Shown here in pieces: positions 1 to 42,428 of a stretch of 42,428 nucleotides of DNA; the first letter of the stretch is position 1, and every line of letters begins with the position of its first letter. The translations under genes and the position numbers were made by a program. Below the pieces are notes generated by a model that saw only the letters and a list, made by a program, of their open reading frames with translations, did no database searches and was not told the origin of the DNA. Source of the DNA: Nitrospinota bacterium (lineage in GTDB: Bacteria > Nitrospinota > Nitrospinia > UBA9942 > JAHJSF01); the NCBI GenBank assembly GCA_018830405.1, contig JAHJSF010000046.1:1-42428 (forward strand), written 5' to 3'.

Positions 1-115
1 AGCCTCTGAAATTTTCGAACGTTTTGCATACCTGTTTTTTACTGTCATAGCTAGACATTAGCATATATTTTAATGTGCTGTTCTAGTCATGACCCTAATT
101 TTTTTTTATGTCCGT

Positions 116-874
116 CTATATGGAGTATAAGTACCAGCGGATTATATACCCCCCCCAGAGTATATATACGGTTGCCCCGATGATGAGGAATGGCCCGAAT
201 GGTATTTGACTCTTTCTCCCCTTTTTCCCCATAATCATCAGGGCTATTCCGACTATTGCCCCGAGAAGAGAGCCGATCATAGTAGTGACCAGTACCCCCG
301 GCCAGCCGACAAAAGTTCCTATCATAGCCATTAGTTTTATATCTCCCCCTCCCATTCCCCCTCGGCTTAACAAGGCTATCAGGAAAAAGAGGCCTCCCCC
401 GACCAACAGACCGATTATTGAGGCCTTCGGTGTCATATAGTTTAAAAAGAAGGGGGCGGCAATCCCTATGGCAGTACCGGGGAGAGTTATCATATCCGGG
501 ATTATCTGATGTTTAAAGTCTATAATAGCAATGACCAGAAAGGCGGAAAAGAGGAGGAGATATATAACAAGATATGGACTCTGGCCGTAGCGGAGATAGG
601 TAAAAAGATATATAAGCCCGGTTACAAACTCAACGATTGGATACTCAATGGATATAGGTGAACCGCATCCCCTGCATTTTCCCCGCAGGACAAGCCAGCT
701 AACGATTGGGACATTATCATACCAGGCTATTCTTGAATCGCACGATCGGCAGTGGGATGGGGGAGAGACGACCGATTCCTTGCGGGGGAGCCGATATATG
801 CAGACGTTGAGGAAACTCCCTATTATGGTTCCCAAGATGAAAGATATGAATGGAGCTATTTTGGCTATTCCCAT
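116..874 (-). CDS. pilD: Type IV prepilin peptidase (A24 family leader peptidase/N-methyltransferase)
   Basis: The 252-aa ORF has N-terminal paired Cys motifs ('HCRSCDS...GKCRGCGS'). These are followed by multiple hydrophobic helices and 'GGGDIKL', as in A24 prepilin peptidases. It overlaps the recX stop by 10 nt. Confidence 0.85.
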   Translation of the reverse strand: MGIAKIAPFISFILGTIIGSFLNVCIYRLPRKESVVSPPSHCRSCDSRIAWYDNVPIVSWLVLRGKCRGCGSPISIEYPIVEFVTGLIYLFTYLRYGQSPYLVIYLLLFSAFLVIAIIDFKHQIIPDMITLPGTAIGIAAPFFLNYMTPKASIIGLLVGGGLFFLIALLSRGGMGGGDIKLMAMIGTFVGWPGVLVTTMIGSLLGAIVGIALMIMGKKGRKSQIPFGPFLIIGATVYILWGGYIIRWYLYSI

Positions 875-1362
875 TCTATATCTTCCATGACATCTATAAC
901 GATTGTCGGGGGGAATCCCTTTCTCATCAGATATCCGTATAGCTTTCTAAGTGCAGACTGAGACTTTTGCATCCCCTTCACCTTTTTCTCAGCCGCAGCC
1001 ATGGCGATTTTTCTCTCATCAAACTCATCTCTCAGTCGATCTACTATCGTTGTTATAATCTGCCTATCAACCCCTTTTTCGTTCAGCTCGTAGGATATCC
1101 TTATAAGGCCGTATGACCTGTTTTCAATCCTGTACTTGGCCCACTGGTGGCCGAACTTCTCATCATCTGTGTAACCAAATTCCTTTAGCCAGGATATAGT
1201 TTCTTCTATTGTCCCTTCTTCAAAACCTTTATCCTTGAGCCTCTTCTCTATCTCTTTTTCACTCCGCCATCTTGAGGACAATATCTTAAGGGCGACCTCT
1301 TTGGCCCCTTTTTTTGAGACTTCCTCCATTGTAAGGTTGCTACTCCTTTTCCGCCTTAACAA
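865..1362 (-). CDS. recX: RecA regulator RecX
   Basis: This small helical protein lies directly downstream of recA and overlaps it, the conserved recA-recX arrangement. The start is ambiguous: 1362, or the ATG at 1329 ('MEEVSKKG...'). Confidence 0.8.
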
Positions 1363-2374
1363 CCTTAAGACCGTGAGCCTCTCTTATCTTTTTTTCAATT
1401 TCCTCTTTGATCTCAGGATTATCGATTAGGTATTTTTTGGCGTTATCCCTCCCTTGGGCAATCCTTGTCCCATTGTAGGAATACCAAGCCCCGCTCCTTT
1501 CAACAATATTGTCATCGACTCCTATATCTATCAGATCCCCTTCTTTAGATATCCCCTCTCCGTAGATAATATCAAACTCGCATTCTCTGAACGGGGGGGC
1601 AAGCTTATTCTTGACCACCTTCACCTTTGTTCTAGCCCCTATGGTATCGCTCCCGCTCTTTATCGCCTCTCTTTTTCTTATATCGATGCGGATGGTGGAA
1701 TAGAACTTAAGGGCGTTTCCGCCGGTGGTTGTTTCAGGATTACCGAACATAACGCCTATCTTCATCCTTATCTGATTTATAAATATGACGGTGGTCTGAG
1801 ATTTGCTGATAACGGCGGTCAATTTTCGAAGGGCCTGCGACATGAGCCTGGCCTGCATCCCCATCTGGGCATCCCCCATCTCCCCGTCTATCTCTGCCTT
1901 AGGGACAAGGGCCGCCACTGAATCGATGACGATTACGTCAACCGACCCGCTCCTGACCAGCGCCTCGACTATCTCCAGGGCCTGTTCCCCTGTATCGGGC
2001 TGAGATATCAGAAGTTCTTCGATGTCCACCCCTATCTTGGCGGCGTACTTGGGATCCATAGCATGTTCCGCATCGACAAAGGCGGCTATCCCCCCCGTCT
2101 TTTGGGCCTCGGCCACGATATGAAGTGTCAGGGTGGTTTTACCGGATGATTCCGGGCCATATATCTCAACAACTCTCCCCCTGGGGATTCCCCCTATACC
2201 GAGGGCCATGTCGAGCGACATACAGCCTGTCGGGATGACCTTTATATCAGCTGCCCTTTGGCTGTCGCCGAGGCGCATTACTGCCCCTTTACCGAATTCC
2301 TTCTCTATATGAGATATTGCTATCTCAAGTGATTTTTTCTTCTCATCTTTTCCCTGGGCCATATTCTCCTCCAA
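1340..2374 (-). CDS. recA: Recombinase RecA
   Basis: The 344-aa ORF has Walker A 'GPESSGKTT' and the motifs 'FVDAEHA', 'IDSVAAL' and '[17 protein letters not shown]', an unmistakable RecA pattern. Confidence 0.98.
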
Positions 2375-2394
2375 AGTTTAATACGAAATCGCAG

Positions 2395-2446
2395 GCATAC
2401 AACCCCCGATCCCCCTTTGTTAAGGGGGAATAAGGGGGCTGTGAAT
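2395..2446. repeat. GC-rich nested-hairpin repeat ('catacaaccccc..ccccctt..aaggggg..ggggg')
   Basis: The sequence is catacaacccccgatccccctttgttaagggggaataagggggctgtgaatg. It is the same family as the core of the 8478-8523 element. Confidence 0.8.
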
Positions 2447-2508
2447 GCAACTCCGTACAATGTTAATACCAGACCAATCTATAGTAACGGCAGAAAGAAA
2501 ATTACCAT

Positions 2509-2552
2509 AATCCCCCCATCCCCCCTTTAGAAAAGGGGGGGAAGGCGGGATT
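2509..2552. repeat. GC-rich palindromic hairpin repeat
   Basis: The sequence aatccccccatccccctttagaaaagggggggaaggcgggatt is a near-perfect inverted repeat. Confidence 0.75.
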
Positions 2553-2575
2553 TGATGCCAAAATATTTAATGCCT

Positions 2576-3403
2576 TCACTGTAACATCTTTTTCTGATAT
2601 ATCCTCTCTCTTCTGGCGATCTCTCTGAATTTGGGATAGATATTAGAATATTTTATACTCTCCGAGTTTCCGACGCATAGAAACCCTCCATGAGTAAGAC
2701 TCTCAAAAAAAATATTTAATATATGTTCCTGCAAAATGTCGTTGAAATATATCAAAACATTGCGGCACATGATTATATTCATTTCTCCGAATATGTGGTC
2801 TGAGACAAGGTTATGATTGGCAAATATTATATTTTCTTTCAGGCCTCGGTCCATTATTATGGAGTTGTCTATACTACTGTAGTAATCGGAAAAGGCGTAG
2901 TGGCCTCCTGCTTCTTTATAGTTACGACTGTATTTCTTGGCATCTTTTATCGGGAATATCCCATCTCTGGCGGCATTGAGGGCGGAATCGTTTATGTCGG
3001 TTGCGTAGATGTGGCATCTGTCGTAAATCCCCTCTTCCTTAAGGAGTATGGCCATAGAGTAGACCTCTTCTCCCGTGGCGCACCCGGCGTGCCATATCTT
3101 TATGTGGGGATATGTCTTAAGGTAGGGGATAACCGATTCTCTCAGTTTACGGCAGGTCAGCGGATTGCGGAACATCTCGGTTACCGTTATCGAGAAATAG
3201 TAGATTAGTGATTCCAGTATCGACCTGTCAGATACGATCCTCTGCGAGACCTCGGGGAGGCTTTCAAATTTTGTTTCAAACATAAAGGAGGCCAGTCTCC
3301 GTTTTATCATAGCCGGGGCATAGTTGCGGAAATCATACCCATAATGTCTATGAACAACGGAGAGGAGCTCCATCTCTTCGTTGTTTATACCTTCGTTAAT
3401 CAT
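2576..3403 (-). CDS. cheR: CheR-type protein-glutamate O-methyltransferase (orphan)
   Basis: It has a CheR_N-like N-terminus ('HYGYDFRNYAPAMIKRRL') and the SAM-binding segment 'KIWHAGCATGEEVYSMAILL'. The start overlaps the ribD stop (ATGATTAA). Confidence 0.8.
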   Translation of the reverse strand: MINEGINNEEMELLSVVHRHYGYDFRNYAPAMIKRRLASFMFETKFESLPEVSQRIVSDRSILESLIYYFSITVTEMFRNPLTCRKLRESVIPYLKTYPHIKIWHAGCATGEEVYSMAILLKEEGIYDRCHIYATDINDSALNAARDGIFPIKDAKKYSRNYKEAGGHYAFSDYYSSIDNSIIMDRGLKENIIFANHNLVSDHIFGEMNIIMCRNVLIYFNDILQEHILNIFFESLTHGGFLCVGNSESIKYSNIYPKFREIARRERIYQKKMLQ

Positions 3404-4514
3404 TGTAGGCTGTCTTTCTCCCTTTTTTCTGTTTGATATACCCTTCCACTATAATATCTTTCCCCTCCTCTTTTAAAGATATATCTGTTAAATGAAAGGC
3501 ATCCTTAAGATCTGCTATCCCTTTTCCCCCCACCGAGCTTATCCCATCTTTACCGCCTATTATCTTGGGGGCGATGAAGAAGATGACCTTGTCAACCAAC
3601 TCCTTGCTTAGGCAGGAGTAATTAAGGTCCGAGCCCCCCTCAAGCATTATGCTGGTAATCCCCATCTCTCCTAATTTTTTCATCCCCTCTTTTATGTCTA
3701 CCCGTCCCGAATCAAGGGGGGTTAGAATAATTTCAGCCCCCTTATCTTGGAATAGTTTTATTTTTTTCTTATCAGCCAGCTCGGTGGTTATAAATATCGT
3801 TCTGGCTATGGAGAGATTATCCAAGACATTATAATCGATGGGGGTCTTTAGGCTTGAATCGACGATGATACGGGCGGCATTTTTTCTCTTCCTCGGGGTA
3901 ACCAGGAGGTTGGGGTTATCCTGAAGGAGTGTCCCCGCCCCTATCATAATGCCGTCAACCTCGCTTCTTATGGAGTGGACAATCTTACGCGAAGTCTCCG
4001 AGGTAATCCATTTTGATTCTCTGGCCGAGGTGGCTATTTTGCCGTCGAGACTCATCCCCACCTTCATCAGGACAAAGGGATAGCCGGTTTTGATATATTT
4101 TATATAGCTTTCGTTTATCCTCTTGACATCCCTCTCTAACAGCCCTGTTAGAACAAGTATCCCCGCATCCTGCAACTCTTTTATCCCCTTGCCGGCCACG
4201 ATTGGGTTGGGATCATGCATCCCTATGACAACCTTTTTGATCCCGCTTTTGATGATTGTCTTGGTACATGGGGGAGTCCGGCCGGTGTGGCAGCAGGGTT
4301 CGAGGGTTACATAGAGGGCGGCGTCCTTGGTAAGTTTCCCCGCCTTTTTTATGGCTACTATCTCGGCGTGGTCTGTCCCCGCCTTTCGATGGTATCCTTC
4401 CCCTACAATCTTTCTGTTATTGTAGATGACTGCTCCGACCATCGGGTTAGGGCTTGTCTTGCCTTTCCCCTTCAGGGCCAGTTCAATCGCCCTCTCCATA
4501 AGCTTACTTTTCAA
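3396..4514 (-). CDS. ribD: Bifunctional riboflavin biosynthesis protein RibD (pyrimidine deaminase / uracil reductase)
   Basis: It carries the CMP/dCMP-type deaminase zinc motif 'HAEIVA...LEPCCHTGRTPPC'. A C-terminal RibD reductase domain follows ('GKIA...ITSE.SR...H.LR'). Confidence 0.93.
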   Translation of the reverse strand: MKSKLMERAIELALKGKGKTSPNPMVGAVIYNNRKIVGEGYHRKAGTDHAEIVAIKKAGKLTKDAALYVTLEPCCHTGRTPPCTKTIIKSGIKKVVIGMHDPNPIVAGKGIKELQDAGILVLTGLLERDVKRINESYIKYIKTGYPFVLMKVGMSLDGKIATSARESKWITSETSRKIVHSIRSEVDGIMIGAGTLLQDNPNLLVTPRKRKNAARIIVDSSLKTPIDYNVLDNLSIARTIFITTELADKKKIKLFQDKGAEIILTPLDSGRVDIKEGMKKLGEMGITSIMLEGGSDLNYSCLSKELVDKVIFFIAPKIIGGKDGISSVGGKGIADLKDAFHLTDISLKEEGKDIIVEGYIKQKKGRKTAYND

Positions 4515-4637
4515 GGCACATCTCCGCTATAGACAGAAAGGAAGGATTCTTTTTGGAATCAATACGTTGCCATAAAATGATATCAATAAATAAGGGAAAA
4601 GGTAATAGCATTTTTGGTTCCTTCTCATTTTAACTTA

Positions 4638-4735
4638 CCACCCCGGCCTTCGGCCACCCCTCCTAAAATAGGAGGGGAGTTTGATGAAGTTGTATTTTGT
4701 TCCCCTCCTTGGTTAAGGAGGGGCAGGGGTGGTTG
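4638..4735. repeat. Two tandem GC-rich hairpins between the GHMP kinase gene and ribD
   Basis: One hairpin is cccctcct-aaaat-aggagggg (4658-4678), flanked by ccacccc/ggccttcggcc. The other is cccctcctt-ggtt-aaggagggg (4702-4724), followed by ggggtgg. They probably act as a terminator for the upstream minus-strand gene. Confidence 0.7.
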
Positions 4736-4740
4736 GGTGC

Positions 4741-5763
4741 CTACTCCAGACGGTCGATTATCCTGACTCCCTTTTTATCGATGGAGGAATTGAGGAGCCT
4801 TACCCCCTGCTCTTGCAGCTTATCGGCTAGGGCCTTCTTTTTTCCCTTGGCGGCGTAGATGAGGATACATCCTCCCCCGCCTGCACCGCAGACCTTGGCT
4901 GACATAGCCCCATTGGAAAGGGAATAGGCAATTATCTCTTCTATCTTTGGGGTGGATATCCCCCCCCAAAGACTTTTTCTCTTCTTCCACTCTCTTTGGA
5001 TAAGTTTCCCCAATTGGTCGAAGTCATTATCCTTTATTGCCCTACCAACCTCCTCAGATATACGGGCTAGGGCGTTTAGATTTGTTAGGAGTTTTTTATT
5101 CCCCTCTATCACCCCCTTATAAACCTCCCAATTGTTTATCCCCGAATTGCGTGATTCCCCCGAATAGGCTATGATGAGCCTCTCCTCCAGCTCTTTAAGT
5201 TTAGCCCCCTTAAAGCCCCTTCTCTCCACCCCGTCTATATTGAGGGCGATGTTGGAAAGGCTACCGTAGAGGGGAGGAAAATAATCCTGTTCCCCGGCAG
5301 GAACCCCCAACACCCGGGCCTCTATGTTGCGGGCTATTACCTGCAGTTCCTTTTTCTTGTATCCTTTCTCGGTAACAAGGTTTAGGGCGTAGCATAGTGC
5401 AATATTCAGGGCCGATGACCCCCCCAAACCGGAACCGGCCGGGGCCTCGGAGTCGGTCTCTATTGTTAGTCCCATGGTTGGATTAAAGAAGGCTGTAATC
5501 CTAGTGACCAGTGGAAGTATATGGCGATGGTGGATTTCGGAAATAGACCCGAAAGATATCCCCTTTCCCCTGTCCTTGGAGACAACAACTATCTTTTTGT
5601 CTTTCCTAATATCTATCTTGACCTTGGCGTATATCGATAGGGCCACATTTATTGTGGAGGGCCTCTCAAGGAGAAGATAGAGGGGCCAAATATCGAGTGT
5701 CCCCCCGGCCAAATCTCCCCTCAAGGGGGCAATAACCTCTATATGTTTAAGCCTTTCCACCAT
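4741..5763 (-). CDS. GHMP-family sugar kinase (fucokinase/heptose-kinase-like)
   Basis: It has 'APLRGDLAGGTLDIWP' near the N-terminus, the GHMP motif 'PAGSGLGGSSAL', and 'CGAGGGGC' near the C-terminus. Its start overlaps the prfB 3' end by 17 nt. Confidence 0.7.
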   Translation of the reverse strand: MVERLKHIEVIAPLRGDLAGGTLDIWPLYLLLERPSTINVALSIYAKVKIDIRKDKKIVVVSKDRGKGISFGSISEIHHRHILPLVTRITAFFNPTMGLTIETDSEAPAGSGLGGSSALNIALCYALNLVTEKGYKKKELQVIARNIEARVLGVPAGEQDYFPPLYGSLSNIALNIDGVERRGFKGAKLKELEERLIIAYSGESRNSGINNWEVYKGVIEGNKKLLTNLNALARISEEVGRAIKDNDFDQLGKLIQREWKKRKSLWGGISTPKIEEIIAYSLSNGAMSAKVCGAGGGGCILIYAAKGKKKALADKLQEQGVRLLNSSIDKKGVRIIDRLE

Positions 5764-6851
5764 CTTTTCCCATAAGTAGATATGCCTCTATAAAATCGTC
5801 GATCTCTCCGTCAAAGACCGCATCGGTATTTCCCGTTTCGTGGCGGGTTCTCAAATCCTTAATCATCCGATAGGGATGGAGGACATAGGAACGTATCTGG
5901 CTACCCCAGCCGATCTCCTTCCTTTCCCCCTGCGTCTCTTTGGCCGTTTCTTCATGTTTCAACCGCTCCAATTCATATAGCTTGGAACGGAGAACCTTCA
6001 TGGCCGTGGCCTTATTCTTATGCTGCGACCTTTCATTCTGACACTGGGCAATGGTGTTGGTAGGGACGTGGGTAATCCTAACCGCCGAATCGGTCACGTT
6101 TACATGCTGCCCTCCCGCGCCGCTGCTCCGATAGGTGTCTATCCTCAGGTCTTCATCCCTGATATCGACGACTATATCGTTATCCAACTCAGGAGAAACG
6201 AAGACGGAACAGAATGAGGTATGTCGTCTCTTATTGGCATCGAAAGGGGATATCCTGACTAGCCGGTGTATCCCATTTTCCGCCTTCAGATAACCGTAGG
6301 CATAGTCTCCCGATATAGTTACGGTAGCCCCTTTAAGACCGGCCTCTTCCCCCGGCTGATAATCGGTAATCTCGGCCTTGAAACCTTTACGCTCGGCCCA
6401 GCGGAGATACATCCTCATAACCATCTCGGCCCAATCCTGCGCCTCTGTCCCCCCCGCCCCGGAATTTATCGAGACGATGGCGTTTGAGGGGTCATGTTTC
6501 CCCGAGAGCATGGAGGCAAACTCGAATGAAGCCACTTCTTTGTCTATTCTATTCAGCTCCCCCCTTATCTCTTCTTCTATCGATTCATCCTCATCCGATA
6601 GTTGGGCCAGTTCTTCCGAATCGCTAAGGGCCTGATTAAGTTTCTTCCAGCTTTCGAGCGGCTTGGACAAGGAGGAGCGCTCTTTTAATATCTTTTGCGC
6701 CTCCTCATTATCGTTCCAAAATCCGTCTTGAGAGACGACAAGGTCGAGTTCCTTTATCTTGGCTTCATTCTTGTCGAGGTCAAAGATGCCTCCGTAATCT
6801 AAGGAGTCTTTCCTTTAAGTCCTTCAACTTGGTCTTTATAGCTTCATCCAT
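5747..6851 (-). CDS. prfB: Peptide chain release factor 2, made by a programmed +1 frameshift (frame 0: 6851..6783; frame +1: 6781..5747)
   Basis: It has GGQ ('SGAGGQHVN') and the RF2-specific SPF ('RISPFD'). The N-terminal 23 codons (MDEAIKTKLKDLKERLLRLRRHL) end at an in-frame TGA within CTT TGA C. The +1 frame continues as DLDKNEAKIKELD... into the 307-aa tracked ORF, giving 367 aa in total. Confidence 0.93.
6779..6793 (-). other. RF2 autoregulatory +1 frameshift site (SD-like GGAGG, 3-nt spacer, CUU UGA C)
   Basis: The minus strand reads GGAGG CAT CTT TGA C. This is the same architecture and spacing as the classical E. coli prfB site AGGGGG TAT CTT TGA C. Confidence 0.85.
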
Positions 6852-8415
6852 CTTCTCGGCCCATCTCCTCTTTATGTCTAAATTTAATATAAAATATTGC
6901 GGTTATCGATATCAGTAGGCAGATGTAGGCAAAGATATCGCCATACCTGCTGTAAAATGTCTTACCGACATTATCGTTCAATCTTATATCCCCAATCAAT
7001 GTTTCCCCTACGAATATATCACTATATTGAACAATATTACCTATCGGGTTGATAAAGCCGCTTATCCCTGTGTTGGCTCCTCGGACTATCGGTATGCGGT
7101 TTTCCACCGCCCTAAAGGGAACCATGGCTATATGCTGATAGGGGGCGGAACTTACCCCGAACCAGGCATCATTGGTTATGTTTACCAAAAACTGCGCCCC
7201 CTCCCCGACAAACTTACGGGTCAGGTCGGGGAATATAATCTCGTAGCAGATAAGGGTGGCGAACCTCCCCTTGGGGAGGTCGAATACCTTGTAGGTATCC
7301 CCTGTCCCAAAATCCCCGACCCCTTCGACAAGCTTGCCTAGGAAGGGGAACAGTGGTTTTAAAGGGATATACTCCCCATAGGGGACTAGGTGTATCTTGT
7401 CGTAATAGTTTCCTTTGTTATCGGGGGTGAGGAAATAGGCGCGGTTGTAACTCTCTATCTGCCTATTTACTATTCGATAGCCATCGGCCCCGATTAGAAA
7501 ACTTATTCCGCTCTTGTCAACAAAGCCTAAGAGATTGTCTCTCTCCTCCCCCTCCTCCTGAAGGTAGAAGGGGAGTGATGATTCGGGCCAGACTATCAGG
7601 TCAGGCCTTTCAGATAGTATCGATTCGGTCATCCCTTTATAGGTATCGACAATTAAATTTTTATAGGCCGAATCCCACTTCATATTCTGGGCTATATTTC
7701 CCTGTATCAGGGCGACCTTCAAAGGTTTTCCCTCCTCAGGGTTGTAATTTACAACCCTCTTTCGCCCATATATTGCAGTTCCTCCGATTAATATAGTTGA
7801 AACCAGGAGATAGGCAGAGACGAGCCGCCTGTTCTTCTTTCTATCCTTAAGGTTGCTTACATAGAGATAGAGGGAGATGTTCACGATGATGATTAGAAAT
7901 GAAACCCCATAGACCCCGGTTATATCGGCTATCTGAATCAGCCTAAGATTGTCAAACTGCGAATAACCTATAAGCCCCCAAGGGAACCCGGTGAATAGAT
8001 GGCTCCGTATCAGCTCCAAGGCCACCCAAGCCAAGGGGGCGGTGAACCATTTAATGTGTGAACTCTCCCCAGGGAAGAGGGAGAGAATCCAGGCGAAGAG
8101 GGCGAAATAGCCAGCCAGATATGTGGCCAAGACGAAGAGGATTATTACCCCTACAGATCTGGGGAGCCCTCCATAGTTGGTCATCGAGTTGGTTACCCAA
8201 TAGAGTAGGAGGGTAAAGAAAACAAAACCGGATATAAATCCCCCCCTGACTGCCTCTCTCCTTGTTCCCTTATCTATTATGTAGAAGAGGGGAATGAGGG
8301 CCAACCAGGCCATAATTTTCAGACCGGGCAAAGGGAAACTTATGGCCAGAAGTAGCCCGGATATGAGAGGGAAAATAGTTGCCTGCCACCTTAAATTTTT
8401 ATTGATAAATATCAT
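6844..8415 (-). CDS. lnt: Apolipoprotein N-acyltransferase
   Basis: The 523-aa ORF has a multi-TM N-terminal half and a C-terminal CN-hydrolase domain ('VALIQGNI', 'IVWPESS', 'ATLICYE'). Its stop overlaps the prfB start (ATGGATGA). Confidence 0.9.
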   Translation of the reverse strand: MIFINKNLRWQATIFPLISGLLLAISFPLPGLKIMAWLALIPLFYIIDKGTRREAVRGGFISGFVFFTLLLYWVTNSMTNYGGLPRSVGVIILFVLATYLAGYFALFAWILSLFPGESSHIKWFTAPLAWVALELIRSHLFTGFPWGLIGYSQFDNLRLIQIADITGVYGVSFLIIIVNISLYLYVSNLKDRKKNRRLVSAYLLVSTILIGGTAIYGRKRVVNYNPEEGKPLKVALIQGNIAQNMKWDSAYKNLIVDTYKGMTESILSERPDLIVWPESSLPFYLQEEGEERDNLLGFVDKSGISFLIGADGYRIVNRQIESYNRAYFLTPDNKGNYYDKIHLVPYGEYIPLKPLFPFLGKLVEGVGDFGTGDTYKVFDLPKGRFATLICYEIIFPDLTRKFVGEGAQFLVNITNDAWFGVSSAPYQHIAMVPFRAVENRIPIVRGANTGISGFINPIGNIVQYSDIFVGETLIGDIRLNDNVGKTFYSRYGDIFAYICLLISITAIFYIKFRHKEEMGREDG

Positions 8416-8425
8416 AATAAGAGCT

Positions 8426-8579
8426 TATGCAAAGTTGTATTCAAAATGATAACAAGGCGGCAAGGAGGAAGCGACTCACAACCCCCTTATTCCCCCTTAA
8501 TAAAGGGGGATAGGGGGTTGTATGTCGAGGAGCTGACGACGAAGCCAACGCAGTTAGCGGTTGAAAGCGACTTTGCATA
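8426..8579. repeat. ~154-bp nested palindrome in the divergent lnt/hemE spacer
   Basis: The outer arms tatgcaaagt (8426-8435) and actttgcata (8570-8579) are perfectly complementary. They are concentric with the inner hairpin acaaccccc..tccccctt-aat-aaaggggga..gggggttgt (8478-8523). Confidence 0.75.
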
Positions 8580-8661
8580 AAGGTTTTGTTCACTTGCCCG
8601 ATACCCGTTTATAAGTTAGCATAAGATTATATAGTACTAAATTTAGATATAGGAAGCGACA

Positions 8662-9702
8662 GTGACGAAAATCAAGAACGACAACTTTTTAAGGGCCTGC
8701 CGTAGAGAGGCTACCGATTACACCCCAATCTGGCTTATGCGCCAAGCCGGTCGCTATATGGCCGAGTATAGAAAACTGAGGGAGAAGGCCGATTTTCTAA
8801 CCATGTGTAAAACCCCGGAGCTGGCCGCCGAGGTTACCATGCAGCCGATAAACCGTTTCGATCTCGACGCCGCCATAATATTTGCCGATATCCTCCTCCC
8901 GGTTGAGGGGATGGGGATAAACCTTGAGTTTAAAGAGAAGACCGGCCCGATAATCCATAACCCGGTCAGGAACAGAAAGGATATCGATGCGCTCAGAATA
9001 ATAGATGCGGAGCGGGATGTTCCCTATCTCTCCAAGGCGATATCTTTAGTTAAGCAAGAACTTAACAATAAAATCCCACTTATCGGCTTCTCCTCCGCCC
9101 CATTTACCCTGGCAAGTTATATGATTGAAGGGGGGCATTCGAGGAACTATCTTGAAACGAAGCAGATGTTCTACAACGAGCCTGAGATGTGGAACGACTT
9201 GATGACTAAGATAGTCGATGTTCTTATTATCTCCCTAAAGGCGCAGGTTGAAGCCGGGGTTGATGTTTTACAGCTATTCGATAGTTGGGTTGGATGTCTC
9301 TCAACAGGTGACTATAGAGAATATGTCCTCCCTCATTCCAAGAGGCTTATCGATTCAGTTAAAGGGGAGGGGCTACCGATTATCCATTTCGGCACCGACA
9401 CCGCCACACTCCTAACATCAATGAAAGAGGCGGGGGGAGATGTTATCGGGGCCGACTGGAGGATAAACCTTGATGAGGCCTGGAAGATGATAGGGGATGA
9501 TGTAGGAATACAGGGGAACATAGACCCACTCATTCTCTTCTCTAACCAGAAAGAGATAGAGAAGAGGGTCAAAGACATTTTGAATAGAGCCGAGGGGAGA
9601 CCCGGGCATATATTCAACCTTGGTCATGGAATACTTCCAAAAACCCCGATCGATAATGTCGCCTTCCTCATAGATACTGTCCACAACCTGAGCCGAAAAT
9701 GA
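8662..9702 (+). CDS. hemE: Uroporphyrinogen decarboxylase
   Basis: It has the signature 'PIWLMRQAGRYMAEYR' and is 346 aa long. It uses a GTG start with AGGAAG 5 nt upstream. Confidence 0.95.
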   Translation: MTKIKNDNFLRACRREATDYTPIWLMRQAGRYMAEYRKLREKADFLTMCKTPELAAEVTMQPINRFDLDAAIIFADILLPVEGMGINLEFKEKTGPIIHNPVRNRKDIDALRIIDAERDVPYLSKAISLVKQELNNKIPLIGFSSAPFTLASYMIEGGHSRNYLETKQMFYNEPEMWNDLMTKIVDVLIISLKAQVEAGVDVLQLFDSWVGCLSTGDYREYVLPHSKRLIDSVKGEGLPIIHFGTDTATLLTSMKEAGGDVIGADWRINLDEAWKMIGDDVGIQGNIDPLILFSNQKEIEKRVKDILNRAEGRPGHIFNLGHGILPKTPIDNVAFLIDTVHNLSRK

Positions 9703-10622
9703 AAAATTCCAGCCCCGATTATGCCCTTATCCTTATGGCACTTGGCGGGCTTGAATCGATAGCTGATATCGAGCCCTTCTTAAGAAGGATTATGAAGAAG
9801 CGCCCTCCGACCGAGGCTCAGATATCGGAGATAAAGGAGAGGTATCAGCTAATCGGCGGCAAATCTCCCCTCAATGAAATCACTAAAGCCCAGGCTGAAA
9901 TGTTGCAGGCCAGGTTTGATAAGGAAGATATTAGAGTCAAGGTTTTTACCGCCTTCCGCTTTTCTCCCCCATACATAGCCGACACCCTATCGGCCATATC
10001 GGCCCTCGGCATTGAAAATGTTTTGGCCTTTAACATCGCCCCCCAAAGATCGGAGATGATGATCTGCCAATATCGGGAGGAGATAGATATCGCCCTGGCC
10101 GATATGGTTTATCCCCCACGCTTCTCATTTATCAACGGTTACTACAGCAATGAAAACTTCTTAAAAGGGATGGCCGAAAATGTAAAGAAGGCTATGGCCA
10201 ATATTGATGGGGGGAAGACGACTATTATCTTCACTGCCCACTCCGTCCCTGTGCGGCAGGAGGATAAAACCGATGAGTATGAAAAACAGCTTAGAGAAAC
10301 GGTTGAAGGTATTCTTAAATATACGGGGGAGATAAACCATCTCTTCGGCTATCAGAGCAAAGGCTTTTCCCAAGGAGATTGGCTTGAACCGAGTGTTGAG
10401 ACAGTTATAGAAACATTGGCTGATAAGGATATTAAAAATGTTCTCTTTGTTTCGGTCGGTTTCGTCTCCGACAATCTGGAGATTCTCTATGATATCGATA
10501 TCTGCTACCGAAAGCTGGTTGAAGATATGGGGCTTAAATTTTACAGATCAGAATCGCTCAATAAGAATTCAAAACTGATAGAGGCGATTTATGAAACCTC
10601 AAGGGAGCGGTTTAAGATATGA
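9699..10622 (+). CDS. hemH: Ferrochelatase (HemH/CpfC type)
   Basis: It has ferrochelatase motifs 'FTAHSVP' and 'GFVSDNLEILYDID'. It overlaps hemE and hemY by 4 nt at each end. Confidence 0.9.
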   Translation: MKNSSPDYALILMALGGLESIADIEPFLRRIMKKRPPTEAQISEIKERYQLIGGKSPLNEITKAQAEMLQARFDKEDIRVKVFTAFRFSPPYIADTLSAISALGIENVLAFNIAPQRSEMMICQYREEIDIALADMVYPPRFSFINGYYSNENFLKGMAENVKKAMANIDGGKTTIIFTAHSVPVRQEDKTDEYEKQLRETVEGILKYTGEINHLFGYQSKGFSQGDWLEPSVETVIETLADKDIKNVLFVSVGFVSDNLEILYDIDICYRKLVEDMGLKFYRSESLNKNSKLIEAIYETSRERFKI

Positions 10623-12022
10623 AGCAGATTGCAATTGTAGGTGGAGGGATATCAGGGTTAGCCGCCGCCAACGCCCTTGAAAAGAGAGCCGCCGAACAGA
10701 ACATTCCTATCAAGATAACTATTATCGAAAGAGCCAATCGTATCGGGGGGAATATCTCTACCGAAGATTACAATGGCTTCAAAATTGAAGGGGGTCCCGA
10801 TTCCTTCTTCTCCCCAAAACCTGCCGCAATTAAACTGGCTATCGAACTTGGGCTCACAGATTCTCTCCTAAATACCAACAGCGAGAAGAAGGGGATATCT
10901 GTCTATCACAAGAAGAGATTACACAATATTCCGGATGGGGTTATCCTCCTAAACCGCTCGATGATTAAACCTCTCCTCTTCGGTTCCCTAATGTCAATCA
11001 GAGGGAAGCTGAGAATGGCCCTCGAACCTTTTATTCCTAAGAAGAATGATGGTGAGGATGAATCTCTGGCCAACTTTATCCGAAGAAGGGTAGGGGGAGA
11101 ATTTCTCTATAAGATTACCGAACCGCTCCTGGCCGGCATTCACGCCGGAAACGCCGAGACGATGTCTATCCGCTCAACCTTCCCCCAATTTGTTCAGTTG
11201 GAGGAAGAGTATGGGAGTATCACCAGGGCCATCTTTTCCCCAAAAAGAAGCGATGCCGGAGGAAAGCGTTCTTCTTCATATACCCCTTTCGTAACCTTAA
11301 AGGACGGGATGAAACAACTCCCCGAAGCGATTGTGAGCAAACTTAAAGATACAGAGATAAACCTTAATATTGAGGTTGAGAAAATATCTGAGACAGGAAG
11401 CGGATATAAAATATCGGCTAAAGGGGGGAAAGAGGTTGAGGCCGATGTGGTTATCATCACCACCCCTGCCTACTCCGCCGCCGACATGCTTGAAGAGACA
11501 GATGCTGAATTGGACGCTAAACTTAGAGAGATTAATTACGCCTCCACCGCAACCATTACCCTCGCCTACCCGAAAGAAAAGATAGACCAATCTTTCATGA
11601 AAGGTTTCGGAATAATTATTCCGAGAAGCGGGGATAACCTAATAAAGGCGATTACCATAACATCTAATAAATTTTTTCACCGCGCTCCTGATGGCGCACT
11701 TCTTATTAGGGTATTTGTAGGGGGAGGGGGGGATGATAAAATTCTTTCCCTTAGCGACTCTGACATCATGCAAAAGGTCAGAGAAGAATTGAAAAGTATA
11801 ATGGGGATAGCCGAAGAACCTCTCTTAAATAGAATTAATAGGTGGAATAATGTCTGGCCTCAATATGAGGTAGGGCATAAGAAGAGGGTTGATAGAATAG
11901 AAGAAATTGTCTCAAAACATAAAGGACTCTACCTGACCGGAGCGGCCTATCGGGGAATTGGGATAGCCGACTCGGTTTTGAACTCGGACAAGATTGCGGA
12001 ACAAATTCTTTCCTTAAAATAA
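10619..12022 (+). CDS. hemY: HemY-type FAD-dependent protoporphyrinogen/coproporphyrinogen oxidase
   Basis: It has the N-terminal dinucleotide fold 'IAIVGGGISGLAAA', 'GGPDSF' and a C-terminal 'LYLTGAAYRGIGI'. It is the third gene of a hemE-hemH-hemY cluster. Confidence 0.88.
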   Translation: MKQIAIVGGGISGLAAANALEKRAAEQNIPIKITIIERANRIGGNISTEDYNGFKIEGGPDSFFSPKPAAIKLAIELGLTDSLLNTNSEKKGISVYHKKRLHNIPDGVILLNRSMIKPLLFGSLMSIRGKLRMALEPFIPKKNDGEDESLANFIRRRVGGEFLYKITEPLLAGIHAGNAETMSIRSTFPQFVQLEEEYGSITRAIFSPKRSDAGGKRSSSYTPFVTLKDGMKQLPEAIVSKLKDTEINLNIEVEKISETGSGYKISAKGGKEVEADVVIITTPAYSAADMLEETDAELDAKLREINYASTATITLAYPKEKIDQSFMKGFGIIIPRSGDNLIKAITITSNKFFHRAPDGALLIRVFVGGGGDDKILSLSDSDIMQKVREELKSIMGIAEEPLLNRINRWNNVWPQYEVGHKKRVDRIEEIVSKHKGLYLTGAAYRGIGIADSVLNSDKIAEQILSLK

Positions 12023-12025
12023 ATC

Positions 12026-12051
12026 TCCTCTCCCTTGAGGGGAGAGGATTT
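12026..12051 (+). terminator. Hairpin directly after the hemY stop (9-bp GC-rich stem, 5-nt loop, short T run)
   Basis: The sequence is tcctctccc-ttgag-gggagagga followed by ttt. It is also a member of the 'ctcccttgaggggag' repeat family seen at 18.99-19.08 kb. Confidence 0.45.
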
Positions 12052-12250
12052 AAGGTGAGGGCGGAATTTTAGCCCTGTCATTCCCGTGAAAACGGGAATC
12101 CATGAATTTGAATATTTTCTTCTTCATTTCTTGCTCGTCCAAGAAACGAAGCAAAGAAGGACGGTCTGCTCATTTTTTAAACGGCTTGAAATAACGGTTG
12201 GTCTCGGAGCCTAAAGAACTCGCAAGGCTATGCCTTGCTCAGACATGCTT

Positions 12251-12301
12251 TAGGCTTTTTCCCTCAACCGACCTATTCCAATCCTAAAAATGAGATGGCG
12301 G
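12251..12301. repeat. Intergenic repeat family C ('ggcttt.ccctcaacc.acctatt.caa.cctaaa.aatga.atggcgg')
   Basis: It is near-identical to 28468-28519. The 3' half ('cctaaaaatcaaatggcg') recurs at 18965-18985 and 19093-19113. Confidence 0.85.
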
Positions 12302-12414
12302 GGATTGAAGATAGGTAGGCTTCAGATTATTTATCTATCTTTTTCAATACAGTAGATAGTGTTATATTTGATGGGTAATTATTAGGTCTTTAATCTCAAT
12401 TATGGGAGATTTCC

Positions 12415-13812
12415 GTGCACCTTCACCTTAGCGACTTAGATGAGCTCTATCAGAGTGTCCGTAATACAAAATCAAAGAAATATCTACAAGAAGCTATTTC
12501 CTCTTACCGAGCCGGGGCTTATAGGTCGGCAATCATAACTACATGGATAGCAGTTTGTGTGGATATTATAGAAAAAATAGCGGAGCTTGGAATCAGTGGT
12601 GATACTGCAGCAAAAGAAATATACGGTAGACTACAAAATATATCAGCAAATAATGTCAGTGAAATGCTCTCGTTTGAGAAGGGAATATTAGATTACGCTT
12701 GTGATAAGCTTGAGTTGATATCTTTTATCGAGAAAGCTCATCTTCAAAGGTTGAATGATGACAGAAACATTTGTGCCCATCCTACATTTTCTGAAGATGG
12801 TAGTCAATTTAGCCCATCGCCTGAGTTAGCAAGAGCCTACATTGTACAAGCATCAAACTACTTGCTTATACAAGTCCCCGTTAAAGGTAAGGTGGCGATA
12901 GACCGTACATATAATGTTATCACAGAAGAATCATTCCCTCAGAATGAAGAGCTGGCTTTCGATGTACTTTCATCTGGTAATTATTTGGGGCGAGTACGAG
13001 ATAGTGTCATAAGAAATTTAACTATAATTTTAATAAAAAGATTGTTCCTAGATAATGAATCTATTGCCAAACCTATGTTTAATAGGATATCTGCTGCTCT
13101 AGGAGCCATCAGTAGAATTAATGGGCAAGCCTATAAAGAAGTTCTTAAAGAAAAATTAAGTCCAATGCTGGTCGATGCGGGCGATAAAAAGCTTAAGCGT
13201 ATATTTCCTTTCCTCATCAATCGAGTTGAGGCATGGGATAATATAGAAAAAGCAGACAAAATAAGAATAGTAGTCCTAATAGAGTCAATGACTGTTGAAG
13301 AGTTGATTAAGTATAATATCCCTAGCTTGGCTAACATCAATAAAGATATAAATCCAGCTCTCCAATCTCGGATTGGAACTTTAGATCAACTTGCAATCAG
13401 GAAGTTTTTAGAGTCGGTTCCGACATCTCAGGTGCTTAAAAAATACGCTTTGAACCTATTTATATCATCTGGAAGCTTTGATGCAACTTACGGGATTGGA
13501 ACAAAAATTCTTGTGCCTTATTGTAAGTACTTTAATGAAGAGGATGTTATTTTACTTTTCGATGGAATATATAAAAATAGCTCATGGGATATAAATCAAA
13601 TACTAAACGCAGGAGGCATAGATCAAATATTGTCTGAGCTTTACATTGGCACAAAAAGCAATATAAACGAACACGGAAAAACTTGGATGGAATTCTGGAG
13701 CAACGTCAAGGCGACGGGTCATGATTATCCAACCTTAAAGACTCGTTTTATTGAAGACAAATTATTAGACGAAGTTGTTGAAGACTTTGATGCAGATAAT
13801 ATCCCCTTTTGA
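12415..13812 (+). CDS. Hypothetical protein with an N-terminal HEPN-like domain (R-N-x3-H) and a ~300-aa uncharacterised helical C-terminal region
   Basis: It uses a GTG start with GGGAGA 5 nt upstream. The N-terminal helix 'YLQEAISSYRAGAYRSAIITTWIAVCVDIIEKI' is followed by 'LNDDRNICAHP' (R117..H122, nt 12763-12780) and then 'ELARAYIVQASNYLL'. This is the layout of Swt1-/DUF4145-/Abi-type HEPN domains. The gene is strongly AT-rich compared with its neighbours. Confidence 0.55.
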   Translation: MHLHLSDLDELYQSVRNTKSKKYLQEAISSYRAGAYRSAIITTWIAVCVDIIEKIAELGISGDTAAKEIYGRLQNISANNVSEMLSFEKGILDYACDKLELISFIEKAHLQRLNDDRNICAHPTFSEDGSQFSPSPELARAYIVQASNYLLIQVPVKGKVAIDRTYNVITEESFPQNEELAFDVLSSGNYLGRVRDSVIRNLTIILIKRLFLDNESIAKPMFNRISAALGAISRINGQAYKEVLKEKLSPMLVDAGDKKLKRIFPFLINRVEAWDNIEKADKIRIVVLIESMTVEELIKYNIPSLANINKDINPALQSRIGTLDQLAIRKFLESVPTSQVLKKYALNLFISSGSFDATYGIGTKILVPYCKYFNEEDVILLFDGIYKNSSWDINQILNAGGIDQILSELYIGTKSNINEHGKTWMEFWSNVKATGHDYPTLKTRFIEDKLLDEVVEDFDADNIPF

Positions 13813-13920
13813 GTAGGGCTAGGGTCACCTGTCGAGGGTCGATGGTCAGGTCTATAATGTTTATATCCTTGGAAACCACATAGATTCCGCATCAAGTGCG
13901 GAAGGACAAGAGGTATATTT

Positions 13921-13970
13921 TTTTCGTGTCTTTTGTGTGTTTCGTGGTTAAAAACCTCGGCAGTTAAGCC
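13921..13970. repeat. Intergenic repeat family E ('gtgtgtttcgYggttaa ... cctcggcRgttaa')
   Basis: The sequence is ttttcgtgtcttttgtgtgtttcgtggttaaaaacctcggcagttaagcc. It is homologous to 17469-17527. Confidence 0.8.
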
Positions 13971-13985
13971 ATTTTAATGTCAATC

Positions 13986-14162
13986 CTAAATTAGCCCATC
14001 GGATTTCAGTTTAGCTTTGAGTTTATCAAAACTGATTGTCGGTTCATTTTTTCTTTCTTCAAAAACAGCCAAATCATGTATGTCTTCTTTCGTCAACTTG
14101 CCATGATTTTGAACGACACATTTCTTCTTGCCCGATTCATCAGCTATAATTTTTTTGCTCAT
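13986..14162 (-). CDS. Small hypothetical protein, antitoxin-like C-terminus (orphan)
   Basis: The 58-62 aa ORF contains 'KEDIHDLAVFEERKNEPTISFDKLKAKL', which resembles the C-terminal tails of Phd/YefM- or RelB-type antitoxins. The start is ambiguous (TTG 14174, GTG 14168 or ATG 14162), and there is no clear SD and no toxin partner. Confidence 0.3.
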   Translation of the reverse strand: MSKKIIADESGKKKCVVQNHGKLTKEDIHDLAVFEERKNEPTISFDKLKAKLKSDGLI

Positions 14163-14276
14163 AGTCACACTCAAACATGAAATAACTTTTTGGAGACAAT
14201 AAAGCCCTTGTTTATTAAGCTATTATATCTTCAAGACTAACATAATATTAGGGATTACTTCTATAGGGAATTAATC

Positions 14277-14366
14277 TCAGTGCCTCAGCGTTTTATATGT
14301 TTCAAATCCCTCCCAACCTCCCTTTTCTAAAGGGAGGTTTTTAGAGGTGTCCTCGGCGGTTAATAA
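14277..14366. repeat. Composite repeat: family-E 3' part interrupted by a 'cctccc..gggagg' hairpin
   Basis: The layout is ctcagtgcctcagcgtt ... cctcccttttctaaagggagg ... gtcctcggcggttaataa. The last 18 nt are identical to 17509-17526. Confidence 0.75.
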
Positions 14367-14369
14367 TGT

Positions 14370-14600
14370 TTAATCCTTATGGTACTCGCTTAAACAATGC
14401 CTACAACCGTTATATCCATCTTCTTCGAGGGCTTTCTTTGCTTCCTCTAATGTATAGAAGAGTACCTTATCATCTTCTTTCATCTGCCAGATTTGGCAGG
14501 CGTAGAGACTGTTCATAAGGTGGTGTATCTCTTTTGTTTTTACATTGCCGACGTATTCAACCTTCCTGACCGGCTCCTCTTCTTCTCCTATGACTGACAT
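14370..14600 (-). CDS. Small Ada-like metal-binding-domain protein
   Basis: The ATG at 14600 has GAGGAG 6 nt upstream. 'KEIHHLMNSLYACQ...VLFYTLEEAKKALEEDGYNGCRHC' fits the pattern 'H...C...(F)xSxxEAxxxGYxxCxxC' of Ada N-terminal-like zinc-binding small proteins. Confidence 0.5.
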   Translation of the reverse strand: MSVIGEEEEPVRKVEYVGNVKTKEIHHLMNSLYACQIWQMKEDDKVLFYTLEEAKKALEEDGYNGCRHCLSEYHKD

Positions 14601-14778
14601 TACGTTCTCCTCATTAAAAGTTAACGATGAAACAATCACTGATCCTAATTCTATTGTAAAAACCTCTGTTTTAAAAGCAAATATAGGTTATCCTATAAGA
14701 GTAAGTTTGCTTATAGAAAAGGCGTTATAGATAATGTTATAGGCCTGATAATCAATGCTGTAATTAGAGGCCGTAAAA

Positions 14779-15360
14779 ATGGAAATTATCAAAAATGTTG
14801 CGCCGCCGGTTCCTGATGAGCTGATGCAAAAGGCCCAGGAGCTGTATGACTATATAGAGAAGTCGTCTGATACCCCCCTCAAAAAGCTATCCCATATATA
14901 TGATTACCTGACGGAATTTTCAATCTTTGCGCAGACATTTTCGAAATGTTCTAAGGGGTGTTCGGCCTGTTGCGCTTACGGGGTGAGTATTACCACCTTT
15001 GAGGCAGAATATATTTCCCTCAAAACGGGAATAGAATATAGCCGGGAGACTGTATTTGCAAAAAATGATAATGCCGATTGTCCTTTCCTTGGGAATAGTG
15101 GTGAGTGCTCTATCTATGATTGCCGGCCTATAATTTGTTGGATGGTTCACACCCTGGGTGACCCTAAAAATTGTGAAATTGGTGTTGGGGAAAACCAGGT
15201 TTGGTACGGGTCTCAAGGCGCCAATTTCAGCAATTCCGTTTATAGTGAACTTATTCAGTTGATTAATATTCAAAACCTTTTATTGGGTGGAGATGTGAGG
15301 GATATAAGATTCTTTTTCCCCTACGATAATTTGTCTCTGCCAAAGTCTCTCCTTTTCTGA
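14779..15360 (+). CDS. YkgJ-family cysteine-cluster protein (putative Zn/Fe-chelating domain)
   Basis: It has 'CSKGCSACC' followed by 'CPFLGNSGECSIYDCRPIICW', the hallmark Cys pattern of the YkgJ/UPF0153 family. Confidence 0.75.
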   Translation: MEIIKNVAPPVPDELMQKAQELYDYIEKSSDTPLKKLSHIYDYLTEFSIFAQTFSKCSKGCSACCAYGVSITTFEAEYISLKTGIEYSRETVFAKNDNADCPFLGNSGECSIYDCRPIICWMVHTLGDPKNCEIGVGENQVWYGSQGANFSNSVYSELIQLINIQNLLLGGDVRDIRFFFPYDNLSLPKSLLF

Positions 15361-15452
15361 ATATCCTTGCCGATGTCCCCTTTATCTAATATTATGTATC
15401 TTCTATTAAACTTAAAAACAAACAGTTAGATGGCATAACTGTAAAGATAAAA

Positions 15453-16412
15453 ATGGATATTATCTACAATAAAATATTTCTTGAGCATAATACGGGGAAT
15501 CATCCTGAGAGTATTCAGCGCCTCCTCTCGTTTGGCGAGCTTGAGGAGACCGAGATTCCGAGTGGTGAGGAATATCTGGGGCTTATCCATTCGAGGGAAT
15601 ATGTTGATTCGGTTAAGGCGGCCTGCAAGGTTGGCGGATATATGGATGCCGATACAGTTGTTTCGGCGAGGAGTTATGAGGCGGCTATATATGGGGTGGG
15701 TGCGGCGGTGATGGCCTCCGAAACAAATGGCTTTGCCCTTGTTCGTCCTCCGGGGCATCACGGCTTTCCAAATAAATCGAGCGGTTTCTGCATCTTCAAT
15801 AATATTGCCATCGCCTCCAAGAGGTTGGTTGATATGGGGAAGAGGGTCTTTATTCTCGATTTTGACGGCCATCTTGGAGACGGAACAGAGCACTGTTTCT
15901 ACAATTCGGATAAGGTCTTATATTGGTCGCTCCACCAGTCGCATGCCTTTCCCGGGGGGGGCGACGTTGTGGAGATTGGAGAGGGGGCAGGGAAGGGCTA
16001 TACGATAAATATCACTTTATTTGCCGGTGCCGGTGACGACATCTATATGAGGGCCGTAGACGATTTTATGACCATCGCTGAGCAGTTTAAACCTGATGTG
16101 GTAGCCGTCTCGGCCGGTTTTGACGCTCATCAGAGCGATTTTCTCCTTGACCTTAGGCTGAGCCTTGATACCTATTATAAGATTGGCAAAATATTACGGG
16201 AGCGGTTCGACAATATATTTGCCGTCCTTGAAGGGGGCTACAATACAGATTTTCTCTCTAAGGGGGTCTACAATTTTATAGATGGGATAAATGGGGAGAA
16301 GATGAGGTTTAGAGAGAAGGAAACCGAGTCTAAGATATCAATCATCGAGCAGTATCATCACTATACGGCGCAGCATCTTAAGGAACTGCTTTCACCGTAC
16401 TGGTCTCTCTAG
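15453..16412 (+). CDS. Zn-dependent histone-deacetylase-family amidohydrolase (AcuC/APAH-like)
   Basis: It has 'RPPGHH', 'GFCIFNN', 'DFDGHLGDGT', 'SAGFDAH' and 'LEGGY'. All Zn ligands and the catalytic His pair and Tyr appear to be retained. Confidence 0.9.
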   Translation: MDIIYNKIFLEHNTGNHPESIQRLLSFGELEETEIPSGEEYLGLIHSREYVDSVKAACKVGGYMDADTVVSARSYEAAIYGVGAAVMASETNGFALVRPPGHHGFPNKSSGFCIFNNIAIASKRLVDMGKRVFILDFDGHLGDGTEHCFYNSDKVLYWSLHQSHAFPGGGDVVEIGEGAGKGYTINITLFAGAGDDIYMRAVDDFMTIAEQFKPDVVAVSAGFDAHQSDFLLDLRLSLDTYYKIGKILRERFDNIFAVLEGGYNTDFLSKGVYNFIDGINGEKMRFREKETESKISIIEQYHHYTAQHLKELLSPYWSL

Positions 16413-16414
16413 GT

Positions 16415-16534
16415 ACAGAGCGGCATAAATTTGTATCCCTTTGTTACTCCTTGCCTCGTCGTTACGACGTATGCCTAATACGCCTCACTCCTCACCTTCG
16501 TTGCGCCTCGGCCTACTTCTTTCTCCCGCTCTTG
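16415..16534. repeat. ~120-bp structured repeat, copy 1 (Rep-A)
   Basis: By eye it aligns over its full length with 28324-28444, with only scattered mismatches. It starts 3 nt after the HDAC-family gene stop. Confidence 0.85.
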
Positions 16535-16691
16535 ATAAAGACAATTCCCCTTTTTATGAAGAGGGATGTAAAATAATATCTAACTACCTGAATAATGATA
16601 CAATACATTTGCTTAGTCCTGACATTCTTATGTTGTTAAAACCATGCCTAATGATATAATGTTATTCCAAATTGAAAAAAAGGAGGTTGCA

Positions 16692-16916
16692 ATGAGCAAA
16701 ACAAGAAAAGCTAAAATCACAAGTTTTTTATACGCAAGACCTTCATTTCTCGAAGGAGTTGGTCGAGTTGTCGATTTTGGAAATGCTTTACAGAAATATA
16801 ATACTTCATCCTCGTCAGCGAGAGCCGATGAAAGGTCTATTCGATCTGACTGGGCTTCTGTAGGGAGCGACATGTGCCAAGTGCTGGAAAACACACAAAT
16901 TAATCATAAAATTTGA
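16692..16916 (+). CDS. Small conserved-looking hypothetical protein (74 aa), coupled to the downstream DUF2335 gene
   Basis: The ATG has AGGAGG 5 nt upstream (16681-16686). The product begins 'MSKTRKAKITSFLYARPSFLEGVGRVVDFGNAL...'. Its TGA stop shares one nucleotide with the next gene's ATG (tTGATGa). Confidence 0.55.
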   Translation: MSKTRKAKITSFLYARPSFLEGVGRVVDFGNALQKYNTSSSSARADERSIRSDWASVGSDMCQVLENTQINHKI

Positions 16917-17431
16917 TGACGGAAAAAGACGAACAACGCGAAGAACTTCAAAATAAGATTTTTTCATCTCCTGAAGAGCGTTCTGCTGCGCAAGGTAATA
17001 TTCCTGATGATGGGGATGTAAAAAACAGGAAGGGCTCGCAAATTACTTGTGTGCAAGGATCTCATTTTTCTGGTCCTCTTCCCCCGCCACAATTATTAGA
17101 ACATTACGATAAAGTTGTGCCTGGATGCGCTGAAACCATTATTGAGCAATTTGTCGCTCAAGGAAACCATAATAGGCGAGAATTAGAAAAATTAGTCATT
17201 GCAGGAGACGTGAGGCGCTCTAACTTGGGATTAGTGGCTGGATTTATTTTGGGGCTAGTGGGATTGCTAGGTTCGTTTTATCTTATCTCACATGGATATA
17301 GTGTTGAAGGATTGACAACAGTAATAATAGCGCTTGTTTCACTTGTAGGGTCATTCATCTATGCGGTATGGGAAAGAAAAAAGGAACGAGAGGAGAAGGC
17401 AGAGTTGGTTCCACCCTCAGCGGAAGATTAA
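16916..17431 (+). CDS. DUF2335-family membrane protein
   Basis: It has 'FSGPLPPPQLLEHYDKVVPGCAETIIEQF', then 'HNRRELEK', then two C-terminal TM helices. This is the DUF2335 architecture as I recall it. The start is the ATG at 16916 or the TTG at 16913. Confidence 0.7.
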   Translation: MTEKDEQREELQNKIFSSPEERSAAQGNIPDDGDVKNRKGSQITCVQGSHFSGPLPPPQLLEHYDKVVPGCAETIIEQFVAQGNHNRRELEKLVIAGDVRRSNLGLVAGFILGLVGLLGSFYLISHGYSVEGLTTVIIALVSLVGSFIYAVWERKKEREEKAELVPPSAED

Positions 17432-17468
17432 AAAGCACCGTGCCTTTGTATTTAACCCCTTTTAGTGC

Positions 17469-17527
17469 ATTTCGTGTGTTTCGCGGTTAAGCCCTCTCCG
17501 CTCTCAGCGTCCTCGGCGGTTAATAAG
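17469..17527. repeat. Intergenic repeat family E, full copy at the thrC-side edge of the island
   Basis: The sequence is atttcgtgtgtttcgcggttaagccctctccgctctcagcgtcctcggcggttaataag. Confidence 0.8.
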
Positions 17528-17558
17528 AGAGGCGGTCTATGATTAGCAACCAGTATTG

Positions 17559-18935
17559 CTACTCGTTATCAAGATGATCGTATATTGCCTTTTTAACGCT
17601 CTCGGTCTTGGCCGGAAGGTCTATCGGTAGGTTGGCATATTTATTGTCAATCCCCTTCAATGCCCCGGTATGGTAATCCTTCTTAAACTCGGTAAACTTT
17701 AGTCCGTGGGCGGTTGAAACAACTACAACCTTATCGTTCTGTTTAATCTCTCCCCGATCAACCATCTTAATAAGGGCGGCCAGGGCGACACCCGTGTGAG
17801 GGCAGTTGAACAGACCATATTTATCCCCCATAGCGGCGGCGTTGGCCAATTCTTCTTCGCTGGCCTCTTCAACCTGCCCGTCGAACTGTTTCAAAACCTT
17901 GATGGCCTTATCAACACTTACCGGGTTTCCTATCTGGATGGCGCTGGCCAGGGTCTTCTTAGCGGTTACAGGGGCAAACTCTTTAAAGCCTGTCTGATAA
18001 CTTAGGTAGAGCGGGTTGGCCTGAGCGGCTTGGGCAACCACTATCTTGGGGAGTTTATTTATAAGTCCAAGCTCCTGCATCATCAGGAAACCTTTGCCGA
18101 GGGCGCTGACATTGCCGAGGTTGCCCCCCGGAATGATTACGATGTCGGGGACCTCCCAATCGAACTGCTGAACAATCTCAAAGGCTACGGTCTTTTGCCC
18201 CTCTATGCGGAGGGAGTTCATCGAATTGGCCAGATAGATATGCTGGTCGGCCGTTACCTCCTGAACAACCTTCATACAGCCGTCGAAGTCCGTATCCAGA
18301 GAGAGGACGAGTGAGTTGTTGGCGATAGGCTGAATAAGCTGGGCAATCGAGACCTTATTCTTCGGCAGAAAGACGATAGACCTTATTCCAGCCGCCGCGC
18401 AGTAGGCCGCCAGAGCAGCCGAGGTGTCGCCGGTGGAGGCGCAGGCAATAGCCCTGATATCCTTCCCCTCGGCAATCATCTGTTTAACCATCGAGACGAG
18501 GACTGTCATCCCCAAGTCTTTAAAAGACCCGCTGTGGCTGTTGCCGCAAAGCTTTATCCAGAGGTCGTTAAGCCCCAGCTTATGTCCGAACCTCTCGGCC
18601 CAGAATAGGTTGGTATGTCCCTCAAGAAGGGAGACGATGTTTTCATTATCAACCTCGGGGCAGACCAACTCCTTTTTCCCCCAGATACCGCTTCCGTAGG
18701 GCCAAACATTTTTTCTTGTCCTATCTTCGAATAGTTTTTTCCACTCCTCGGCCGACTTCTTTTTAAGCTCAGCCACATCGTGGACAACCTCAAGGAGGCT
18801 GCCGCACTTTTTGCAGCGGTAGACTACCTCGTTTAGGGGATAGCTTTCTCCGCAACCGGCGAAACATTCGAATCTGGCGCTATATGACACGATTTTTCCT
18901 ATCTGTTTATTGTTTATACCTTTGCTGTTACTCAA
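17559..18935 (-). CDS. thrC: Threonine synthase (long form with an N-terminal Cys4 zinc-ribbon-like segment)
   Basis: It has the PLP-lysine motif '[11 protein letters not shown]', 'ASTGDTSAA' and 'PGGNLGN'. The N-terminus reads 'CFAGCGESY...YRCKKCGS'. The start is uncertain: TTG at 18935 or GTG at 18890. Confidence 0.92.
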
Positions 18936-18964
18936 TTTTTCGTTAGGGCGTATGCCCTCCTTTT

Positions 18965-19113
18965 AACCCTAAAAATCAAATGGCGAACTAACTTCTCCCC
19001 TCCCTTGAGGGGAGGGGACTAAGGGGAGGGTGAATTAATTGTCCCCCCTCACCCCACCCCTCTCCCGCTAGGGGAGAGGGAGTTGTTGAGAAAGCCTAAA
19101 AATCAAATGGCGG
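18965..19113. repeat. Composite repeat block: two family-C 3' halves bracketing three 'ctccc..gggag' hairpins
   Basis: The block reads aaccctaaaaatcaaatggcg ... ctcccctcccttgaggggagggg ... cccctctcccgctaggggagaggg ... agcctaaaaatcaaatggcgg. Confidence 0.8.
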
Positions 19114-19196
19114 AGTTGCTGAGCGGTAGCCATCAGCTTTTGTCTTTTATCTGTGTTTATCCGTGTTAATCTGTGGTTCCAACTCCCCATTTTTTA

Positions 19197-20564
19197 TTAA
19201 AACGGTTTTAAGTCTACAAATACAGGATAATTCTTTATCTTGTTATAGAAAAGACCTCTCATCCTTTCCAGCCCTTCCGGGGTGAGCGATTCAAACCGAA
19301 GAACCAGAATAGGCTGCGTGTTTGAGGCCCTAATCAGCCCCCAGCCATCTTCAAAGATAACCCTGGCCCCGTCTACATCAACTACGTTATATTTTTCTTT
19401 AAGCTCTTTGGTCATATCGGCCACTATATTGAACTTCTCACTATCGGGGCAGTCTATCCTTATCTCCGGCGTGGTGAATGTTTTGGGTAAATCGGCCAGC
19501 ATGTCGGAGATAGTTTGGTCGCTGTTAGAGAGTATCTGAAGCAGGCGGCAGGAGGCGTAGATGGCGTCATCAAAGCCATGATAGCCGTCGCTGAAGAAGA
19601 TATGCCCGCTCATCTCTCCGGCCAGTTCTGCCCCGACCTCTTTCATCTTATTCTTGATGAGGGAGTGACCTGTGGCTGACATGACAGGAACTCCGCCATG
19701 CTTCTCGATATCCTTGGGGAGATTCTGGGAACATTTAACCTCGAAGACAATCCTGGCTCCCTTTTTCCGGCTCAGAATCTCACGGGCGAAGATAACCATC
19801 AGCTGGTCTCCCCAGATGATTCCCCCTTTTTCATCAACTACTCCGATACGGTCGGCATCACCATCGTAGGCAATACCTACATCTGCCTTTTCTTCTTTGA
19901 CTTTTTTAATCAGGTCGAGCAGGTTTTTTTCTACGGTCGGGTCGGGGAAATGATTGGGGAAATGGCCGTCCGGTTCGCAGTATAGTTCAACAACCTCGCA
20001 CCCCAAGTCTCTTATCAGCTGCGGGGCGAACATGCCGCCGACACCGTTTCCGGCATCTAGGACAACCTTGAGCTTCTTCCCGAACTTTATCCGTTCTTTG
20101 ATCATCTCAAGATAGGCCGGGACTATATTCTCTTCAAGGAGTCTCCCCTCTCCTTTGGCGAACATCCCCCCCTCTATAATCTCTCTTATCTCTTGAATCT
20201 CTTTTCCATGTATGGTGCTGTCGCCGATGGCCACCTTGAAGCCGTTAAACTCAGGCGGGTTATGGCTGCCGGTAATCATAATGCCCCCTTCAACATCCAG
20301 GCTGAAGAGGGAGTAGTAGAGAATGGGCGTAGCTGTCAGGCCGAGATCAACAACGTCGACACCGGTTGAACGTAGTCCACTGATAAGGGCCTTGGAGAAA
20401 CCTTCCGAGCTGAGTCTGACGTCGCGGGAAACGGATACCCTGACGAGTCCCTGACGTCTCATCTTTGTTCCGATACCTTGGCCGAGTTGGGTAACAACCT
20501 CGTCGGTTAGATCCGTGCCGACCATTCCCCTTATGTCGTATTCTCTGAATATCTCGCTATTCAT
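19197..20564 (-). CDS. Phosphomannomutase/phosphoglucomutase
   Basis: It has the active-site loop 'TGSHNPPEFNGFK', the Mg site 'AYDGDADR' and the sugar loop 'GEMSGH'. Confidence 0.92.
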   Translation of the reverse strand: MNSEIFREYDIRGMVGTDLTDEVVTQLGQGIGTKMRRQGLVRVSVSRDVRLSSEGFSKALISGLRSTGVDVVDLGLTATPILYYSLFSLDVEGGIMITGSHNPPEFNGFKVAIGDSTIHGKEIQEIREIIEGGMFAKGEGRLLEENIVPAYLEMIKERIKFGKKLKVVLDAGNGVGGMFAPQLIRDLGCEVVELYCEPDGHFPNHFPDPTVEKNLLDLIKKVKEEKADVGIAYDGDADRIGVVDEKGGIIWGDQLMVIFAREILSRKKGARIVFEVKCSQNLPKDIEKHGGVPVMSATGHSLIKNKMKEVGAELAGEMSGHIFFSDGYHGFDDAIYASCRLLQILSNSDQTISDMLADLPKTFTTPEIRIDCPDSEKFNIVADMTKELKEKYNVVDVDGARVIFEDGWGLIRASNTQPILVLRFESLTPEGLERMRGLFYNKIKNYPVFVDLKPF

Positions 20565-20572
20565 GAGCCTCC

Positions 20573-21136
20573 CTATTCATTACGGGCATATTTGGCGCGC
20601 CCAATCTGATAGATATCGTTACCGTATATATCGTTTATTACGATAGCCTGAAAATCCTCCACTTCCATTTTTCTAATCGCCTCCGGCCCAAGATCTTCAT
20701 AGGCGATTATCTCTACCTTTTTTATGGAGCGGGCAATAAGGGCGCCTGCCCCGCCAATGGCAGCGAAATAGACCGCCTTATGTTTTTTCATCGCCTCGAT
20801 TACCTCCGGGGCGCGTCCCCCTTTCCCTATCATCCCCTTTAGGCCAACCTCCATCAGGCGCGGGGCGTAAGGGTCCATCCGGTAGCTTGTGGTCGGGCCG
20901 GCCGAGCCGATTACCTTCCCCGGTCTGGCCGGAGCAGGACCCACATAATATATGATCTGCCCTTTCGGGTCAAAGGGGAGAGGTTTCCCAGCATCCAAGA
21001 GGTCTACCATCCTCTTATGGGCGGTATCACGGGCGGTATAGATTGTCCCTGATATCTTGACCATATCCCCAGCCTTAAGTTTGCTGACAACCGCATCATC
21101 CATCGGGGGAACTATCTTTATAAAGTTATCCATCAT
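20573..21136 (-). CDS. Class I (Fe-S) fumarate/tartrate hydratase, beta subunit
   Basis: It has 'GTIYTARDTAHKRM', 'GPTTSYRMD' and 'GKGGR'. I moved the start to ATGATG at 21136, just after the alpha-subunit TGA; the tracked 21187 start would overlap by 44 nt. Confidence 0.85.
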   Translation of the reverse strand: MMDNFIKIVPPMDDAVVSKLKAGDMVKISGTIYTARDTAHKRMVDLLDAGKPLPFDPKGQIIYYVGPAPARPGKVIGSAGPTTSYRMDPYAPRLMEVGLKGMIGKGGRAPEVIEAMKKHKAVYFAAIGGAGALIARSIKKVEIIAYEDLGPEAIRKMEVEDFQAIVINDIYGNDIYQIGRAKYARNE

Positions 21137-21143
21137 TAAATTC

Positions 21144-21980
21144 TCATATTGTGATTTCTTTGTGTCTGCTGGCGTGGCAACAGACATTGACCCCTACCGG
21201 AAGCGAGGCTATGTGGGTGGGGAACATCTTTATGTGTACCGCCATGGCGTAGAATCTTCCCCCCAAACCTTGCGGTCCCATTCCAAGGTTGTTTATCTTC
21301 TCCAACAACTCTTCTTCCAAAGCAGCTAGTCTTGGCTCCGGGTTCTTGCTCCCTATCGGCCTTAAGAGAGCCTCAGTAGCCAGCATAGCAACCTTTTCCA
21401 AGCTCCCTCCGATGCCTACTCCGACAATAACCGGAGGGCATGGGTTTGCTCCTGATTCAGACATCCTTTTAATGACAAAATCTTTTATCCCTTCAACCCC
21501 GTCGGCCGGTTTGAGCATGGTAACACGCCCCATATTGTTACATCCGCCCCCCTTGGGAGATACTGTTATCTTAAGTTTGTCTCCGGGAACTATGTTGTAA
21601 TAGATAGAGGCGGGGGTATTGGTTTCGGTGTTTTGTCTGGTCAGCGGATCGCAGATAGATTTTCTAAGATAGCCATCTTTGTATCCCGCCTCTACGCCTG
21701 CATTGATTGCCTCATCAATGGAACCCTCTATGCAGACATCTTCTCCGATATCGACGAAGACCATGGCCACTCCCGTATCTTGGCAGATTGGCATCTGTTC
21801 GGTGCGGGCAATCTCGGCATTCTCAAGGAGGGCCTTTAAAATCTCTTTTCCCACCGGGGACTCCTCCAGCTCCAACCCTTTCTTAAAGGCCTTGATTACA
21901 TCCTCCCCAAGGTTGTAGTTGGCGCTCATACAGAGTTCCTTAACCTTCTCTTCTATCTCTTTTGATGCGATTTTTCTCAT
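21144..21980 (-). CDS. Class I (Fe-S) fumarate/tartrate hydratase, alpha subunit
   Basis: It has 'PICQDTGVAMVFVDIG', 'PKGGGCNN' and 'NPCPPVIVGVGIGG', typical of the FumA/TtdA N-terminal catalytic domain. Confidence 0.9.
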   Translation of the reverse strand: MRKIASKEIEEKVKELCMSANYNLGEDVIKAFKKGLELEESPVGKEILKALLENAEIARTEQMPICQDTGVAMVFVDIGEDVCIEGSIDEAINAGVEAGYKDGYLRKSICDPLTRQNTETNTPASIYYNIVPGDKLKITVSPKGGGCNNMGRVTMLKPADGVEGIKDFVIKRMSESGANPCPPVIVGVGIGGSLEKVAMLATEALLRPIGSKNPEPRLAALEEELLEKINNLGMGPQGLGGRFYAMAVHIKMFPTHIASLPVGVNVCCHASRHKEITI

Positions 21981-22075
21981 TTAAGTATTTATCTTATTGG
22001 TATGGTTGTAATTATTAAAACATGTCTGGACATGATATCAGGAAAAGGGCTGAACAGGCAAATAGAAGGGGACGG

Positions 22076-23557
22076 CTATAGACTCTTGAGGAGCGTTTCT
22101 GCGGCGTGTATGGCTGCTTTGGCGGTGCAGGCGGAGCTGTGGAATAGAGGGGCAGAGTCGTCGATAGAGTATAGTCCGCCTATGGGGGTCTTGGCCCGTA
22201 GCTTTGGCAGTTTGTAGAGATGCCGCTCTCCTATATATTTAGAGACCCCATCTTTGCCGCTTATGCTTTTATACGATTCGTGGTCGACGATACTATAGCT
22301 ATCTATATGTTTGGACAGAAAAGGCAGAGACCCCTCAAGCCTGGAGATAATCTCTTCGGCCTTTAAATTTTTATTCTCTTGGCTAACTTCCTCCCCCTCT
22401 ATTATCGGGGTCCAGGATGTTACCGTTAGAGTTCTTTTTCCTGTTGGGGCGTGTTTTGTATCGTTGTCCCGGTTTAGATAGATATGAAGAATCTTGCTTT
22501 GATCTTCGGAGTCCTGCAGTAATACCCTTTCCATCATAGGTTCAGGGATGACCTTTGAGTCTACCCCGATAAACAGTGTAAAGGGGACGAGGGTCTCCCT
22601 CTTCGGTGGCCTGCCCTTCTTGGCCAAATAGTTACTTAAGCTCCCACTTGGCAGCAACTTTGAGTTTATCTGGTAGAAAGGGAGGGAGGCCAAGACGTAG
22701 TTTGATTCAAGTTCAATCGGGGAGTCTCCTTCTCTTCCCACTATACCGCAGGCCCTGTTTTTCCTGATGATTAGGTTGTCGCACTTCGTGTTGGTTACTA
22801 TTTTACCCCCCAGGGAGATGATACTATCCCTTAACTTGTCGACCAGCGTCCCGTATCCCCCCCTAATCTTGTAGACCCCCCTCTTTGTCCTTCCTATCAA
22901 TACTGATGAGGTGGTTAGGGGGATGTCGTGACTATTCTGACCCATGATGGGAAAGTTTTGTATGGAGAAAAAGTCTTTTATCTCTTTGGGCTGTTGCCCG
23001 ATTATTTTCGATAGAGGCCTTTCGGCGTTAAAGAGGGCCTTCATCCTTCTGTTAGATTGAAGTATGGGGGAGTTTTTATTTGTATCGTAGTGATCCAGCA
23101 TTGAATAGGGATGCCTCTCAGGGATAGCATTAAAGATAATCTCCTCCAGGCTATCCATCTTGTCATATATGCTCAGGATATCAGTTGTGTGTCCCGGGAA
23201 TTCTCTACCCAGCTCTGCGGCCATATCCTCCCGTTTGGAGAGTATGTTGATTCGGTGTTTGGGGAGTAGAAGCTGCAGGGGGGTAGAAATTGGTTCTACT
23301 ATCCCTCCTTCGGCAAGGGGGTCGCCTAATTTAAGTTCTCTGAAGAGCCAATGAAAGACCTCTCCATATCCGAAGCCGGATAGGATGTCGGTTCCGACGT
23401 TGCAATGATAACCGATCTTATCGGTCAAATATCGAGAAAAGCCGCCGACGGCCGAGGCCTGTTCTACGACAGTTACGTCTAATCCGTTCTTGGCCAGTAT
23501 GGAGGCTGCGGTAAGACCGGCTATCCCCCCCCCGATTATAATTGCTTTATTTTTCAC
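22076..23557 (-). CDS. FAD-dependent oxidoreductase, phytoene-desaturase (CrtI/CrtD)-like family
   Basis: It has the N-terminal 'KAIIIGGGIAGLTAASILAKNGLDVTVVEQ...VGG' Rossmann fold. Its length (493 aa) and a C-terminal FAD-contact segment also fit. The substrate is unknown. Confidence 0.7.
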   Translation of the reverse strand: MKNKAIIIGGGIAGLTAASILAKNGLDVTVVEQASAVGGFSRYLTDKIGYHCNVGTDILSGFGYGEVFHWLFRELKLGDPLAEGGIVEPISTPLQLLLPKHRINILSKREDMAAELGREFPGHTTDILSIYDKMDSLEEIIFNAIPERHPYSMLDHYDTNKNSPILQSNRRMKALFNAERPLSKIIGQQPKEIKDFFSIQNFPIMGQNSHDIPLTTSSVLIGRTKRGVYKIRGGYGTLVDKLRDSIISLGGKIVTNTKCDNLIIRKNRACGIVGREGDSPIELESNYVLASLPFYQINSKLLPSGSLSNYLAKKGRPPKRETLVPFTLFIGVDSKVIPEPMMERVLLQDSEDQSKILHIYLNRDNDTKHAPTGKRTLTVTSWTPIIEGEEVSQENKNLKAEEIISRLEGSLPFLSKHIDSYSIVDHESYKSISGKDGVSKYIGERHLYKLPKLRAKTPIGGLYSIDDSAPLFHSSACTAKAAIHAAETLLKSL

Positions 23558-23615
23558 GCTATCTATAGTATTGGAGGCCTGCTCTCCTCCAACCGAGGGG
23601 GAGACAATAGGGTCT

Positions 23616-24956
23616 TTATTTAGAGAAATGCTCGCTTATGAAGTTCGTGGAAAAATGCCCTTCCCTGAACGCTTTATTTGCCAAAACCTTCCTGTGGAAC
23701 GGGATGGTGGTTTTAATCCCCTCCACGTGGAACTCTTCAAGGGCCCTATTCATCTTGGCCAAGGCATCCTCACGGTCGATTCCATGCACAATAAGTTTAC
23801 ATATCAAAGAATCGTAGTTAGGCAAGACGGTATAGTCGGTGTATATAGCGGTATCGACCCTTATTCCTGGGCCTCCCGGGAAGTTTAGGGCGGTTATCTT
23901 GCCGGGGCAGGGGATAAATTTATCAGGGTCTTCGGCGTTGATTCTACACTCTATGCTATGTCCGAATATCTTTACATCCTCCTGCTTAAGTTTTAGACTT
24001 TCTCCGGCCGCTATCCTTATCTGTTCCTTTACCAGGTCGACTCCTGTAACCATCTCGGTAACCGGGTGTTCTACCTGTATTCTGGTATTCATCTCTATGA
24101 AATAATAATTACCGTCGCTATCCATAAGGAACTCTATCGTTCCGGCACTTACATATCCAACGGTGGCGGCCGCCTTGACCGCTGTCTTACCCATCTTTTC
24201 ACGCTGCTTAGGGGAGATGATGGCGCATGGGGCCTCTTCCAGGAGTTTTTGGTGCCTCCTCTGTATGGAGCAGTCCCTCTCTCCCAGATGAATGATCTGA
24301 CCTGATGAGTCCCCCAATATCTGGAATTCTATATGCTTGGGGTTTATGAGGAATTTTTCTATATAGACGTTGGCTTCACCGAAGGCCGCCTCTATCTCCT
24401 TCTTTATAAGATTGAAAGACTTGGCGACATCCTCCTTCTTTTCGACTACCCTTAGTCCTTTTCCCCCGCCCCCTTCGGCTGCCTTCATGATTATCGGGTA
24501 GCCTATCTTATCGGCGACTATGACCGCCTCTTCAGCCGATTCAATCTGGCCGTCGCTCCCGGGAATGGTAGGGATACCGGCCCCTTTCATAATGCTTATG
24601 GCCCTAACCTTGTTCCCCATCAGTCTTATATTTTCGGGGGTAGGGCCTATAAATGTAATACCGCAGGCCTCGCAGACCTCAGGGAGGGCCGGGTTTTCAG
24701 AGAGAAAGCCGTATCCGGGGTGAATGGCATCGGCCCCTGTAATCTCGGCGGCACTTATTATGCTTGGAATATGAAGGTAGCTCTTGCTGCTTGCGGCAGG
24801 TCCTATACAGACAGATTCATCGGCAAATTTAACGTGGAGGGCATTGGCATCGACCGTTGAATGGACGGCAACGCTCTTAATGCCGAGTTCTTTACAGGCC
24901 CTTATTATTCTGAGGGCTATCTCCCCTCTATTGGCTATCAATATTTTTTGAAACAT
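23616..24956 (-). CDS. accC: Acetyl-CoA carboxylase, biotin carboxylase subunit
   Basis: It begins '[26 protein letters not shown]' and has ATP-grasp motifs ('GGGGKG', '[14 protein letters not shown]'). Confidence 0.97.
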
Positions 24957-24959
24957 AAC

Positions 24960-25412
24960 TTACTTCTCTATCACAAAGAGGGTTTCGTCATACTCGACAG
25001 GAGCAGCATTTTCAGCAACGATGGAGATAATCTTACCGGAGGCCTCTGCCTCTATTTCGTTCATAAGTTTCATCGCTTCGACTATACATAGAACCTGTCC
25101 CTTTTGAACCATATCCCCCTCCTTAACGTAAGGGTCCTCCCCCTCTCCCGGAGACCTGTAGAAGGTGCCGACCATAGGAGAATTAATCTTTATATAGTTG
25201 TCCCCTTCGGGTATTACCTTCCCTTTAGGTGTGGCGGCGGCTTTAGGGGTCGCCGGCGCAGGGACTGCGGCATGTCTAACGGCTGGGGCTGTCTCAATAA
25301 ATCCCCCCCCTTTTCTTAGGCGAACCTTGGAGTTGTCCTTTTCAATCTCTAATTCATTAAGGTCGCTCTTCTCGAAAATGTCGATTAGTTTTTTAATCTC
25401 ATTTAAGTCCAT
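24960..25412 (-). CDS. accB: Biotin carboxyl carrier protein
   Basis: It has a Pro/Ala-rich linker and the biotinylation motif '[12 protein letters not shown]'. It lies immediately upstream of accC. Confidence 0.93.
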
Positions 25413-25518
25413 TTTCTGTTATCTCCTTTATCTTTGGTAAAAAATCGATTATCTATTAGGATTATGAAGTCCAATGATACCATACGAGGAGGGTATTTTA
25501 CTATTCAGATTCTTAAAA

Positions 25519-26619
25519 TTACCCCCCCAAGTTGGCCTTAGGTATACCTGAGGTTAATATCTCGCAGCCTTCTTTGGTTACGAGTATCATATCCTCTATT
25601 CTTGCCCCGCCCCAACCGGGGATATATATACCGGGCTCCACCGTTATGACCATCCCGGCCTTTAATATCGTATCGCTTTTGGCCGACACCCTTGGTGACT
25701 CATGTACCTCAAGACCCACACCATGCCCTGTGCCGTGCCCGAAGAATTCCCCATAGCCGGCATCCTCGATAATGTCTCTGGCAATCTTGTCTATATCTTT
25801 AGCCGGAACACCTGCCTTTACCCCCTTGATTGCCTCCATTTGAGCCGATAGAACGATATTGTATATTTCAGCCTCTTTTGGGCCTAAATCTCCGATTGGC
25901 AGGGTTCTGGTGCAGTCGGAATGGTAGCCGTTATATTTGGCCCCGAAATCTATGGTTATCATTTCCCCCGTTTCTACTCTCCTCTTGGTTCCGATACCAT
26001 GGGGAAGTGAACCTCTTTCCCCCGAGACAACTATAAAGTCAAAGGCGGTTTTTTCGGCCCCCCCTTTTCTTATCTGATATTCAAGTTTGGCCGATATATC
26101 CCATTCAGAAGCACCCGGCAGAAGGTTTTTACAGGTTTTCTTAAAGGCTTTGGCGGCTATATCGATGGCCCTTTTTATCTCCCCTATCTCCCCTTCATCC
26201 TTAATAATTCTAATATCTTCTACCAGGCCATAGGTTGGGTTTAGGCGAACCGAGGGGAGGCTACCCATTATTTTTTCGTACTGGGAGTAGGTTATTTCTT
26301 CCGCCTCAAAACCGATAGACTTGTGCGAATATGTTTCCAATTCCTTTATGAGATCGTCTAAGATATTAGTCCCGATCTTTACTTCAACACCAACCGTCTC
26401 TTCGGCCGCTTCTTCTCCATATCTTGGGTCGGTGAAGAGAAGAGTCCTATTCTCGGTAACAAGGAGTAGGCCGTTGCCGCCCGAAAAATTGGAGAGGTAG
26501 CGTATGTTTTCTGATTTAAAGGTAAAGAAGATATCTATCCCCGATTTGGGGAAGGCGTCTTTTAGGGAGTTCCGCCGCGATATATATATATCCTCTTTGG
26601 ATCTAATCTTTCTCTTCAT
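25519..26619 (-). CDS. pepP: Xaa-Pro aminopeptidase (M24B family)
   Basis: It has a creatinase-like N-domain and metal ligands in 'DFGAKYNGYHSD', 'HGTGHGVGLEVHE' and 'EPGIY...ARIED'. The start is set at the ATG at 26619 (the tracked TTG is at 26643); either overlaps the upstream TPR gene. Confidence 0.86.
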   Translation of the reverse strand: MKRKIRSKEDIYISRRNSLKDAFPKSGIDIFFTFKSENIRYLSNFSGGNGLLLVTENRTLLFTDPRYGEEAAEETVGVEVKIGTNILDDLIKELETYSHKSIGFEAEEITYSQYEKIMGSLPSVRLNPTYGLVEDIRIIKDEGEIGEIKRAIDIAAKAFKKTCKNLLPGASEWDISAKLEYQIRKGGAEKTAFDFIVVSGERGSLPHGIGTKRRVETGEMITIDFGAKYNGYHSDCTRTLPIGDLGPKEAEIYNIVLSAQMEAIKGVKAGVPAKDIDKIARDIIEDAGYGEFFGHGTGHGVGLEVHESPRVSAKSDTILKAGMVITVEPGIYIPGWGGARIEDMILVTKEGCEILTSGIPKANLGG

Positions 26620-27238
26620 GAATTTCAGATGAGATATTTTCAAAGATTGGCGGCCGCCTCTTTTTTTCGGAAAAGAGAGTTCTTATCTCCTTGAAGGCCG
26701 GGCTGTCGTCTATTAGGTGGTCGTCTGCCTCCCTGCTTCCGCCAACTTCCGTATCTTTAGGGGGGGGTGTAATCTGCCCCCCTTGTGTATCTTGGCTCCT
26801 CCTGCGTTGATAAGGGTTTATATGCTTTTTAATATCCCTTCTAACGTAATCTAGACTATTCCCCACCGAGCATATCTCTGCCAGTTCTTTTCCCATCTCG
26901 GCCGCTTCGGCAGCCAGGCCATTATTTAGGTATATTTCTATTAAGAGGCTTTTGGCTACTATATTTTCAGGGTCAGACTGGGTGACTATCTTTAGCTCTT
27001 TGGCCGCTTCTTTATATCTCTTGCAGATAAAATAAAGCTCTCCAAGAAGAGCGCGCCCGCTGGTGCAGTTGGGGTGGTGTTTTAGTCCATTTTGGCAGAT
27101 CTCTATGGCTATCTCGGGATTCCCCCTCATTTTGAACGAATTGGCCAAAGGGAGAAAGAGGAGAGAGCGAGGATTCTTTGTAAGCATCTCTGAATAATGC
27201 TTTATAAGGTATCTTTCTATTCCGATATCTTTTTTCAT
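26603..27238 (-). CDS. TPR-repeat protein
   Basis: It has several 34-residue TPR-like repeats, for example 'GRALLGELYFICKRYKEAAKELKIVTQSDPEN'. The C-terminal third is low-complexity. Confidence 0.6.
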   Translation of the reverse strand: MKKDIGIERYLIKHYSEMLTKNPRSLLFLPLANSFKMRGNPEIAIEICQNGLKHHPNCTSGRALLGELYFICKRYKEAAKELKIVTQSDPENIVAKSLLIEIYLNNGLAAEAAEMGKELAEICSVGNSLDYVRRDIKKHINPYQRRRSQDTQGGQITPPPKDTEVGGSREADDHLIDDSPAFKEIRTLFSEKKRRPPIFENISSEIHEEKD

Positions 27239-27461
27239 TAAACTTATTTATTTTCCCTTTAGGTATTATGCCGAAGTATGAACATATGAGATGAGAATCT
27301 TTCCCCTGGTAAGTAGTATATTGGAGAGGAGGTTGTTCTGCAATTCCTTTTTGTCCGTACAGGTCTCCGCAATCTTCAGATTCGCCTTGTCCAAACAAGG
27401 TGTTATGATATAAATTACTTGCTAATGGTTTTAATCGTTAACACCTATATTAAGGTTAATA

Positions 27462-28337
27462 ATGAAAATTAGAAAAGCCGTCTTTCCAGTTGCCGGTCTG
27501 GGCACCAGATTTTTACCAGCCACCAAGGCGTCGCCTAAAGAGATGCTCCCCATCGTCGATAAGCCCCTTATTCAGTATGCCGTGGAGGAGGCGATTGCCG
27601 CCGGCATAGAAGAGATTATCATGATTACCGGCCGGGGGAAGAATAGCATAGAAGACCATTTTGACAGGTCAATAGAGCTTGAGCAGGCCCTTGGTGTGGA
27701 GAATAGCGGCCATCTGGAAAGTGTCGACAAGATATCTGAACAGGCCAACTTTTGCTACATTCGGCAGAAGGAACCCCTCGGACTTGGCCACGCCATCCTT
27801 AGGGCCAGGGGAGTCATAGGGGATGAGCCCTTTGCCGTCCTGTTGGGGGACGATGTTATTCGTTCCGAGAGATCGGCCATAGGGCAGCTTATTGAAAAAT
27901 ATTACCAGTATGATACGCCGGTGATTGCCCTTGAAGAGGTTGATATGAAAACCATATCAAACTACGGGGTTATTGCTTACGATAAGGCCATCGATGAATC
28001 AACCTACAAGATTAAAGATATGGTGGAAAAGCCTGAGGCCTCAGCCGCCCCTTCAAACCTGGCTATTATCGGCCGATATGTCCTGACCCCAGATATCTTT
28101 CCTATTCTTGAAAAACAGGAGAAGGGGAGGGGGGGGGAGATACAGTTGACAGATGGGATGAGAAAACTACTCACCACCCGCGATATTTTAGGATACAAGT
28201 TTGAGGGGGAGAGGTTTGATGCCGGAAGCAAGATCGGTTTCCTCAAGGCGACAGTTCAGTTTGCCCTGAATAGACCGGATCTTGGGGAGGAGTTTCTTGA
28301 ATACCTTAAAAAGGTTACCTCCGACAGAGCGACATAA
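27462..28337 (+). CDS. galU: UTP--glucose-1-phosphate uridylyltransferase
   Basis: It has 'KAVFPVAGLGTRFLPATKASPKEMLPIVDKPLIQY' and 'LGDD'. The last 14 nt, including the stop, lie inside a repeat copy (28324-28444). Confidence 0.95.
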   Translation: MKIRKAVFPVAGLGTRFLPATKASPKEMLPIVDKPLIQYAVEEAIAAGIEEIIMITGRGKNSIEDHFDRSIELEQALGVENSGHLESVDKISEQANFCYIRQKEPLGLGHAILRARGVIGDEPFAVLLGDDVIRSERSAIGQLIEKYYQYDTPVIALEEVDMKTISNYGVIAYDKAIDESTYKIKDMVEKPEASAAPSNLAIIGRYVLTPDIFPILEKQEKGRGGEIQLTDGMRKLLTTRDILGYKFEGERFDAGSKIGFLKATVQFALNRPDLGEEFLEYLKKVTSDRAT

Positions 28338-28444
28338 ATTCGTATACCTTTGTTGCTCCTTGGCTCATCGTTACGGCGTACGCTAAAAGTACGCCTCACT
28401 CCTCGCCTTTGTCGAGCCTCGGCCTACTTTTTTCTGCCGTTCTG
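28324..28444. repeat. ~120-bp structured repeat, copy 2 (Rep-A)
   Basis: See 16415-16534. This copy supplies the last 4 codons and the stop of galU. Confidence 0.85.
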
Positions 28445-28467
28445 TAGAATTTCTGAGTCAGAAAGTT

Positions 28468-28519
28468 TTAGGCTTTGCCCTCAACCAACCTATTTCAACC
28501 CTAAACAATGAAATGGCGG
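28468..28519. repeat. Intergenic repeat family C, second full copy
   Basis: The sequence is ttaggctttgccctcaaccaacctatttcaaccctaaacaatgaaatggcggc; compare 12251-12301. Confidence 0.85.
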
Positions 28520-28563
28520 CTAAGGATTGAGACGTTAAATATTATAAGCCTGGCCACCTTCAC

Positions 28564-29010
28564 TTATTTTGCAAAATTAAGAATGTTTTCGATCTTCTCT
28601 TTTATAAGCTCTAAATATTTACCTTCGGGTGAGCAACGACCAGCAAAAAGACTAACGCAGCCTCCGTTTGGCTCAAGAACGCAGTAATTTTCCCATGCTT
28701 TTTTGAATGCTTTTCTCCTGCGTTTACTGGTTATTCTGAGGCTGAATTTTTTAACAGCAGCGGAATGGAGCTCAAAATTTTCTTTCAAGAACTCGTTTAC
28801 TTCAGGACTATCTTGATGGCCAACGTGTTTAATGGCAGATTCAATTCGAGCTATAGCGGGAGCGAAGGCAGAGATAAGCTCATTTGATTCAGCAGCAAGA
28901 ATGTTATTCTTGTCTCTGAAAGAGGCAAGCCAATGAGTAACGATTATCCCCAAAAGAATAACAATAGTTCCCAATGACCAATATATATTTTCGCTGAAGA
29001 TATTGCTCAT
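28564..29010 (-). CDS. Hypothetical single-pass membrane protein
   Basis: The 148-aa ORF has an N-terminal TM helix ('WSLGTIVILLGIIVTHWLA') followed by a charged helical region. I recognise no family. Confidence 0.45.
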   Translation of the reverse strand: MSNIFSENIYWSLGTIVILLGIIVTHWLASFRDKNNILAAESNELISAFAPAIARIESAIKHVGHQDSPEVNEFLKENFELHSAAVKKFSLRITSKRRRKAFKKAWENYCVLEPNGGCVSLFAGRCSPEGKYLELIKEKIENILNFAK

Positions 29011-29072
29011 GCGCTTCCAATTTTATCCCCTATTGGAGGGATTAGTTTGCCAAATTAGTTAATAATAGAGAC

Positions 29073-29624
29073 TTAGTACTTCCCCAGTTGAATCATTCCT
29101 TCAGCCAAGACCTTAGCTTCCTTTCCTTCAGCTACTTGGACAGCCTTTACGGTAACGTAGTAACGGTTCCCTTTGCCACCTGAACAGGGGGGCATATAGG
29201 CCCCGGCCTTATCCCACTTCGGGTTACTATGGGCAGTAACCAGAAAGAAACCTTTGGGGAGTTTGAAGGTGTGTCCCGGAACAGAAGGGATGGTTACCTC
29301 TGATATTCCCGGTTTGATTTTGTAGCCAATCTTTCCATGTCCGCCGTTATCCATCGGCTTATGGTCTTTGTCGCTATACTCCATTATGATGGCATTGGCT
29401 TCGGCGGGGATGTTGGTTATCAGCAATCTTGGGGTGGATGCCTTCCCTCCAAATTTGCTACACTGCTCCCCGGCAGGTATTTTCTTCCCGTCCCATTTGG
29501 CATCGGCCAATGAAATCTTGAAATCGGCTGTTTTGCGATTTTGGATATATTTGCCGCAGCCGGCCAAAAGAAATGAAACGGTTACAAAAAGAGAAACCTT
29601 TTTTAGAATATCTTTCTTTTTCAT
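29073..29624 (-). CDS. Lipoprotein, possibly PEBP/YbhB-like fold
   Basis: The signal peptide has a lipobox 'LLAGC'. 'GGKASTPRLLITNIP...' and 'YMPPCSGGKGNRYYVTVKAV' loosely echo PEBP-family motifs ('SP.L.w...P', 'Y.GP.PP.G..HRY.f.lyAL'). The family assignment is tentative. Confidence 0.55.
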   Translation of the reverse strand: MKKKDILKKVSLFVTVSFLLAGCGKYIQNRKTADFKISLADAKWDGKKIPAGEQCSKFGGKASTPRLLITNIPAEANAIIMEYSDKDHKPMDNGGHGKIGYKIKPGISEVTIPSVPGHTFKLPKGFFLVTAHSNPKWDKAGAYMPPCSGGKGNRYYVTVKAVQVAEGKEAKVLAEGMIQLGKY

Positions 29625-29669
29625 TGCACCTTCCTCCTTCAGATCATTGTTGATCTGTAACCGAAATAG

Positions 29670-30560
29670 CTAATACTCGAAATTTGTTTTTACTATTGTC
29701 CTAAAATTTGTCTCAAAGAGACTGTTGGCAAATTTTACAAGCAGCCAGAAGACCATTATAGGTAGGGCAATCACCTGAATTATAAAGACCCCTACATATA
29801 AAAAAGTGAGTTTCAGGAGGGCCTCTACAATGGTTCCCGCGTTGCTGACCGTGGCCACGATGGCGTCTTTAAATTCTACTGTTTTACGCTGAATGAAGGA
29901 GGCGTTATTCTTTATCGTTCCCAATACGCCGTTGACCTCCGGGACTGAAAATTCCATTAATTTATCAAGTTCCGTGGAGCCAACTAGTAGCTCTTTATTG
30001 GCGTTTGATATCTTTTCGCCCAGAAAATTTTCCTGAATGTAGTTGCTGGCCAGCGCCGATATCGGCAGGGCCAACCTGGCAACCATAATCAATATAATGA
30101 AACTCATTGTCGTTTTCTTGATGGAGCTTAACTGTTCATTTTCAAACCAGGTCAGGATGGAGAGTATAAGGAGAAAGAGGGCAAGTATGCGCGGAGCAAT
30201 TGATACCCCAATTTCAAAGGCCAGTTTTTGAACCCCCAATGATGTAATGGCTGTAACGAGTAGATCAGACACCCGTTCGGTCATATCATCAATCGGGTCT
30301 AAGGCTTGCCCTACGGCCAAGGTTATGCCTACGCCTGCCGGTTCCAGGTTCAGGGTCGATTCTTTGGCAATTGAAACGGAGGCGTTTATAACTCTGCATG
30401 TTGCATAAACAACGGCCGCTTTGGTTATCGATTCACTAAAATAATCATCAGCTATATTGTCCAGGCCGGGGATTCTCAGGCCTGGAGAGAAAAAAAGAAA
30501 TATTGCCAATAAGGCTCCAATAGATGATCTGACAATCTTTTCTTTTTTGCTGGTTTCCAT
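29670..30560 (-). CDS. Hypothetical polytopic membrane protein
   Basis: The 296-aa ORF has at least four hydrophobic helices, for example 'ILALFLLILSILTWF' and 'FLYVGVFIIQVIALPIMVFWLLV'. I recognise no family motif. Confidence 0.55.
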   Translation of the reverse strand: METSKKEKIVRSSIGALLAIFLFFSPGLRIPGLDNIADDYFSESITKAAVVYATCRVINASVSIAKESTLNLEPAGVGITLAVGQALDPIDDMTERVSDLLVTAITSLGVQKLAFEIGVSIAPRILALFLLILSILTWFENEQLSSIKKTTMSFIILIMVARLALPISALASNYIQENFLGEKISNANKELLVGSTELDKLMEFSVPEVNGVLGTIKNNASFIQRKTVEFKDAIVATVSNAGTIVEALLKLTFLYVGVFIIQVIALPIMVFWLLVKFANSLFETNFRTIVKTNFEY

Positions 30561-30707
30561 GGCATTGCCTACTGATGATAGTTTATGCCGCTCCGTTTAC
30601 CACTATCTGAGGCGGATAGTTGAAAGCGTGATTAACGACAGCCACAATTATATCAAATGGTTAGGTTTGGTAAGGGATAATTTTAACTCTTATTTAAACC
30701 TTACGGT

Positions 30708-31715
30708 TTAATTCTGCACAATTCCCCTCAGCAATCTCCCCAATATATCGGTGCCGGTGACGATTCTTTTTTGCTCGCCCCAGAAGAGGATAATATCTTT
30801 ATCAACTACGTCGTCGCCGGGTATCTTCGATTCTACCTTAAATTCTAATATCGCCTCTCCTATGGAGACCTTTGGGTTGCGGATGATAATCGGCCGGTGG
30901 CAAAATTCCAGTGGGTTAAATCCTGCTTTTTCAAAAAGGGCTGCCCGCAGGAAGGAGTTTGAATTTAAAGTAAGCCTCGGCACCCCTTCCATATCTGTCA
31001 GCACTATCCACTTTTTTTCTCCTTTTTGTATTTTATGAAGAAAAGGGGCGTCACATGAGTGACCTATTTCCGGGAAAACCGGTTTATCATCTATGAAATT
31101 TAGGGGGAGGATGCTTGCAGGGAAGATTACCTCTCCCTCTTCGGTAATTGACAAGTCATCAATGGCCAGAAAGTTCAATGCCCCCCTGCCTTCCATATGG
31201 GCAATGTTAGTTTCCGGTGCTTCCACATGCATCTTTAGAAGTTCCCGCATGTCTTGTTCCTGAAAATATTGTATGGCCTCCGTGCCTAACCATTTGTCCA
31301 GAAGGAGAGAGGTAGGCTTGGCCACAGGGTACAACAAAAATCGGTAAGACCTAATAACCGGCGACAAGAGTGAGGCGGTCCGCATGGCGTGCCTTGAAAA
31401 ATAGGCCTGCGGTATGATTTCGCCCATAAGGGTGATAATAAAGGTCGAAAATATAAAGGCGGCGACACCGGCCATAACTGAATGTGATAAGAGTGTCAGT
31501 AATACATTTATTCCGACATTTCCCCACAATATTGTTGTTAGAAGGAGATTTGAATCGTCCCGCAACTTGGCGATTTTTAGGGCGTCCTTATTTTGTTTAT
31601 TGATTTCTATTTCGAGCTGCAGCTTGCTGATACTGAAAAAAGCAAGATTGAGGCCTGAAAAAATGGCTGATTGAGAGATACAAAATCCAATTCCAATCCA
31701 GATTAAATAGTTCAT
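30708..31715 (-). CDS. CNNM/DUF21-domain membrane protein with a degenerate CBS-pair-like C-terminus
   Basis: 'SGLNLAFFSISKLQLE...', 'LLLTTILWGNVGINVL' and 'GEIIPQAYFSRHA' match the DUF21 transmembrane module. No CorC_HlyC tail is apparent. Confidence 0.78.
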   Translation of the reverse strand: MNYLIWIGIGFCISQSAIFSGLNLAFFSISKLQLEIEINKQNKDALKIAKLRDDSNLLLTTILWGNVGINVLLTLLSHSVMAGVAAFIFSTFIITLMGEIIPQAYFSRHAMRTASLLSPVIRSYRFLLYPVAKPTSLLLDKWLGTEAIQYFQEQDMRELLKMHVEAPETNIAHMEGRGALNFLAIDDLSITEEGEVIFPASILPLNFIDDKPVFPEIGHSCDAPFLHKIQKGEKKWIVLTDMEGVPRLTLNSNSFLRAALFEKAGFNPLEFCHRPIIIRNPKVSIGEAILEFKVESKIPGDDVVDKDIILFWGEQKRIVTGTDILGRLLRGIVQN

Positions 31716-31875
31716 AGTCCCTTCTGTTTGAAGCCCGGCACAATTTTCATTCTCATTACGAGAGGTATTTTGCTAACTTATTGATAATAGCAAAGTTATT
31801 TATTAATACATTGAAATCTTTTTAAGAGAAGAGAGCCGGTCCCGACGATATGACCCTTTCTGTCAACTCCCTGAC

Positions 31876-31905
31876 TTGTTAAAGGGGCATATATTCCTAT
31901 ATAAT
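31876..31905 (+). promoter_or_regulatory. Candidate sigma70-type promoter for hsp20-lon (TTGTTA-18 nt-TATAAT)
   Basis: TTGTTA lies at 31876-31881 and TATAAT at 31900-31905, about 50 nt upstream of the hsp20 ATG. This is a pattern match only. Confidence 0.3.
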
Positions 31906-31957
31906 CCAAGACAGAAGTTATTTATATCTCCAATCTCTATACTACGGGATAAACCGG

Positions 31958-32392
31958 ATGGGTAAGAAGATTTATATCTATGGTGGTATTAATCAAGGTG
32001 GAGGGGCTGACCCTTTACCTCCGGTAGAACAATACTCTGCTCAGAGCACCCATTTTGCCCCTATAGACATCTATGAAACGGACGATTGTCTTGTTATCGA
32101 TGTTGAAATCCCCGGTATGTCAACGGACGACATCTCTGTTTCAATAGAGAACAATATTCTGATTATCGAGGGGGTTAAGCGGAAGGATTCATCCGGGGGA
32201 AAAAGGCTTCATTACCTTTGCATGGAGAGAACCTTCGGGGCATTTAGGCGGGGGATAAAGATAGATTTGGATATCGATGATACCTCAGGACTGGATGCCA
32301 ACTATTCCGGTGGCGTCTTGCGGATTAAGATTGCTAAGAGACCCAAGAAAAATAAGGAAAAGATATTTATTCCTATTAAAGAGGGGGGATAG
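31958..32392 (+). CDS. Small heat-shock protein (Hsp20/alpha-crystallin family)
   Basis: It has an alpha-crystallin core 'PIDIYETDDCLVIDVEIPGM...ISVSIENNILIIEG' and 'GVLRIKI'. The stop codon abuts the lon ATG (TAGATG). Confidence 0.9.
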   Translation: MGKKIYIYGGINQGGGADPLPPVEQYSAQSTHFAPIDIYETDDCLVIDVEIPGMSTDDISVSIENNILIIEGVKRKDSSGGKRLHYLCMERTFGAFRRGIKIDLDIDDTSGLDANYSGGVLRIKIAKRPKKNKEKIFIPIKEGG

Positions 32393-34867
32393 ATGGCCAA
32401 AAAGAATGAGAAGGATAAAGATTCGTCCGGCAAAAATAAGAACAATAGTGACAATATTATCACTACCACTAATATAACCGAGAGTCAGGTGCAGTTGACT
32501 ATACCGAGCGAGCTGCCGGTTATTCCGGTGCGCGATTTGGTTGTTTTCCCCTACATGATTGTCCCCCTATTCGTGGGTCGAGATAGTTCCGTGGAGGCGG
32601 TTAACAGCGCCTTGGCCGCCGACCGGATGATGTTTCTTGTGACCCAAAGGGATCCGGAACTTGAAATCCCTGACGAGAGTCAGCTCTATTCAACCGGAAC
32701 GGTTGTTATGGTTATAAGGATGGTTAAGCTTGATGATGGACGGATAAAGATTCTCGTTCAGGGTCTCTCAAGGGGAACTATAGAGGAATTTACCCAGAAG
32801 GAACCATTCTATAAGGTCAAGATACATCTTATAAAGGATGCCGAGCCGGTGGCGGGAGACAATGAAAGGCCCATAGGTTCAGAGGCCCTTTTGCGTAATG
32901 TTAAGGGGCAGATAAAAAAGATACTCTCTCTTGATAAGATGCTTTCTCCTGAGATTAGTGTGGTGGCCGAGGGTATTAGTGCCCCCGGAAAGTTGGCCGA
33001 CCTTATTGCGGCCAATCTTGGACTTAAGGTTGATGAGTCGCAGCAGGTTCTTGAGCTGGTTGACCCTGAGGAGCGGCTGAAGAAGGTCAGCAGTCTGCTT
33101 GATAAGGAGATAGAGCTTCTATCTATGCAGCAGAAGATTCATTCCGCCACGCATGAGGAGATAGGCAAGACCCAGAAGGAATATTATCTGAGAGAGCAGT
33201 TGAAGGCCATCCAGAAGGAGTTGGGGGAGAGTGATAACAAAGGGGTGGAGATAGAGGAGTTTAGAGCCAATATCAAAAAGGCCAAGATGCCCTCCGAGGT
33301 TGAAGCGGAGGCCCTTAAGCAGTTGGATAGATTCTCGAAGATGCACCCCGAATCGGCTGAAGCGACCACTATAAGAACCTATCTTGAGTGGATGACTGAG
33401 CTCCCTTGGAGCAAATCTACCAAGGATAAACTGGATATAAAGAATGCGGCCAAGATTCTGGATGAGGACCACTACGGTCTGGAGAAGATTAAAGCTCGTA
33501 TCCTCGAATACTTAGGGGTTAGAAAACTGAAGGGGAAGATGAAGGGGCCTATCCTCTGTTTTGTGGGTCCTCCCGGTGTAGGTAAAACATCCCTCGGCAA
33601 GTCTATTGCCAGGTCTATCGGGAGAAAGTTTTTGAGGATATCGCTCGGCGGGATGAGAGACGAGGCTGAGATACGGGGGCATCGCAGGACATATATAGGG
33701 GCAATGCCGGGGAGGATTATTCAGGGATTAAAGCAGGTCAAGGCCAACAATCCTGTCTTTATGATGGATGAGATAGATAAGATAGGGACAGACTTTAGGG
33801 GAGACCCATCATCTGCCCTCCTTGAGGTTCTCGATCCGGAACAAAATTTTTCCTTCAGCGATCACTATATCGGGGCTCCTTTTGACCTTTCTAACATAAT
33901 GTTTATCATGACCGCCAATACCAACGAGACTATCCCCCACGCCCTGCGGGACAGGATGGAGATTATATATCTTTCCGGGTATACGGTTGAAGAGAAGATG
34001 ATGATAGCCCGCCGATATCTTTTAGGAAGACAGATGGAGCAGAATGGTATAAGTGAGAAATATATAACCATGTCGGATGGAGTGCTAAAAAGGACCATTC
34101 TCGACTACACCAGGGAAGCGGGCCTCCGAAATATGGAGAGACAGATTGCCTCTGTCTGTCGTAAAGTGGCCAAGAAGGTGGCCGAAGGGGATAAGACGTT
34201 GCATCATATTACCACCGGAAATCTGCACAAATATTTGGGAACCCCCATATTTCTCCCCGAGGGGGAACTTGGGTCACATAGGATTGGGGTGGCGACAGGT
34301 TTGGCCTGGACCTCCTTTGGCGGAGAGATTATGTATATAGAGGTTCAGACGATGAAGGGAGGAGGGCACCTGACCCTTACCGGCCAGCTTGGTGACGTCA
34401 TGAAGGAATCGGGACGAGCGGCCATAAGCTACGCCAGATCCCAGGCGGCTAAACTTGGTCTAAAGCCTGACTTTTATCAGAAGATGGATATCCATATACA
34501 TGTTCCGGCCGGTGCTATTCCTAAGGATGGCCCATCCGCCGGTATCACGATGGCCGCCGCCCTCATATCGAGATTGACTGGTAGAGAACTCAAAAAGGAT
34601 GTTGCCATGACCGGAGAGATTACCCTGACAGGACGAGTCCTTCCTATTGGAGGTCTAAAGGAGAAATCACTGGCGGCGAGGGCTGCCGGAATAAAGACGA
34701 TTATTATCCCGGAGGCAAACAGGAAAGACCTGGACGATATCCCTCAGAATGTCAGAAAGGAGATAACCTTTGTTCCCGTTTCTACCATGGACGAGGTTGT
34801 GGAGAAGGCCTTAAGACCGGAGAAAAAGCGCCGAGCCAAGACTACTAACAAGCCCAAAAAGAAATAA
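32393..34867 (+). CDS. lon: ATP-dependent Lon protease (LonA)
   Basis: It has a LON N-domain, Walker A 'GPPGVGKTS', Walker B 'FMMDEIDK', the catalytic Ser in 'KDGPSAGIT' and a Lys in 'IGGLKEK'. Confidence 0.98.
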   Translation: MAKKNEKDKDSSGKNKNNSDNIITTTNITESQVQLTIPSELPVIPVRDLVVFPYMIVPLFVGRDSSVEAVNSALAADRMMFLVTQRDPELEIPDESQLYSTGTVVMVIRMVKLDDGRIKILVQGLSRGTIEEFTQKEPFYKVKIHLIKDAEPVAGDNERPIGSEALLRNVKGQIKKILSLDKMLSPEISVVAEGISAPGKLADLIAANLGLKVDESQQVLELVDPEERLKKVSSLLDKEIELLSMQQKIHSATHEEIGKTQKEYYLREQLKAIQKELGESDNKGVEIEEFRANIKKAKMPSEVEAEALKQLDRFSKMHPESAEATTIRTYLEWMTELPWSKSTKDKLDIKNAAKILDEDHYGLEKIKARILEYLGVRKLKGKMKGPILCFVGPPGVGKTSLGKSIARSIGRKFLRISLGGMRDEAEIRGHRRTYIGAMPGRIIQGLKQVKANNPVFMMDEIDKIGTDFRGDPSSALLEVLDPEQNFSFSDHYIGAPFDLSNIMFIMTANTNETIPHALRDRMEIIYLSGYTVEEKMMIARRYLLGRQMEQNGISEKYITMSDGVLKRTILDYTREAGLRNMERQIASVCRKVAKKVAEGDKTLHHITTGNLHKYLGTPIFLPEGELGSHRIGVATGLAWTSFGGEIMYIEVQTMKGGGHLTLTGQLGDVMKESGRAAISYARSQAAKLGLKPDFYQKMDIHIHVPAGAIPKDGPSAGITMAAALISRLTGRELKKDVAMTGEITLTGRVLPIGGLKEKSLAARAAGIKTIIIPEANRKDLDDIPQNVRKEITFVPVSTMDEVVEKALRPEKKRRAKTTNKPKKK

Positions 34868-34870
34868 AAT

Positions 34871-35779
34871 CTAGTCTATGATGTAGCGGAACGGGTTTAC
34901 CGGTATGCCGTTTAACCGGACCTCGTAATGGACGTGAGGGCCGGTGCTTCTTCCGGTATTTCCAAGGGTTGCTATTTTCTTCCCCCTCTTTACAGTATCC
35001 CCGACGGAAACGAATATATCTGAGTTGTGTCCGTAGAGGGTGACAACACCATAGCCATGGTCGATTTCCACCAGTTTCCCGTAACCTGTGTCATAGCCCA
35101 CCCTGACTACTGTTCCATTAGCCGGGGCAAGTATAGGGCTTCCGAAACGTCCGGCTATATCGAGGCCCTCGTGCATCTCTTTCCTGCCGGTGAAGGGGGA
35201 GTTACGATAACCAAACCCGCCTGTTACCCAACCCTGAACCGGCCATATTGAAGGTGTGGCGGATAGAAGCGATGATTGTTTATTGAAGAAGAGGTTGATC
35301 TCTTCAAGGCTTGCCTCTCGGAGCTGAGCATATTTTTTGAGGTGGTCAAGCTCACTATCTATCTTAGCCATCAGGTCATTATTTCCGTCGGCTACAGAAT
35401 CGGACAGAGAAAGGTTTTCATCCGCCGGTCCGCCAAGAGCATTCAACGAACCATCTTCCTCGTGGCTGCTTTCAAGAGAGGTTATAATCCTCAATTTTTT
35501 ATCGAGGTTTTTTAACCTATCCATGGCCACGTCAAACTCTTTTACTTTTTTGCTGAAATTATTTATCTGGGTATCCTGCTGGGCGGTTTTGGTCCTTAGA
35601 TTATCTAGCTCAACCACCTCTAGGCTCAGTTTTATATGACGGTATCCGAAATATAGAGAGCCAACTACGACAATGGCGCAGGCGGCTATGATTGAATTGA
35701 AGGCTTTGCTTGATATGCTGAATCTTTTAGGCGTCCCCGTCAGGTTGGGAATGACGACTATAGCGTATTTTTTTTCCAT
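34871..35779 (-). CDS. M23-family metallopeptidase with N-terminal TM anchor and coiled-coil
   Basis: It has 'HEGLDIA' and 'GNTGRSTGPHVHYEVRLNG' (HxxxD and HxH motifs). Confidence 0.88.
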   Translation of the reverse strand: MEKKYAIVVIPNLTGTPKRFSISSKAFNSIIAACAIVVVGSLYFGYRHIKLSLEVVELDNLRTKTAQQDTQINNFSKKVKEFDVAMDRLKNLDKKLRIITSLESSHEEDGSLNALGGPADENLSLSDSVADGNNDLMAKIDSELDHLKKYAQLREASLEEINLFFNKQSSLLSATPSIWPVQGWVTGGFGYRNSPFTGRKEMHEGLDIAGRFGSPILAPANGTVVRVGYDTGYGKLVEIDHGYGVVTLYGHNSDIFVSVGDTVKRGKKIATLGNTGRSTGPHVHYEVRLNGIPVNPFRYIID

Positions 35780-35895
35780 TATTCCTTATCCCTGCATTGT
35801 CTTTCGTTTGACCGGCTATGTCTGCAAGTTAACATATTATTATCTTGTTTTCAACACTAATCGGCAAAAATTGGGAAATCTTTTAACGCCCGCTT

Positions 35896-36939
35896 TCATA
35901 GTATCAGCATCGCATCACCATAGCTACAGAATCTATACCTTTTACCAATAGCCTCTTGGTAGGCTCTTTTTATATAATCCGCCCCGGCATAGGCCGATAC
36001 GAGGAAGAGGGGGGTAGATTTGGGGGGGTGAAAGTTGGTAAATACGCCCCCAACTACTTTGAATTTGTAGCCGGGTAGAATAAAAAGGTTGCTGCTGCCG
36101 CTCAATTTTTCGAGAAACCCATCCTCTCCTGCCGCAGTTTCAAGGGTGCGTATTGAGGTTGTCCCTGCCGCAACTACCCTCTTCCCCTCTTTTATTGCCC
36201 TGTTTATCTTAGCCGCCTCGGCTTCCTCTATCTTGTAGTTTTCGTAGTCCATGACATGGTTATTGACTATTTTCTCCCTAACCGGCTGGAAGGTTCCTAT
36301 CCCTACGTGTAGGGTTATGAAGGCCGTTTCCGTTCCATTTTTCTTTAGTTGTTTGAATACCTTATCGGTGAAATGGAGCCCGGCAGTCGGGGCGGCTATG
36401 GCCCCCTCTTCTTTGGCATAAACGGTCTGATACCTCTCCCTATCCGATTCCTCGGCTAGCCCTTTTCTTATGTAAGGAGGCAGTGGGGGGTAGCCATTTT
36501 CTAGTATCCACTCCCTTATCCCTTCAATTGCGGAGAGATCGGCTATATAGCCGTTATTACTCCTTTTTAGGGTGAAACCCTTGTCACTATCGAGATATAG
36601 CTCTATACCGTCTTTAACCCTGCTCCCTTGCCTGACGAGGGCCTCCCATATCTTGGGGGCAATCTCTTTTGTTAAGAGGATATCTATCCGCCCGCCGCTC
36701 TTTTTATGGGCCACCAGATGGGAGGGAATAACACGGGTATTGTTTAAGACGAGCAGGTCATCTTTCCCTAAATATTTGCAAAGGTCTTTTATCCCTCCAT
36801 CTTCTATGGTTCCTGTTCGGCGGTTGAGTATCATTAACCTGGCATCATCCCTATTAGCGGCCGGGTGCTGGGCTATAAGCTCCTTAGGAAGGTCATAGTT
36901 AAATTCCGACAGTTTCATTTCTCCTTTAATATGCGCCAT
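35896..36939 (-). CDS. queA: S-adenosylmethionine:tRNA ribosyltransferase-isomerase
   Basis: It has 'FNYDLPKELIAQHPA', 'PLPPYI' and 'AAPTAGLHFT', all QueA signatures. Confidence 0.96.
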   Translation of the reverse strand: MAHIKGEMKLSEFNYDLPKELIAQHPAANRDDARLMILNRRTGTIEDGGIKDLCKYLGKDDLLVLNNTRVIPSHLVAHKKSGGRIDILLTKEIAPKIWEALVRQGSRVKDGIELYLDSDKGFTLKRSNNGYIADLSAIEGIREWILENGYPPLPPYIRKGLAEESDRERYQTVYAKEEGAIAAPTAGLHFTDKVFKQLKKNGTETAFITLHVGIGTFQPVREKIVNNHVMDYENYKIEEAEAAKINRAIKEGKRVVAAGTTSIRTLETAAGEDGFLEKLSGSSNLFILPGYKFKVVGGVFTNFHPPKSTPLFLVSAYAGADYIKRAYQEAIGKRYRFCSYGDAMLIL

Positions 36940-37852
36940 ATCTCTTCCCCTGATACGACCCCCTCGACTTCAATTCCTTTTTTACCTCATTAATTATCCT
37001 TAATTTATTGCCGCTCCAGTCGGGGGCAACGAGTAGCTCCTTTGGGGCATCACCGGCCACCCTGTGTATAACCGTATCGGGAGGGAGATACTCTATAAAA
37101 TCTACGACCGTCTGAACATATTCTTGTAGGGTTGGGAGGAAAACATTGCCGGACTGATGTGTGTTATATAGTTTTGTCCCCTTTAAGATATGGAGGTGAT
37201 GCAGTTTGACCCCCTCTACCCTCAGTTCGGCTAGGGCTGCGGCGGTCTGCAGGATATCTTTTCTTTTTTCTCCGGGGAGGTAGAGGATTGTATGGGCGCA
37301 GACCTGTATCCCCGCCTCTTGAGCCATAATAACCGCCTCCCTGAACGTCTCAAAGGTATGTCCCCTGTTAATAGCGGTCAGTGTCTTGTTATGCATGCTC
37401 TCAAGGCCCAGCTCGAGCCAGAGGTATTTTTTTTGGGAGATAGTTTTGAGCAGCTCTATCTTTTCTTTATCCAAGCAATCGGGTCTGGTGGCGATTGACA
37501 GCCCGACTATCCGGTCAATGGATAGGGCCTCTTCATATATCTTTTTAAGGTAGTCGGTGTCGGCATAGGTATTGGAATAGGCCTGAAAATAGGCGATAAA
37601 TTTGTTCATCTCCGGTTTGACATTCCTAATATAGTCAATGCCGTTGAGTATCTGTTCCCGCACCGATAGAGCCCTTATCGAGTTTTTCCCGTAGTGGCTC
37701 CCGTTTAGGCAATATATACACCCTTCAGAGGAGATTGTTCCGTCAAGGTTGGGGCAGCTCATCCCACCGTCGACTGATATCTTGGAGACCTTTTCTCCAA
37801 AGTGGGCTCTCAGGGTCTCATTTATAGTTCTGTATCTGCTGCGGGCTGGCAT
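36926..37852 (-). CDS. TIGR01212-family radical SAM protein
   Basis: It has the 'CPNLDGTISSEGCIYC' cluster motif, and its length and order of conserved blocks resemble YhcC/TIGR01212. It overlaps queA by 14 nt. Confidence 0.82.
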   Translation of the reverse strand: MPARSRYRTINETLRAHFGEKVSKISVDGGMSCPNLDGTISSEGCIYCLNGSHYGKNSIRALSVREQILNGIDYIRNVKPEMNKFIAYFQAYSNTYADTDYLKKIYEEALSIDRIVGLSIATRPDCLDKEKIELLKTISQKKYLWLELGLESMHNKTLTAINRGHTFETFREAVIMAQEAGIQVCAHTILYLPGEKRKDILQTAAALAELRVEGVKLHHLHILKGTKLYNTHQSGNVFLPTLQEYVQTVVDFIEYLPPDTVIHRVAGDAPKELLVAPDWSGNKLRIINEVKKELKSRGSYQGKRYGAY

Positions 37853-37864
37853 TGTTTCGGGAGG

Positions 37865-38896
37865 TTAAAATAGTGTCCCCGGCTCCTTATCTATTCGAGG
37901 TATCCCGAAGTGGTCGTAGGCGGTTTGGGTGGCTACCCGGCCGCGGGAGGTGCGGTTAAGGTATCCACGCTGGATAAGAAAAGGTTCGTAGACATCCTCT
38001 ATGGTGTCTTTCATCTCGCTCACCGAGGCGGCCAAGGTGTCGACACCGACAGGCCCGCCATTATATTTTTCGATTATGGTTAGGAGGAGTTTTCGGTCCA
38101 TCTTGTCAAACCCTAACTCATCTACATCGAGGAGGGAGAGGGCCGATTTGGCGACGCCTATGTCTATTGTTCCGTTTCCTTTGACCTGGGCATAATCTCT
38201 GACCCGCCTGAGGAGGCGATTGGCAATCCTTGGAGTTCCACGGGAACGTTTGGAAATCTCTTCCATCCCATCCTTGGTTACCTCTATTTTGAGGAGCTTG
38301 GCCGACCTACCTATGATTGTGGCCAGTTCTCCATCCGTGTAGTAGTCGAGGCGATGGACGATTCCAAAGCGGTCTCTAAGGGGGGATGTCAAAAGTCCGG
38401 CCCGTGTTGTGGCCCCGATGAGCGTGAAGCGTGGCAGGTCTATCTTGACCGACCTGGCGCTGGGCCCGCTCCCTATCATCAGGTCAAGATTATAATCCTC
38501 CATGGCCGGATATAGTATTTCCTCCACCGAAGAATTTAGGCGATGAATCTCGTCTATGAAGAGAACATCCTTTTCTTGGAGGTTGGTCAGGATGGCGGCC
38601 AAGTCCCCTTGTCTCTCTATTATCGGCCCTGAGGTGCTGCGGCAATTAACATTAAGCTCGGTGGCTATTATGTTGGCCAGGGTGGTCTTCCCCAGTCCCG
38701 GTGGGCCGTAGAAGAGGATGTGGTCTATTGCCTCTCCCCTCCTTTTGGCCGCCTCAATAGAGATATGGAGGTTATCCTTGATTCCTTTTTGTCCAACATA
38801 TTCGGAGAGGAGGCTCGGCCTGAGGGAGTTTTCTAACTGAATCTCTTCAGCCCCTTCGGGAGATAATATCCTGTCGTCTTCTAAGTCGTTGTTCAC
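37865..38896 (-). CDS. ruvB: Holliday junction branch-migration ATPase RuvB
   Basis: It has '[11 protein letters not shown]', Walker A 'GPPGLGKTT', 'LFIDEIHRL' and '[15 protein letters not shown]'. Confidence 0.98.
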
Positions 38897-39025
38897 TTTC
38901 CTCTGTCGGTAATGTTTGGGCGATATGGCCGGCTAAGGCAATCTTGTTAATATGTTACGACTATAATATCATAATCGCTAAATTGGTTGTATATTGGTTC
39001 TATTCTTGTTCGGAGGGGGGCTTGG

Positions 39026-39217
39026 ATGTCTTTTTGGCTGTCTGTTATAGGTGTGGTTTGTGTCATTGAGGGGGGGATCTATTTTATTTCTCCTCAAGGG
39101 GTCAAGGAACTTTCAAAGAGGATACTCTTTACCCCTGAACCGGTACTACGCCGTATAGGTTTTCTGATGATGGTGGTTGGGTTAATCCTAGCCTACCTGG
39201 GCCGTCGCGGGTTATAG
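39026..39217 (+). CDS. DUF2065-like small membrane protein
   Basis: The ATG at 39026 has GGAGGGGGG upstream. There are two TM helices, with 'IEGGIYFISP' and 'LRRIGFLMMVVGLIL' resembling DUF2065. Confidence 0.55.
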   Translation: MSFWLSVIGVVCVIEGGIYFISPQGVKELSKRILFTPEPVLRRIGFLMMVVGLILAYLGRRGL

Positions 39218-39231
39218 TTTTTTCTTTTGAA

Positions 39232-40530
39232 TCAGACCGGATAGGCCCGAAGGGTGTTGTAATAGCCGCATGACGGGCATTCGCTAACCCACTCAGACTC
39301 TTCATGTCCGCAGTTGGAACACTTATGACGGGTAAGTTCTTTAGCCCCCGCCTTGAAGGCAAGATGACCGGCCTTTTGGCTCTCACCTTCCTTGCCTATC
39401 ATTTTGTAGCCTATGGACATTAGGAGGTGCAGAGACGTATGTGAGGGAAGTTTTTCCCTGGCCTTGGCCAGTTCGGCCAATCCCTCTTCCCCTCTCTCTT
39501 TCCTGATATACAATTCTCCGAGGAGAAGGTGCAGGTGTGGCGAGTCGGGGTTGACCGATATTCCCCAACGGTAGGCATCAAATGTGGCCTCGTCATCCCC
39601 GCTTAGCTGATAGAGGTCTATGAGATGCTTTAGAATGATAAATTCCTTGGTTGTTTTATAACCGGTCTCCCATATCTTTACCGCATCCTTTATCCTCTCT
39701 CCAGCGAGATAGGCATTGCCTATGTCTATGTAGGCAGGGACAAATTTTGGATTATCTTTTAATATCTCCTGCAGGCAGGAGATCACCTTTCTGTCTTCCC
39801 CCTTATCTATAAGATCAAGCCCCCTTTTATATTTCAGGATTAGAAGTTCATTGATCTCCTTTTGGTGGTTTGGGGTCTTCTTTTGCAGGGATATAAGTTG
39901 CCGCTGAACATCAATGGCCTTGTCCCATTCCCTCTTCTTGATATATATCCCCCTCATTTTTTCAAAGGGTTTTGGATTTCGCGGGTTTAGAGAGGTCATT
40001 TTTTTGATTATGCCCAAGGCCTCACCAAGTCTCTCGTCAGCTATAAAGTCTTCAAACAGGTTGTAGAGTATCTCGACGTTGTTTGGGTCTATCCTCATAC
40101 CCTTGGCATGATACTTTATCGCCTCTCCTATCTTTCCCTCTTCTCTTTTTATTTTTCCGAGAAGATTAAGAGTATGTACATGATTGGGGGTCTTTGACAG
40201 CAATTTGGTCAGGATATCAACCGCCTCGTTTCTGTTGCCTGACAAGTAGATTGAGTTTCCTCGGTTATAGAGTTCCTCTGCCCGCTCGTCACTCCTTTTC
40301 TTAAACTCCTTGATAAGGTTCTTGATATAGGCGATAAATCTCCTATAGCCATCGGCAATTAATATAATAATAACCCCCAGAAGTATGGAGGAGAGGATAA
40401 GAATAGCAATAGGGACCTCTATCGAAAGATTGTTAGATAGATGGAGCGTTACTACGGTCCAATTAAAATAGGATATATAAAGGGAGAAGGCTGAAATAGC
40501 CAGCAAGACTAAAAAAGTAAACAGACCCAT
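39232..40530 (-). CDS. LapB/YciM-like TPR protein with a C-terminal rubredoxin-type zinc finger
   Basis: It has an N-terminal TM segment, about 8 TPR repeats, and a C-terminal 'CSNCGHE...CPSCG'. This is the architecture of the LPS-assembly regulator LapB. Confidence 0.72.
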   Translation of the reverse strand: MGLFTFLVLLAISAFSLYISYFNWTVVTLHLSNNLSIEVPIAILILSSILLGVIIILIADGYRRFIAYIKNLIKEFKKRSDERAEELYNRGNSIYLSGNRNEAVDILTKLLSKTPNHVHTLNLLGKIKREEGKIGEAIKYHAKGMRIDPNNVEILYNLFEDFIADERLGEALGIIKKMTSLNPRNPKPFEKMRGIYIKKREWDKAIDVQRQLISLQKKTPNHQKEINELLILKYKRGLDLIDKGEDRKVISCLQEILKDNPKFVPAYIDIGNAYLAGERIKDAVKIWETGYKTTKEFIILKHLIDLYQLSGDDEATFDAYRWGISVNPDSPHLHLLLGELYIRKERGEEGLAELAKAREKLPSHTSLHLLMSIGYKMIGKEGESQKAGHLAFKAGAKELTRHKCSNCGHEESEWVSECPSCGYYNTLRAYPV

Positions 40531-40534
40531 GATT

Positions 40535-40888
40535 TTATCCTTCGTTAACAGTTAACCTCGGGGCATCCCCCCAGAGTCTCTCCAGATCGTAATATTCTCT
40601 AGTTTCCTGATTGAATACATGTACAACCAGATCTCCAAAGTCGAGGAGGATCCAATATTGCCCATTAGCCCCCTCCCGATGATAATTCTTGACCCCTATT
40701 TTTCTTAGGCGGTCTTCTATTTCATCTGCAATGGCGCTGATTTGTGTAGTTGATGATCCACTGCAGATCATAAAGTAATCAGCTATACTCGATATCTTGC
40801 TTATATCGAGACAGATGATGTCAATTGCCTTTTTATCGGCGGCTGCCGCAACGGCAATCTTTGTTTTTTCTATTGTGTCTATTTTAAT
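40535..40888 (-). CDS. rsfS: Ribosome silencing factor RsfS (start upstream of the tracked ATG, probably non-canonical)
   Basis: The tracked 78-aa ORF lacks the conserved N-terminus. The same frame stays open upstream and encodes 'IKIDTIEKTKIAVAAAADKKAIDIICLDISKISSIADYF'. That matches the RsfS consensus (...dkKa.di.vlDv......aDyfvi.sg.s). The extension contains no ATG, GTG or TTG. Confidence 0.78.
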   Translation of the reverse strand: MKIDTIEKTKIAVAAAADKKAIDIICLDISKISSIADYFMICSGSSTTQISAIADEIEDRLRKIGVKNYHREGANGQYWILLDFGDLVVHVFNQETREYYDLERLWGDAPRLTVNEG

Positions 40889-40920
40889 TCCCCATCCTCG
40901 TAATGATAGCGTTTATCTGT

Positions 40921-41553
40921 TTACCTATTATAGCCGTAGAGACTATTTTTGGCGATATAATCTTCTACTTTTTGCGGAAGTAAGTAGTTTGTAACCAGTC
41001 CTCCACCAATCTTTTTCCTTATCTTGGTTGAGGAGATGTCAAGCAGTGTCGTTTTAATTATATATACCTTAAACGGTGACCCGCCCATTGTTATGGTACT
41101 ATCTATACTCTTTGTCTTAAGGTATCCTTCAATATCGGACACAGAGTCTTCTCCTCTAAGGTCGACAACGAAATTACATTCTTTAAACAATTGTTCCGTA
41201 TCCTTCCAGGTCCAAATATCGGCCAAGGCATCGGAACCAATTATAAAGAATATCTCGCAATCTTCTCCTCTTAGGCCCTTAAATTCTCTGATGGTATCTA
41301 TGGTGTATGATATGCCTCCCCGAACAATCTCCATATCGGAGACACTAAATAGGGGGTTATCTTCGGTGGCCAAGCGGCACATGGTTAACCTGTCGGCCGA
41401 TGAAACAAGCTCTCCTCTCTTGTGAGGAGGGGAGGAGGAGGGGATTATAACCACCTCCTCCAGGGCATATTCCTCGGCTATCTCTTGGGCGGCATTCAGG
41501 TGTCCCAAGTGTATCGGGTCAAATGTCCCCCCTATGATGCCGACTTTCATCAA
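40921..41553 (-). CDS. nadD: Nicotinate-nucleotide adenylyltransferase
   Basis: It has 'GIIGGTFDPIHLGHL' (the HxGH motif) and a C-terminal 'ISST.IR' motif. It sits in the conserved proA-nadD-rsfS order. Confidence 0.93.
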   Translation of the reverse strand: MMKVGIIGGTFDPIHLGHLNAAQEIAEEYALEEVVIIPSSSPPHKRGELVSSADRLTMCRLATEDNPLFSVSDMEIVRGGISYTIDTIREFKGLRGEDCEIFFIIGSDALADIWTWKDTEQLFKECNFVVDLRGEDSVSDIEGYLKTKSIDSTITMGGSPFKVYIIKTTLLDISSTKIRKKIGGGLVTNYLLPQKVEDYIAKNSLYGYNR

Positions 41554-42428
41554 CTACTCCCTTACCTGGCCGTTGCCGAATATTATATATTTGGTCGAGG
41601 TTAGCTCTTCCAAACCCATCGGGCCGCGGCAGTGGAGTTTCTGGGTGCTTATCCCCATTTCTGCCCCCAGACCAAACTCCCCCCCATCGGTAAAACGGGT
41701 TGAGGCGTTTACATATACGGCCGCCGCATCCACCTCTCTTAAAAAACGCCAAGAGGTGCTGTAATCTTCAGTGACAATCGCCTCCGAATGCATTGAACCA
41801 TGTTCCGCTATATGGTCAACCGCCTCATCGAAACTATCCACAACCTTTATCGACAGAATTAGATCGAGATATTCGGTATCCCAATCCTCATCATTGGCCG
41901 CAATAATGTCGGAAACTATCTCCCTTGTCTTGGGGCAGCCTCGCACCTCAACCCCCTTTTCCTTCAGGAGCTTGATAGTCTCGGGGAGGAATTCCTCGGC
42001 TATATCCCTGTGGACAAGGAGGGTCTCCATGGCGTTACATACCCCCGGTCTCTGAACCTTGGCATTTATGGCAATAGCTCTCCCCTCCTCAAGGTTGGCC
42101 TCCTTATCGATGTAGACATGACACAACCCCTTGTCATGTTTGACTACCGGTATGGTGGAGTTCTCTGTAACCATCCTGATTAGGGAGTGACCGCCGCGGG
42201 GGATAATCATATCTATATACTTATCCTGTTTAAGCATTATCTTAACCGCCTCACGGTCGGTTGTCCCGATAAGCTGTATAACATTGTCGGGGAGACCTGC
42301 CTCTGCGGCCGCCTTCGATATAATTTCGGCAATGGCTATATTGGAGTGTATCGCCTCGGAACCACCTCTAAGAATTATGGCGTTTCCCGATTTAAGACAT
42401 AGGGCTGCGGCATCGGCCGTTACATTTG
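41554..42428 (-). CDS. proA: Gamma-glutamyl phosphate reductase (5' end outside the window)
   Basis: The frame stays open to the window edge: 'NVTADAAALCLKSGNAIILRGGSEA...IDMIIPRGG...NASTRFTDG'. The tracked 227-aa ORF is only the part after an internal Met. Confidence 0.93.
   Translation of the reverse strand, partial: NVTADAAALCLKSGNAIILRGGSEAIHSNIAIAEIISKAAAEAGLPDNVIQLIGTTDREAVKIMLKQDKYIDMIIPRGGHSLIRMVTENSTIPVVKHDKGLCHVYIDKEANLEEGRAIAINAKVQRPGVCNAMETLLVHRDIAEEFLPETIKLLKEKGVEVRGCPKTREIVSDIIAANDEDWDTEYLDLILSIKVVDSFDEAVDHIAEHGSMHSEAIVTEDYSTSWRFLREVDAAAVYVNASTRFTDGGEFGLGAEMGISTQKLHCRGPMGLEELTSTKYIIFGNGQVRE

Follow-up and report, generated by a model that had tools for sequence, protein, structure and literature searches.

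The locus analysed here is an open reading frame of 465 amino acids at positions 12415..13812 on the forward strand of a 42,428-nucleotide stretch of DNA from a Nitrospinota bacterium, which was analysed as a whole and is referred to as the window. The reading frame begins with GTG, and its coordinates include the stop codon. Within the first 60 codons the only alternative in-frame start is the GTG at 12559, the start chosen in a single public gene call (P0001, 417 aa), for which an exact-match look-up returned no record. We prefer the start at 12415 because of the N-termini of homologues, which share the consensus MxLHLSDLDEL; moreover, the 465-aa length was also called in an independent ENA assembly. 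A Shine-Dalgarno-like GGGAGA lies 5 nt 5' of this GTG, as had been read in an earlier inspection of the letters of the stretch (the sequence-only reading), which gave the gene its own Shine-Dalgarno sequence and GTG start. A promoter-like site on the same strand (12341..12368, TTTTCA-16-TATATT with a TG extension) precedes the start by about 47 nt and matches the consensus, but such sites are no commoner in this region than in shuffles, and we list it only as a candidate promoter.

The rest of the window is housekeeping chromosome, with recA, ribD, lnt, hemEHY, lon, and accC, and it contains no tRNA genes. The G+C content of the gene is 0.366, compared with 0.460 for the window and 0.447 and 0.451 for hemH and hemY, in agreement with the earlier impression that it is AT-rich relative to its neighbors. 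It lies in a low-GC stretch that spans approximately 12.0 to 15.4 kb. Just 3' of the hemY stop codon, a palindromic hairpin (12024..12055), a copy of a dispersed element with 84% identity to 18994-19025, likely forms the boundary between the haem operon and this low-GC stretch. A second flanking hairpin, with G/C tracts, is located at 14302-14337 and has a family copy at 2520-2555. The gene had been described as sitting between repeat-laden spacers; palindromic hairpins do flank it, but their families are dispersed through the window rather than particular to this locus. Besides these palindromes, the repeats detected near the gene were all short and at chance level, and an Rfam scan of 11500-15500 gave no match.

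Two small unannotated open reading frames are found downstream on the reverse strand, both convergent to the gene: one of 62 aa (13986-14174) and one of 89 aa that contains Cys and His residues and has no Pfam match (14370-14639). Neither had a counterpart at 23 homologue loci searched with tblastn. An Ada_Zn_binding gene beside the Marinobacter homologue, taken together with the 89-aa frame, was considered as a conserved partner and rejected, as no tblastn match, Pfam match, or neighbor cluster connected them. A PADLOC scan of the neighbors in the window found no other defence gene beside 12415-13812, and neither the list of reading frames in the window nor the annotated neighbors contained an overlapping partner or an MNT gene, in line with the sequence-only reading. 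Across 17 homologue loci, no neighbor within ±4 kb was conserved, and the flanks differed at every locus. The gene is thus a single-gene unit with no obligatory partner.

PADLOC, one of the checks suggested beforehand, assigned the protein to PD-T7-3 (PDLC04108) with an E-value of 7.5e-36 and 122 bits, aligning residues 7-389 with positions 5-393 of the 432-position profile (90% of the profile). PD-T7-3 was discovered in a 2022 functional screen in E. coli and was experimentally validated (PMC9519451); it was renamed DARNA, as an RNase activated by single-stranded DNA, in a 2026 preprint (bioRxiv 10.64898/2026.02.22.705581). Comparison with E. coli DARNA by hhalign gave a probability of 98.6% (E = 9e-16, 363 columns), and BLASTP against this prototype gave E = 6e-13 over 421 aa, at an identity of 19-21%. 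Structures of the prototype are available as well. PDB entry 9wxf, a 12-chain assembly named 'Dandelion', has E. coli DARNA residues at an offset of +5, and over the HEPN segment it shows 100% identity with P2-EC30 ORF1 (CAD54896.1) read from M17. A profile of the close clade matched 9wxf at E = 2e-20, with positions 1-390 aligned to residues 6-409 of the chain and both domains covered, while the window protein alone matched the solved structures 9wx2 and 9wxf at E of about 1e-13. The family comprises 1,786 clusters at 50% identity (E ≤ 1e-3). Judged by these alignments, the gene is a divergent relative of DARNA (PD-T7-3), a known family of single-protein antiviral systems. Its status as a defence gene is therefore genuine, but the system is already described. 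The sequence-only reading had put the locus forward as its best candidate for an undescribed system, a proposal superseded by the validation in 2022, the inclusion of PD-T7-3 in PADLOC since 2023, and the mechanism and structure of 2026. Nothing relevant emerged from the literature on a defence system called 'Dandelion' or on 'AF_1680', a Pfam family that returns below.

The prototype has been characterized in molecular detail. [quoted passage not shown] One gene suffices for the system, and loop 81-85 of the protein itself, not an antitoxin, keeps the RNase inactive. A 'CT' dinucleotide is recognized by F368, D372, N402, Q403, Y405, W406, and N408, and the W406A mutation abolishes function (all bioRxiv 10.64898/2026.02.22.705581).

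The N-terminal part of the window protein (about aa 1-160; 12415..12900, forward strand) is an HEPN RNase domain by its match to the solved 'Dandelion-hepn' structure 9wx2 (phmmer, E = 4e-13, aa 7-153) and by a domain model. Its predicted catalytic motif, R117-N-I-C-A-H122, is encoded at 12763..12780 on the forward strand, exactly where the sequence-only reading had placed an R-N-x3-H motif, and it is the sole Rx4-6H in the protein. In shuffles of the protein, Rx4H arose in 23%, Rx4-6H in 55%, and RNx3H in 1.5% of cases, and the bare Rx4-6H motif is therefore not beyond chance. Its significance comes from homology: R117 is present in 254 and H122 in 255 of the 255 members of the family alignment, and the intact dyad aligns with R117 and H122 of E. 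coli DARNA. R117A and H122A had been suggested as mutants before this relationship was recognized; the numbers are the same in E. coli DARNA, in which R117/H122 is the named catalytic pair and H122A was made.

Structure prediction agreed with the HEPN layout first proposed for this region. An AF2 model of the HEPN domain alone had a pLDDT of 87 and a pTM of 0.83, and the best Foldseek matches of this model in the PDB were the HEPN proteins 2hsb, 2q00, 5yep, 1wol, 9bj7, 1o3u, and 1ufb, with target-normalized TM scores of 0.4-0.65 yet weak E-values (at least 0.059). Together, the domain model and the HEPN-dominated list support a predicted HEPN helical-bundle fold. The Pfam scan, which included the HEPN-clan models, returned no family at E ≤ 10 from a copy lacking PF27235; NCBIfam gave no match, and PHROGs gave marginal matches only (best E = 0.01). 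PF27235 ('AF_1680') itself shows a weak precomputed match to the close clade and to the window protein.

The remaining approximately 300 aa (about aa 163-465; 12901..13809, forward strand) form an all-α solenoid domain, presumed to be the ssDNA sensor, as delineated by AF2 and the DARNA alignment. In the full-length AF2 model this part is all-helical, with pLDDT mostly above 90 over residues 161-450, and Foldseek searches of the full-length model gave weak ARM/HEAT/PUF α-solenoid matches in the PDB (entries to 2026-04-08, hence without 9wxf; E ≥ 0.011) and nothing meaningful in BFVD. The impression of helical repeats from the letters was thus sound, but the accompanying view that this part matches nothing was not, as PADLOC, hhalign, and 9wxf all align it with the C-terminal domain of DARNA. 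In sequence, it aligns to DARNA residues 160-402, whereas the last ~75 residues of the window protein are unaligned. By model and alignment, then, the predicted HEPN domain is followed by an α-solenoid, as in DARNA.

The predicted ssDNA pocket is partly retained. F355 (nt 13477-13479, forward strand), the equivalent of DARNA F368, occupies a position that is aromatic in 251 of 255 family members, and N394-Q395 (nt 13594-13599, forward strand) are the equivalents of N402/Q403, with Q at the second position in 228 of 255. The alignment of this stretch hinges on a 5-residue gap, and the hhalign alignment ends at residue 389/402. Other pocket residues are not conserved (D372 to Y359, Y405 to L397, W406 to N398, and N408 to G400). 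Outside the pocket, K201/K204 of the RNA patch are replaced by N201/I204, and the inter-hexamer interface residues F6/N33 by S6/A33, with E347 opposite a gap, a comparison of residue identity only. Because several residues essential in E. coli are unconserved and the tail of ~75 residues is unaligned, the window protein should not be presumed to have the CT-dinucleotide specificity, the dodecameric assembly, or the tRNA-binding patch of the prototype.

Homologues of about 50% identity have a patchy distribution that takes in Anaerolineae, many gammaproteobacterial orders, Ca. Electronema, and Rickettsiales. A search with two peptide patterns found the close clade in 15 of 185,579 species-representative genomes, across phyla. 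Its members are 'hypothetical proteins' of ~465 aa with 45-57% identity, from marine Gammaproteobacteria, Anaerolineae, and Ca. Electronema, and like the window protein they are encoded by lone genes and align over the full length from residue 1, with E26, Y31, R32, W44, D50, H122, N394, Q395, W424, and F427 invariant. The nearest non-identical relative is, however, only 57% identical. Homologues are surrounded by integrase, IS91, or IS110 genes, by Phd-YoeB pairs or HNH genes, or are lone insertions amid core genes, and their differing flanks at all 17 loci speak against core genes in conserved housekeeping contexts, which would have counted against a defence role. An empty junction between hemY and the CxxCxxCC gene was not found, as the GTDB representatives lack a close hemY relative and the JGI metagenome relatives are 31-32% identical. 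Together, low GC, patchy taxa, and mobile-element contexts support the horizontal acquisition proposed by the sequence-only reading, with insertion here resting on composition and patchy distribution.

Compared with E. coli DARNA, the window protein is of similar size (465 versus 455 aa), carries the HEPN dyad R117-x4-H122 under the same residue numbers and, behind this domain, an α-solenoid of ~300 aa, is homologous over ~390 residues, and, as aligned, keeps the aromatic and the N-Q pair of the putative pocket; both are single genes on accessory DNA. The two differ in their ssDNA contacts, RNA patch, and interface residues and in the unrelated ~75-aa tail, and while the E. coli gene lies in a P2 prophage hotspot (ORF1 of the P2-EC30 Z-region), the window gene lies in the low-GC stretch after hemY. 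AbiV, HepT/MntA, the HEPN domains of Csm6/Csx1, ApeA, PD-T4-2, and PD-T4-5 resemble it in the HEPN bundle, the dimer-spanning Rx4-6H, and growth arrest through RNA cleavage, but have no detectable sequence similarity beyond the HEPN core. They are regulated by an MNT antitoxin, by cyclic oligoadenylate/CARF, or by other means, and none has the DARNA solenoid.

On this basis, we consider it probable (about 85%) that this is a gene for a stand-alone DARNA-family effector of anti-phage abortive infection, with a mechanism like that of the prototype. The sequence-only reading had also favored a single-gene abortive-infection or defence effector, and the prototype, with the same architecture and that function, makes this plausible by analogy. 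The N-terminal HEPN domains would dimerize to form composite R117/H122 active sites that stay closed in uninfected cells. During phage replication, phage SSB would replace host SSB and expose ssDNA, whose bases the C-terminal α-solenoid would bind, switching on the RNase. The RNase would then cut host tRNA anticodon loops, so that translation stops and the infection is aborted. The tRNA target, the ssDNA/SSB trigger, any higher-order oligomer, and the abortive-infection phenotype are carried over from the E. coli prototype only, whereas membership in the family, the two domains, the intact dyad, the partly retained putative pocket, the lone gene, and its patchy, accessory distribution come from the present analysis.

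Could the protein share the DARNA fold and yet have diverged in function, responding to another cue (a different base motif, RNA, or a nucleic-acid/protein complex) or differing in assembly or RNA target? The identity of ~20%, the replacement of D372, W406, Y405, and N408, the unalignable C-terminal ~75 aa, and the invariant W424 and F427 specific to the clade all point in this direction, as do the changes in dodecamer-interface and RNA-patch residues and the weak match to PF27235 as a separate Pfam family. Interface residues, however, commonly vary at such distances, and their loss says little; overall length and domain order are those of DARNA, and the family-wide retention of the thymine-reading Q, the adjoining N, and the stacking F argues for the same nucleobase pocket. 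We regard such divergence as possible but rather unlikely.

HEPN RNases in many cases serve as toxins whose partner is MNT or another antitoxin, and HepT/MntA structures appeared in the Foldseek list. With two small unannotated reading frames downstream, the protein might be the toxin of an unrecognized toxin-antitoxin pair, with the 62-aa or the 89-aa product as antitoxin. Yet these frames are convergent to the gene, so they would not be co-transcribed with it, and they lack counterparts at the 23 homologue loci, just as the 17 loci share no neighbor and no MNT or nucleotidyltransferase gene lies nearby; the E. coli prototype, for its part, works alone under the restraint of loop 81-85. This makes a toxin-antitoxin pair highly improbable. 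Equally slight is the chance that the gene encodes a housekeeping RNA-processing enzyme or is a non-functional remnant with no defence role. Its place directly after the haem-biosynthesis operon, in a core chromosomal segment with no recognized defence genes adjoining, would suit such a role, but the scattered occurrence of the close clade in the search with two peptide patterns, the variable flanks, and the foreign composition do not, and the reading frame is full-length with its catalytic residues intact, in a family whose prototype is a validated defence gene. The reading as a DARNA-family effector thus stays preferred.

As the gene is already labelled PD-T7-3 by PADLOC, the finding is an ordinary one, and its value is comparative: the window protein stands far from the sole characterized member of the family. 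The 255-sequence alignment separates features that are family-wide (the R/H dyad, the stacking aromatic, and the N-Q pair) from those specific to E. coli (W406, D372, and the interface and RNA-patch residues), and this split may guide tests of how far ssDNA sensing and CT specificity extend across the family. The family spreads across phyla as a lone gene, often amid housekeeping genes and not in defence islands, a setting that fits the original observation that the system escaped island-based discovery. Tentatively, and against the odds as we see them, the residues that set the ~465-aa clade apart could mark a functionally distinct DARNA subtype with another nucleic-acid signature or assembly; if so, the C-terminal solenoid would be an evolvable sensor module.

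The candidate gene occupies positions 12415-13812 on the forward strand and encodes a 465-aa protein from a GTG start, with a GGGAGA element 5 nt upstream. A public JGI call of the same gene (417 aa, 100% identical) begins at an internal GTG at 12559, so that its product is 48 residues shorter at the N-terminus and lacks HEPN helix 1. The N-termini of homologues align with the window protein from residue 1 (consensus MxLHLSDLDEL), and the ENA gene call from an independent assembly is also 465 aa long; therefore, 12415 rather than 12559 is the right start. An ORF listing of the window contained no ORF overlapping or translationally coupled to the gene. We thus recovered all the gene features described in the sequence-only reading, namely the GTG start, the Shine-Dalgarno element, the RNICAH motif at nt 12763-12780 and the lack of an overlapping partner. 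The gene is also AT-richer than its neighbours, as had been noticed by eye: its G+C content is 36.6%, as opposed to 46.0% for the window and 44.7% and 45.1% for the upstream hemH and hemY, and the low-GC stretch spans ~12.0 to 15.4 kb.

Searches of the window protein against NCBIfam and a Pfam copy lacking PF27235 gave no match; its clade weakly matches that family, Pfam PF27235 'AF_1680'. The PADLOC library returned a single strong, near-full-length match, PD-T7-3 (E=7.5e-36; protein 7-389, profile 5-393 of 432). A sequence search of the PDB matched the N-terminal ~150 residues to 9wx2 'Dandelion-hepn' and 9wxf 'Dandelion' (460 aa, 12 chains) at E~1e-13, and a profile of the protein's own clade aligned positions 1-390 with residues 6-409 of the 9wxf chain (E=2e-20). 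We found that N38, K74, R103, R122 and H127 of the Dandelion chain correspond, with an offset of +5, to N33, K69, R98, R117 and H122 of DARNA. Moreover, the HEPN segment of Dandelion matches, at 100% identity, ORF1 in the Z-region of the P2-like coliphage P2-EC30 (AJ512676.1), which opens MDVRIF when read from M17, in agreement with DARNA F6. Based on the offset, the identical segment and this start, Dandelion, DARNA and PD-T7-3 are three names for a single E. coli protein. In the GenBank version, P2-EC30 ORF1 (364-1779, 471 aa) has its start 16 codons before M17, and the 9wxf chain carries 5 additional N-terminal residues relative to the M17 start. Direct comparison with DARNA gave 21% identity over 421 aa by BLASTP (E=6e-13) and a probability of 98.6% by hhalign over 363 columns (window residues 8-389, DARNA 8-402), and the window protein is thus a distant homologue of E. 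coli DARNA.

A functional selection covering 71 E. coli strains yielded PD-T7-3, which protects against T7 and, more strongly, T-even phages (PMC9519451); a 2023 review places it among HEPN-containing systems (PMC10952713). It was renamed DARNA in a February 2026 preprint, which describes a D2 dodecamer made of HEPN dimers, promiscuous anticodon-loop cleavage of most tRNAs and an abortive-infection phenotype (bioRxiv 10.64898/2026.02.22.705581). The activator is ssDNA that is at least ~30 nt long and contains several CT motifs; its bases are read by F368, D372, N402, Q403, Y405, W406 and N408 of the distal C-domain; in all structures obtained, the active site is occluded by loop 81-85 (bioRxiv 10.64898/2026.02.22.705581). 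E. coli SSB inhibits DARNA, and the phage SSBs T7 gp2.5, T4 gp32 and T5 D11 favour its activation through displacement of host SSB; H122A, F368A, W406A, R98E, R98E+K201E+K204E and F6A+N33A+E347A are loss-of-function mutations (bioRxiv 10.64898/2026.02.22.705581). The proposal that the window gene represents an undescribed system therefore does not stand, as it belongs to a family whose phenotype has been known from experiment since 2022, which PADLOC has modelled since 2023, and for which 2026 brought a mechanism and structures. The family is already known, and we classify the gene as a divergent, newly recognised member.

RNICAH (residues 117-122) is the sole Rx4-6H motif of the protein. Shuffles of the window protein produced Rx4H in 23%, Rx4-6H in 55% and RNx3H in 1.5% of cases, so that the bare HEPN motif, taken alone, is within chance, and its significance comes from homology. 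In a family alignment of 255 sequences that includes E. coli DARNA and is weighted by its collection to relatives of the window protein, the catalytic residues R117 and H122, which carry the same numbers in both proteins, are R in 254 and H in 255 sequences. The ssDNA-contacting F368, N402 and Q403 of DARNA correspond to F355 (aromatic in 251/255), N394 (N in 157/255) and Q395 (Q in 228/255). The other four ssDNA positions are not conserved, D372, Y405, W406 and N408 being replaced by Y359, L397, N398 and G400. The same holds for the RNA-contacting K69 (E68, with K67 adjacent), K201 (N201), K204 (I204) and R98 (K98, still basic, at a position where E and D are commonest in the family), as well as for the dodecamer residues F6 (S6), N33 (A33) and E347 (a gap). 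The last ~75 residues, in which W424 and F427 are invariant within the clade, do not align with DARNA.

The full-length AF2 model (pLDDT 84.2, pTM 0.61) is all-helical, with pLDDT >90 across most of residues 161-450. Foldseek searches with this model against a PDB library predating 9wxf gave weak ARM/HEAT/PUF solenoid matches only (E>=0.011), which agree with the Pds5-like description of the prototype's C-domain. Residues 1-167 modelled alone gave a confident model (pLDDT 87, pTM 0.83), whose best PDB matches, none at E<=0.001, were mainly HEPN proteins: 2hsb AF_0298 (probability 1.00, TMt 0.60), 2q00 (TMt 0.65), 5yep, 1wol, AbiV 9bj7, 1o3u, sacsin 3o10, HepT 6m6w/7bxo and 1ufb. The original suggestion of a HEPN RNase effector acting through R117/H122 was correct in kind, residue numbers included.

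The family is large, with 1,786 matching clusters at 50% identity when the cutoff is E<=1e-3, of which 565 remain at E<=1e-30. The closest non-identical relatives of the window protein share just 57% identity, and when 185,579 genomes, each representing a species, were scanned with a limited set of patterns, 15 carried the close clade, among them an Anaerolineae MAG, many gammaproteobacterial orders, Ca. Electronema and a Rickettsiales MAG. The surroundings differ at each locus. The Vibrio atlanticus homologue lies between integrase/IS91 and IS110, and that of a gammaproteobacterial MAG adjoins a DDE transposase. The Cellvibrionaceae homologue sits in an integrase-bounded stretch with IS110, HNH and a Phd-YoeB pair, and a tyrosine-recombinase gene belongs to the locus; the Marinobacter one has small ORFs, HNH and Phd-YoeB beside it and a transposase fragment in its locus. 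Both homologues lie in runs of many short unannotated ORFs (Cellvibrionaceae L007/L008, 168-13070; Marinobacter L005, 8879-18602), an arrangement reminiscent of a chromosomal integron cassette array or a small mobile island. The Ca. Electronema and Pseudoalteromonas homologues are lone genes amid housekeeping genes. In Ca. Electronema, genes for an AAA_15/AAA_21 ATPase and, after it, a DUF4276 protein (L004, 16142-18381) lie ~5 kb from the homologue, and farther upstream come an NB-ARC/TPR STAND NTPase and a PIN/RHH toxin-antitoxin pair; that genome thus has other defence-type genes nearby.

Within the window, hemE-hemH-hemY precede the gene, and behind it lie two small unannotated opposite-strand ORFs in the low-GC stretch, then genes for a CxxCxxCC protein and a member of the histone-deacetylase family. 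The small ORFs (13986-14174, 62 aa; 14370-14639, 89 aa, with a Cys/His-rich end GCRHCLSEYH) gave no Pfam or PADLOC match and have no counterpart at any homologue locus. Core chromosomal genes such as recA, ribD, lnt, lon and accC make up the remainder of the window; PADLOC found no defence gene among the window neighbours, no tRNA gene is present in the window, and no Rfam match lies near the locus. Its composition and phyletic patchiness suggest that the gene was horizontally acquired.

The flanking spacers contain G/C-tract palindromic hairpins (12024-12055 and 14302-14337), and the early description of them as repeat-laden holds to that extent. Copies at 18994-19025 and 2520-2555 indicate a dispersed host element that is not tied to the gene. 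Intergenic spacers of the window hold families of such hairpins (e.g. TCTCCTCTCCCTTGAGGGGAGAGGA, CCCCC...GGGGG), with members at 12024-12055, 18994-19025 and 8892-8923; at 2396-2444 and 8476-8524; and at 2520-2555 and 14302-14337. The two members of one 49-nt pair are 94% complementary. These families resemble dispersed elements, REP-like or terminator-like, of the host genome. Two copies of a 54-nt direct repeat (87% identical) lie ~12 kb apart, one after the HDAC-family gene (16479-16532) and one after the nucleotidyl-transferase gene (28390-28443).

The best reading, to which we assign a probability of about 0.85, is that the gene encodes a stand-alone abortive-infection effector of the DARNA type. 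We established that the protein belongs to the family, shares its domain architecture, keeps the catalytic dyad intact and the pocket in part, and is the product of a single, accessory gene; RNA target, trigger, oligomer and phenotype are extrapolated from the E. coli protein only. By analogy, HEPN dimers would build R117/H122 active sites, which autoinhibition would keep silent as long as the cell is uninfected; the C-terminal solenoid would bind exposed ssDNA bases through a pocket including F355, N394 and Q395, and this binding would license host tRNA cleavage and translation arrest.

The main rival reading keeps the protein in the DARNA family but supposes a divergence of its clade in ligand specificity, assembly or target; the missing W406, D372 and interface residues and the different C-terminal tail speak for it, and we consider it possible though rather unlikely. 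When all ORFs within +-4 kb were clustered across 17 loci, no neighbour was common to more than pairs of loci. The absence of a conserved partner and the patchy distribution make it very improbable that the gene is half of a toxin-antitoxin pair, and equally so that it is a housekeeping gene or remnant. The gene is useful as a distant comparator for recognising which features of DARNA are general.
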